From positions 16,864,001-16,928,000 of the forward strand of contig CM106586.1 of NCBI GenBank assembly GCA_048013815.1: 64,000 bases of DNA, in the 5' to 3' direction. Below are positions 1-64,000 of this stretch, piece after piece. The notes below the pieces were generated by a model. The model worked only from the letters and a program-made list of their open reading frames with translations, searched no databases and had not been told where the DNA came from. Each line of letters starts with the position of its first letter. Position 1 is the stretch's first letter. This stretch comes from Setoptus koraiensis (lineage: Eukaryota > Animalia > Arthropoda). The translations under genes and the position numbers were made by a program.

Positions 1-622
1 TGAGATGCTGATATTGGCCATTCGAATCATTTGAAGCGTATAAAAAACGAAATATAAAGTGCAAGTTACACAGTAGTGTCAGCAGACAGCCAGAGAGCGC
101 GCCAGAAGTGTGGCGCCGAACAGGTAAATCTAATCCAATTCACTCTCACCTGTCTTGGCAAAGCGCGCAAATTTTACTTATTTTTACTTTATTCTTTCTC
201 GCTCACTTCTTCTGGGCGCTTGAGTGACAGGCTGGCGCTGGCGGTGTTGCTGTTGCTGCTGTTGTTAACTTAGTTGTTGTTGTTGCTGGCGCAGTCACAC
301 AAACATGCTAGTAAAAACACACATCATGCTCGCCAGCCAGTTGCACAACAGTTGCGCGTAACACGTGTAAAAGTTCTAGATTTTATTATTTGTTGGTCTG
401 TCCAAATATATGTGTCTGTTTGTCTGTCTGTCAAACATACAATGAAGTTCAATTACTAAACTCGTACACGCGCACGAGCTGGTAACAAGCGGCCCACTAA
501 AGAAGCCATTTATTTTCAGCCGGCAGCACCGGCGGCGGCTATTCTCGGCTGGTGGCGCCAGTGCATGGAATGATACACTCGAGAGCGCGCGCCATTCTTT
601 GCGCCCCGATGTGTTGATCGAG

Positions 623-700
623 CGCCTCGAACGCCTCGAACGCCTCGAACGCTTCGAACGCTTCGAACGGCGCGACCGCCGCGAACGCACCGAACGCACC
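623..700. repeat. 9-bp tandem array
   Basis: Unit CGC(C/T)TCGAA, degenerating. Confidence 0.8.
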
Positions 701-2168
701 GCCGAGTCGGGCCGACGAAGACCCACTGGGAAAGGGTTGTAGGCGCAAAAATGAACCGGGGTATCGCAACTGTGGCGCGATTGCGATAACAAATCGATCA
801 TAGATTAGATGAGAACGGACAGTCGTGCCAAAACTACGCCGCCGTGTACAGGTACCGCGATTTTGACGGGTGCACGGCGCACGGTGGGCGGAATTGACTC
901 GCAGTCGAAATGAATTGAATGACTGCAAGTTAACTAACTAAAACGCTGTCAAGCGTTGGGCCCTGGGCCCAATAATGGCATTAGCTGGTTGGCTCCATTG
1001 ACAACTATCCTCGAATTGAGTGGCACAAAAAGAAGAAAAAACGCCGAGCGGGCCTCAATCACCCGCTCGGCGGAGCCAGCCGCCACCGCCGCCGCTGCTG
1101 CCACTTCCACTGGGCGCTCCTATAAATATCTGGCGTAGCACTTTGTATATCCTTCCTCTGTGCGCGCGCCTCGTTCGCCTATGGGGCCCGCTTGTGGGGC
1201 CCGGCGTTATTTCAAATATAACCTGGCGCATTAGCGGCCCGTTGGAGAGCTTACACAGGTAAGCCTCTCAATGACAAGTTCCCACACACACGCACACACA
1301 CACACACACACACTCGTTTGCGAGCTAGCGGGCTGGCCGGTTCTTTTTGGGCGCCCATTGAGCGACCGAAAAGAAGCGGAGCGCCGATTTCCAACGAATT
1401 TCGGTCTACTTTTTGTGTGCGTCACCGCGATTCGATGGGTGTCATGTGATTAGTGTCTTGTGTTACAACTATTCCAACAATTTTCGCGGGAATTAAACAC
1501 ACCGGGCCAGCCAGCCAGCCAGCGATTAAGTTGGCTTACGCATCGCTGGCGAGCCGCTTCGTTCGAGCCGCCGACGACCATAGTTAGTTGGCCCGAAAAA
1601 GAGCCAACGAGCCTTTGTGAGCTTTGTGCGCGTTTTTTCATCACATCGCTCGCTCCCCACGTTTGCGCGATAGTTGAAAATCGCGAAATTTTCGGCACAA
1701 AATATAATTGCTAGCTAATAGAAAAGAGCGCCGAGCGAGAAAAATTGCGAGCCTCGCCAGCGTGCCACGAGGCACTCTCCCTGGAGACCTTTTTCGGGCC
1801 CGAGCGGCGCCCGCTTTTTCTGGCCGCTTTTTCCGGCCCGCTTTTTCTGGCTCAGTTTTTCGGGCCCAGTTTTTCGGGCGCACATTTTCGGGCGCACTGT
1901 TTCCAGGCGGGCGCGCAGTTATCCGCACCGGTCAAAACACGGGCGAGTCGCCAATTTCGGCGGGTCGATTTTTCAATCGGGCAATTTGGCCCGGCGCCCA
2001 ATTGAGACTCTCAATTTGAGAGGCTCGACTCCGATCACCGGACTCCGATGAGGCGACTCCACTGACGAGCGCAAGGTCAGCCCGGCGAGGCTGCAGACAC
2101 GCCGCAATTCTCGGCCGTGCCGTTTTCGGCAGAGGCGTTCGTTTCGGAGATCGCATCTGGAAAAAGTG

Positions 2169-2295
2169 CCCGAAATGCGCGAAACGTTCGAAATGCGCGA
2201 AACGCTCGAAATTCGCGAAACGCTCTACATGCCCGACATGCCCGACACGCCCGAGATGCGCGACGTGCCCGAAACGGGCGAAACGCTGGAAATTT
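2169..2295. repeat. Degenerate 9-bp tandem array
   Basis: Units such as CCCGAAATG, CGCGAAACG and CCCGACATG. Confidence 0.75.
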
Positions 2296-4861
2296 GAGCG
2301 GACAATCGCAGAAATTTATCGATTGTCATTTTATCGGGCGGCGTCATTATCGCGCCAGTGTCACTTTGCTCAAAATTGTCGGTCGGGCTCCGTCGAGCGA
2401 AAGTTTCCCGTCGGGCGCGCGCCACTCAGCGCGAGGTCAGCGAGTCTGACGTCCGTCGTTGTGTCGCCCATACTTTTGGCTCGTCTTGCTACTCGTCTCG
2501 AGAAGCTATTGTCTCGTACACTTATCGCGAGACAATGGGCTCTTATTACTCGCCGCGATTGAGTGCGCGCCGGGCCAGGTGATCGGCAATCAGGCGACTG
2601 TTGCGAGTCGCGCGGCCAGCGGCCGAGCAGTTACACAAAGCGGCACTGACAACAAATATTGAAATGGATCGCCGAAATTGCACTCGACGGGCCGGCGCGA
2701 ACGCCGGCCGGAGTCGATTCGGGCCGCAAGGACAATATTTGTCCGAGCTCGAATGCAAACTGTCCGAGCTCGAATGCGAGCCGATTGGTTTCAATGGGCT
2801 CTTGTGTCATTTGTTCGCTCGTTGCGCCTTATTGTTTCCATTGTGTCACACAATTGCGTGCCCTTGATCGGCCGGCTGACCGTTGACTGGCCAACACGAG
2901 CACGGCGAGCCGACTCCGTGTCCACTTCTGGCTCACAAGTTCCGAGGCGAGCGATTGGCCGCCAGCAATCGCTCGCTGCGCCGGCATTAGCATTTGTCGT
3001 TTATGAGCCTCGCGTTCCATCGGAGTGGCTCGGATGGGGCCCCGCTCGTCGTCTGTCGGGCCCCATCCGAGTGTTTGTTTGTGTGTGTGTGTGTGTGCGT
3101 GATTGTGCGTGTGTGGCTCACTGTGGGGATTTTGTGTGCGATCGAGTGGAAGGAAGCAACCCGAAAGAAACAAACGAACAAATAGAAAAACTTCTCTCTG
3201 GCCCTGGCGGCACAATGCCAGCGAGAACTAGAAATTGCCAGTGCGCCAGTTGATTCATTCGGGTCAATCGGATATTTTGATTTTTTTTTTCGCACACAAA
3301 AATGAGCGAGCTGCCAGGCGCGATTGTGCGATTTTTGTCCGACTGGCTTGATGTGTTGTCATCGTTGCGGTGCATACACAATGCGCCCGACCGGCGCCGT
3401 GACGCAAATATCGCAAGATCCGAAGAGGATGCCCCCGTCGAATATCGCCCCAATAGCGGGGCCCCATTAGTTGATATATATATACATATAAATGTGTGTG
3501 TGTGTGTGTTTGTAGTGGGCGAGCCAGCCATCGGTTCGGTGCGGCGGGGGTGGACGGCTGCGTGAGTGTGTGTGTGTTTGCGACCTGCTAGCCGGCGGAA
3601 CAGCCAATCCATTAAGCTAGGTTAGAATGGATACGAATGGATGGCATCTCGTGCGTGTGGCTCGCTTAATTTTGGGCCGATGGGGCCCGGCATATCGGGG
3701 CGCACGGCCGCTTTTACAACTGAATACTTACTGAAACGCCAATTACTACTAGTTCAAGTCAACATAACAGCCGCGGCCGCATCAAGCCAACCATGTCATG
3801 TGTGTGACGTAATGGCTCGACACTAAAGATAGTCAAAGATATAGGCAGTGGCATTGGGCAGGGGGCGCCACAATAAAGCACCGCAGAGACAATAGCGACT
3901 CGCGCCGGGCCCCCTAAGTGATTGTTTGTCGCTGTCTGACCTTTCGCATTGTGTGTTTCTGACCATCGATTCGCCGCCGCCAACTGCCCGCGCCCGCGAG
4001 CTGTCAGATCGTGGGGGGGGGGGGAGCAGGCCGCGTTTGCCAAGACAGGCAAACGCGGGCGACGCATAATTGAATTCGAGCAATATTAATATCAAGAGAG
4101 TGGGGCACAGATTTCGCCCGTCCCTCCGCTGGTCAGCTGTTGGGCCGCTCGAGCGGGGCCCCTCGAATCGCGACAACTCGCCGGTCGCGACAACTCGCCA
4201 GTACTCGTGCGATTCGACACGATCGCCGGGCCGGCCAATCAATTAATTGCTGGCCAGTTATTGCCGATTAATGTCGACCATTGCAAACATGGCGACATTT
4301 GCCGTTGCTGGCTTGCGCTGGCCAGATTATCATGCATTATCATGCATATTAGCGACGGATTAGGCCGGCCCGATCTGACTGTATCATATCGGTGCGTGCC
4401 GCACCGCTCTGTTCCGCATCGGCCCGTGTCGTGTCCGTCTGTAACGGATACGTTTGCGCCGCGTATGAGTGTGTGTGTGTGTGTGTTTGCGATGCAATCG
4501 GCGGGCCCCCGACGGCATATCAAATATCTAATGACATTGACGGACCAACACGCACCGCCCGCATACATTACATGCGATTTGTGTGAGCTTGAGCCCACGC
4601 GGATTACACCCGCTATGATTGATACAACCCGGCCCGTCTGTTTGGATGGGCTACTTACGGCCACTTACAGCCGGGCCCGGCCCGCTACTAGCGGCCCCTC
4701 AAGCGCCCCTTAAATTATTCACGACATTAGAGCTGCAAGATTCAAGGGCCGGCCACTTGAGCAGTTGAGTGGCGCAAGTGCCCCAATAAATTAGTCAGTT
4801 TATTTTGGGAACGCCACTGACATTGGGCGCCGATTTGCACCATTAAACTGGCCCCACAAAT

Positions 4862-4864
<3 letters not shown>

Positions 4865-4911
<47 letters not shown>
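4865..4911. repeat. (CA)n microsatellite
   Basis: Uninterrupted CA run. Confidence 0.95.
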
Positions 4912-4912
<1 letters not shown>

Positions 4913-5627
4913 ATCTATCGATCGGGTTTAATAACAGAAACAATTCATTCTGGCGACACAAACATTCACATTTGAGGGCCCAGGGAGCCCGGCGGACACG
5001 GAGACGTACCTAAATGTGGCCAATCATTAGGGCTTGCCGCTCGGTCAGGCCCGGGAACGCGGCCCGAGCGAGCGGATTTTTTAAGTGGCGCCCCTTGTTG
5101 TTGCAAATTGGCAACAGTGCTCGCGTATATACACTGAGGCGACTATTGACTCGTGTACTTGGCTGGTATGTTGGCGCAAGTTTGCGTGGCGAATTTGTGT
5201 CGTGCGACTTATCGGTGGAAACCCGACAAGTCGCGCGGGTCGCGACAAATAGCTATCAGTTGCGGTGACCAGTTTACACAAGCTCTGGTGGGTTGCCCAG
5301 GAGGTGGGCGTGTGACGAAGCGGGTTGTAGCGGGTTTTTGCGGGACAATGGTACGGTGACTGTGGCAGCCAAAGCTGTCGGAGTGCCCCGAACTCGAAAA
5401 CAAACAATTCCGCCGAGGCAAACAATCATCAAGCTGCCAATCAGCTGGCACATTTAGGCCATGTTTACGTTGCACATTGTCGCATCGTTTTTGTTGCATT
5501 ATTGTTCTTGCGTCATTTGTGACTGATGTAACTATGTAATTATGTCAACTTGTTGTCGTTGTCGCAGTTGAAGTTGTTGTTGTCTTTGTTGTTGTCGTAG
5601 TTGTTGTTGTTTCTGTCGTTGTCGTAG

Positions 5628-5684
<57 letters not shown>
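5628..5684. repeat. (TTG)n microsatellite
   Basis: Perfect TTG run within a longer degenerate tract starting near 5550. Confidence 0.95.
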
Positions 5685-5685
<1 letters not shown>

Positions 5686-5933
5686 CGATGTCGTTGGCTC
5701 ACTTTTCTATTTTAATCCGATTCGCACCATTTCGAATCAATCGGACTGTCGAGTCGCTGCATCCAATTGAATTTAATCTCGATCGGATTCGATTCGCGGG
5801 CCCGCCACCGTCACAGTATGCATGTTGTATGCAAACATCAATTACCTGAGCTGGGCACCCGTCGATTGTTTCACCGGCACACACACACACAAACAAACGC
5901 CTATTACACCATTGATTGGCACGGTAATTCTCA

Positions 5934-5934
<1 letters not shown>

Positions 5935-5980
<46 letters not shown>
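5935..5980. repeat. (GT)n microsatellite
   Basis: Uninterrupted GT run. Confidence 0.95.
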
Positions 5981-5981
<1 letters not shown>

Positions 5982-8107
5982 CGGCCTAATCAATCCAATT
6001 CTCTAGCCACCACATTATTACCTAACTAACTAGCTCGGCCCAGTACCACAAACGGCCAATAACAGGTGAGCTAACGGCCGCTCTAACAACGGGCAACGCG
6101 ACGTTACGGGCAACGGGCAAAAAACAACAAACGGCAAGCTGACAACGACTCAACAAGATAAGCAGCCTATACACACGCCACTCTGGCTGGCGGCACGGGG
6201 CCCCATTAGTGGTAGTGATATTACCAGCTAGCATGGCTAGTACGCACCATGAGATGAGCCGGGCTCATAATACAGCACGTTTACAGGTGACGGGGGCACC
6301 CGTGTAATGGGGCACCGTCGCGAGGGGCGCTACCCGCGGCTGCCCGTCGCAAGTAGCGGTCGTCTTGACCTAGTTACCTGACGGCGGCACTAGTTTAATC
6401 CTGATTAAATTGGCATGTTGTTTGTCACACGCTCTCGCTCGGCTGGCTGGCTGTGGCAAATCTTTGGCGCTCCATCCGTTGGTCGGTTGTTGTTGTTGCT
6501 GTTGTTGCTGCTGCATGCACTTGATCGCACAACGACAACCGGCCCAGCGCCCACCAACCACCGACAAGCGGCAACCACCGACAAGCGGCAACCACCGGCA
6601 ACAACCATAATAATGATAGCGATGGGGCCCCGCGACAAACGAACAATCAATCGAAGCTGTTGCTACTGGCAACCAGGCCAGCTCTAGAGGCGTCCCCTAA
6701 CGAGCCTCTGCCGAAACAGCCAGCCAGCCAGTAGCATAAATATTAACATTAATATTAATATCAATACGCCAATATAAATATAGCTGCTCGATTAGCATCA
6801 CATGACCGTCTGTCATGAGCAGCAGCAGCAGCATGACGTAACGTTGCTCTTTCGCCACCAATGAGTCACACACACACTAACTGGAATGTATCAAATGATG
6901 CGATTTGCAAGCGGCAACGCCGCGCATAAGGGCGCACGACAGCACCAATTGCATAACGAGAATATTGCGTCATATCTTGCCATATTTGCATGACGCACGA
7001 CAAAGGTTATGGCAACAAACAATGAGCTGCAATTTGCTGCATAGGCCTTTGGCGTTTGGCGACACCAGCGGCGCATAGCGGCCAACTTGCTAGCTGTTGG
7101 TCGTGGCAATTGGCCACTGGCGAGTGTGTCGCCCCCCCCCCCAGCACAGGTGAATCAGTCCGCACGGGTGAATCAGTCCGCACGGGTGAATCGCTGCGCA
7201 CGGGTCATTGACGAGAAGCGCTGTGGCAAGCCAACGGCACAGCGGCGGCGCACGGGTCAGACCAACGGTGTTGCGCGGTGCGCTATGGGACCGCTAACAA
7301 GTTGTAAGTTGGCCAATGATTGCAACTGCGAGCCGGCCGAACAGGGCGCCGTGTTGGCGCGATGCCGGCACAGCTGCCGGTTTGTGCGAGCGTGTGCGGC
7401 CCGCGCCGGCCCCCAATTGCGCACAATCATAATCCGCACGGAGGCCCAATTTCCTGTGGCGCCGCTTAATGGCGTTGCGCGCGTCCCGCGATGACGATAC
7501 TAATTAGAATTGCCGTTCGGCTTGTTGTTGTGCGCCGGCGCCACTCCCCGGGCTGGGCAGTCGCGCCGGCCCGCCGGCCCGCTGGCTGGCTAGCTGGCTC
7601 GATATCTGGCTAGCTCGCGTGTGCACGTACCGAGCCAACAGAATCAGTTATGCCGCCGGTGCGGGCCGCCCAGACAGTCGGACAGTGCGATCGTGCCGTC
7701 GGACTTTGTCGCGGAGCACGCACAAATTGTCACGAGCTGTGTGTCGGCCGCTTGCGCGTGCTGTCCCGAGCGCGTGTTGCCCGTGGCGCGCCGCTCGTGC
7801 CGCTGGTGCACCGACGAGCTGGCACGGGCACAAGTGGGCCGAGCGCGGCTGGCCAGCGAAAGCGCAACGGCGCCCCCCCCCCCCAAGCCGGCGTGTGTTT
7901 AGTTACGAAACAGTTACGCATATATTTATCCGCGTATGTGTGTATATATCCATATATACACTTGCGCGATCCACATTTACGCTTACGCAATCCGCATGTA
8001 CACTTACGCAATCCATATATACACTTATGTAACACATATACATAAGTGTATGTGCACGGACAAGTGCAGCGGCGTGACATTTATCGAGCGCACAATGTTT
8101 CCGAGGC

Positions 8108-8206
8108 GCCCGGCCGGCCGAGCGGCCCGAGCGGCCCGAGCGGCCAAAAGCCCGAGCGGCCAAAGGCCCGAGCGGCCAAGAGCCCGAGCGGCCAAAGGCC
8201 CGAGCA
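8108..8206. repeat. 9/18-bp tandem array
   Basis: CCGAGCGGC repeats and CCGAGCGGCCAAAGGC variants. Confidence 0.75.
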
Positions 8207-11200
8207 GGGCCGTAATTGGGCGCCTCTGGCGAGCCCGCTCGCAACTGTTTGCTGCTCGAGTTATAATTTTCATAACTTGTATCGTGCGAGTGCGTGCGTG
8301 TGCGCGTGTCGGCCCGACAATTTGCCCGCCGATCTGTGTTTGCCTGTCACCGTCGCTGGCGACGGCGTGAACGGTTGCCCGAAACGGTCAGCGCCGGACA
8401 GCGCCGGACAGCGCCGGACAGCGCCGGACGGCGGCGCCAGCGGGCGGCGGGCCGGCCCGGCGGACGGCCAGTGAACAGCAAATTGAAGTTAAGTGAAATC
8501 TTCTTACATGCCACTTGTTTGCCTCCATTGTTTGCCTTGTCTGGCGTGTTGCTGCAGTCGCCCCGTTGGCCACTTTCTGTTACGTGCGGCCTCTATATTG
8601 AAATTAATTCCAAACTGGCGCGGCCGTGTCATCGCCGTTGTCGCTGTCGTCGTCGTTGTTGTCGCCGCCGTCGCTGTCGTAATTGCCAGTCGCCGGCTAT
8701 TTGCCAACATGCCGGCCGCATTGTGTTTTGTATTTATTGGGCCATTGCGGGCCCCGCGCTCGCCCGTGCCACTCACACGGTCGCTCGTGTGACATGTCGG
8801 CGCAACATTATGACAACATTATTATCAACAGATCATACCAGCGTCAACCAGCAAGAGTAAACACACACACACACACACACACACACAATCTAACAACAAT
8901 GACGCCACCCAATGATAAACTCATTACCTGGCCCCCATCGGCCCCCGCCGGCCGAGAACAAATGGGCCCGCAATTGGGCCCATTTATTCTCGGGAGTGCG
9001 GCCGGGCACGGCCGAGAACGTGTCGTTGGCCAAAAACAAGACGCTCGCACGTAGCGGAACGGGCGAACGCCGCCGCCGCCGCGGCGGCGGCGGTTGCCCG
9101 ACGTTTTGCCGGACGGTGCGCTCCTTGCGGGGCACCGGCGTCCGCGCGAACCGGCCCGACGCGTCGTGTGTGTGCGTGCCATGATTTATGGGACGCGCCA
9201 GTGACCGCACAAGCTCGCCATTTAGCCAGTTTGCCAGTTTGCCAGTTTGCCAGTTTGCCATTTCGCCATTTTGTCATTTTGTCGCTCCGACATTCCGCCA
9301 TCGTTCTCTGTTCGGCGTCCAGTTCGCCGTTCGGAGCTTGCCGTTCGGAGCTTGCCGTTCGGAGTTTTCCATTCAGAGTTTGCCGAGCCCGAGAAAAACA
9401 TTGCAAAACGCAGGTGAGTGTGAACAGTGTCGCCAACGGTCGACAAACAACCCCTGGTTTGTGTGCACCGCATCGCGCAGTTGTTTGCTCGCACACACAC
9501 GCACACACACACACACACACACACACGCACTGTCGCCTGCACCGGGTGCAGCGCGGTGCGCTGCTGGCTGGCTGGCTCGCCAGAATGAGCTTGCCAAAAT
9601 GAGCTTGCCAGACTCTGGCGGCCAGAGTGAGAGCGTCGGTGATGCAGCATCAATTTGAAAAGTGCCAGCCCGATCATTGGGCCGGCCAGCCGGGCCGGCC
9701 CAATGATGGATGATGGCGCCAAAAAGAAGGGGCGCCAAAAGAGAGACGACACGCTTGGAGAAAATCATTAATTATTGATTACATTCAGCACTTGGGCCGC
9801 TTGCACGGGCCCCACTGTGCCAGCGCCAGCAACTCGCACAAAAGTCGCCAGCAAAAAGTCACCCCCCCCCCCCACCCAGCAATGCACTGCCAATGCCTAA
9901 CTTGCGGTGTGTATTACCTAGCACTGTTGGGCTAGCGCACAGTGTTGCGCAAGGCACCAACGGGGGCGCCCGAAATTAATACTCCGCTCCATACTTTGGG
10001 GCGCACTTTGGCACACTTTCAGGGAAACTTTCGCGGCGATTTCGGGGCGCTTTCGGGGACTCTGCTGGGGACACTTCGGGGATGCTCGCACACACACACT
10101 TGGCCACATATCTCGCCCTCTACCTGCGCGCGGCCTCGCGTTGGCCAGCCGTGCACGGACGCATATGTGTGCCTCGATCACTTTTTATCCAGCTTATGAG
10201 ACCGGCTCCGATGCTGGGCCCCATTGAGGCGCCGGCGTGCGCGCCGGGCCCCATGGCGTATCATATATTATGGCGTTATATCCGTTTTGCTGACACCTGA
10301 CATTATTGTTGTTGGCATCGGCAGTGGCGGCAGCATCGGCGGCTCGGCAGTGGCGGCGGCGCCCCAACGGCAGTGCGTTTGTTGCTCGTAGCGCGTTGTT
10401 GTGGTTGCTGTTGGCGTGGTTGTTGTTGGCGGTGTGGCTGTTGGCGCTGTTGTTGCGGCCGTGGTTGCCGGTGCGGTGTAGGTGTGCGTGTGCGTGTTAG
10501 CATTAGCGCCAATGTCGGTGTCGGTGTTGGTGTCGGCGTGAAAGCGACCGCGAGTGATATAATCAGAAATCCCATGAATAGCGGCCTCGGTTGAGAGCGA
10601 CCCGAGGCAGCGCGTCGACAGATAAAGTAGATAGAGTGGAAACTCTTGTGTGGGCCCACAATACAGTCACATTATGATGAGTGAGATAGATGGACCAGAT
10701 AGACGGAGTGCAAATGAATGATGCAATAGATTCGGCGAGGGGGTGGATACGGCGCCCACAATAAATACAATGCTGTTGTTGTTGTTGTTGTCGTCGCTTC
10801 GAAATGATATTGCGTTGCGCGTGCCGCCACAACGTCGTCGATGATTCCAAATGGCGCCCAGCAGCACCACCGAATTGCACCGAACGGCACCCAATGACAA
10901 CTGCACATATACATAAATACCCCGTATATCCGTATATCCGTATATCTGACTGTACAGGTATAATAATCATGGCGTTTTTTGTCGCGCTGCCTCGCCAATG
11001 ACTTTATTACGAGCGCCATTGTCAGCGTCACGCCGAGCCCATCATCAAACCGAAATGTATTATGATTGATTGGTAATGTAGTGCGCCGGACGACACGGAA
11101 TAATAATTTATACGCCAATACAGGGTGTCCAATGAGAAATATTGCATGGTCGGCAAGGGGCTCTTTGTTTACTGCCGGCCGGGCGGCCCGAACGCGTACA

Positions 11201-14142
11201 CAACACGACTTGCAGTGGCCGCCTGAGCAACTCAACGCCGGCCACTTGCCATTTGTACGGGCTAGTGGGGCCCCACTGTAAGCTGCGTCGCGGTCGATGG
11301 CGATGAAATTGAATTATCCACTTGGCAGTGCGTCTCAATGTTGTTTGTGTATCGAGTTGGCCAACAAAAGTTAGTTTGCTCGCTTGTGCCGAGCTGTAAA
11401 AATGCCAAAAATGGCAGCGGCCAGCCGGAGCCAACTCTGCCGACCGGGCCCCAATCGCCCCGTTCTGCCAACCGGGCTCCAGTCGCCGCACTCTGCCAAC
11501 TGGGGCCCAGTTGGCCCGACGATAGCAGGCACGAGTGCCCGACAATGAGCGATATGGGCATCTGGCCGAACTGCCGGCCACAATTGTGATTAGCGGGCTG
11601 CTGGCGTGGACGCCAACTTGCCGGGCCGCGAACCGCACCGCAGGCTGCGGAGTGCGCAGTGCGGACTGCGGACCAGACTGGGCCGGGCCGGCCGCGCCGA
11701 TCGAGCGAACAATAAATTATACGGCCAATTGTCGGGCGAGTGTCGACAAGTGCAACTGGGCGCGACGCAACGAGCGACCATCGACGCTTTTGTCATTGTC
11801 ATTGGCAGTGTCACAATATGTAATTTCATTAGGATGCGGCACTTGCAATTTCCTCTCTCTCTCTCGGCCCCTCGCCCTATTGACGAGCCATCGACTGGCG
11901 GCCAACTGCTGGCCACCGGAAAATTGGTTCGGTGCCACCGAATCGGTCAGCGCTGTCCGTCGGGCGGCAGCGCCGAGCGGGCGCCCCAAAATACGAGCAC
12001 ACTGCCGGACGAAAATACGGGCACACTGCCGGACCAGCACATTGCTGGACGAAAAAACCCGGCCAGCTCGCTGGCTGGGTTTTTTCCGAAAAATATGCTA
12101 GTCGGCTCACGCGGCCATCTCGCGCGGCGCGAGACGTGACGCGGGCCGCCGCTCGGGCCACTCAATTGTCCGAGGCGCAATTTGAGACGGGCCCGAACTG
12201 GCAGCGCGATGCTGTCCGTGCCGGCGCCAACAAAATGCCCAATTGTCGACGGGCAGCAGGCCAATTTAATTTGACTCTCTCGCCCGTTTGTTCGCCCTGC
12301 GATGCCCCCTCTCGGCCGTACACAGTTTGTATTAGAAAGAGAATATACAATATACGATTCGTATATTCTGTATCGTATATTGTGTGCGCGGCGGGCGAAT
12401 TCAATTGTTGTAAAGTGAATTATCATCATTATCCTAGTTGCAATAACTCGACAGACTGGGCGAGAGAGAGAGAGAGAGAGAGAGAGATGTGAAAATACAA
12501 CGCGCCAGTTAATGCTCATTTTCGCCATCATGCAATCATCTAATGTCGGCCATAATGACACAACAATATCGCTCAAAAGCGCCCCACTTGCCAGCAAATG
12601 GTAGTGACATTCACTATATTTTTATATTGCTCGCTTGCCACTCACCAGCCAACGCAATAAGTGCAAAGCCGTGGGTCTTGCCAGCAGAGCCAGCCAGCAG
12701 TAGTTACCAGCATCTGGCGTAAACCTGAAATTGGCGCCATCTGGCGTTGTACCTCATCTGAAGATGCGTCGCACACCCGGCCATTTTATCCGCTTTATCT
12801 GCTGGTGTGCATAATTTCAAATATCCGCCTGTGGACGCCATTTCAATCAACGCCTCTGCCCGTGCAAAATGCGCGCGTATGTTGCCACAGCGAGCACCGT
12901 CCAACGGTTCGTGGGCACAGAATTTCTGCACAGAGCTGGCCCCAATTGTTTTATCCCGAAAATTATAAATCATTTCCCTGGGCCCCATCCAGCGCGCGGC
13001 CGGCCCCAGTGCATTAACTCGATGCCAAGGCAACCATTAAGTTCTGCAGGCCACTCATGCTCGCCGAGCTATCATGCGGGCCGGCCCCATTTTTAAGCGC
13101 TGGCAAGCCAGACTAATAACCAGACTGGCACGGCGATGCACACAACACAACAGAGCGATTTTAGCAAATTGCAATAATAAAAGAAAGAAAGGAAACAATT
13201 TATGCAAATCACGTGCCAGCCACTAGACTGCTGCATTTAGCTAATTGATCCGCCGCCGCGGCAGCCATCACACGAGACGACAACGCAAAGATCCCTTTCG
13301 GGGGGCCCCAATGGCGCACCCGATGATGCCGCCAGACTCATCGGCTGAAACGCTTCGTGGGCTGGCTATTTTTAGTGAACGATTGATCATTGTTTGTTTG
13401 CTCGACAAACAGCGCACACGGAATAATTTGCCAGTGAGTTGACTGAGTTGACAGTGTGAATTACTAGTCGCTTTCGGGGGCCCCACACTCCACACCGATC
13501 TCGTCGCTGATGCGCGCTGTCTAAAGTTTACTTTTCAGTGCAAGCGTAGCATTTTCACCTTGATACTATCAAGTTGATAGCCGCCGACCACTGTGTGCGT
13601 GTAATGAAATCAGAGTCGGGCCCCAGGCTGCCGGCCCACACAATTAATTATTCCAGGCCAAGTTATGATCAGTGCGCATTATAAATGACAGTTGCGATGA
13701 GTATTGGCAGTGTTTCAATTATCCTCATAAGCGTGCCCTTATGAGCTGGCCGCTTCCAGCGATCGTCGTCTAAATATAACTGTTGGCGAAAATTCAATTC
13801 CGATGATTGCGCGATTCGGGCGAATAAACTCAACAAACACCAATAATCGCCCCCCATAAACAACAATTATTATTCTGCGGTGATTATCCGATCGCGCGAC
13901 CCCTACGAGCGCCTGACAATGCACCGAAATGCCGGATTTCGTCTGCAGCTCGCTTTGACACAACAACGAAACAGTTTGCTACAAAACAATTCGCTGTCGC
14001 TTCGAGAGTTGGCCTCTCGAATTGGGCGACCCAAAAATCTCGTCAACCGGAAAAACCCAACGCGTTGGACGCGCGCTAACCAACCGGCCAATTGAGGTAT
14101 GATTCGCAGACAAACACTGGCCAGATTTTCTACTCAAAATAC

Positions 14143-14148
14143 TTTATT
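14143..14148 (-). promoter_or_regulatory. Likely poly(A) signal of TRPN
   Basis: AATAAA about 45 nt after the stop codon. Confidence 0.5.
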
Positions 14149-14192
14149 TCTGGTCAGTTACGTAAGTTTCGCAGCGATACAACACACGCGGC

Positions 14193-17100
14193 CTAGTCCC
14201 GGTCGGTGGCGTTGGTCGTCTCGATGACCTCCTCTTCCTCTTTTATGATGACGCCAATGTTTTCCCAGTATTTTTTCACAATTATGCTCCAATTGACCAC
14301 CTCGTTCACTCGCTTTATGTTGGCCGCTTCCACGTTGCACACGGACACCGCCTGCGACAGGGCCGACATGCCCGTGGTGTGTCCGTTGGCGTGGCCGCCC
14401 GGGCCGCCGCCGCTACCGCCACCAATCGAGTTGTTCGTATTGCCCCCGGTTTGTCCGGCGGAAGTTGCGCCCGCGCCGCCGTTCATGATGTCCTGAATGG
14501 ACGCTTGGGTGTCCTTGCGCTGCGCCATCCGCTGCGCCAACCGGGGCGACTTGGACATCCAGATTTGGGCGGCGCGCGAGGCCGCGCCCGAGACGCTCTG
14601 TTTGCGATTGAAGGCCGCAATGGCCATTTTCTCTGTTTTTTGGCGCTGCTGCTGCCGTCGCTTAAATTCCCTGTACAAATCCAACCAGATGCCCACCAGC
14701 AATATGAGGGGCGACGGCGTGGGCGAGGTGCGTATCATGTTGCGTATTAGAGTGGCCCGGCCAAATTTCCACTCGATATCGGAGCGGGCCTCAATGCGCT
14801 GATAAGTGTTTGACATCATGGCGATGAGCAAATTGATTAAAACAACCACTGTTATCATCATGTAAACACCGAACACTATCTTCATGATGACCTTCGAGAA
14901 ACTGGGGCTCTGATGCATGGGCGGCATAAAATCTGGCTCCACCAGGCCGAACAGCGAATAGAATAACATTTCGAACGTAAACAGTGGCGACTGAAATTCA
15001 ATACCCATGCTGGGCGTGTTAGTTGCAACTAGTTGCTGACCGGCGCCGCCGCCGCTCGTCGATGAGGCCTGTCCGTCGGCGGCCGGCGGACTTGACACGC
15101 CGGGCACATTAATTAGCGCACTCAAATTGGCCTGGGGTGGCTCAAAAACGGGCACGTAGATGGCGCTTACGGTTAGCGAAAAGCCCAACAAAAATATGCC
15201 CATTATCACCAAAAAGCGCATCATATCCTTCATGAGATCCTGTATAATGACCGCCCACGGTCCAAACAAATGGTGGAAGGTGAGAAAATTGAGCAGCTCC
15301 ACGAAGGACAACAGCAGCACCAGGGCCATCAATTGGTTGCGCACAAACAGGACATAGGGTCGCATTTCGTCGCTCAAAAATACGCCGCCAAATATGTGCA
15401 CCGTTATGGCGGTGAAACCGATCACCAAATTGACTAATTTTATCGAGCCAAAGCCCGCCTTGTCGGGCGGATTTGACATGGTGGTGGCCAGGATGCCCAT
15501 GAACCACAACAGCAGCAGCCACTCGTGGAAGGGCGGTATCATGTTGGTCCAGCGATATATGGGCAGCCAGGGATTTATGATGGTGAACACCAGCAATATG
15601 ATAAAGAACAGATGCGACACCAAATACGACATGAACTTTATCACAGGGATGGTGGCCAGCCGATGCTGGGCTCGAGAAATTTCCGAGGTTTCCGAGAATT
15701 GGCACACAAATTTTAGGTAAGAGAGAGTATTACAAATAAATAATTATGTAACGGTAATTATGCAACAAAAGATTAATACTTTTAGTGTTCGCGCACATAT
15801 TGAACTTGCAAAAAGTTAATTAACCAGCCGACTAATTAGTGGACGAGCTGAACAGGCGACTCTTAGGACTTCTTAACGATTTCGGAATAATTTCGGCGGA
15901 CCCGAGGCCGTTTTTCGGTGAACACTGTGTTCGCGCCGAATTTTTCGGCAAAAAATTTTTTCGAAATTTTTCGAAATTTTTCAAAATTTTTCGAAATTTT
16001 TCGAAAATTTTCGAAATTTTTCAAAATTTCCGAAATTCTGAAAATTTTGAAAATTCGAAAATTTGAAAGTTTCGAAAAACGAATCTCGCCTCGGATTGGC
16101 CGAAATGCGCGATCGGAGTCAGACGATCGCGATTAGTTTTGTTTTCACTGAGCCTTGAGGTCCGAAATTCTATCGAAATCGGTGAAAAATAATGCCTGTG
16201 CCATAACTAGAAAAGCCAACGAGAAAAGTGCTTTTCACAGCGAGAAAATACTGGGTTGGTTGAGAAAATCATCGCGTCGCTCCACTGGCCACAAGGCTCC
16301 ATTGTGCCCAGTAATTAGTTGGCTGGTTAATTAACTGTTTGCGACTGCCCGAAATTGGTGGCGCGTGACTTGACGTCCCGTGGCACGGGTCGCCTCGCGC
16401 CGGGTAACAAATTAAACTGGCGCCGGGCAACTAATTCAACTGGCGCCGGGCAACTAGGTACGCTGCCTCTGATAGGCGGGGGACGGGGTAAGATCTTATA
16501 TATAATTGAGATGTGATATGAGTACTTACGCCAACGGGGCACGACACGGCCACCCAAATGGGCGGAAAGACGAGAAAACCGAAGAATAGCAGCACGAATT
16601 TCCAGGCCGACCACGACAATGATCCTATCCACACGTTGGACAGGTACCGTTGCACGGAGTGCTGCGAAACAACGTCCTTCCGGTCTAGCTCTATCAGCAC
16701 GTCCAAGAACTCGACCTGGTTGTGATCGAGCGATTTCAGCAGTGCGGTTGCATTATTGGTGCTGGCCACTATTGTGAGCAAATCTGTGGCCACTTGATCG
16801 CACAAGTCGCGCGCAACAACCAAATCCTTGGCTCGATCCTTGTCTTTTTCCACCAGCAACTCGTAACATTTTGCCAGCTTCACCGCTATGTCTATGGGGG
16901 CCTCGCTAACCAAAATAAACTCCTGAATGGGCCTGTTGTTGTGCTGCTTGCTGCAGGCCATCAGATCAATTAGGAACGTCTTGTCCTGCATCAAATCAAA
17001 CGAATCGTGATCCTTTTTCAGCAGATAACTCAGCACCTCCTTGTGGCCCGCGTTTGCGGCCATGCAAATGGGCACCTTGTCGTCGTTGCAGGTCATCTTG

Positions 17101-20100
17101 GGGTCGGCGCCGCTCTCCACCAGCAGCTTCACCACGTCCAGGTAGCCGTGCCGGGCCGCATAGTGGAGCGCCGTCCAACCGCGATCGTCCTGATAGTTCA
17201 TTTGGGCGCCCTGGCCGATGAGCAGCGCGGCCATGTCCTTGTGTCCGTGCGCCGACGAGAAATGCAGCGCGGTCCGGCCGTGCCCGTCCGCCTTGGTCAG
17301 CCCGTCCGTGGAGCGGCTGATGAGCAGGCCCGCCACCAGCAGGTGGCCGCCCTGCGCGGCCAGATGCACGGGAATGGTTTTCTGCGTGCGGATATAACGA
17401 GAGGTTAGTTAGTTATTTGTTGTCGGTGTCGGCGGATTTGGGGCTTTCGGCGGCTCTCGGCGCTGGGGTACTCACGTTGATCTCGGTGGGCGAGTCGACC
17501 TGGACGCCGGCGCTGTTGAGCAGCATCCGCACGACGCCCTCGTGCCCGTTGCGGCAGGCCAAGTGAAGGGGCGTGAGCCCGAAGTCGGCCTTGGGGTCGA
17601 CGCTGCTGCGCTCGCTGCGGATGCCGCCCGGCACGCGGCAGCGCAACATTTCGGCCACGAACTCGGTCTGGCCGCAATTGGAGGCGACGTGCAACGCGGT
17701 CAGTCCGTTCCGTTTGCTGCACAATTTCCAGTCGCTGTTGCGGATGGTGTGCAGCACCTTGACGTGACCGTTTTTTGCGGCCAAATGAAGCGCGGTCTCG
17801 CCGAGCATGTTCTCGTCGCTGGGCTTTGCGCCGCTTTGCAGCAGCAAGCGCACTATTTCGGCGTATCCGTTTTCGCTGGCCAAATGCAACGCGGTCAGTC
17901 CCGACTTTTTGATGCGGTTCTGAATGACCGCGTCCCGGTTGAAGCGCAGCAACTCCTTGATGGCGCCCAAGCTTCCGTTCATGGCCGCTATGTGGGCGCA
18001 AGTGTAACCGTTCTTGTTGGGCATAATCAGTAGTTCGGGCCGGTTTGTGAGAAACAATTTCAGCACGTCGGCGTGATTCTTGCGTGCAGCCAAATGCAAG
18101 GGCGTTTGGCTCTGGTTGTCTATGGCATTTAGGTCGCTGCCCAGCTTCAAAAGCAGCGTTTCGCACACCTCCAACTGGCCATTTTCGGCGGCCAAATGCA
18201 ACGGAGTTTGCTTGACCAGGGTCATGGCGTCCAGAATGGCGCCGTGCTCGGTCACTAACTGGAGCACCATCGATATGAAGCCGTGTTTGGCCGCTATGTG
18301 GAGCGGCGTCATGCCGGGCTTGTTGCGCACGTTCACGAAGGCGTTGTGCTCGAGCAATATGTCCACCACTTGCTCGTGGCCGCGGCCCACGGCCACGTGC
18401 AGCGGCGCCTCGCCGTTCTCGTCGAACACGTCTATGCGCGCCGTCTGGTTGATGAGCATCCTAATCAGTTCCGGGTGACCGTGATAACAGGCATAAAACA
18501 GCGGTGTCCACAGCGACTTGGCGGGCTTATTGCAAGCGAGCTGACAGTCTTGCTGGCTCAAATGGGCGAATATTTCTTGCAAAATGTTTGTGTTGCCCGA
18601 TTGGCAGTTGTAATGGACGGGCGTTTGTAGTTGGTTGAAATTTTGCAAAAATACGTCGCCGCCGTGATTCAGTAGCGCTTGCATGATATCGCGATCCTCC
18701 AATTCGTAATGGCTCAGCGAACCGGTCAAATTGGCCGCATAGTGAACGCTGCTCTCGCCAACGCTGTTCTGCTGATTAATTAACTTCTTTGCCTGAATGG
18801 GGTTCCGTTTCTCGTTCACGTGATACAATATGGTCTTGATGAGCAGACACTGGGATTCGCGTACGCACACGTGCAATATATTTTCGCCCAATGTGTTTTG
18901 CATGTCGATTTTGGCGCCGTCATTCAGCAGCAGCTCCATGGCCTTGGTGTTGCCCGAGCGCGTTGCGTAATGCAGCGGCGTCTCGTGCCCGTTCTCGGTG
19001 GCGTCGATGTCCGCGCCCGAGCGGATCAGCAAATCCACACAGTCCTCGCCGTCTTTTATCAGTGTGGCCAAATGGAGCGGCGTTTCGCCGTCGCGGGTCG
19101 TCTTCAGCTGCAAATTGGCGCCCAAGCCGAGCAACGCCTCCACTAGCTCGTGCTTGCCAAACTTGACCGCCAAATGGAGCGGCGTCAGCCCGTCCTTTGT
19201 GCGGCTGTCCACGTTCTCGCCCTTGGCCACGATGGCCTTCACCACCTCCACGTGGCCGCGAATGCTCGCTATGTGTATGCACTTGGCGCCCTCCTTGTTG
19301 GGCATATGAATGGGTATGCCCTTGCGGATGAACCCGAGCGCCGCCTGGGCATTGTACGCGCTCGAGGCCAAATGCATCAGCGTCGATCCGTCCTTTGTGC
19401 GATACATTATGGACGCCTTGAACTTTTCGGACAATATGTCCACTATGCGCTGTAAGCCGCGCGCTGTCGCCACGTGCAACGGGCTCTGGTGGTCGCGGTC
19501 CTGCACGTCCGGGTCGGCGCCCGCCTGGCACAGCAAGCGCACAAACTCCTCCAGTTCCTGTTCGCACGCTATGTGTAGCGCCGTTTGACCCTTCAGATTT
19601 TGCAGATCCAAATTGGAGCCGTAATCTATGGCCAGTTTGAGTATTTCGATGTCCTTGTTTTTGGTGGCCATGTGAATGACGTAATTGTCGTCGATGAGCC
19701 GCTTGAAGTGCAGCTGATCGCGCGGTATTGTCTGCAACAGATCCTGGACGGCGCCCTCGTTGCCCGCTTGCACCGCTATCAGCAACGGGATGTTGCCCTC
19801 GCCGTCTTGCTCGAGTCGGGCATTTTCGGGGCACGCCTCCAATAGCAAATTGAGCGCAGTGAGCGCCGACAGTGACGCCTTGCCCGCCAGTATGTGCAGC
19901 GGCAACTGCTCCTTAGCGCCGCCCCGCACCATCGGGTTGGCGCGGCACTGCAACAGGGTACGGATGGTGCCGTCCTGATCGTTGCCCTTTATCTGCGCGG
20001 TGGGTATAAACATACAGGCCAAGTGCAGCGGCGTCACATTGTCGCAATCGCACGCGTTCACGTTGTACCCGAGCCCGCGCACCAGCTTCTCTATTATGGC

Positions 20101-21921
20101 GGGCTTGTTGTCGCGGGCCGCGTACATCACGGGCGTCCACAGGGCGCCCTCGGTGACGCACCGACGCAACTCAAAACTGCCCCAGCTCTTCAGCGTGAAA
20201 TAGTGGCGCTTGTTGGCCAGTAGCTCCTCCACGGCGAGCCAGTCGCCGTTTTTGGCCAGCCACAACAGTTTCATGTCGAGCTCGTCGGGCTCGCGCATAA
20301 TAGACAGATCGAGCACCTTCAATTGACTCATGTCGATTGGCTGATTGGCGGGCTCCGGCCCGCACCCCCCGCCGGACAGTGGCGCCACCTCGGGCTGCTG
20401 GGCCGCCACTGGCTGGCCACTGTCCGGGCCGCCTAATGATGATGTCAGCCCGGCGCCCAAATCGATGGATATCACATTATCGCTTATGTGAACCAGCTGG
20501 CTATTATTAGCTGGTTGCGCCGGCGGGCCGCCGCTCATGACGTCGCTCGTTAATAAGGAGCCTCGCCGATTTTGCCGGCCCGTCTCCGCTGCACCCGACA
20601 CCGGCTGTGCGGCGAACTTTGCGTGCTGCTGCGCCACATTACCGATGTGACCGATTTGGGCCTGATTAACGAGCGGCGAGCCGCCACTTCCGGTCGCAGA
20701 CGGCTGCTGCACGGATGCGGCTGGCCCGGTCCCGGCCGCCGTGGCTGCTGGGCCGGCCCCCATCGCGGTCGGGTCGGCGCCCGGCACAAGCACATGCGAC
20801 GAATTGGTCTTCTTGAGGATGCCCTTATGTATCGGTTGGGGCGCATTATTGGTGGTCTGTTGTTTATTGCCGGCGTTAGCGGTTATTGCGCCGCTGGCCG
20901 CCGCCGCCGGTCTCGTTGCCAGCGTGTGACCCGGCGCTAATGGGGCCTCTAATGCGCGGCCCGCCGCTAGCTGTTGTCCGCCAGCGACGAGCGCATCAGC
21001 GCTGCCGAGCGAAGTGGCGCCGTCATGATCCGATGAATCACGGCACTGGTCGGCGTCGGGTCCCGGTCGGCGCGCTTGTTCGCGATTGAACATTTGCCCG
21101 GTCGGCGGGCTGCTGCCGTTGTTATTTTCGGCCGCCGGATTGCTGGCCATATTGAACGGCGGCATGCTGTTACTATTCATTATTGGCCTGACGGGGCTCA
21201 CTAGCGGCGATCTACTGGCGCTGGTGTCGCTAATGGGGCCCAAAGTTGCGCAAGTAGCTGGGTGCGGGTCCGCATTGTTTGTTTGTCGCCGGTGTCGTTC
21301 ATTGTTTGTCGTCGTGGTCGTCGTCGTCGTGGTGGCCGGTGCAATTGGAGCGGCCACGCAATCGGTCAATTTCTCAAATTGCACTTGCTGCTGCTGCTTG
21401 CCGTTTGTCGTTGCGTCGCTGCTGCGGCCAGAGGGGCCCAAAGTGGGGCCGCTTTGCCTCGAGCAAGCCCTCTCGTTGGCCTCAATCACAATCTGGGACA
21501 TGTCGAGCACAACGGCCGAGCGCTGCGTTCCGTCTCGGGCCTCATTGGCGCTTCTCAATTGGCCGTGCGGGTCGCCGCGGCCCGAGCCCTCGTCGCTTCC
21601 GTCGTCGCTGGCGGGCCGCGCAATCGAGGACGACGACGAGCTGGCCCGATCGTCTCCCCGAATCACATTCAAAGTCTGTAGATCGTCTTGGTGCTGCTTG
21701 GACGTCAGATCGGTGTAATAAAAAGACAGCGTCGTCGTGGCCGCACTCAATTCGGCCCGCTGACCACTAATATCTGGCAATTGCGTTACGACTTGTAGTT
21801 GTTGTTGCTGTTGTTGCTGTTGGTCTTGATGGGCCACGGAGCTCACTTTATTTCTGCCCGACACAAAACAACTTCGTGGCTTCGAAGTGGGCGCGCTCTG
21901 GGGCACCTTCTTGCGGCGCAT
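14193..21921 (-). CDS. nompC: NompC/TRPN mechanosensitive TRP channel, 3 exons (21921-17476, 17381-16530, 15665-14193), ~2256 aa
   Basis: About 29-30 ankyrin repeats (GxTPLHxA) counted by eye, followed by NompC-like segments NNRPIQEFILVS, VEFLDVLIE, IKFMSYL, FHHLFGPWA, VLINLLIAMMSNTYQRI and SDIEWKFG. Both introns are phase-0 GT-AG (AAC|GTGAGT..CGCAG|AAA, 94 nt; GGC|GTAAGT..CCCAG|CAT, 864 nt) and join the three ORFs in frame. Start taken as the ATG of MRRKK; an upstream exon is not excluded. Confidence 0.93.
15951..16079. repeat. ~10-bp period A/T-tract array in TRPN intron 2
   Basis: Unit close to AAATTTTTCG, degenerating toward 16079. Confidence 0.85.
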
Positions 21922-22415
21922 TTTATCCTTCGATGCACTTGATTGCTGAACTGGCAAGTACACAACCATTTGCGATATGATTGCTCGCTTGCTGATGCTG
22001 CCACTAACTGCTCTATTTGTGAGCTCGATTTGCCAGCCTCGGTTGTATCAAGTGGGTCGATGGGCCATTTTCGGTTGCACCCACGACAAACGCAAACTGA
22101 AACACGCCAACGGACAGGCCCAAGCCGTTATGGCCAGCAGCTCGAAGCCTCCAACTGATCAAAATGTCCATTTCCTGGCACGCGCCGTGCACAGAATCGC
22201 GACGGCCCCTCATTCAAATCAAATTCATTGGGGCCTGGAGTGGAATTATTTATAACTCGCGAGTTGTACCTACCCACACATAAATACACACATAAAAATG
22301 TATATAAATTCAAAAAGATTGCCCCGGACAGACAAGCGCCGAAGCATGGGCATAATCTGGCGTTTTAATTATTCAATTTTTAACAAACAACAGCAGTTGT
22401 AACAAAGAGCTCGCG

Positions 22416-22421
22416 TTTATT
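22416..22421 (-). promoter_or_regulatory. Likely poly(A) signal of the ADAR-like gene
   Basis: First AATAAA I found on the minus strand after the stop at 22834, followed by a GU-rich TGTTGTTTGTT tract. Confidence 0.55.
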
Positions 22422-22449
22422 AATTCGTGCGACGGACGCGCAAAGCCAA

Positions 22450-22511
22450 TTTCGCGACGGTTTCGGCGATTGTTTCACCGAATCGAAACAATTGCCGAAA
22501 CCGTCGCGAAA
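22450..22511. other. Near-perfect 27-bp hairpin with 8-nt loop
   Basis: 26 Watson-Crick pairs plus one G-T pair (22468/22493), checked base by base. Confidence 0.9.
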
Positions 22512-22833
22512 CAGGCCAGCGAGCATCCGCCAACTGCCCAGTGGGGCCGCCGACTCCGCGTCGCGACAACAGGCTCGCACAATGACATTGCGACAATATT
22601 TTGCGACACGCACGAAACAACGGGGCCCCAATGAGTCGTGCCAGCCGACGGAGATATAAATCAATGCAGCGGCCCCGTCGGGCGCAGTGGGGCCCCGGTG
22701 GACGCAGCGAGGCTTCGGTGTCTCGAGGGCGGCCTCTTTCGGCGGCAGATAAAATAGAAGTGACATTTTTCGGAATAGGAAAATTCGAAAATTTCCACCG
22801 GAAATGACGGCTAGTCGCTCAATTTTTTGGCCC

Positions 22834-25800
22834 TTAAATTGACGATTTGGAGGGCGTCGCGTCGAGCTGGCCCTCGCTGGCGGCCTTCTTTTTCTTTTTG
22901 CCCGGCTTCAGTTTCTTGAGCAGCGCCTTGGGTCCAAATCTCTTTTTCGATTTGGTGCTGCTTATCTCGGACGGCGTCGGCGTCGGGCTGGCCGGCATGG
23001 CCGCGGGCCCCGGCGGACTCGACACAGCGCTAGATTGGCTGCCCAGCAGCAGCAGCCTGTTTGACAGGTCAGGCAGCGAGTTATCTCTGGATCTGAGCGG
23101 TCGGGTGGAGATTCGATCGGGTATCTCTATGTCGGTGTCTGGGTGCGCTTGCGGCGCTTGGGTTGTGTCGGCGGCGGCCGATCGCGCCGGTTCGCGCGCG
23201 CCCAAATTGTCGTCTGGCCGCACATTGGATTTATTTTCCGCCGCTGCTGGATTCATCATTCTAGACGATCCATCATGCGCTGCATTGGCGACGTCGTTTG
23301 TTTGCTCGTCGGGTCCGAATTGCTGGGGCCGCGCCGCCGATCGAGGCGACGGAGATTGTTGGGACGGCGCCGGCGGTTGAGGCGACGGAGATTGGTGCGA
23401 GCTGCTGCGCAGCACCTTGCAATTGATTTGATCTTCGTAATTTTTAACCTTATCGTAGCTGTTCACCCAGTCGGGGCCGCCCGCGGCCACGCGCAAATCA
23501 TTCATGAAAATGGGACTGCACAGGTATTTGACATAGTTGTATTGGAAGGCCAGATTCTTGAGTGCCCTATAGGTGACCCGCGAGCCGGGCTCCATGCTGG
23601 CGAAGAAGCGGGCCCCGTTGTGTCCGTCGTGCAAGAACGGGCTTGCGTTTCCGTTGGCCGCTATGCGCAGCAGCCTTTGCATCATTTGCGCCTTGCACAG
23701 GCGCGAGCCGGCGGGGGCCAGCTTTTTTCGCACGAGCGGGCAGGCAGAATTCAATTTAAACATATCATCGTATTATTATTATCATATTCACAGTGTTTTG
23801 GCGATATTGTCACGATATTATCACGATATTTTCACGATATTTTCACGATATTATCACGATATTTTCACGATCATTATCACGATATTTTCACGATCATTAT
23901 CATCGTTGCGCCGTTACCATTATTGCGCCATCGTGGCGTACCTACCTGGTCTGAGATGTCGGTGGCGGTCGGCGGGTCGCAGTGCGCGCCGGCCCGCCGG
24001 TAGGGCGACTTGACGGTGCCGGTGCCGATGTGCAGCAGCTCGGCCGCCTGGTCGTCGAGGTAATCGTGATATGTCCAGTTGAGCGAATTGCGCCCGTCCT
24101 CGTCCACGTCCATCAAACTGTCCAGCGTTTCCGGCAGCGGGCTAATTGTTGATTGTTGCGACGCCCTGTTGGCGATGCTTTTGTACGCAGCCTGGCAGTC
24201 GTCGCGCCACAACAGCAACTTGGGGCACGCCAGCCGGTACGGTTTGCCCGCGTGGGCGGACAGGCCCGATTTGAGGCAGTTCGACTGGAGCGTCTTGAGG
24301 CGCTTCAGGTCGTCCACGCGGCCCAGCAGAATGTGGTCCAGGTACACGGGCTCGACCAGCATGCCCAGCAGGGAGCCCTGGCGTTCGGGCCGGTCGAGGC
24401 GATTCGGGCGACAGCGGCGGGCGATGAGAGCGGCGAGGGCGACGAGAGGGAGGAAATAGACGAGAGAGGGCGACTGATTAGACTATATAGCGCTATCAGC
24501 AGACATGCTATCAATTATCGATCGAGCGCCGATACAAACCTGCAGTCCGAGCACGTTCCACAGACAGATCTTGTGGTCGAGCGATTTGAGTCTCAGTATG
24601 GTGGTGTCCGCGTTGTCCGCCGGGCCCGGCTCGTCGGGCTCGTGCCGCGACACGCTGTCCGGGGTGGCGGAGGCCCGCGACGAGCACCGGCTCGACACAG
24701 ATCGGGTGAGCGTGGTGGGCGAGGCCTCTATCCGGTTGACATACATGGACAGACCGATGTTCCGTTTGATTTTGTATCCGGCGGGCTGGCGAAATTTGTG
24801 AGCTCGCTCGAGCAGGTACGCGTCGTGCGACAATACCCTACCCGAGGCACTGTTGTTGGCGTTGATGATGTCGATTTCTTTGTACAAATAACACAGAAGG
24901 GCCCGGCGAGCCATAGTGGCCGCCCGCGTGTCTATCATGGAGGCGACATTGAGATCGTCGGACAATTTTACGTTGCCCGTTTTGCTGGTGGCAAAACAAA
25001 TCAATCTGTTGTTGTTCTTGGGGTCCCCCCGGTCGTAAGCGATGATGATGGCGATGCTATCGAAGGCCAGCTGAGTGGCGCTTATGTCCAGCAGTGCCAT
25101 TTGATTGTTGAATATCTCGTCCAAGCGGCTGCAAATAAACTCGTGATCGTAGTTTATTTCGTCGGGCCACGCGGTTTTGTCGTCGTCCGTCGGGTCGTCG
25201 CCCTCGTTGCCGTTCCATGTTGCCGACCCGTCGTACACCGACGACATTCGCGACGATCGGCCGCCCAGCTGAGTTGACTGCACCGACACGCTGCCCAGCG
25301 ACGACATGAGCGAGCTCGTTGAGCCCGACAACGGACTGGCCAGTGCCCCGAACGACGGCGCCAGCGCGCTTTCCCGTGGCTGCCGCTGGGCCGCTGCGTC
25401 GCGGTTCTGCGTGGACGGGCGCGGCGGCTTGACGATCGCGGGCACTTGTTGAGTGGCGCTACTTCGCGCAACGGGATCCTCGCACTCGCTTATGCGGTCC
25501 AAATTGGTCTCTTTTATGGTGGGCGGCAGCAGCGGCAGCACGTCGTCCGCGAGCGGCTCGTTGGCCGGCTCGTCGGCGATGTTCGCGGTGCTCATGGAGG
25601 CCCGGTCTCCGCGGTCGTCCTCGGACGAGTCCGTCTCGACGTCGGGCACGGGCGTGTAGTCCAGGCGCGCGTACTGCTTGATGCGGTCCATGTCGTCGTC
25701 CTTCGAGAGGTCGGCCGCGTCAAAGTGGCCCCCTTCCAAGAAGCGGTCCAGCGCGACACTAGCGTCGCTGGTGGATTTTTCGGACACCGCGCTCGCCTTG

Positions 25801-26102
25801 CGCTCGCCAATTGTGTCTGCCGCGCCCGGCGAGTCCGCTTCGCCCGGCGTGTCCGCTTCGCCCGGCGTGTCCGGCGCGCCCGGCGCGTCCGCTGGCCGCT
25901 CGCCCGCGTCCGCCGGCCGGGCCCCGTTGGCCTGTTGTTTGGCTTGTTGTTCGTCCAGTTGTCCCCGTATGTCGCCTATCATGTCGTCGAAATTGGCCAC
26001 CTCTGTCAGTGTTTCGTTGCGCTTGTTGACCGCTGTTCGCAGGGTTCGCTTGTAGTTGGCGGGATTTTTGCAGCACGAGAAACACAACAACAATTGCAAC
26101 AT
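22834..26102 (-). CDS. ADAR/ADAD-family adenosine deaminase-domain protein, predicted catalytically inactive; 3 exons (26102-24540, 24377-23946, 23721-22834), ~960 aa
   Basis: Collinear A_deamin motifs: DTRAATMARRALLCYLY (=DCHAEIISRRSLLRFLY), GYKIKRNIGLSMYV (=GFRLKENVQFHLYI), SLDHKICLWNVLGLQ|GSLLGMLVEPVYLDHILLG (=[27 protein letters not shown]), SLNWT, SRLCK, YRALKxxxxxYNYVK and DWV. Phase-0 GT-AG introns at 24378-24539 and 23722-23945. The N-terminus is uncertain; an alternative 45-nt first exon 26169-26125 could splice to 26048. Confidence 0.85.
23802..23902. repeat. 11-bp tandem array in intron 2 of the ADAR-like gene
   Basis: Unit CGATATT(T/A)TCA, about 9 copies. Confidence 0.85.
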
Positions 26103-27139
26103 TTTGTCAGCCGATTCTGATTACCTGTGTCTGCATGAACGTGATTGACGGAGTGTCGCCACTGCACATTGATTATTTTTTGGGTATTTGGGTGATGCGC
26201 GAATAGTGAATCTGTGTGTGGTGATGACCAAGTTGATGGCACCTATCAAATGCAAATCTCATCGCTCGCTGGCCGCTGGACTTTACTTCGGGCCTGGCCA
26301 ATCAACGACGACGAGCCAATAAATCAGTATGTGTGTGTCCAACGTGGTGTGCGTAGTGTGTGTACACAAGTGACAAATGGCAAGCGATTTATTGTTGTTG
26401 TTGTTGTTGTTGCTGTTGTTGTTGTTGTGTGATCAACCAAACGGAGATGCACGATCGTCGAGTGGATGTGTGCCGATCATATCTAGCGCACTCACAATGC
26501 CGACATACTAGCAATGTTCAATTGGATTGTGTATCTGATTGACACAATGCACAATTGATACACGAATTGTGTCAAACGTGAGCTCGCTGCGAGGATTCTC
26601 CGCCGCGTCTATCTGTGGCTGGCATCTAGCGCTATCGCAATCGCGCTCGCTTGCCAATCAGATCGACGCATTGTTTTTCTGGCGAAAACAGGAAACTCCG
26701 ACGGCACGACAACAACAACACATACACTGCCAGTCACAGTGTGTGTTGGGTCAATTATCGTCTCAAATCGGTGGCGGCCATCGGACAGCCCCGGGCAGCG
26801 GGCACAGTTCACGGCTGGCCAGATCTTCATTATCATTATCACACGTCGTCGTCATTGTGACACATTCACACCGAATGATTCACCATGAAAACTATTGAAC
26901 TATTGAAAGTGACGAGAACTCGCCGGTAGCGACTTTTCAACACTTTGCAAGTGCATCAATTTCATTTGTGTCGCAACGTCGCTTTGGTCCGCTGACAGTG
27001 ATACCCGTCGTCGCATTATAACACCGCTGTATTTTGCAACTTATCTCACAGAAACGTATCGCCATATCTCACAGATATGTTATTGTATTTTATCTGACAC
27101 CATGTTACAGCATTGCGCCCCACTCCATTGGCGCTGCCA

Positions 27140-27220
27140 CATTGTCAACATTGGCAACATTGGCAACATCGGCAACATCGGCGACATTGGCAACATCGGC
27201 GACATTGGCGACATTGGCAA
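27140..27220. repeat. 9-bp tandem array
   Basis: Unit CAT(T/C)GGC(A/G)A, about 9 copies. Confidence 0.8.
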
Positions 27221-29127
27221 GATTAGATTAGATTGCGTCCATTAATAGAGCTACTAACTAGTTGTCGACTATGGTGCCTTCATCGCCATTGTTCGCTCGA
27301 TAATTGAGACGGCGCCGCAATAATTGCAACAATGCGCGCTGATGAGTCATACCTCTTGGGCTGACTTGAATTTGGTTTATCTTTTCATTCATTTCTTACT
27401 TCCGCAATCTTGATTTGACGGGCCGATTCGAGTCGTATCCAGGGCCTAATTTGAGTTTACTTCAGGCTCTCATTCGAGCTGTATCCAGGGTCTGAAAGTG
27501 AGCGCATGCAGAAAATAGAGCTGTCAGAAATAGAGCGGTCAGAAATAGAGAGAAATTCGCCACAAATACTGGCTCAATTGGATGAGCGCGAGATTTTTCG
27601 AGGCACCAAGCTGAGACATAATCGGCGAACCAGTCGCTCTCAGAAACATGGAGAAAATTGAGACGACTCCGGCGAGCTTGCGAGCGAACACAAGCACTCC
27701 CAAATCCATCCGGCGAAGATCGCACATCCCCGCTCGCTGGACCGGCTTTTGGGGCATGGGGCATGGGGCCCGTGCAAATGCCAAAATGCAATGTACACTC
27801 GCCAAAGCTGGCCTCATACCTGTCGACCTGTTTCGCCGAGCCAATCAATTTTGCGACAAACTCGTGCGCACATTTTGCAATAATTGAAAGGCACGGCCAG
27901 TTGCCGGTTCGGTTTCGGATATGTGCTCGAGATATATACCCGAGAGTTGTCAGCAGCGATCAACTGTGCAACGGTGTCGAAACAACCGGAAATGAGGCGG
28001 CTATCCATTGTGAATCAGTGGCCGATGCGCTAATAACGGCGTAGCACACTTGTATTAAACGATAAACGTCATTTGGACGGCTGGCCAGCAACCGATCCAG
28101 TTGCTCGCCAGCGCAACCTAGATTTTAGCGCACCTAGGGCCACTTAGGCATCGGATCAGCGCAAATTGTGCACCAAACAGACCGTATTATCTCCCGAGTG
28201 GATGGTCAGTTGCATATCAATTGATTTTGCCCACTGAAACAGTTCTGTGAATTGAAGTTTGCTTTGGGCGATGCCCGGATAGCCATAAACAATCAGTCTG
28301 CTGTTGAAATGAGTAAAATAATCTCGCCAAGGCGAAAGCGTTCGGCTGGACCGATAAAGTGGCGCCATCTTGCCATGCAGATCAGAGAGTTTTTCGGTCT
28401 ACGCGACCAATGTTGTTCACTCCGACAACTGTCGCCCCAACACGGTTTCAAACACGGATTTGGGTCGAGCTGTAAGTTTGTTGCAAATTGCAACCAATGG
28501 CGACAAGCTTTCATCATCTCATGCCATCCTTACAAAAACTAGCTGACTTCTTCGTTGCGATCAAGTATCCAAACAGACCTTGCCGACGCTTGTGATATCA
28601 AACTTCGCCAGGCACCGGCTGATCGATGTATGGCAGCCACAACGCCGCAAGCACCAAACTGCGATTTTTTTTTTCTAATATTTCAAGAACCGTATGTCAG
28701 ATGGCGCGGAAATTTTGGAGGTGAGTAGAGGCCCCCAAAGATAAACAAAAATAAACGAAAAAAAACGTTTTGATCAGATGGGTCTTCACGCCTTCGACTG
28801 ATTTGTACACGATAATGAGAATTAGATTGAGACACTAGAATGTTGACAGCAACAAACACACTGAAAGACTGACCGTAGTGAAATGTAGTCCAAACGACAG
28901 TTATCGAACGAATCACAAGTAGAGATAAATAATTTTCATGCTCGTTCTGGCATCATACATTTGACAAATTAAACTCACCTGTCAGCGGGCCCACTCAACA
29001 AATGTGTATTGAAGTATTCAGTCATAGTTGAAATTCACAACGATGTGTTGTTGTTCACTTTAATTTGTTCTAAAATGTCTTAATAACAAAAAACTACATT
29101 TGTTATTGATCCAATCGTGATGAAAAA

Positions 29128-31357
29128 TCACCAGACTGAACATTCCAGTGAAGGATCCATCGCCGGGCAGTTGTATGCCGCTCTAAATTCGGGAACACTA
29201 GATAGGGCTACGTTGACTCGGAATCTAGCTGGACTATGTGTGTCGTCCATGATCTGTTGCTTCAGATAAGAGGCCGAATATTCGCCACACCATGAATTAC
29301 CTGCCGATAACCAGAAAAGCTGGTCGACAGTATATTTCAACCCTGGCAATAAGGGTTCGTCGCCGTAGTCTTTCCTCCACATATTGTATGCAATATAAGC
29401 GGTCTTGTAACCGCCGTAGTCTGCAACGTTTTCTCGCGAAGTTTTTTCGCCGTCTAATCTTAATTTCGCTGTTGGGTCAGTCTGGTTGCTGTACCGATCC
29501 ACAATACATTTTTCACGTCGCTTAAATTCATTACGAGCATTAGTTGTTCCAAAACCGCCAAAAAGGTGATCTTCTGAATCGAATCCATGCGTAATCTCAT
29601 GGCCTAAAATACTACCTATGAGACCGAAATTGATGTAGTTCGGTCGAGATTTCACATAAACCGGGGCTTTAATTGTTATTGCCGGCATATAAATCGCTTC
29701 GTTGAGAATATATTTCTCACCGAAATCTTCCTCAGAAAAATAGGAAGGATTGTAGAAGGGAGATGGTCGAAGTACTGCTACAAGCCCATCAAACTTAGAC
29801 TTCAATAAATATTGGTAGAGCCCACTCCGGGTCAGATTCGTCAGGGTTTCGTTATTTTTAAAAAAATCGTTTTCGTCGATTACCAAACCTTTGTACATCT
29901 GTTCCAATAAACGATCATTCAATAAATTTTTCGGGTACCCAATCTCACTTTTCATCCTTTGTGCCCTTGTAAGAGCCGAATCTTTCGTCTCCGAGTCTAT
30001 CCATGTAGTCCTGTCCAGCAACTGTGTGAACCCTTTCTGTATATAATGCATCATTTGCTCAACGGGTTTTTTAGATTCCTCATTGAACACTCTTCTGACA
30101 TATAATGATGACAGGGGTGCTGGAAAATATCGTCGAACCAGCAGTAGACAAACTTCCCATCCTGGAGATACTGGGCTGGAGTCCGCATCAGGATAGTCTG
30201 TGAGAATTCATGTTCGAATGCAGATAGATTGAAATGCTCAGATTATCGGTATGAAATTTGCCCAATTAATCAGTACAAGAACTTGACAATTTAGATAAAA
30301 TATCTATCTATGACTAAGGTATACTGCGGTTAGCTCACCTTGTATTGTCATGTTTAGGTTATCTGATAAAAATGATGAGGTGCCGTCAACCTGTTAATTA
30401 TTACATGATTGAACGAGATAACAATTCAACGTTAGTGAGTGTTGCATTTTGATAGCAAATCAATTTATACCAGCCAGCTCTTGACCAATCAATTTTACAT
30501 GATCATCGCAGTTTATTCCATCTCTAATGGAAAGTTTTCACGATGCTTACTTGAGTTTGGAGATCAGTGTCAAAATAGTTGAATTGTGGGTAATCCTGTC
30601 CCAATCGGATGTTTTTGCTGGACGAAACTGTGTCAGCAAAAACAGACAAATCTGAGGGATGGTAAAAAGAAAAAATGCTATTATTATCAAATACTGAATT
30701 TGTTATTGCACATGACAGGTAACTTGTATCTCTGACATGATTCATCATTATTTAGATTTACTTACCTAACTTCATACAGCTACGGTAAAAGCTGATCATC
30801 TTCGCGAACACTGGCCGATTCAATCCTATAGAACTATCCTCCATGGCGTCTCTCAACTTAATCCATTCAGCATTGTAACTAATTGAAAACTGATCAATAT
30901 CATTTTTATCCTGTAATAGGTCTCTAGACTGTTTCCAATTCCCACAGGAAAACTAATAAAAAAACACAAGTCAGAATACGATATTACCACAGCAAGAATG
31001 AATGAATGAAACTATTATTTGGAAACTGACCTGGTAAAAGTCCTCGCAAGGGTTCGCAGTTTCGTTCATATTATTCAAGAGTTCGGCAGCTAAATGATCG
31101 AAGCGAGATAAAAGTTTCAAATTGTTGGTTGTAAGAATAAGTTATTGATTATGAGTTCTTGAATTGAAATAACATTCCTAAAGGAGGACATACTCACCCG
31201 CCTTGACGCATCCGGGTGTCATGCAAACATTGGGGGACTCTTTGCCTTTAGTTTGCGATGGTTTATAACCAATGGATTCAAATGGTGAGGCTGACACTGA
31301 ATGGATCAACTGCACCGAGAAATAAAAAGTGCTGATCAGCACGATTGCAATCTTCAT
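29128..31357 (-). CDS. Secreted M13 (neprilysin-like) metallopeptidase, 6 exons (31357-31198, 31089-31031, 30952-30766, 30651-30551, 30390-30339, 30197-29128), 542 aa
   Basis: Signal peptide MKIAIVLISTFYFSVQLIHSVSA, then VCMTPGCVKAA, NPCEDFYQFSCGNW, FYRSCM, WEVC, HEITHGFD (HExxH), ENVADYGG, THSPARFRV and YNCP. All five introns are GT-AG with matching phases; the exons total 1629 nt in frame. Confidence 0.88.
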
Positions 31358-34300
31358 GTTCGGTTTTTTGACGATTTTGTGGCTGTAACTTGATTGGTAA
31401 ATTGAATATACTGATAATTAATTAACTTCAATATCCACTATAAATTTTATTTGAACAATTACCATGGGTTCGAATGGATAAAAACAGATATACTTTGACT
31501 GTGATGTCTCTTCTGAGGATCATACTCACCAGTCGACCCTATTTATATCAATTGTTCCAAGACACATCTCAATAGTTGTTGTTCGAGCCATCATCTTAAA
31601 ACTTTCAATCTGTTGCTTGCAAGAATTGTCAATCAGTCGAGAAAAATTATCATGGCAGCTTATCCTTACCTGGCCAGCGGCCACACAACCCGCTTGTCAT
31701 ATTTGATTACTAAATGATTATTCCATAACAATCGTCATATCCTGTCTTTGCTATACCCACTGATGGGTAGCAGGCAATGAGAAAGAGATTGGCATAAGAA
31801 AACTATGACAAAAACGGCCTCACTGAAACACTGACATCAAATAGTGAAATGCAATCAAAACAATAGTTATCGGGCAAATCACTAATAACTTTAATTATCT
31901 ACCTTGTTCTAATATCGAACATTTGACGAATTGAAGTTTTCACTATCTGAGGTCTGATAGGAAACACTTTCAGAGAGCAGAACTATTCTAACAAAACTAA
32001 CAAACACATGTCTCGACGTGCAACAGCATTACAGAGTTCAATGAATATCTTCTATTGCAAGGCATTGAAATGATTCAAGCTTTGTTGGACCACCTATCTT
32101 AATGCACGAGTCATTGATGTCGTTGAATTGAATTGTTTAAAATTGTAACAAGTATATGATGATTGCTATTCAATGTTATCACTCGCTTAAGAAGTAAAAA
32201 ACACAAGAGCATCATTGAACAATTAGCAACAAGCGTATTTGATATTTTTATTCTTAGATTGCTATTTGCTTTCGCATTCGACTCTATCAATTCCTGTAGT
32301 TGAATCGATTTGAGGTAACGACCGTAAGATATTTCCTCATCAATCTATCATTGAGCATAGGCATCAAACCATGTTACGTGATTACTATAACTCCGGCAGT
32401 AGTTAAGTCGTGCTTCCTCTAGTCATTGTTGTTAAGCCATTTCATCGTACTATATGAATTGTCTCGACACGAAACCAAAGAATAACTTGGAACAGGGACA
32501 ATCAGCAAAGACGAGATGAAAAATACAAAGGGCATTTCTCACAGGACGTCCTATCAATATACAGTATATATAACTGTTTAATATAAATGGACAGATTAAC
32601 ATGCTCTATATGACATGACCAACGGAAATGGATCTCGAGAAAGAAATCGAACAATCGGATGGAGGTCTCTGCCCTGCTCCAGACACTGATTGCAAATTCC
32701 CCCCTGAAATCGTTTGCTCTTTCCGGGGATCTTGCAAAATCCATGGAACCCGATGATAGCGAGCGAAGAGATGAGCGAGACACAATGCTTAGAGGCTTGC
32801 TTAAATTGTTGGAATGCCAGACTCTGCGATGCCGATATTTTCTGGTATACTACGTCTCGTGCACTTAATTGTATTTTTCATTTGTTACGATGATGACAGC
32901 TCACAAATCGCGTGCCCACAGGTGCAATACTAACATTCGGACTTAATATGCAGACTGGACAGCGTTTCTAAGACGCAGTATGAAACGAGAGAGCAGTCGG
33001 AAAGGCGAAAATTCAGCGGACAAAAGATGAGGACAGATAAGTCCAGACCTGAGTATGATTAAAAGTATGATAGCGGACGGCAAAATTCGTTCAGAGACGT
33101 GCAAGATTTGGTGTTCGCGAGAAGGAAATAGAATTGAAAGATAAGGTGCGATTAGTTTATTTGCTAAAAAAAATGACCTGTTACTTTACACCAAGAGAGA
33201 TTATCAGAAACATTTCAGTGTCACAGATCTGTCGCAAGTGTGTTCGTATACTCATGATGAATCATAGACAAACATCAGCTATGTTTGCACCACGGGGAGT
33301 TTCATCATCTCAGGTCACCAAAATAGACCAAAGTTTGAAAGAATTGAAAATGCGAAAAGAAAACAATGCTCTTTGATTGCTATCGATTCTTACTGCCGTT
33401 CTCGGCGATTGCCGAAAACCTTAGATTAGTCTTGTTGCTTGTGTCCAAAGTGAGTACTCCGGTCAATTTGACTCTTTGATTGCGCGAATTCTCGCTTGTT
33501 TTCGAGGGTCCGGGGTCCGACACGATGGTCGGACATCACGGTTGCCCAACTTGGAAAGTACGGTTCTTCGATCTATGAATATTGAACAAGTGACCTGCGA
33601 ATGATCCCATCAAACCCCCAACTAAACGAGCAACCTTTTTGAGAAGAATTTTTTGATCGGCCGAGCGTGCCTTTGTCCGGCCGGAAATGAACTTGTGTTT
33701 CTGATTCTTTTCGAACAAGAGCTGTACTTTGTTGCACGTTTAGTGTCGACGAAGGTGTCGGTGCTCGATTCTCAAGACATATTTGGATAGCTGCGGCTAT
33801 TGGGGATGGCTAGAGAATGACAGACCTGAACATGTCCCAACTAATAAGCTATTTTGTTATAATGTCATTTGAAATAACATTAAATTGCTGGCGAAATATA
33901 AGTCTGGAGGCTGTTGCGAGAGGCTGTGTCGCGAAAGTCTGGCAAGGTGGCGCCACCTTGGCGAGCGAATCGGAACAACTGTGAGTTGATGATGGAAAGA
34001 GGTTTCGCGTTACATGTTGTATATTGCGCCGCCATGTGCTCACATATATTGTTTTGTGCGTGTGTGCCCTGTGATAATGCAGCCATAAAGTTTGTAGAAC
34101 ATTGGCACAAGATTGGTCTGTGCCTCGACAAATCGTGTGCGTGCCGTTTGGTGCGTTTCACACACTGCTCACACACACACACACACACACACAGTTGGTT
34201 GGGCTTGGGTGAAGTGTGTGTGCAAAGGCTGTAGTTGTTGTTGTTGTTGTTGTTGTGCGTGCGCCTCATGTTGTTGAGTGCGCGAGAAGAGCCTAACTAG

Positions 34301-34742
34301 CAGACAAACGAGCGGACACATTCTAATGCAATGATATGGCGCTTGTACTATTAATGAGATTGCGATGATAATTTTTGCAAACACAAACATAAACAACACA
34401 CACACACACACGATATAAACAAACCGTGTCTACTGTAATAACTAATATTAACAGCAATACATATGTACTGGTGGTCTTTGTTGTTCGTCAACAACAACAG
34501 CAGCAACAACAACGGCGGCAGCAACAACAACGGCAGCAACAGCAACAACAACAACGGCAACAACAACAAACACTGGCAGCAGCAACGCTGGACGACTAGC
34601 TCGAAGCTCACGGCTCCAGCGCTCGTTTGGGATATATCAGATGCACCGAGAGAGCCAACTCGATAGAATTAATATTGTTAATTGATAATATAAATTTCTC
34701 CGTGTCGACTGATAGATAAATTTTGTAAAATTGTTTCCACAG

Positions 34743-34782
34743 CGCACACATACACACACACACTCACACACACACACACACA

Positions 34783-34837
<55 letters not shown>

Positions 34838-34841
34838 ACAC
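34743..34841. repeat. Interrupted (CA)n microsatellite
   Basis: About 100-bp CA run with a few T interruptions. Confidence 0.95.
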
Positions 34842-35274
34842 AAGTGCTAGTAACGAGAGCGGCGGTATTGTTATTATTATCAACTCATTTTAGCTGACTA
34901 CAATTACTGTTATCTCCACACACCACAACCATCTTGGTACACTAGAGTCTAGACGGGCAAATAAAACACAAATATATTTATATTATATATTATATATTTG
35001 CATTATCTACCATTCGATCGCCAGCAGCATTCGCCTATCGAGTGTGCAATCGCCCACAACAATAACCATACGTCTGCAACAACGGCGACAAGAAACAATA
35101 TCATCGTCAACACGATTCACGCATTCAGGGAAGTGGTCCAAGTTTGAGCAAAAGCAGTAACTGTTTGCCACAACATTATCGTACACACGTATCATTATTA
35201 TTACTATTTCACGCAACACTCACAACAATACTACATTTGCTGACTTACTCATCTGAGCTCTGCTGCAACATACG

Positions 35275-37440
35275 ATGCCCCCAAAATTGGGGCCACTTGG
35301 GCCTCGCTGCACCAAAAACGGATATTTGAACATGGTGCCACGCGTAATAAACCTTAGTGACTTGTCCTGCCTACAGGACCCAGTCATTAAAGACCTGACG
35401 GAGTGGGGCGTCATTGACGACGACGACGACGAATATATGGACGCTACAACCTTGAGCAAGTCAATGCTATCCGACGAACTAATTGACACTGTCAACAAAC
35501 CTGTTCAATCTGTGTCCACACTACAGCAACTTACCAAGGACACGCTCAAAGAACTGGAGCCTCAAGACTACAAATACGAGGATATTCCTCTTGCACAAAC
35601 GCACCAAATGCAAGAACCACTGACACCCACGCCCATGGCCCCCACATACACCAAGCCAGCCAGTTCATCGGCTGATGCGCCAATTGATGCTGGCATACAA
35701 GAAAAGCAGGAGCAACACATTTGGCAAAACAATCAACATGTAATGCCGCAAACGATAGCAAACGCCATAACTATGTGCTCAGAGGACATAGTGGAGACTG
35801 TGATGGATCTAATGAAGAAACGCGACGGCGTGCTGGCTTTTGGAACCGTCGAAAGCGTCTACTCATTCAGATCCATTCAGTGCTCGTTCAAGATGAGCTC
35901 AAGAGCAGATGAGGGAACCATTGGTATCTACCGACTATGTCGCTTTGATTCGGCAATAGTACATGAGGACATTAACAAGGCAGTTATCATCGACTCTCAT
36001 AGACGAAGATTAGCATTCTGTTGTCCAAAAGATCTTATAGATGAACATGAATATTATCAATTTTGCTTCAAGAATATAGCACAGCACCTTGTTGTCGCCA
36101 GTCTACCCTTCAAGATCATGATAGATGAGTTCGGTTCGCGTTCAATTCTCGGACAAGCTCAGCTAGAAAAATTGGATTGTCTAGCATTGGAAGATGACCC
36201 CATCGCGCAGGGTGGTGCTAATAATTCAAATCCCGAAGAGGACGACGACGAGGGCGAATTCGTTGTTGTTAGATCAAAGAAGATATTGCTGGAAGAAAAG
36301 ATACGTGAGCTCAGCGCTCACATTAGTGTCGTTGAACACGATAGGGCGTCAAAACGCGATCTTATCAATATTTTGCAATCTGAACTAGATCACCTCAAGG
36401 AAAAGGTGTCACGGCTTGAGTTGACTCAAAGGAACTCCGAATCAAAAGTAAAGGTCCTAACTAAAGCTCTTGAAGACAGTCAAGAGAAATTGTCAACTAG
36501 TGATAAGAAAATAGCATCATTAACAGCAAGCCTAGAAGAGGAAAGATCATCCTTTAAGATATCACAGCAAGAGTCTAACGCTGCTAAGGCTGCCAGAGAT
36601 GCGTACACATATTCCTTGAAGCTAAATGTAAACGACCTAGAGCGTCAAGTGAAATCGTTAGAGAACCTAGTGTCAGGTTTAACAAGCGCGTTTCACCTAG
36701 AAAAAATTGCAAATGAAAAGAGACAAGAAGAGATGAAAACAACAGTTGAAAAAGAGCAACAGAAATACGCTGACATATATGGTTTATGGTCCGAATTAAA
36801 ATCGAAACACGATCAGTTAGCTGTGGAAAAATCGCATTTGGAGGAGATTGTGTCGCAAAAATGTAAAATATTTGCAGAACAAGAGGAACAGTCGTCAGCT
36901 AACATCCGACAACTGAAGGCTCGCCTCTCGCAAGCTGCAGAGGAGTACGAAGAATTATTCAGAAAGAATTACAGATTGGAAAAAAAGTATAATCAAATGC
37001 AATCCAAAATGACTTTAATGTCTACCAAGACAAGTGACGACTCTGATAGTACGACAAACAAAAGTACTAGTCAATCGAGATCTATTTTAGCTGAAATTAC
37101 CGGGGAAATATCTAAGGAAAGTGACAAAAACCACTTTTGTGACAGTTTAGACGTCTTGGACAATTTGATCAGCAAAATCAAATTTCAACAACAAAAGCCA
37201 CCAGTATCACCGGAACCAATACCAAGATCGTCCTATTCTTTTGACATTTCGTCAATGATAAATGCTCTATTGACGAATCCCTTAAATCTCTCAGAAAAAT
37301 GTTCTCAATGCAAGAGTGAGACCACTAATGGAAATCCTTGCTCGGCCTGTCATACCATACCAAAGGAGATGCTGATCAGAGATGTGGGTGCGCCGAGTGG
37401 CACCCCTCATTTAAAGAGCAACAAGGACAAAGTCAATTGA
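35275..37440 (+). CDS. TAX1BP1/CALCOCO-like SKICH and coiled-coil protein (selective autophagy receptor family), single exon, 721 aa
   Basis: SKICH-like region (IGIYRL..EYYQFCF..ASLPF), an acidic DDDEGEFVVV motif directly after it, a long heptad coiled coil (RLSQAAEEYEELFRKNYRLEKK) and a C-terminal Cys cluster. Confidence 0.65.
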   Translation: MPPKLGPLGPRCTKNGYLNMVPRVINLSDLSCLQDPVIKDLTEWGVIDDDDDEYMDATTLSKSMLSDELIDTVNKPVQSVSTLQQLTKDTLKELEPQDYKYEDIPLAQTHQMQEPLTPTPMAPTYTKPASSSADAPIDAGIQEKQEQHIWQNNQHVMPQTIANAITMCSEDIVETVMDLMKKRDGVLAFGTVESVYSFRSIQCSFKMSSRADEGTIGIYRLCRFDSAIVHEDINKAVIIDSHRRRLAFCCPKDLIDEHEYYQFCFKNIAQHLVVASLPFKIMIDEFGSRSILGQAQLEKLDCLALEDDPIAQGGANNSNPEEDDDEGEFVVVRSKKILLEEKIRELSAHISVVEHDRASKRDLINILQSELDHLKEKVSRLELTQRNSESKVKVLTKALEDSQEKLSTSDKKIASLTASLEEERSSFKISQQESNAAKAARDAYTYSLKLNVNDLERQVKSLENLVSGLTSAFHLEKIANEKRQEEMKTTVEKEQQKYADIYGLWSELKSKHDQLAVEKSHLEEIVSQKCKIFAEQEEQSSANIRQLKARLSQAAEEYEELFRKNYRLEKKYNQMQSKMTLMSTKTSDDSDSTTNKSTSQSRSILAEITGEISKESDKNHFCDSLDVLDNLISKIKFQQQKPPVSPEPIPRSSYSFDISSMINALLTNPLNLSEKCSQCKSETTNGNPCSACHTIPKEMLIRDVGAPSGTPHLKSNKDKVN

Positions 37441-37740
37441 GGAGCGTAAACGAAGAGGTGCTTTACACGACAGAGGGACAACAATCTGTAAAAATTGTGC
37501 ATATCATAAACTTGTGTACATGTATCAAACTCAACTAATCACCATATGATATTTCTTTCTTATTTCTATTTGATTGCTATTAACAATATGTCAGGATAAA
37601 ATAAAATCACTAATTGTGCCCGAGTTATGTAACAGGATATAAGCTTTTCAGAACAATAATAAAGTTTCATCCAACAGGCTGCATAAAACTAATAACTGAT
37701 CCAACTAATTCTTTTTTTTTGACCTCACTATAATTGCCTC

Positions 37741-37820
37741 GTTAAAATTTGATAAAATTCGATAAAATTTGATAAAATGTGATAAAATTCGATAAAATTT
37801 GATAAAATTCGATAAAGTTC
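37741..37820. repeat. 10-bp tandem array, 8 copies
   Basis: Unit GATAAAATT(T/C). Confidence 0.9.
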
Positions 37821-39281
37821 CATTGGTCACTCCTTCTCCGAAATGATGCAACTTTTTAACCTTTAGTCGACGCGCAACTAGGTGTTAGGTGGTTTACTGT
37901 CTATGCACTGAATGAGAAGTCTCCCTGAATAGTCTACATCTGGTTCGATAACTGCCCTCAAGAGGCGCTCTTCGCGTAGAGAAGACGCTCGGCAAAGCTT
38001 AGACTGTTTCGATAAATGTTTCGTTTTGTTCGATAAATGCTCACAAGTGAACATGTGTAGTTGATGAGCGACCTGGTAATTGAAGCAATCTTGTCAGCGC
38101 ACGGCTAACAATTCGATCATTGTCCATAATAGAGTGCATCAGGGATGTACCCTAGCGGATTCATCCTGAATCAAGTCGAACGTCATTAGAAATAGCACAC
38201 AGCGTGAAAGTTCGATGGTGCAGCTCTATCTGCGTGGCTCTATCTGAGTTGCGTCCATTCAATTCTCATCAATAGTTCGGCCATTGTGAACTGTAGACGC
38301 ATACACTTACACACACTCACACACACACAGACAAACCACAGACACATCTAAAAAAGAAACCACCAGACACATACTATTATGTAGTGTCCAGTACGGATGA
38401 ACAAGTCCTAATTTTAACAAGATAGTAGAATAGACAACCCATAGACTATAGATGGGAGTTTTGGGAATTCGTCATCATTGTTATCGATTTTGTTATATCA
38501 AGTGATGGAATTCTAGATTACAACATCCACCACTCACTAGATTAGATTGTAATTGACACATGAAACTGCATTAGGATTGCTCTATTATCGACAATCACTG
38601 TGTCTGGAGCCATCAACCTGGCCATGGATATTTGATACTCTCAACGATGAGAAATAGATTGATTTAAACCATGACACATAGCTTGGCTTTCAGAGGCTAG
38701 GGGAACGAAAAAGAAAGACTTCAAGAAGTGATTGGACAGCACCATTTATACACGTTTGCAAGATCATTTAGTTTCTATTATTATTATCTTTTAAAGCATC
38801 TACAAAACAGAGAGAAAATACCAAGTACAGCGATATAATTTGATAATAATCATCGACATTGGCAATACAACGATTATCGCCAATCATCACGAACCACGCC
38901 AATGAAAACTTTTTTATCACATTCGGACAAACAAGATAACGTCGTAGATCAATTGACTTGAGGGCACGCTAACACTTACACACGGTTATGTTGACATGTA
39001 TAATTGTAGGATGTCTAAAAACGCACTCATTCACTGGTTACAAAACTCCATTGCCAATTGAAACGTTGTTCCAATATTATTATTAAATCGCACATTATTG
39101 GCCATATAGGACAGATGCAACGGCCAACATCCTATTTTTTTGATTAATTTACACATGATTTGCATGCACAATGAATTCATCAAAACAACAACACAACAAT
39201 ACGACAAAATTTCCAACTATATTTTATTGACTAAAACCACTCAACTATTAGGTATATTCCATTTAGAATACTTAGCTCGGG

Positions 39282-42200
39282 ATGAATTTCACGAAAAAAT
39301 TAGGCTTTTGCTGTGATAAAATTGATGATTATGGAACGTATAATTGTAAACATGAAAAACAATTACTCAGACAGCTGACCGCCTCTACCATAACGTCCAT
39401 AGCAACGACAACTTGGTACCCCAATCCGTCTAGGAGAAGACATTTATTCCTCATTAATATTGCCATCCATTTTATGGCCGCCGTTTTGTTTGCTTGCAAT
39501 AGCCAGCTGTTTGTTATGTGCTCTATTAGAATGGACATAAAACACGAATATCCACTGCATGAGACCATAACACCTATGGTGGTATCGGACATTATCAATG
39601 TAACTTCATCAAACTCAGATGAGCAACAACAAGTAGAACAAAGACCCATTCTAATTCCACTGAACTCTAGTATAGCCTGTACATCAACACTAACCATTCA
39701 AATCGAAGCCTTCAAAAGTACATTTGTGATAAATTTAGAGAAAAACAAACGCCTCATTAGTGATAGGTTCTTTCAGGTTTCTCATAGCAGTCAAGGCTTC
39801 AAACCTATTGACAGGAGAAAACAATCTCGCCTCCATGCTATCAAAGGCCACAACAAGCTCTCTGCCACTAAATACAATGATGATCACTGTCATTATCATG
39901 GAGTTGTCAATAATCAGACAGCATCTTTGTCTGCCTTGAGTATTGTTGGCTCTGCACTAAGTGGTTTCTTTTACGATGGTCAAGAGATGTATTTTTTAAA
40001 CAATGTCAAAGATAACACGCAAACGGTAATATTCAAGTCATCAGATAACTCATCCAAAACAATGCCAGAAGATACTGACTCCTCTTCGAGCAAGCAACCA
40101 ACGTTGGAATCGTCCCATGATAGGTTGCTTAGATCTAAAAGATCCAACTCTAGACCAACAGATGAAATCATCAAATATGAGCCTTTCGCGAGTAACTCAA
40201 CGTCATTGTTTGTCGAACTACTTATTGTTCATGATCATAGTCAATACATGGATTATAAGAAAAACAACACTACAATTGCCGAAAGAACGATGCAAATCGT
40301 TAATATCATGAATGCATTCTACAAACAATTGAATGTTTTCATCAGTCTTGTCGGTGTCATTCTTTGGACTGAAAAAGATGAGATTAAGCTGACAGATAAC
40401 GGGGATGAAACCTTGACCAATTTTCTAAAGTATCGTTATGAGAAACTTTTACCAAAGTATCACCACGATAATGCTCAACTCATTACTAGTAAGTAATCCA
40501 GCTAAGAAACTCATTTTCATTCATTCCAAAAAAGTCTAAAATTATGAATGAGCTGACCAATCAATCTATTACTTTTTGAAGGTACATCTTTCAATGGAAG
40601 TGTCGTTGGTAAAGCTCTTAAGGGTCCCATCTGCACCTATGAACATTCAGGTGGAGTCAATACAGACCATAGTCACTACGCAGCTGTTGTTGCTGCCACA
40701 CTTGCACATGAACTCGGTCATAACTTCGGAATGCAACATGATGAAGATGGAAAGTGCAGTTGTCCTGAAGAAAAGTGTATAATGTCCGCGTCGTCTAGCC
40801 CTACAAGTCCGAAATTTTGGTCATCATGTTCCATAGATTACTTAGAGGACTCGAGAAAACACGGGTATCTAGATTGTTTGAAGAATAAACCATTGCATTT
40901 ATTCGGGCCTGTTTGTGGAAACGGCTTTGTTGAAGAAGGTGAAGACTGTGATCCTGGAGTACCAATTTCATCATTTACTGGAAGAAACAGGAAAAACACT
41001 AATAGTAAGAATTGCACAGCCGGTCTGCAAAACTGTGATCTAGTCAATCGTTGTTGCGATAGATTGACATGTAAATTCACCGCCAATTCTACTTGTTCTG
41101 ATGGTCCATGTTGTGATAGATCTTCTTGTTCGATCATCAATGCAACAGTGTCTAAAATCTGCCGACCTCGTCAGACCGAATGTGATCTCGAGGAAACATG
41201 TGACGGTGTTAGCGAGTTCTGTCCAGATGATGTTTATTATCATGATGGCATTGAGTGTGCATCTACTCTCAATGTCGACAATCATAAATTGAATATCAAT
41301 CGTACTCGTGCCTATTGTTATAAAGGAAAATGTGCTAGTCATGAATCTCAATGCCAACTTCTCTGGGGGCCAACAGGTCAGGTTTCTAAGGATATTTGTT
41401 TCAATCAAAACGTTCAGGGCAATACTAGTGGAAATTGTGGTTATGATAGAAGTAACAAAATTTATAGACCCTGCGACGAGGGTGACAAGCTTTGCGGTAT
41501 GCTTCATTGTATGCACCAACAGGAGGGCTTGGATAAGGACAGAAAAGGCACAGGGAAACTGGAGTATGGATTCGAACAAGCTTCATTATTATCCAGATCT
41601 TACTACACTTTGTCTAGTAAGCCCACAATTGATTGCCGAGGAGCAATCATAGATGCTGGCCCTGGTATCCGTGATCCAGGTCTAGTTCCAGATGGAGCGT
41701 CGTGTGGAAATGAGAAAATGTGCGTAAATACAAGATGTATTCCTTTGAATGATGTCTTCTCTCAAGATTGGTGCCCCTCCAGTTGCAATGGTAATGGCAT
41801 TTGTGATAATAGAGGAGTGTGTCATTGTACTGATGGGACTAAAGGCACTAGTTGTTTCCGTTTATTTGGCGCAGGATTCCATTTCTCCGTTGCATTATAC
41901 ATGATATTGTTTTTTGTACCTTTAGTTGCCTTAATAATTTATGTCATCAATCATTTTCAAGAGCACATCAAGAATTGGTGGTTTTTGCAAAACCGCAAAA
42001 AAGCTTTAAAGAATCGAGCAAAAAAAGAGTCAAGTAGAAGAAATCTGAAACTTCCACAGGCCACCAATAGAAATAACATCACTATAAGCGATCCTTTACC
42101 ATTGGAAACTAAGACAACACCAGCCTATGACCCAACTCTCGACCCATGGGGAGATAATTCTGGAGGATATAAACTGGAGAATATAAGGCGCGAAGATCCT

Positions 42201-42365
42201 AATAATTATAGAGTCATGACAAATGGTGATATGCGACCAGGTGAGTTTTCAAAGTGCAGTGAACATAGATTAACAGGAAGTATTTTCCCGAGATTAATGT
42301 CTTTTTTCTCTTTCTCTCTCTCTCTCAAAGTACGAACGGCCCCACCTCCTCCCCAGCAACCATAA
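39282..42365 (+). CDS. ADAM metalloprotease-disintegrin (meltrin/ADAM12-like), 3 exons (39282-40488, 40582-42240, 42331-42365), ~966 aa
   Basis: Prodomain with HCHYHG, furin site RSKR, ELLIVHD, zinc motif HELGHNFGMQHD, Met-turn CIMS, disintegrin CGNGFVEEGEDCD, Cys-rich CGMLHC, EGF-like CNGNGICDNRGVCHC and a TM helix. Introns are phase-1 GT-AG of 93 and 90 nt. Confidence 0.9.
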
Positions 42366-42440
42366 CCTAAATCAACCAGACGGATAAAGTTAACTGGTTT
42401 CTGCTCTGAGCTAACCTGATGCAAGAGATATCAACTACTA

Positions 42441-42655
42441 CCATTCAACCAAATACTTGATGAGTTTTGTTTATTTTCCAGACTCTGTCACGTGCCAATA
42501 TCGACAACATATCATAATGCTACGAAGATTTTCTTAGTTTTTGCATTTGTCTATTTATTGTTTATTTTTTTCTACATTCTCTTACCAAGTTCTTCTTTTA
42601 ACAAAGAATTTTCATTTTTGAGGTTATCTATCTCTTTTAGGAGACGCTCTCTCTC
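42441..42655 (-). pseudogene. Duplicated fragment of the BLTP3 3' end (last ~26 codons plus 3'UTR)
   Basis: Direct repeat of 44339-44544 with a few substitutions and two small indels; encodes ERERLLKEIDNLKNENSLLKEELGKRM*. Confidence 0.85.
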
Positions 42656-42782
42656 TTCCGCTCGATGTATCGTCTCCGTGGTTCGTGTTAGTTTTGGCCG
42701 ATTGCAAGTGCAGACTGAATGTGATAATTGTTTGAAATTGGCCGAAACTAACCATGGAGATGATACGTCGAGCTGATGATCG

Positions 42783-42788
42783 AATAAA
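42783..42788 (+). promoter_or_regulatory. Likely poly(A) signal of the ADAM gene
   Basis: First AATAAA I found on the plus strand after the stop at 42365. Confidence 0.45.
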
Positions 42789-43189
42789 CAAACGCAAATC
42801 ATTGTTTCGATTCGAAACTCTTATAATTATTTGTTGATCGTATCGGATGATGTTGAGATGCCCAAAATTTGATCAACATAAAATTGAAAACTATTCAAAG
42901 TCAACACAAGCACGAAATGTTAACCATTTCTCACAAATAGTCAACACTTGACATCCTCACAGACATTGCGATCAAAATCAGTCAAAGCTAAATCACAGTT
43001 GAAGTACTTGTTGTCCCCTCAGTCGATGGACTGAGGCGGGGAGATCGTAGGTCAGGAAGGAGCTGTTGATTTACTACTCCTCAGTTCTCCCTCAATCTTC
43101 CAAATCTCCGGAAAACTAAAGAAAAAGAAAAACTTCAGCTGGCGAGAAAAAAAGTGTGACCAATATCGTGACCAATATCGTGACAAATA

Positions 43190-43480
43190 AAGGGTGTTTC
43201 AATCAGAACCTGGATCAATAAAACACACTGTGCTGCTCGCTAGCACATATTCTTTCCGAAGTGGTGATCAAATGAAATTCGGCACAACAAATCAGATAGA
43301 CTGTGTTGAGGTCGAGAAAAGTCCCATTCGCTTGGCACAACTAATTATTTCGCGCTGCACATAGTCTCTTTCTGCACGCTGTAACTTCCAGAATGCATCG
43401 ACAAATATCGAAAAATAAAGCACTGTGGAAGGCAGCGTAGCATAATCAGTTCAAATCCAGGTTCTGATTGAAACACCCTT
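43190..43480. mobile_element. Non-autonomous MITE, probably Tc1/mariner-derived, 291 bp
   Basis: Perfect 26-bp terminal inverted repeats AAGGGTGTTTCAATCAGAACCTGGAT / ATCCAGGTTCTGATTGAAACACCCTT, with TA on both sides (43188-89, 43481-82) and no internal ORF. Confidence 0.8.
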
Positions 43481-43577
43481 TATTATGACCTATCGATAGT
43501 GTGACATTTCTCCTTAAAAGTATAAAGATCTACGTTCGTAACCTCCCTACGATCTAAAGTACAGCCAACGACATCTT

Positions 43578-43677
43578 CATAATGTCTAAACTATTATCAT
43601 AATGTCTCAACTATTATCATAATGTCTAAACTATTATCATAATGTCTAAACTATTATCATAATGTCTAAACTATTAT
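43578..43677. repeat. 20-bp tandem array, 5 copies
   Basis: Unit CATAATGTCTAAACTATTAT. Confidence 0.9.
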
Positions 43678-43690
43678 TGATTATTGTCTT

Positions 43691-43919
43691 GTTAGCAGTA
43701 GTAGTGAATCACTACTAGTTAGCAGTAGTAGTGAATCACTTCTAGTTAGCAGTAGTCGTGAATCACTTCTAGTTAGCAGTAGTAGTTAGCAGTAGTAGTG
43801 AATCACTTCTAGTTAGCAGTAGTAGTTAATCACTTCTAGTTAGCAGTAGTAGTTAATCACTTCTAGTTAGCAGTAGTAGTTAATCACTACTAGTTAGCAG
43901 TAGTAGTTAATCACTACTA
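43691..43919. repeat. 27-bp tandem array (~8.5 copies) with an internal palindrome
   Basis: Unit GTTAGCAGTAGTAGT(G/T)AATCACT(A/T)CTA; one 13-bp partial copy at 43772-43784. Confidence 0.9.
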
Positions 43920-44460
43920 GTGATGGCCGTTACTCTATCGGAGCATCAAGTGTCATGTCAGAGCAAGTTTCCCCCAGTCGGAGGCCGCCGCTCAGCATCA
44001 ATAGAGGTACCGAAAATGGACGCGCCAACCCTACAACGAGCGTCCGTTAATCCTTTGGACGCCGTTAAATCATTCCGAGATGTCTCGGGCCAGATTATCA
44101 ACAAAGCAGCTAGCTCCAGCAAAGTGAAACGTCAAGTTCATGTTAAAACTGGGGATTCTTCTCTATCAACAACATGTACGGGCCGATATTCTTGCATGGT
44201 ACATGTAGTTCACATCACTCCAAATATTACCCTGAGTGGCCACAGCATTAATCAAACAGACTTCGTACGATGTAAGGTCACTTTCAGATTTTTTTGAAAA
44301 ACGTGTCTACACCTCTTTTGAGAATGATTGTAAATTTGCCATTCAACCAAATACTTGATGAGTTGTTTATTTTCCAGACTCTGTCACGTGCCAATATCGA
44401 CAACATATCATAATGCTACGAAGACTTTCTTAGTTTTTGCATTTGTCTATTTATTTTTTT

Positions 44461-47178
44461 CTACATTCTCTTACAAAGTTCTTCTTTTAACAAAGAATTT
44501 TCCTTTTTGAGGTTATCTATCTCTTTTAGGAGACGCTCTCTCTCACTTGAGTTGATATCACTGCTTCCTAATGGAGATAGAACAAACAACTTTTTTATGT
44601 CATCAAAGATAATCAAGCTCTTTGGTATGTGCAAGAAAAGTTCTTCATTACCCAATGAGGTCGACTCCGATTCACTTGCAGAGCTTTCACCAGACTTCTG
44701 TAAATCTTGGCACAATAATACTCTTGCTTTCATATCATTGACTAAAGCGACCAGATTCAGTCCAATATCACTGGACAGATTATCTAACTTGATTATATTG
44801 AGAGCGTCTGTCTTCATTTGTTGCAAGAATTTTGTGAGATGGACGAAAAATTTCTTCAAGAATTTAGATTGTATCTCATTTACGTTTGCCAAAATCGGAC
44901 TATCGAACATAGTAACCAATATAGAGACTATATCACATTCGTTTTCTTTTGCTCTGGACTTCTGAATCGCTGATTGACCCACTGTAGCGAACAGATCACT
45001 AGTAATAGAGTTAAGATTTTCATTGCTCGGCAGGGAATTGGATTGCTTCATTTTACCGAAAAGATTTAAATGTACGAAAGCAAATACTTTGACTGGTTCA
45101 ATTACTGTCTGAAGGCGATCACAAGACGCTAGGTCACTATCCCGATTCATAAAATCCATCCAGATGGGATCAATCTGCAAAGCCCATAGTTGGCTACCCT
45201 GATCAGAAGCATACTTCAGCATTTTTTGATTCCAGATAAATTGTGAATTGAGATCTTCTTTATCTTGAGACCACGAAAAAGTTGAATTGAGCCCGTCAGA
45301 CTTTTGACTTGCACCTTCCAAGAGGCCGATTGCATTAGATAAATTCTTCAACATATCCTTGTCATATATGGAATTAGTTATGATAAGCTTGCCGGCTCCG
45401 ATTAAGAGATTGCTAGGTTGACCAAATAAATCATAAAGTTCCGAATCAGCGGGCAAAGTGAGCTGTGGCATAAGCATCTCTATTATGCAATGAAGCTTGG
45501 GCGCATTAGTTTCTTCCGGAAACAGATCATTTAAACGCAGTAGAGCTCGCGAAAGATTTGCCTGGAATGAATTGAGGAATAGGACAGTCGGTGAATCGAA
45601 AAAAAGCTTTGACGGGGATAAGTGAACAAATGCTGCTGGATCGGGAGCATCTTCATATATCATCCTGCGAGTATTTTCTTCCGTTTTTGGGTAGTAGTAG
45701 AAGTAATCCAATTCTAGGTAGATAGCAGGCATGTCATTTGGCAGATGATATTCATTGTCCGTATGTATAAATTTTATGATACTGTTACCCCTGTGCGTCT
45801 TACTAGTAGTGACGCAATTAATGCAGTAGTCTTTTAAACGAACTAGAACGGTAAGGGATAGTAGTTGTTCATTTGTTGCCGTCGGAATCGTATCCGACCT
45901 AACGAGTCCATCTTTTTCTTCCATTTTCAAGTCTTTCTCTCGTTGTTTAAGGTCGAATTCTGCAAAATGACTATTCAACCACTGTCTACGACTGGAGGGC
46001 GATGGGTCGAACCAATTGTACCAATGCACTCTCTGTCCGATAGCTCTTGAGTAAGGGTAACAATCAACCTGAATATTGTCGAGCGTAGTTTGTAAAGCAC
46101 CCCCAGAAGTGCCATTTCCGGATTGAGCACCCAAGTTAGATGAATCCATGTCATCGTAGAGGTGTGCATCGATCTTCTCTATCGTAAGATGCAATGATGT
46201 TTCAAGAATATCGTAGCATAAAAACTTCTGTTCAATCAATGAAGCGTATGACATGTTTCCAGTCAAGAGAGGCTTGTTTGGCTGAGATGTGTGTAGCGGC
46301 GATAAATTAGGTTTGGCATGATTCGTGTAGTTGGACGTTGGTTGCGGTGTAGACTCAAAAATGTCATTTTTCTTACTGATGGGAGATCGCTTAATCAAGG
46401 CGAATATGTATTCTATAAATGACGTAGCTGTTATAAATTGCGCGAATGTTAGTACCCATAGTATGTCCTCGAATATAACGAGCAATCTGGCTGATTGAAC
46501 GGAACAATCCTCTAGTTTTCTTTTCAATGTAATTCGACATTGAGCGTGATTTGTTATCAATCTTAAGGGTGCTTGATTAGGATCAGTTAAACATTTGGCC
46601 TCTAGCCTCATAGTCTGCCATTCGATGACTTTGAATAATAATATCTGACCCCTAGTCGGCTCTTTGATCCTAGTCAAGGAAAGCTCTCCCTGCTTCCAAT
46701 TAGGACATCTACTCTCCAACAGAATCCTTGATAAGTTGAAGGTGGCGCCCATGATTTTGGACTTGAATGTTATGAGTACATTGTTAATTGTAACTGTCAT
46801 TCCATCTATAACCCTATCAGAAAATCCGTACTTTCCCGTTGGCTGTTGTCCTATAAAATCAGACAAACTAGAGTTGTTTACATCCCTGAATTCCTCGCAG
46901 ATCTCCATCTCCACCGCAACTTCATCTAGATTCATTTGAATCGGGACAGATTTCATCTTAGTCCATGAAATCTTTATTGTTAATTGATTGCAGGCAGCTT
47001 TATTGATTGTTAGCCATGTTGGAAATGACAGTAGGTCCACGAGAACTTTCTCTTCAAGCTCTAGATTGTACAATTCGCACGAACCTTTAAATGTACTCAA
47101 TTGCAGTTGCTCTGGAGCCAGATTCTTAAAAAATCTTGTTAGATGCTTGAGAATTTGAGCCTTAACAAAGGAGGCCAT
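44461..47178 (-). CDS. BLTP3: Bridge-like lipid transfer protein 3 (UHRF1BP1/UHRF1BP1L family), single exon, 905 aa
   Basis: Chorein-N start MASFVKAQILKHLTRFFKNLAPEQLQLSTFKGSCELYNLELEE; conserved GKYGFSDRVIDG, LESRCPNW, PLRLITN, RITLKRKLEDC and DILWVLT; C-terminal coiled coil. Confidence 0.88.
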   Translation of the reverse strand: MASFVKAQILKHLTRFFKNLAPEQLQLSTFKGSCELYNLELEEKVLVDLLSFPTWLTINKAACNQLTIKISWTKMKSVPIQMNLDEVAVEMEICEEFRDVNNSSLSDFIGQQPTGKYGFSDRVIDGMTVTINNVLITFKSKIMGATFNLSRILLESRCPNWKQGELSLTRIKEPTRGQILLFKVIEWQTMRLEAKCLTDPNQAPLRLITNHAQCRITLKRKLEDCSVQSARLLVIFEDILWVLTFAQFITATSFIEYIFALIKRSPISKKNDIFESTPQPTSNYTNHAKPNLSPLHTSQPNKPLLTGNMSYASLIEQKFLCYDILETSLHLTIEKIDAHLYDDMDSSNLGAQSGNGTSGGALQTTLDNIQVDCYPYSRAIGQRVHWYNWFDPSPSSRRQWLNSHFAEFDLKQREKDLKMEEKDGLVRSDTIPTATNEQLLSLTVLVRLKDYCINCVTTSKTHRGNSIIKFIHTDNEYHLPNDMPAIYLELDYFYYYPKTEENTRRMIYEDAPDPAAFVHLSPSKLFFDSPTVLFLNSFQANLSRALLRLNDLFPEETNAPKLHCIIEMLMPQLTLPADSELYDLFGQPSNLLIGAGKLIITNSIYDKDMLKNLSNAIGLLEGASQKSDGLNSTFSWSQDKEDLNSQFIWNQKMLKYASDQGSQLWALQIDPIWMDFMNRDSDLASCDRLQTVIEPVKVFAFVHLNLFGKMKQSNSLPSNENLNSITSDLFATVGQSAIQKSRAKENECDIVSILVTMFDSPILANVNEIQSKFLKKFFVHLTKFLQQMKTDALNIIKLDNLSSDIGLNLVALVNDMKARVLLCQDLQKSGESSASESESTSLGNEELFLHIPKSLIIFDDIKKLFVLSPLGSSDINSSERERLLKEIDNLKKENSLLKEELCKRM

Positions 47179-49204
47179 GATGAATGGTTTGTTATAAGTA
47201 ATACTGAGCTAGTTTTGCTTGAAAGTTTCCTTGTTAAATGATCCTCTATGTGTTGAAAGACCTTCTAAGAAATTCTGGTTTTCATGATTGTTTTTCAATT
47301 GTTAAATGTGTTAATAACTAATATGGTGCAATAGTAATTTGGCAAAACAAAATCCTGCATAACGCTGACTCATGTTATGTTGAATCCACAAATTAATAAA
47401 ATACTTGAAGTTGACTGGAGCATAAATAATAAATAAGTACAGATAAACACAAATTCCTTGTTGACTAATAGAAAATTTATCCCGCTCTGTTTCCTGGTTA
47501 AGGTATCAAACATAAGTAATATAGAACAAATATATACATCAAAGATATATAGATCATAAACACGTGGTCAAAGCTATCAATCGACTGACGCATATGTGGC
47601 CAATAGTATTGCTGAGCTAAATTTAGATCCTCCGACAATAGATAGATCTTTGGGTAGATCGTTTCTTATCTGATTTCCTCGTCTGTCGCGATGTCTGCAA
47701 CATATGAATGCAATAGATTATTATCAATCAAATAAATGATCGGCACATCATATGATAAACGTACACAGACAGAGAAAAATTATTACTAACAGTAGTAGTA
47801 AAGTATTAGTATTGATTCCTCAGCTGTGTGTCACTTTGTTGTGCTTTGATATCTGTTTGTAACTATCGGTGGTAGTTTCTTGTTAATCTGCAGCCGTTGA
47901 TGCTAGCTGTCTATGTCGGTAATCTAGCTTACTGAGCGTGGCTTATGATATATCGTGATGTTAATGACGATAATAGTAATAATAGTAACAGTGATGTATA
48001 TTTGAACGAGTCACTTCAGTATAGTACAACAAACAAAGCTAACCTATCCTCTATTCTACGAGCTGTGAAAATAATATTGCTATGTCTTCTCCTTCTTCTT
48101 TACATTTATAAGCATATGTCTATTTATGTTATCGAGGGTAGTAATGTAATATTTGGCACCCCGACCTTCATAATAACTTATCCATTTAAAAATGTCGGCA
48201 TGGCGCTGGTTTATCATGTAACAATCCGCTTTCTTCTATGGTTTTCAGTCTAGATTTGGTTGGACCAAAAGAATTGCATGCGCGATATTTCGGCTTGTTT
48301 CAACAACATGTGTTGCGAATAAAACGCCAGCAGGTACACCGACAAGACTACAGCAGCAGTTGCAGTTGCAATAAATGATCTGCAGATAGGTAGGCAGTTA
48401 ACGGCCAGTCGACGTAGCGGCACCTCTGGTTGGTTCAGTTCATTAGCACAAACTGCCAACAACAAGCTTATCTGCAGATTATAATTGCAGCAAGCTCATA
48501 CTGATTTGTTTTGGTTCTACGTATGGCAAATTTCAATATTGTAACTTTGAACAACAACATATGTGATACAGTTAATGAAGGTTGTATTGTTATTTATTTT
48601 CAGTCGACAATATTATTATATCCTATGATAATTATTAGACATACACTATATTCTATTCAAATCCATGATACACGGTCATCACAGTATCTCACCATTATAA
48701 TCCAATTATGAGAAACAGTTCATATGAGCAGCCGCTAAGTTAATCCCTTTTGAAAAATAACTAGATGGGAAAGAAACCTTTTTATACGCCACTACTGTAC
48801 TTGTGATTAAGGCAACCAACCACTAACATCTTTACTATAACCTCGCACAAAGGTCCAATTACGAATTAAAGAGATTGCTGTTTATATAATCATTTATGAT
48901 TATGGAAGCACTAAGATAAAAATTCAGCACTAACATATATATATTATATTGACAAACAGAAAGACCCCAACAAAGAAACTGCCATCTACAGCCTTGGTTA
49001 GTCCAGTCTGTTGTTGTCGATATTCACCTAATGCACTCCGTTGATAGCTATTTGTTTTGCAAATAGTTCATTCACACTTGTTAGTTGTGCTATTTGAAGT
49101 GACCTCCGCAGATGTATAATAACAACACCATCCCAGTTAACAATAACTACTAGTGCCTGTCAATTTCACCAGGAGGCCAGAGCCAACATAATTAATTCGC
49201 AATC

Positions 49205-50854
49205 ATGAACCATCCAAATAATCAATCGAGCAATCGACTAAGCAATAGCGATTTCCAGTGCCTGCAGGATCAAATAGTTGATCTGAGAACAAAAAATTAT
49301 GAGCTAGCAGAAACGAACAAAAAACAATTGAACGACTTTGAAATAGCCAAAACAAAAATTGTACAATTGCAACAACAATTGGAAGAACAGGAACGTGATT
49401 TCCAAGTGACATCTAGTACATTGAGACAGGAAATTGATAACATTAGCAAAGAGAAAGATGATGATTACAAACCAAAATTTAAGAAATTGTCTCTCAAGAC
49501 CAAAGATCTACAGTCGAAATATGAGAAAACCATAGAAAAGGTGGCTAGTCTTGAGAAACAGAACCAAATTGCCGAACAAAAATCCAACGATTTGGAAATT
49601 GAGAACAATAATCTAAAAGAGTCATCGAGTACTCTTAAACTACAATTGGAGATGCTTCAAGAAGAACATCTCAAAGTTATCAGCAATTTAAATAGTGAGC
49701 ATAAGCGGGCATTAGACACGTTGAAAGAGCAACATTCTGAGGAAATAAAAAGCTTGAACGACAAATGTTCAAGTCTAGAAAGCGAGAACGATCTATTCAA
49801 AGGCGAGATTAAAACTTTCGATGAGAAAACTCATGCTCAGATAGAGGAGAGAAAAATACACGAGAAAAAGGGAATAAGATTAGTGAAAGAGTTGAAGAGG
49901 CAATTGATAGTGGAAAAGGGACGCGCCGAGATGTTTCAAAAAAGACTACAGGATCTTCTCAGCTCGAGTGTATCTGTCGGTGGTGATGTGGATCATAACC
50001 TTCTAGGAAATTCCAACATCTCAGAGAGTCACGCTGTTACCAATGTCACCGATACGAGTTCTGTGGGCTCTTGGAGTTTCATGCCGGGAAGAAATCAAAA
50101 TACTGTGACCAATTTGACTGAATCAGTGAGCTTATGTTCAATAGATTCAGAAGATAGAGAAACTGTACAAATATCCACTGATAATCTGTCGGAGCCATCA
50201 TCACCTCGCCGTGCCTCAACTTACTCATCAAAGCAAGGTTCGCCTCTGTCTGCGACAAACACCAGTATCATTCCAAACACTAACGCCGAACCACCAACAA
50301 AGGCTCCAGGTGCCTCAAACATGCTATTAGAAGATCAAGCTGCCTTAGTTGATCGGGTTACCAAACTTCAGCAAGAAAAGTGGATTCTAGAGGAGAAATT
50401 GAGCTATCTGGAGATGAGCAATTTTTCATTGCTAGAGGAATTGTCGAAAAAATCTGAATTAATAAAACACTATTGCATGAATCATGGAAGGACCAAGGCC
50501 CCTACATCTGTGCCAGGCAATCATATGCTGTCAACATCCACAGATCCCAACAACCAACACAACACGAAGCAAGCCATCAAATTATTTACTGCCTCTTTAC
50601 AGAATAATAAGCACACGAGTAGCAATAACAATTTGGATAAATTGAGTGTCAAGAAAGTTGTGGAGTTTATCAAAGATCGTAGCCTTACTGGTAATGATTT
50701 GGAGAATTTGCGAGAGGCCACAAGAAGAATGCAATTATTGTTAGAAGAAACACTAACGAAAAATCTTCACTTGCAAAGTAATCTTGATTTTGTTTCTGCG
50801 GAGTTGGAGGAAATCAAGTCAAAACATCAGGCGCCAGTCAAAATTGTTGAGTGA
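49205..50854 (+). CDS. GRIPAP1: GRIP1-associated protein 1 (GRASP-1)-like coiled-coil protein, single exon, 549 aa
   Basis: LSNSDFQCLQDQIVDLRTKNYEL, EERKIHEKKGIRLVKELKRQL, LQQEKWILEEK..KKSELIKHY and LEETLTKNLHL match GRIPAP1 blocks as I recall them. Confidence 0.8.
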   Translation: MNHPNNQSSNRLSNSDFQCLQDQIVDLRTKNYELAETNKKQLNDFEIAKTKIVQLQQQLEEQERDFQVTSSTLRQEIDNISKEKDDDYKPKFKKLSLKTKDLQSKYEKTIEKVASLEKQNQIAEQKSNDLEIENNNLKESSSTLKLQLEMLQEEHLKVISNLNSEHKRALDTLKEQHSEEIKSLNDKCSSLESENDLFKGEIKTFDEKTHAQIEERKIHEKKGIRLVKELKRQLIVEKGRAEMFQKRLQDLLSSSVSVGGDVDHNLLGNSNISESHAVTNVTDTSSVGSWSFMPGRNQNTVTNLTESVSLCSIDSEDRETVQISTDNLSEPSSPRRASTYSSKQGSPLSATNTSIIPNTNAEPPTKAPGASNMLLEDQAALVDRVTKLQQEKWILEEKLSYLEMSNFSLLEELSKKSELIKHYCMNHGRTKAPTSVPGNHMLSTSTDPNNQHNTKQAIKLFTASLQNNKHTSSNNNLDKLSVKKVVEFIKDRSLTGNDLENLREATRRMQLLLEETLTKNLHLQSNLDFVSAELEEIKSKHQAPVKIVE

Positions 50855-51102
50855 GCGTTCATGAGGTGATAATTTTCAACGATACAATACTGCAATTATT
50901 TTTAATAGACCAAACAATCTGAGCATCGTATCGTTATAATTAATATTATTTAAGCAAATCTATAAATGCCTTGTTATGTAACCACTAGAAGAATTAAGTT
51001 ACTTTCACGATGTACGATGACTAACTTAATTTATTGAATACAATAAGTGATGAAAGTGTTTTTCTTCTATTTGGACTTAAATCTTTTTATTAACAACTTT
51101 CT

Positions 51103-53328
51103 CTAATTGTCGTCTGATTCGTCTTGTGATGTTTCTTGTTGATTGGCTAAACGCCTGAAGTCTGTTTGAGTAACGTCAGCCAGTTTGAATACTCGCGAAC
51201 AAAATTCATAATAAATGCCACTTGTTTCCGCCTCATTGACAACCATATCAAATCTGGCGAAATGATCAGTGAATTTCGGCTTGAAACCTATGTAACAGGA
51301 GAGAAATATAAATCCAACAATTGATGTAACAGCAACGATCGCTAAAAAGTACAAATGTCCATGTGGTTTGTTATCCGGTGATAAGCCTAGATAGAGTATT
51401 GAAACCAGTAGAAAGTTTTCAGCCATTATGATTGTCATATAAATGAATGGTCGATAGGCCATTCTGAGCTGAAACATGAAGGGCCAATAGAAAAGCGAGG
51501 GCAAACCAAATAGGGTCACTATCTGAGTTATTAATGTGACATGCTGGGCCCTGCTCCACGAATCAGTTCCACTTGTTGTGGTGGCCGGTTTAAAATCACT
51601 CGTTGGTGTATCTTTGTTGTCAACACTAGACTCGGCTTGTGTCTCTGGATCGTCCTTGTGTCTAAGCCATAGTTTTTCTTCATTATCGATGCCATTGTGA
51701 GAATTGATTGCTATACAATAAATCCAATAGGAAATACCTATAACGTGTACAGTCAACAATAGCAAAACGTAATAATGAAAATACAACGTAGACATGGCGA
51801 TTATAATGATTCTCGATGTAAATATCGAGCCCCATCCGATAACGGACAGCACCAACGAAAATGGGCCATCGTCCCGGCGTCGCACTGCAATCAATAATGA
51901 CCACACCACCAATAGTGAGACCATCAATTCGCTCATGATAATTAAATTTTCGCTCTTCGTCTCTCGTTGTTTCAATAAGTTGCTGGCATTCGTTATTTCG
52001 CTATCACTGGACAATTTAACCTCCTTGTGACTCAGCGCAATATGGCCCACTTGAATGAGCACGCCTAAGAAGCCCGCGTAAAAGTCTTCAAAGAATTCGA
52101 GGCCATCTGAGAAGCACGACAACTTGTTGACATCGACCTGTTCCTCTTGTCGCGGCGCTCGCCAGAAACAGCATCTTATTGACAGGAAACTGATTAAATC
52201 TACCTGTCTCTTGAGTTGCCAAAATACAAATAATGCACCATGGACCAGTTGAGCTAGGCCGCCCATGAGAAGACTCACTGTCTCCTTGTCAGGTAGATTC
52301 TCCAAATTTTCTATGCTGACAGCTTCTATGTGTTGTTCATGATTTACGGGCACAATTGCTAAATTTGATTTAGTTAAAACATTGGCCGCTGGTAAGGTTG
52401 GCGCCGGAGAAGGTGAATTTTGTTCGGGAAATGATTCACTCGACGTCAAAAATTCATCCTGTTCATCGTTGCCTGTCGCTTTGTTCGCTGAGGCCCCGTC
52501 AACTGGGCTGACGGGTGGCGATGGACACCGATTGATGATATTGTCTGGTGGTGTTATCGGTAGGGTGTTGCAAGTGTTGGCCGATTGTTCCGTCAAAAAT
52601 GCCAATTGTTTTGGTTCTACAAACACAATTGTTTGCATGTAACGACACACTCTGTATATTGTAAACACAAGCGTTGGCAAGCCTATTGAAGCTAATGATA
52701 GTAAAAATGAGTTTATGATTTGTTTCTGATGAAACATTTTAGTTGTCTCGTAATCTTCGTAGACTTTCCTAATAAATACGCACAATCTAAGCACAGTGAG
52801 AATGAGTAATCGCTGAAACCATGATCCAGACCAGAAATTGTCTCTAATATTTTCTTGTCTTCTGGGAATTATAACGTTAGTGTTAGACATATTGAAATCA
52901 TTTGATTGTGGCAAGGCTCTATCTATGGCCGACAGATCCATTGAGGCCGATTGTTTCATTGCCATGGGCAAAAAGTCACTCTTAAATCCGATTGGTGGCA
53001 GCGATTGAGCTGGTGGTGACACTGGTGAGCCGGGCCCCAAATCGAGATCGCCCCCAAATCCGCCCGTAGCGTTCTTGTAGTAAATGCTTGTGGTCATTTT
53101 TTGTTGTTCCTTTTGTTTGCCAGGTCTATTATCGGTGGCCGGCTGGGAGCTGGCCGACCCCTGCGCATCGTGACCGTTGGAATCGGATGGCGCCGATTGA
53201 GGTTCCTGGTTTTGAGCCGTCTGTTCGTCTGTGTCCTCTTTTGCATTATTGCGTTTATTTGTTAAATTGTTTATGGTGGTAATGGCCTTTGCAGTGAGCG
53301 TGCCGGCCTGATTTGAAATAAAGTCCAT
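51103..53328 (-). CDS. XK-related (XKR) multi-pass membrane protein, single exon, 741 aa
   Basis: Multiple TM segments and XK-like motifs LEFFEDFYAGFLGVLIQ (=LFEAFLESAPQLVLQ), SRIIIIAM..HV..YW and AENFLLV. Confidence 0.7.
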   Translation of the reverse strand: MDFISNQAGTLTAKAITTINNLTNKRNNAKEDTDEQTAQNQEPQSAPSDSNGHDAQGSASSQPATDNRPGKQKEQQKMTTSIYYKNATGGFGGDLDLGPGSPVSPPAQSLPPIGFKSDFLPMAMKQSASMDLSAIDRALPQSNDFNMSNTNVIIPRRQENIRDNFWSGSWFQRLLILTVLRLCVFIRKVYEDYETTKMFHQKQIINSFLLSLASIGLPTLVFTIYRVCRYMQTIVFVEPKQLAFLTEQSANTCNTLPITPPDNIINRCPSPPVSPVDGASANKATGNDEQDEFLTSSESFPEQNSPSPAPTLPAANVLTKSNLAIVPVNHEQHIEAVSIENLENLPDKETVSLLMGGLAQLVHGALFVFWQLKRQVDLISFLSIRCCFWRAPRQEEQVDVNKLSCFSDGLEFFEDFYAGFLGVLIQVGHIALSHKEVKLSSDSEITNASNLLKQRETKSENLIIMSELMVSLLVVWSLLIAVRRRDDGPFSLVLSVIGWGSIFTSRIIIIAMSTLYFHYYVLLLLTVHVIGISYWIYCIAINSHNGIDNEEKLWLRHKDDPETQAESSVDNKDTPTSDFKPATTTSGTDSWSRAQHVTLITQIVTLFGLPSLFYWPFMFQLRMAYRPFIYMTIIMAENFLLVSILYLGLSPDNKPHGHLYFLAIVAVTSIVGFIFLSCYIGFKPKFTDHFARFDMVVNEAETSGIYYEFCSRVFKLADVTQTDFRRLANQQETSQDESDDN

Positions 53329-54692
53329 CTTGTTTGTTCACATGTGCTTACGAAATGCTTCAAGATTTATTCATCCAAGCTTGCTAATGTTAACAATTAA
53401 TAATCATTATGGTCGACATTCATTTGTGATTGAGGCTACCCAATTGTATGATACAATATATTAATACGAACTATAATATAATAATAATTGCAGTACTGTC
53501 GTCAATTGCAACGTCGTCTAACGCAGCATTTGAGTTTCTTTTGAGAGCAATTTTCGCTCTCGGGGACGTGTGGCTTGTGAGTGAGCTTGCGTCGGAGCCT
53601 TACCAAAGGTACGTTTCTTTTTTCTCGCAACAAGTTCTTCTTGATTGCTTCGCATGGCGTTCGTAAGACATCAAGCTCTAATGGAACGTGAACGAGTGTT
53701 GCAGTTGTTGTAGATGAAATTATGCCAAGCTGCCTGTGTCTACAGGTGCCTTCAAACAGAGATGAATGTGCGTCGCGTTGCGTTGATAATCAACATAATA
53801 GATCTCGCTTTCTCTCTACCCACTTGTTGCACTTGGCAGTCACACAAGAATCTTGATATCGGAAGCTAGTTGTCTAAAGATAGATCTAAAGTTGGAGATT
53901 TGAATAAGGCACAAATGTACACTCTGTTTATGTTGTGTTGCTGATGATGATGATGGAGCGATCATTTATCAAGAATTTATTTATTGCTATCTCATTACCG
54001 ATGCTGTTAGGCTGCTGGTACTGCTGCTGCCAGCACCACCAATATGCCGCTTATGGCTAGATTATCCAATTGAATGACACCATGGCAACTTGTAATTCCA
54101 AATTCTTATATCAAACGCTGGCAACAAAATATATTGACAAAGGCACTGGGATGGTTTGTGAAAACTCTCATTGTATCTCTGCCGCTTGTCTGTCTAATGC
54201 TGTTAACAAGCAACGAGTGGGCGACACACACTTATTGACTATTATGGCTGCTCTCTCGTTTTCCTACTCTGGGTATGTGTGTCTGTGTATGTTTATGTAA
54301 CGAAATGTTCAACGAAATTCACTCGAGCTTGATATAAAACTACATTTATAACAAAGCCAGCGTACGTTCGACGGAAGATCGACGAACCACTAATCTAGCC
54401 GAGCCAACTCACTGGCTACCTTTCCAGTATAGTGGCCGCGTATGACAATGTGCCAGAAGTTGGTGGAAACAACAACAATCGTATATTTAGTTCAATTCTT
54501 CTCGCTTGCCATGATGCAACTATTGTTGTAACAATGGCACACAGTTCATCATAATTAATTGATGATCTGCCATCAACAGTCTGCTGTTGCAATGAGTGCT
54601 CTGCTCTGTTGCGCTCATTTAATTTTAGCCTACAGTCTGCCTACTTATTGTTGTCGCCAATCATTATGTAATTTTTATATTACTTTTAGTTT

Positions 54693-55430
54693 TTAGCTCT
54701 TTTTTCCAAGTAAAATATCATAATCGCTATCATCTAACAGAGATTTGGCATTTCCTTGAGACAGTGAAAAGGGAAAAGTTTTCGCGGAGGCTATATCTCT
54801 GAAATTAGACGACATTTCAGAACTTGCTGTCGCAACATTGATCCTGGTGAGGCCATGTCCGCTTAAATCATGCCGTTTTTTTGTTCTCAATTTAGCATCT
54901 AAAACGCTCCGTGTTGTCGAGGCACTTCTTAGGGCGGTCAGATTCCTACTACTAGACGAACTTTCATTAATATTCATCAGATGTTCTCTATTGACATCTG
55001 ATCGTTTTATATAACAACCCACCAGCAGGCCTATAACAATCAATACAAGTAAAATAAATATGAATATTCCGAGGATCACCGTGGGAGTGAAAGTTGTTTT
55101 TCCCCCATGAATTATACCACTTGATTTCACCGTAGTGGTGGATACAACCTGGGTCGTAGTAGTTGTTGCATTGGAGCCCCGTGTTGTATTGAAGCTTTCT
55201 GTTGTGGACGTATAATTTACTAGTGAAGTTGTTGGTCTAACTGGTCTTGGCGTACTAGAACTACCAGTCTCTAATCTCACTTCTGGAGGGATATGATTGG
55301 TTGACAGATCTGCATGCGAGTCTACTACTGTGAAACAACAGCTTATAATAACAATTGAGATAAATATAGCGATTGGAACAAATGTAAAATCGCGATTGAC
55401 TTTTTGGTTCGTCTTGTCACTCACTATCAT
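54693..55430 (-). CDS. Orphan type I membrane protein with Ser/Thr-rich (mucin-like) ectodomain, 245 aa
   Basis: ATG start, N-terminal hydrophobic signal, Thr-rich stalk with NxT/S sites, TM helix VILGIFIFILLVLIVIGLLVGCYI followed by basic KR, then a cytoplasmic tail. Confidence 0.7.
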   Translation of the reverse strand: MIVSDKTNQKVNRDFTFVPIAIFISIVIISCCFTVVDSHADLSTNHIPPEVRLETGSSSTPRPVRPTTSLVNYTSTTESFNTTRGSNATTTTTQVVSTTTVKSSGIIHGGKTTFTPTVILGIFIFILLVLIVIGLLVGCYIKRSDVNREHLMNINESSSSSRNLTALRSASTTRSVLDAKLRTKKRHDLSGHGLTRINVATASSEMSSNFRDIASAKTFPFSLSQGNAKSLLDDSDYDILLGKKS

Positions 55431-55928
55431 GTTCGCTTCAATTACCAGCTCATCTAATCGTCTATCCTTGATGTTTCATGGAAAATTGATTCACAATCTC
55501 ATTGATATTGCCATTTGCGTGTCGTCTGTTCGTTGTACATTTATTAGTACAAAACAGCGATATTTGTATTAGTTCACTGGCGAGTCTCGCGCTTACAAAT
55601 TTCCAAATCAAGTTAACAACAACGTTTCGACATTCACAACGAGAATTTGTTTTCAAACCGAGCTTTATGTTTTTATTGTGCAAGATATCTTTTATTGTAT
55701 GTAGATATTTGTCATACAGTGTTACTCATGAATGCATACAATGATATTCTGTTTTAGGTAAAGGATGAATCAATGAAGGTTTCCTTCCTGAGAGCAAGAA
55801 AGAATAGAACAAGATGGAGTTAAATGACATTTTGAAACACGAACAATGCCGATACGATTGGCTGTAGAAATTCTCTTAGTATATGGGGACAATTTGTATG
55901 TTTTGAATATAACAAGTGGACAGAATGG

Positions 55929-57467
55929 TTAATATAACTTCTTTTCATAGGAATGTAGCCCGTGAACACCACCCTCGACTTGCGCAGAAACGGTTCTTCG
56001 CTCAAATCTCAACTCTCCTTGATACATCGAATTTCTCAGTATCTCTAAACTCCGAGCCCCAATATCTTGACAACCAAACTTGATATTAGTGATAATGTAT
56101 GGCAGATAGCTATGGATGGAACCTTTATCTTCAATATTCCCAGACACTCCTTGAGCTACTCTTATTTTATCAGCCTCTGTCTGAAAGTATCTCGTCAAAC
56201 TTCCAGCGCCATCTTTTGATTCCATAGCGTCTAGTGATCCCATACCTCTATATTTCTTTAGTCTGACTCCCTCGTTTGACCAGAAATATTTGCCTGGGGT
56301 TTCGCTTGTGCCAGCTAGCATGGATCCCATCATGATAGTTGAGGCACCAAGAGCTAGGGCTTTGATAGCATGTCCTGTAGAGGAGACACCTCCGTCCGCA
56401 ATTATGGGAACTTGATAAGATCTGGCGAATTCCGCCACACTATAAACAGCAGTTGCTTGCGGTCTTCCACAAGCCATCACTTCTTGCGTTATACAGATAG
56501 AACCGCTACCCATGCCTACTCTTAGTCCATCTGCTCCCGCCTCTAATAGAGATTTCGCCTGGGCTCTTGTGACAACATTTCCTCCGATCACTTGAAGGCT
56601 TGGATATGTAGACTTTATATGGCGCAGCATCTCCACTTGATATATGGAATTTCCTTGAGATGAATCCAACACTATAACATCAACGCTTGCTTTCGCTAGC
56701 ATTTCCAAACGTACTCTGTCTGTGTGGCGAGTTCCAATGGCTGCTCCGACCAGCAGTTGATTGTTTTCATCTTTGCTAGCATTAGGATAATCTCTACTTT
56801 TCTTCAGATCAGATCGAGCCATCAGAGCAACAAGTTCGTTATTTTGATTGATTATTGGCAGTTTACCTTTTTTACTTTTTTGTAAAATTTCGTTGGCCTC
56901 CTTTAATGAGATTGTTGATGGAGCAGTCACTAGGTCCTTGGTCATAACATTCGACAATGGTGTGTTTAGTTCATCTTCACTAAGGAAATCAATATCTCTC
57001 GATGTTATGATACCCAACAATTTACCACCAAGTTGTCCATTATCGGTAACAGGTACACCAGCGAAACCTTTCGTTTTTTTGACCTCATAGACATCTCTCA
57101 CCGTGTTGTTGGGTCCCAACACAACTGGATCCCTTATGAAGCCATGTTTATACTTTTTGACTTTCTTCACTTCACTTGCTTGAAACTCCGGAGTACAGTT
57201 ATGATGAATGATTCCTATACCACCACACAAAGCCATGGCAATGGCCATTTCAGATTCAGTAACTGTGTCCATGGGCGAAGAAACAAGTGGTGCGTGCAAT
57301 TTGATTTTTTTAGTTAGGTTTGATTGCAAGTCCACCTGATCGGGTCTGAAATCAATGTAGCCTGGTAGTATTAGGAAGTCATTGTAAGTTAAACCATCGC
57401 CTTGGCGAAACATTTCTTTTGCAGTGAGTCCATCTCGTATATCAAGATTATCACGAAGTTGTGCCAT
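55929..57467 (-). CDS. IMPDH: Inosine-5'-monophosphate dehydrogenase, single exon, 512 aa
   Basis: [24 protein letters not shown] pair, DSSQGNS, catalytic [30 protein letters not shown] and [18 protein letters not shown] (eukaryotic type). Confidence 0.98.
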
Positions 57468-60433
57468 AGTGTTCGATATAATCTGGTGTGCGTTTATACT
57501 TGAAGTGTACTAAATGAAATCTTAATCTAAATACAAATTTTGTATATATTTGGAGTAATTATCATATCAACTCGTTGCTAATCGTATGTTTTAATAGAAA
57601 ATGTTGCGATGATACGTTCGTTTGCGTTGTAGTTGAACTAATCGAATGTTAAAAGGAATGATTGTTAGTAATAGTTTTATATATCGTGTGAACAAATGCC
57701 CAACATATGTGTTGTATAAATATATTGTTTCCCTTTTCAGTCTATTTGTGTTTGGAAGTTATCTTTTCTGAAAAACTTATCTTTATCTAGTAGCTATAGC
57801 TAGCAGAGTTCAAACTTGATCATGACAGTTGCCTAGCTAAATTTTGATTGATTTTTAAGTGTTTCCCTTTATCTTTTTGATAAGAATTATTTGATGAGAA
57901 TTTGATCAGTGATGAAAGATTTGATAAGTGTCACCCATCGGATAGTCTGAATGAGGGCGTGATTGCTATTCTACTCTTGGGCGAGATACTATTGTTACGT
58001 TTGTTATATGATGATTGGCTGACTATTGACACTCAATCTAATTGGAAATTTCTTGTTTATTTGATTACGTTTTCTTGCTGTGTTGCAATATAAGCTCCAT
58101 GACTCGTTGTTGTTGTTGTTTGCTCAATTTGTCATTATATAATGTTTTTTTAACCGACAACGCTGGCCATGACGATTACTTAAATGATACGCAGATTGGT
58201 ATTATCTGCTTGCGACTTTATCTCACGATTACACATCATAAACGAGGGATAGAGAGAGAGAGAGAGAGAGAATTCAAGTGAGATATAATTGTATCAAGTG
58301 ATGATGGTGAATTTGCATGGCAACAAGCACTGCAAATATGTTTACATTTCATTTGAGATTTGTGGTTGCGATTGCGACATTGGTGACGTTTTTCGGCAAC
58401 TCAGCAAACTATGTGTGGCTATTTCAAATGGTCGTCATCAGTCGTCGTTGCAGACTGGCAATTCTCTTTGTGTGTCCTATCCAATGCTGCTGCAATGATG
58501 TAATCGGTGGCTGCTGTAATTACCGCCGGCAACAGTGTGATGGCATGACGCTCGGTCGAGGTGCCCAGAGTTCTTCTCTGTCTATTGAATGTTGTCTCTA
58601 TGTATTGTGATAATTATATTCGTCGGTATATCGATGATAATCATCACCGATAATAGTAACGATCGGCGACAATGATTTAATTTGGCGATAATAATTTAAT
58701 TTGGCGATAATCTAAATTTGAATTATATCCGTGATTACATATCCTAGATTGTAATTAATGGATGCCACAACGGACGATAATTTTTCGTTGCTGGCCACTC
58801 GATTGTGTGCACCAACACAAACGTGCGGCGTGTAACACCTCACGCACACAAATGACCGAATCGAATTCGTGTCGCGAACAATAGCAACTCATGCGTAACA
58901 CTATGGCGAGAGTTCCCACCGATCAGCTGTTTGTGCGGGCCGGCCCGCACCGTTTGCACCTTTCCGTGTGCGCCCACTCTCACAACTTGTTAGCACAATG
59001 CGCTTTGTGCGGTGACTCTCGATGCCCGGTCGCCCCAATGATTGGGGCCCAATCCGATCAGCTCTATTTGTCAGGTTCGATTGTGTCGCAACTCGCGATT
59101 CGCCACTTTCGTTCCATAGTACGTGTGCATTCCATAACGCATCGTTTTAAAATCTTTCCATAATGCATTCTAGCCGCTAGAATCTAGCGAAATCTTTCTG
59201 AGGTGCAGCGTAGTGACTCACTACTAGTGAGGTCTTTCCACGATGGGATGGGGGGGGAGGCTAGAAATGAAACTGTCCGGTCCACGAACGTTCGATCTCG
59301 AGCCGCACTTCGTGGGTCTCGAGTTTGCTGACCTTGCAACAATCCTTGCCAAGCGCAATCCAGGTGGCATCACCCGGCGACCAACCCGTCAAACTAATTG
59401 GCAACATTGGATTTGGCTATCCGCAATATAAACGGTTGACCAGAGCAATTGGCGCCTGATCCGCTGACTCGATTGTTTTACGTTACAATGTAATTTTAGA
59501 ATTTAGGTGTAATTGATTTCACTGCACATCGTCTCTGCTGACAATGCGACTGACTTATATTTGCCGGAAGGAATCCACGAAACAATCCGCTCATATAATT
59601 CACCATCGGTCTCCTGTCTGCTTGCTGAAATTAATTGGCCCGGCGACAGTTCGGAAGCTATCATTCGCCGATATTCTTGCTTGCATTTCTTTTTCATTCA
59701 GCACGTCTCTAAAAGCAGTAACTATTTATTAATATAGTAAGTTTCCCAATTGATTTCCTCACTTGAACCTTGCCTTCCTTCATGACATTTGTGTCCGCTA
59801 CATGTCATGATGCATCAGAAAGCGTTTATTTTCTGTCATGTGTGCGATCATGCAATAGAATTGGAGCACGATAATAATGGAAAAAAAATGTCGGAAATAG
59901 TAGATATTGCTGGGGTTCATGACACCGATATTTTGCTGAGCAACAACAGCATGTTGATAGCAAATACAATATAACTGACTCTCCAAAATGTCAAGTCACG
60001 CCATCCTGACCGCTCCGGCGCAAATTTTGTTAGTACACCTTATCGATTGTTAGCTCTAGTGGCTGTATCGTTAGCCAGTAGAGTTAATTCTGTTATATAA
60101 ATACGGTGACATTTTGAATTGTCAGTTTCATTTGCTCAGTTTCGTCGCTCTCAATTTTCGATTGCCGCAAGTGTCCAATGTTCTCTGTGGGTCCTTTGAC
60201 TGTAGAAAACAATATCATATCCAGGAAATCAACAACAAACAGACTGGCTATGTTTACAGTTTAGTCAATTTCGTGAAAAAACTATAAATAGATTTTTCTC
60301 CCAGTTACTCGTAACATACTCATAACTAACAGAAAAAGAACATTCTCGAGCGTATTAGTCTCAGTAGAAGGCGAAAACTGGTGTCTATCAAACTAGCGGA
60401 ACGTAATCATTGACAAACATCAACAATTACAAT

Positions 60434-61543
60434 ATGGCAAATAGTTCTAATAAATCAAGATTAACTTTGATCCTTGTCGCTCTTTTAATTGTTGACGGAG
60501 TGGCAGCAGTTTTTGACAAAGCGTTTAAATGTCGCGAAGAAGAATGTGAGATACCGGAGGAACATTTTAGTTTATATTCAAGAGCCAAGCAAGCGTTCGA
60601 TAGTGAATTCGACTTCAAGAATGGCAAAGAGATAATAGCTTTCTCACACGCTATCAGAATATTGCACCAGCGCTACGATAACGCAGACGATTTTGATAGT
60701 CTGCCAGGAGCTCAAGTGATCAGAGATAAAATATTGGCGAGGCCGGATTTCAAGCGCGCCTTGCTTATATTGAGCTCCGATGAGGGTCGCACCCTAATAG
60801 ATTTGTACAGAGTGAAATTGAATGACAAGAAATACAACACGTCTTGCTCGTCAGCTAGAATAGCCAGGATTAAACGGGGCGAAAACTTGATTAAAGAAAA
60901 TAGTGATCTTAAATGGATGTTCCAGAAATTGCACAAAAGTTTTGTCAATCGATCGGCATTGAAATGTTTGAAGTATTCCTGTAAAGGTGTCAATACAGCC
61001 ATGACAGTTATCAATCCAGAATCAATAGAATGGTCCAAAGGTTCTCCTATCATGAACTCAATCGACAGAGAATACAAGAAGCAAGAGCTGGCTTTGTGTC
61101 AGTTCATTACAGGTACCAACGATCCTATGTGTCGCATAGAGGCCAGCGAATTGGCTCAGTTCAAACCTGAAAATTCCACTCAAATTCAGCCTCTAGTCGC
61201 CGCATATGCGAGAAACAGGGCTGAGATCAATGGCGACAATCAAGGTGTAAGCATCGAAGAGTCAAAACAAACCTTGATGGCTAAATGCCGCACTATGGAG
61301 AGATCACTGGACGAGGCACTGTTCGGTTTAAAGTGGTTCTCACAACAACACATATTGAGTGACCAACAGGTGGACACACCACGTTACTGGTGTCCTGAGT
61401 TGTCTTATTGGATAGAAATCGATAGAATATGCAAACAATTGCCGGCGGCTTTTGAAGGAAAATCTCTCGACAACTCCAGCACCACTACCCCAGATGCCGA
61501 TCTAAGCTACAATATAATTGATTCGAATCAATATAATTTATAA
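60434..61543 (+). CDS. Orphan secreted Cys-containing protein, single exon, ~369 aa
   Basis: First ATG at 60434, signal peptide (RLTLILVALLIVDGVAA), long open frame with ordinary composition and ten Cys; no family recognised. Confidence 0.75.
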   Translation: MANSSNKSRLTLILVALLIVDGVAAVFDKAFKCREEECEIPEEHFSLYSRAKQAFDSEFDFKNGKEIIAFSHAIRILHQRYDNADDFDSLPGAQVIRDKILARPDFKRALLILSSDEGRTLIDLYRVKLNDKKYNTSCSSARIARIKRGENLIKENSDLKWMFQKLHKSFVNRSALKCLKYSCKGVNTAMTVINPESIEWSKGSPIMNSIDREYKKQELALCQFITGTNDPMCRIEASELAQFKPENSTQIQPLVAAYARNRAEINGDNQGVSIEESKQTLMAKCRTMERSLDEALFGLKWFSQQHILSDQQVDTPRYWCPELSYWIEIDRICKQLPAAFEGKSLDNSSTTTPDADLSYNIIDSNQYNL

Positions 61544-61656
61544 TCCATATATGAATAATATGAATTATTATTATTCATATCATTTGAAGATTCTTTTGAA
61601 TAGAATAGTTTCTATCTTTTTATTTCTCAGTGTTTGTTGTCTCTTTTATTAGCATA

Positions 61657-61743
61657 ATGGATAATGATGAGCTTGCAAAACTCCAGCTCTGATATGCTAT
61701 GTGATATTGGAAGCTGGAGATTCGCGAGCTCATCATTATCCAT
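61657..61743. ncRNA. Pre-miRNA-like hairpin, 87 nt (candidate)
   Basis: 17-bp perfect basal stem, further 8-bp and ~7-bp stems, 8-nt loop; no match to a miRNA I recognise. Confidence 0.4.
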
Positions 61744-62444
61744 CATATTAACAAGCGAGATAACAAACATTAAGAAATAAGAGGACCGAAACTATTCTAC
61801 TCGAAAGAATCCCCAAACAATAAAATTATCATGCATTCTCTCTGTAACAAACTTCTTGTAGAACTTTGCTGAGCTACAAAGTAGTCGAGAGAATCCATCG
61901 ATATTTACACCAGTACGTCACACATTTCTTTGTATGTAGTAAAATTATACTGTAAGCTATATTTATATAAAGAAGAGTTTTAGGTCCCGTTCAAAGTTCT
62001 GAGGAGTCCTTATTCAACAGCTCGCTTTTCTATTGTTGTTTATGTAGACACTACGAATCAGATGTTCTTATTCCAAAACAATATACTCTCCACGTCGGAG
62101 ATTCTTTATTATGTATGTCTTTGTATTTGTAGTATACATTATGATTACCAGATGAAATATGACTATTCACTCTATTATATTTTTTTCGCTCGAGTTTGCG
62201 TGGTTTAAGTTTGGAGAAACGGCTACCGTTTTGTTTGGTTAAGGTTTGTCGTAGAAGATTTAAAGAGTAAGGGTTTCAAGGGCAGATTAGCATTTCGTCC
62301 GTCCAACTTTCATCAACCAGAAACTGGTTATGTTTAATCTGATACACTTTTGCTTCAAATAAAACATTGAGGTAGTTCCAAGACTCTGGTGTCTTCATTT
62401 TTGTACAAGTTGATCTTTTTGTGCCATCCGATTGTGACCCATTC

Positions 62445-62757
62445 TTATCCCATACTGATGAGGAAATGAAAGGTATATGGTGATTTTGAACAGCCAGCTC
62501 TGAGACGCAATATCGTTGATTAACTAATGATGAATCAATACTTACAAGAAAAAGTCATCGTCACTGATCATCATATTTTGCTGGCCAGGCATCAATATTA
62601 CTTCCCTGTCATCGTCGAGTACAGTTGGCATGCCGCTTTGATCGAACATGATCACGTCGGCCTCAACTAAGATCCCGATCAATGATAGGATGGTCATTAA
62701 TGATAATGTCACAAGCGATGTGTGATGCACAATCTTGACGAGTTTACTAATCTTCAT
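62445..62757 (-). CDS. Small secreted orphan peptide, 2 exons (62757-62546, 62454-62445), ~73 aa
   Basis: ATG, hydrophobic signal ending VEA|DVIM and an acidic Met-rich mature part. A 91-nt phase-2 intron (TT|GTAAGT..CATCAG|T) gives the ending DDDFFFMG*; the unspliced frame ends DDDFFL*. Confidence 0.55.
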
Positions 62758-63141
62758 TTCGACAGTTGAATGGTTGTTTGCTTCTTGTTTTGATTGACAA
62801 TGTATAACGTGAATGTTTTTGCAAGAGATATCGATTTACACTGTTCGGTGAGTCGGCAAGAATGTCGGGTGCGAAGAAAGGTTGCATGTTTTTATACTCT
62901 AATTAGAGGAACTAGAACAAATATTAAGCAACAATCTAGCGGAGAAAAGAAGTCATGGAATGGAGGTAAGTGAGGCTAAACGCGGGGAAAACTAGTGACA
63001 AACCCACAAAATATTGCACAATTATTCTAAATTAATTTACGATCACAGATAATTATTAACAACAACATGGTTAGAAGGATTGGACATTACAGATTCACGA
63101 GACATCTATGCAGTCTTTCTTGTCTATTAGAGCGAATCTAG

Positions 63142-64000
63142 TCAAAGCGCCACTCTAGTTCCGCCTGAAGGATCCGGTTCACTGATCATGTTAGGATGTG
63201 GATTGTTCACAGACAAATGTTGCCTGTCCGAGTTGTCAGAGAATGGGTCTTTGGTAGCTTGAGATTGATAGAAGAACAGCACATAAATAATGAGAATATG
63301 CATAATAAAGACATAAAATAATATAACGTACTTCATCATTGGATATGCTCTGAAAAAATAGTTGGTTCGTCTAAGGAATGTATTCAATCTCATGTAGGCC
63401 CGTCTTAAGCGCAGATTTAAATTTCTGTTGTTTAGCAACCTTTCCCTGATGTAATGCTCGAACCTTTGCATTAGATAATTATTGTTGACCGAAGATTTTT
63501 GCGTCGAACTTAAAGGAAGATAAAATGTGGCACTGCTTTTATCCGTTGAATTAGCTGATAATCCATTCGATACACTATTCGAAAAACTAGTTTGAGAGCC
63601 TTTGAGCAAGTCCATGTCAACTGAAGATGAATCACTTTCGTTGTTTCTAGGTTTGAGCGACCTGCTTAGCTGATCTTGTAGATATCTACTGTTGGCAAAT
63701 GTCGATTGATTATGTTTGTTGATGTTTGACCCATGATTAATCGAACTTTTGTTTTGAGATTGTTCAACCTTTCGCTGAGGCCTCTCCGAATTCTGTTGTT
63801 GTTGTTGTTGTTGCTGCTGCTGAGCCGTGGTAGCATATTCTTCCAGGCTTTTGCTGATAGCAGCTCTTATCTCATCTACTTCCATGGGTCGCATGGGAAT
63901 AACTAGAGGACCATCGTTTTTGTTATCTTTGTTGTTGGACAGTCTATGGTTCGTATTAGTATGGGGTTCCCCGTCGGAGGTGTGTCCACTGCTCAAGTTT
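63142..64000 (-). CDS. C-terminal part of a golgin-84 (GOLGA5)/CASP-type tail-anchored Golgi protein; 5' end lies beyond the window
   Basis: The frame is open to the window edge. RLRRAYMRLNTFLRRTNYFFRAYPMMKYVILFYVFIMHILIIYVLFFY resembles the golgin-84 tail (FLRRYP, TM helix with Y-x4-H). Confidence 0.55.
   Translation of the reverse strand, partial: NLSSGHTSDGEPHTNTNHRLSNNKDNKNDGPLVIPMRPMEVDEIRAAISKSLEEYATTAQQQQQQQQQQNSERPQRKVEQSQNKSSINHGSNINKHNQSTFANSRYLQDQLSRSLKPRNNESDSSSVDMDLLKGSQTSFSNSVSNGLSANSTDKSSATFYLPLSSTQKSSVNNNYLMQRFEHYIRERLLNNRNLNLRLRRAYMRLNTFLRRTNYFFRAYPMMKYVILFYVFIMHILIIYVLFFYQSQATKDPFSDNSDRQHLSVNNPHPNMISEPDPSGGTRVAL

Follow-up and report, generated by a model that had tools for sequence, protein, structure and literature searches.

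What keeps a deaminase domain in a genome when the residues that carry out deamination are gone? The question is raised by a locus at positions 22834-26102 of the window, by which we mean the whole 64,000-nucleotide stretch of the Setoptus koraiensis assembly analysed here (contig CM106586.1, positions 16,864,001 to 16,928,000). There, a first-pass annotation had recognised an ADAR-family pseudo-deaminase devoid of a dsRNA-binding domain (dsRBD). In our best explanation, to which we give a probability of roughly 0.6, the product is an expressed and selectively maintained pseudo-enzyme of the ADAR/ADAT1 superfamily (Pfam A_deamin) which works without catalysis and whose motifs are most like those of the ADAR/ADAD branch.

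The ORF pieces and splice sites combine into a single gene on the reverse strand, coding for a 960-aa protein (Table 1). Coordinates and strand had been assigned correctly beforehand and the interval is found to include two introns; of the three exons, the second and third are joined in a spliced contig of the public, independent run X2. The exon 1 donor reads CAG/GTTTGT, and intron 2 holds a tandem repeat (11 bp x 8.4, 23802-23894). The contigs of X2 and X3 match exons and UTRs exclusively, with neither intron covered. The X3 contig ends at the exon 1 donor, and its last 7 letters match nothing in the window. An AATAAA is present at 22421. The gene is expressed, as seen from spliced contigs in independent runs which are not on record as RNA.

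Table 1. Features of the gene, with positions in the window, listed from the 5' to the 3' end of the gene
Feature	Position	Strand	Remarks
5' UTR	26135-26357	(-)	X3 contig, colinear with genome
ORF pieces	24483-26102, 23877-24362, 22834-23763	(-)	
Exon 1, aa 1-521	24540-26102	(-)	conserved start, acidic disordered arm, start of deaminase domain
N-terminal Cys cluster MLQLLLCFSCC, aa 1-11	26070-26102	(-)	identical in orthologue; candidate S-acylation site
Acidic low-complexity arm, aa 46-225	25428-25967	(-)	pI 4.15
18-bp coding tandem repeat within acidic arm	25823-25893	(-)	
Conserved island YARLDYTPV, then acidic run	25614-25673	(-)	
A_deamin part 1, aa 316-521	24540-25157	(-)	Pfam profile 20-81, 26.7 bits
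RAATMARR, aa 393-400	24903-24926	(-)	H394 to R, E396 to A; R400 and R401 retained
MYVNRIEA, aa 453-460	24723-24746	(-)	PCG lost, C451 to A460, reads (E)AS
Ser/Arg-rich linker, aa 461-501	24600-24722	(-)	without Gly-Glu-Gly
SLDHKICLWNVLGLQ, aa 507-521	24540-24584	(-)	C516 to L (orthologue I); K519 and W523 retained; R522 to L
Intron 1, 162 nt, GT..AG	24378-24539	(-)	no X2 or X3 contig coverage; orthologue intron at equal position
Exon 2, aa 522-665	23946-24377	(-)	
A_deamin part 2 (exon 2)	23946-24377	(-)	Pfam profile 160-218, 16.2 bits
Intron 2, 224 nt, GT..AG	23722-23945	(-)	X2 spliced contig connects 23946 with 23721
Exon 3, aa 666-960 and stop	22834-23721	(-)	A_deamin part 3, then disordered basic tail
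A_deamin part 3	23413-23721	(-)	Pfam profile 266-312, 12.4 bits
C-terminal IP6-pocket residues	23527-23706	(-)	SRLCK (K629 equivalent) 23692-23706; W687 equivalent 23467-23469
Y-x3-K-x5-Y-x3-K, YRALKNLAFQYNYVK, aa 716-730	23527-23571	(-)	
Conserved tail island STRPLRSRDNSLPDLSNRL	23053-23109	(-)	fits RxRxxS and RxxSxP; candidate phospho/14-3-3 site
Polybasic end KKRFGPKALLKKLKPGKKKKK, aa 924-944	22885-22947	(-)	NLS-like or membrane-binding
3' UTR	22551-22833	(-)	at least as far as 22551; X2 contigs

Pfam was scanned exon piece by exon piece, while the 960-aa spliced sequence was used in local scripts. Each of the three pieces matches A_deamin (PF02137), collinearly along the profile, with E-values of 4.9e-6, 0.0075 and 0.11 among 24,736 Pfam families. 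The best single piece reaches 26.7 bits, the curated cut-off being 27 bits; added together, the collinear pieces come to about 55 bits. A profile search of 1.84 billion representative proteins returned one orthologue, with 65% identity, as the sole relative. Its A_deamin matches are likewise collinear (profile 21-159, 160-256 and 265-311 with 26.3, 22.3 and 12.5 bits, respectively). The Pfam scan proposed with the first-pass annotation has given collinear A_deamin matches in all three exon pieces of both species, and a chance match is unlikely because three independent pieces point to one family in the right order and the orthologue repeats it. Two further matches of the profile search are presumably spurious, P0002 being an Ig-repeat protein by Pfam and P0003 a protein of 3361 aa. 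A word search found the exon ORFs of the orthologue and nothing else, and scans of metagenomes gave no relatives.

In the ESM Atlas, the nearest clusters of A_deamin part 1 were A_deamin in 30 out of 30 cases, the top two being fungal; the same search was uninformative for the pieces from exons 2 and 3. Matches in the PDB comprise a C. elegans ADR-2 chain, human ADAR2 (hADAR2; 1zy7, 5ed1) and the 'Adar-like' 9dp5. For exon 2 the best solved-structure matches are hADAR2 and 9dp5, at marginal E-values (0.25 to 1.8). A phmmer search of PDB sequences found no match to exon 1, to aa 375-470 or to the opening 30 aa of exon 3. With the exon 3 ORF taken whole, the matches among PDB sequences were all chance ones, and those of its two-sequence profile were all non-ADAR.

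It had been noted earlier that the HAE, PCG and SCSDK motifs are lost together with E396, and the alignments bear this out. In place of the zinc ligands H394, C451 and C516 and the catalytic E396 (hADAR2 numbering) stand R393, A460, L508 and A395, respectively; the orthologue has equal replacements except for isoleucine at the C516 position. The reading of HAE as RAA comes from a program's alignment with ADR-2 of C. elegans (IDCHAEILARRGLL vs IDTRAATMARRALL), and the X1 DNA contig and the X2 contig are identical over the RAATMARR codons. The replacement of the PCG cysteine by alanine is consistent with the Pfam coordinates (profile 81 corresponds to I458). SLDHK (aa 507-511) is found where SCSDK would be. 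For the latter motif as well as for K519, R522, W523 and S531, exon 2 residues 1-21 were anchored on positions 232-252 of the hADAR2 chain (residues 530-550), and the count was taken back gap-free to SLDHK.

With three zinc ligands and the catalytic glutamate replaced (R, A, A, L), deamination would be impossible; judged from its sequence, the protein is catalytically dead. That a rebuilt active site lets it go on working as a deaminase, or as some other hydrolase, is hardly conceivable. The region is strongly conserved across the two species, RAATMARR being identical, but no His, Cys, Glu or Asp is found where the essential residues would be (R, A, A and L/I at the four sites), position 516 varies between the species (L vs I), and the substrate-flipping loop is gone.

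Loss of catalysis has not been followed by decay of the gene. The orthologue has an equal three-exon structure with likewise dead motifs; frames are intact in both species (960 vs 912 codons) and splice sites are conserved, while introns and UTRs show no alignable similarity to those of the orthologue. The dN/dS ratio is 0.10-0.11 for the core, 0.07-0.08 for the conserved blocks of the core and 0.13-0.155 overall, values which are approximate as dS is saturated (about 1.6-2) and GC3 lies far apart in the two species (78% vs 48%). The comparison is with a single orthologue. Polymorphisms are synonymous in three out of three cases. The first-pass annotation had held that selection preserves the fold, and had named a dN/dS near 1 as a sign of a decaying pseudogene and intact HAE/PCG in the reads as a sign of assembly error. 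The ratio is instead about 0.1 in the core, and no difference is seen over the dead-motif codons in DNA contigs (~220x depth) or in contigs from a second study. A decaying pseudogene, or dead motifs arising from assembly errors, might be suspected from the complete loss of catalytic residues and from the great divergence from every other family member. Both are barely credible and already contradicted, since the core dN/dS of about 0.1 and an orthologue with equal exons and equal substitutions speak against them, along with the intact frames, the agreement of the contigs and the existence of spliced ones.

Binding of dsRNA in the way of ADARs appears to be absent as well. In ADARs, the insert between the zinc cysteines carries the Gly-Glu-Gly flipping loop, a 5' RNA-binding loop and the dimerization helix (PMC11334849). 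In the mite protein this region has become a shorter low-complexity linker, as had been described for the base-flipping part, and the zinc-cysteine positions are 48 residues apart (49 in the orthologue, 65 in ADAR2). The idea of a dominant-negative partner of an active ADAR is weakened, because the linker stands in place of the part that holds the RNA-binding loops and the dimerization helix. The description of the N-terminus as acidic, of low complexity, about 310 aa long and free of a dsRBD also holds: aa 1-315 (pI 4.3) have no Pfam match even at E<=10, neither exon 1 nor the tail has a dsrm or other non-A_deamin match at that threshold, and P0001 has no dsrm match. With no dsRBD and with this insert replaced, engagement of dsRNA in the manner of ADARs would be impossible.

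The first-pass annotation had pointed out that dsRBDs supplied by an upstream exon would turn the gene into an ordinary ADAD. ADADs are found not only in deuterostomes but also in some protostomes, and no RNA contig is seen to bridge 26103-26134. Nevertheless, an unseen 5' exon of this kind is highly improbable: in-frame stops lie 7 codons upstream of the ATG here and 11 codons upstream in the orthologue, residues 1-11 are the same in both species while similarity starts only at the ATG, the X3 contig over the 5' UTR is colinear with the genome, and the upstream ORFs out to 29 kb give no dsrm match.

Most of the IP6 pocket appears to be kept. With the list of IP6 ligands taken from PMC11120146, six out of eight basic and all four aromatic residues are retained (R400, R401, K519, K629, K662, K672, W523, Y658, Y668 and W687). 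Altered are R522, K690, E689 and N391, and Q669 is replaced by asparagine; R522 and K690 are nearly invariant in ADARs, K690 being strictly conserved. The earlier inventory stands for the residues listed as retained and for the changes at R522 and K690, but it had overlooked K629, whose SRLCK is identical; the alterations at E689, N391 and Q669 are further to be added. The mapping of the C-terminal residues relies on the collinear but weak Pfam matches (12.4 bits; orthologue 12.5), on spacing, and on an hADAR2 sequence in agreement with the published numbering. An AlphaFold2 model of the exon 1 domain piece from a two-sequence alignment has a pLDDT of 36, too low to be of use. From the sequence we infer that the fold is kept and, with it, the greater part of the buried pocket, so that IP6 would probably still serve as a structural cofactor.

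A deaminase domain alone with an IP6 pocket directs attention to ADAT1, the tRNA-Ala A37 deaminase, which consists of the catalytic domain alone and depends on IP6, whose ligand residues it retains (PMC11120146, PMC11334849); a deaminase-only architecture is that of the ADAT-like class of Grice & Degnan. The absence of a dsRBD may then be ancestral and not a loss, and the gene may descend from ADAT1, either as a duplicate or as the lineage's own ADAT1 gone dead, a derivation that we consider possible, if on the unlikely side. The two fungal A_deamin clusters at the top of the ESM Atlas result fit it as well; fungi have ADAT1-type proteins but are not known to have ADARs. Several motifs lean to the ADAR side instead. 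ARRxLLxxLY matches ADR-2, QGSLL...VEP[IV]Y is equal in length to ADAR2, hADAR2 shares SRLCK and the final Lys of Y-x3-K-x5-Y-x3-K, and the N-terminal arm of ~315 aa occupies the place of the ADAR dsRBDs. The label 'ADAR-family' given at first is not secure, since the deaminase-only architecture and the IP6 pocket are shared by ADAT1; what is supported is an A_deamin fold protein with motifs leaning to ADAR.

Newly recognised here are the conserved Cys cluster, short conserved motifs of the disordered arms, among them a YxxΦ pair before the acidic run and Ser-rich blocks, and the polybasic C-end. The outermost segments are well conserved with respect to the orthologue, with 82% identity and a dN/dS of 0.07 for aa 1-45 and 76% and 0.08 for aa 881-960. 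The basic, NLS-like C-terminus noticed before corresponds to the polybasic end.

As the editing residues are all lost and no RNA-gripping domain is present, yet selection keeps the gene intact, the role is probably structural or that of an adaptor. We envisage a folded core flanked by long disordered arms bearing conserved short motifs, namely the N-terminal Cys cluster, the YxxΦ pair with the acidic run, the Ser-rich blocks, the RxRxxSxP site and the polybasic end. Such a protein would most likely act as a non-catalytic binding or adaptor module, the short motifs determining location and partners. The Cys cluster, arm motifs and polybasic end together suggest a lipid-anchored or a nuclear adaptor. 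Membrane tethering by an S-acylated Cys cluster together with the polybasic end may be one way in which this is achieved, but the polybasic end suits a nuclear localisation signal equally well.

The first-pass annotation had offered a scaffold, a dominant-negative partner of an active ADAR or a small-RNA pathway factor as possible roles. Along these lines, the protein might regulate RNA editing or small-RNA pathways in the nucleus, with RNA or an active ADAR as its binding partner and the polybasic end as NLS. The inactive ADR-1, ADAR3 and ADAD1/2 act so, the C-end is similar to a bipartite NLS, and the core is basic in the window species (pI 8.4). We hold this proposal to be rather unlikely, as the dsRBD is missing, the insert with the dimerization helix and RNA-contact loops is replaced, the core of the orthologue has a pI of 6.2, and a conserved N-terminal Cys cluster is unexpected for a nuclear protein. 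Returning to the adaptor, a bolder version may be formulated, in which gall and rust mites would be left with this gene as their last member of the ADAR family, A-to-I mRNA editing would have been given up, and the editase, bereft of dsRBDs, zinc site and RNA loops, would have been rebuilt as a lipid-anchored, IP6-holding membrane adaptor or an inositol-phosphate-dependent switch that no longer acts on RNA; this we regard as a long shot.

Catalytically dead proteins have been described in the ADAR family before, yet every one of them retains dsRBDs and is thought to act through RNA. An IP6-holding fold standing alone under purifying selection would offer a natural experiment on the use of the ADAR fold beyond RNA editing and on the reason for the conservation of the IP6 pocket. 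Should an active ADAR be absent from the genome, an animal lineage whose genome is very reduced would have lost A-to-I editing. So far the finding is a narrow one that covers two species, with a proposed function that is read from sequence.

Among the closest known systems are ADAD1 (TENR), ADAD2 and the invertebrate ADAD-like proteins, which likewise have a non-catalytic ADAR-type deaminase domain kept by selection. Their architecture is one dsRBD plus the deaminase domain (Grice & Degnan). By architecture the mite protein differs from them, as no dsRBD is detectable in it and it has an extra acidic arm of ~315 aa with the Cys cluster and a basic tail of 190 aa. C. elegans ADR-1, which is also without catalytic residues, and vertebrate ADAR3, which keeps the zinc site and the IP6 residues (PMC11120146), are inactive and act without catalysis too. 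Both, however, keep dsRBDs and act through RNA binding, whereas the mite protein has no RNA-binding parts.

ADAT1/Tad1p resembles the mite protein in having the deaminase domain alone, no dsRBD and dependence on IP6 (PMC11120146, PMC11334849). The mite protein, in contrast, is predicted to be dead, is 960 aa long and has motifs closer to ADAR. ADAT1 is an active enzyme of about 400-500 aa with HAE, PCG and SCSDK intact. With the deaminase domains of hADAR2 (1zy7, 5ed1) and 9dp5, the motif order and most of the IP6 ligands are common, but the mite protein has neither their zinc site nor the Gly-Glu-Gly flipping loop, 5' binding loop or dimerization helix. That a dead deaminase can be retained as a subunit without catalysis is known from ADAT3 (Tad3), the inactive partner of ADAT2 (PMC11120146). 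ADAT3 belongs to another deaminase branch, has no IP6 pocket and pairs with its active paralogue via a conserved interface.

The pseudo-deaminase gene, an ADAR-like dead deaminase, consists of three ORFs on the minus strand (22834-26102), which are joined via canonical splice sites into one gene with a product of 960 aa. Two public runs of a kind not on record, X2 and X3, were produced in a study other than that of the DNA run X1. Their contigs, as listed, are confined to exons and UTRs of the gene, and no depth was found over intron 1 or intron 2 in either run. One X2 contig links 23946 straight to 23721, omitting 224 nt with GT..AG ends on the coding strand that correspond precisely to intron 2, while the exon 1 donor is the end point of an X3 contig whose 7 extra letters match nothing in the window. 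Being spliced and exon-only, these contigs are best read as RNA-derived, and the gene is therefore transcribed and spliced. X2 and X3 are filed under organism label B and X1 under label A; over the ~3 kb of contigs listed, X2 and X3 differ from the window at 3 positions only. The label mismatch could mean that one species is filed under two names, or that transcripts of the mite were present in the sample of another organism (e.g., a host).

Features of the pseudo-deaminase gene and its surroundings (window coordinates)
Feature	Position	Strand	Remarks
(TTG)12 microsatellite	26392-26428		a short way upstream of mapped 5' UTR
5' UTR	to at least 26357	minus	X3 contig 26135-26357 colinear with genome
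Upstream ATGs	26136, 26169, 26262		three, in mapped 5' UTR; possible uORFs
Exon 1	26102-24540	minus	donor CAG|GTTTGT
Coding tandem repeat	25823-25893		18 bp x 3.9, in frame, PGEADT-type
Exon 2	24377-23946	minus	acceptor CAG|GGC, donor CAG|GTAGGT
Intron 2 repeat	23802-23894		11-bp unit CGATATTTTCA, 8.4 copies
Exon 3	23721-22834	minus	
Coding tandem repeat	23319-23394		36 bp x 2.1, in frame, Ser/Pro-rich
3' UTR	to at least 22551	minus	
3' UTR region with two X1 contigs	22415-22718		
AATAAA	22421		
Downstream neighbour gene	17413-21969	minus	single ORF, 1518 aa
MLQLLLCFSCC			protein start; identical island; aa 1-45 82% identity, dN/dS 0.07
YARLDYTPV			conserved island outside core, followed by acidic run
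ALASPLSGS...SVSVQS			conserved Ser-rich block
GGRSSRMS			conserved island outside core
STRPLRSRDNSLPDLSNRL			conserved island; fits RxRxxS and RxxSxP
ASPTPTPSE			conserved island outside core
KKRF...KKLKPGKKKKK			polybasic end, conserved

Membership of the protein in the A_deamin superfamily is taken as established from the exon pieces, which were scanned separately against a Pfam cut-off of 27 bits. Exon 1 alone scored 23-26.7 bits, slightly below the cut-off. The three exact pieces, each alone very divergent, match the profile collinearly at 20-81 (26.7 bits, E 4.9e-6), 160-218 (16.2 bits, E 0.0075) and 266-312 (12.4 bits, E 0.11). In the orthologue, the matches of exons 1 and 2 adjoin, one stopping at profile position 159 and the other starting at 160 (26.3 and 22.3 bits), and the exon 3 piece covers 265-311 (12.5 bits). 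By language-model features, all 30 of the nearest clusters to the exon 1 piece are A_deamin. Among solved structures the matches are weak but fall on the expected proteins, C. elegans ADR-2 for exon 1 (E 0.078) and human ADAR2 and an 'Adar-like' chain for exon 2.

In the ADR-2 alignment, RAA lies opposite HAE (H394 and E396 of human ADAR2 are R393 and A395 in this protein), with R400 and R401 retained beside it. The Pfam match runs as far as I458 (profile position 81), which puts A460 at C451, the cysteine of the PCG motif. The SCSDK region was mapped through exon 2, residues 1-21 of which correspond to 1zy7 chain positions 232-252, i.e., residues 530-550 (first residue 299). The back-count, gapless across the exon junction, gives C516 to L508 and R522 to L514, while S515 remains Ser, and K519 (K511), W523 (W515) and S531 (S523) are retained. 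The claim that all zinc and catalytic residues are lost is thus borne out by R393, A395, A460 and L508 at the four positions. The zinc-cysteine positions are 48 residues apart in this protein, 49 in the orthologue and 65 in ADAR2, and here the insert between them is Ser/Arg-rich, without Gly-Glu-Gly. With the dead site and the altered insert, the protein has lost catalysis as well as the canonical RNA surface. Assembly error as the source of the dead motifs is excluded, since the 220x X1 DNA contigs and the contigs of the second study show the same motif codons.

Residues binding IP6 have been listed (PMC11120146, Table 1; PMC11334849). Of these, R400, R401, K519, K629, K662, K672, W523, Y658, Y668 and W687 are kept, the SRLCK context of K629 being identical to ADAR2, while R522 (L), K690 (S), E689 (N), N391 (I) and Q669 (N) are changed. 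The C-terminal mapping rests on a weak collinear Pfam match, spacing and an ADAR2 sequence that reproduces the published numbering exactly; relative to ADAR2, the C-terminal half carries insertions of 12 and 5 residues. The first-pass annotation, by which most IP6 ligands survive and R522 and K690 are changed, stands with 6/8 basic and 4/4 aromatic ligands kept; it had overlooked K629. Retention of 12/15 pocket positions versus 0/4 catalytic ones gives a Fisher value of ~0.01, computed post hoc, by hand and on our own counting.

A word search recovered one relative, P0001, the exon 1 ORF of the 4161-nt Logan contig L001. The exon structure of L001 is the same, three exons joined at canonical splice sites, and its 912-aa product has RAA, no PCG and SIDHK. 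The two proteins are 65% identical overall and 75% identical within the core. Between the two species, dN/dS (NG86 and ML) is 0.10-0.11 in the core, 0.07-0.08 in conserved core blocks and 0.13-0.155 for the whole protein, values that are approximate as dS is saturated and GC3 is 78% here versus 48% in the orthologue. Introns and UTRs of the two species do not align at all, and the differences between the assembly and X2/X3 are synonymous (3/3). The gene is under purifying selection; a ratio near 1, as in a decaying pseudogene, was not obtained with this one orthologue. No other credible relative emerged from an exhaustive profile search against 1.84 billion representative proteins, from a further word search with exon 3 or from two metagenome scans, so that only two species are known to have the family.

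Outside the core, the acidic N-terminal arm (pI 4.3) and the basic tail (pI 10.1) are fast-evolving and low-complexity, with islands of identity between both species. The two coding tandem repeats sit in these disordered arms, and neither is conserved in the orthologue. At the N-terminus, a Cys cluster of hydrophobic character with basic residues after it is typical of S-acylation sites, e.g., in GAP-43, and YxxΦ motifs combined with an acidic cluster serve as sorting signals. The N-terminal Cys cluster is accordingly a candidate S-acylation site and, together with the polybasic stretch, suggests membrane association; the polybasic end would equally fit a bipartite NLS, in line with the NLS-like tract proposed at first pass.

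The absence of a dsRBD, also claimed earlier, holds. Exon 1 and the tail gave no further Pfam match even at E<=10, exon 1 of the orthologue gave none, and no dsrm was found in 8 minus-strand ORFs within 3 kb upstream. The ATG is preceded in frame by a stop, 7 codons away here and 11 codons away in the orthologue; residues 1-11 are identical in both species, while the DNA upstream is without alignable similarity. An unseen upstream exon supplying dsRBDs, which would make the gene an ordinary ADAD, is very improbable given these empty scans, the stops, conservation from residue 1 and the colinear X3 contig of the 5' UTR.

Taken together, this is a real pseudo-deaminase of the ADAR/ADAT1 superfamily: non-catalytic, selected and dsRBD-less. 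This much of the earlier interpretation stands, while the idea of a dominant-negative partner is weakened because the insert holding the dimerization helix is lost. The finding would be weightier if the genome proves to be without an active ADAR.

GC content is 48-63% over 1-28000 and 36-45% over 28001-64000, with a sharp break near 28000; the gene sits in the GC-rich part (CDS GC 62%). At the intron 2 repeat, X1 contigs break and summed depth rises from ~267 to 377, so that the 11-bp unit is probably present elsewhere in the genome too. Of the two X1 contigs in the 3' UTR region, one is identical to the window and the other, at one tenth the depth, has 18 differing letters and 29 gap positions and could stem from another haplotype or from a copy of a repeat. 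In the neighbouring ORF, the N-terminal half is long and rich in Gln/Thr/Ala, and the C-terminal half contains, by eye, many ankyrin-type-looking repeats.

By architecture, family members are classed as ADAD-like (one dsRBD), ADAR2-like (two), ADAR1-like (Z-alpha and dsRBDs) and ADAT-like (deaminase domain only) (Grice & Degnan), and inactive ADADs are present in some protostomes. On this scheme the protein falls into the ADAT-like class, having the deaminase domain only, and ADAT1 also requires IP6 (PMC11120146, PMC11334849); an ADAR that has shed its dsRBDs is therefore one reading among others. Descent from ADAT1 is possible but distinctly less likely, as the motifs lean to ADAR: ARRxLLxxLY is common to the protein and ADR-2, QGSLL...VEP[IV]Y has the same length as in ADAR2, and SRLCK and the last Lys of Y-x3-K-x5-Y-x3-K point the same way. 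We favour ADAR/ADAD descent, with a probability of about 65-70%. What is unusual here, in comparison with these systems, is that the RNA-binding apparatus is absent and that lipidation-like and polybasic ends are conserved.
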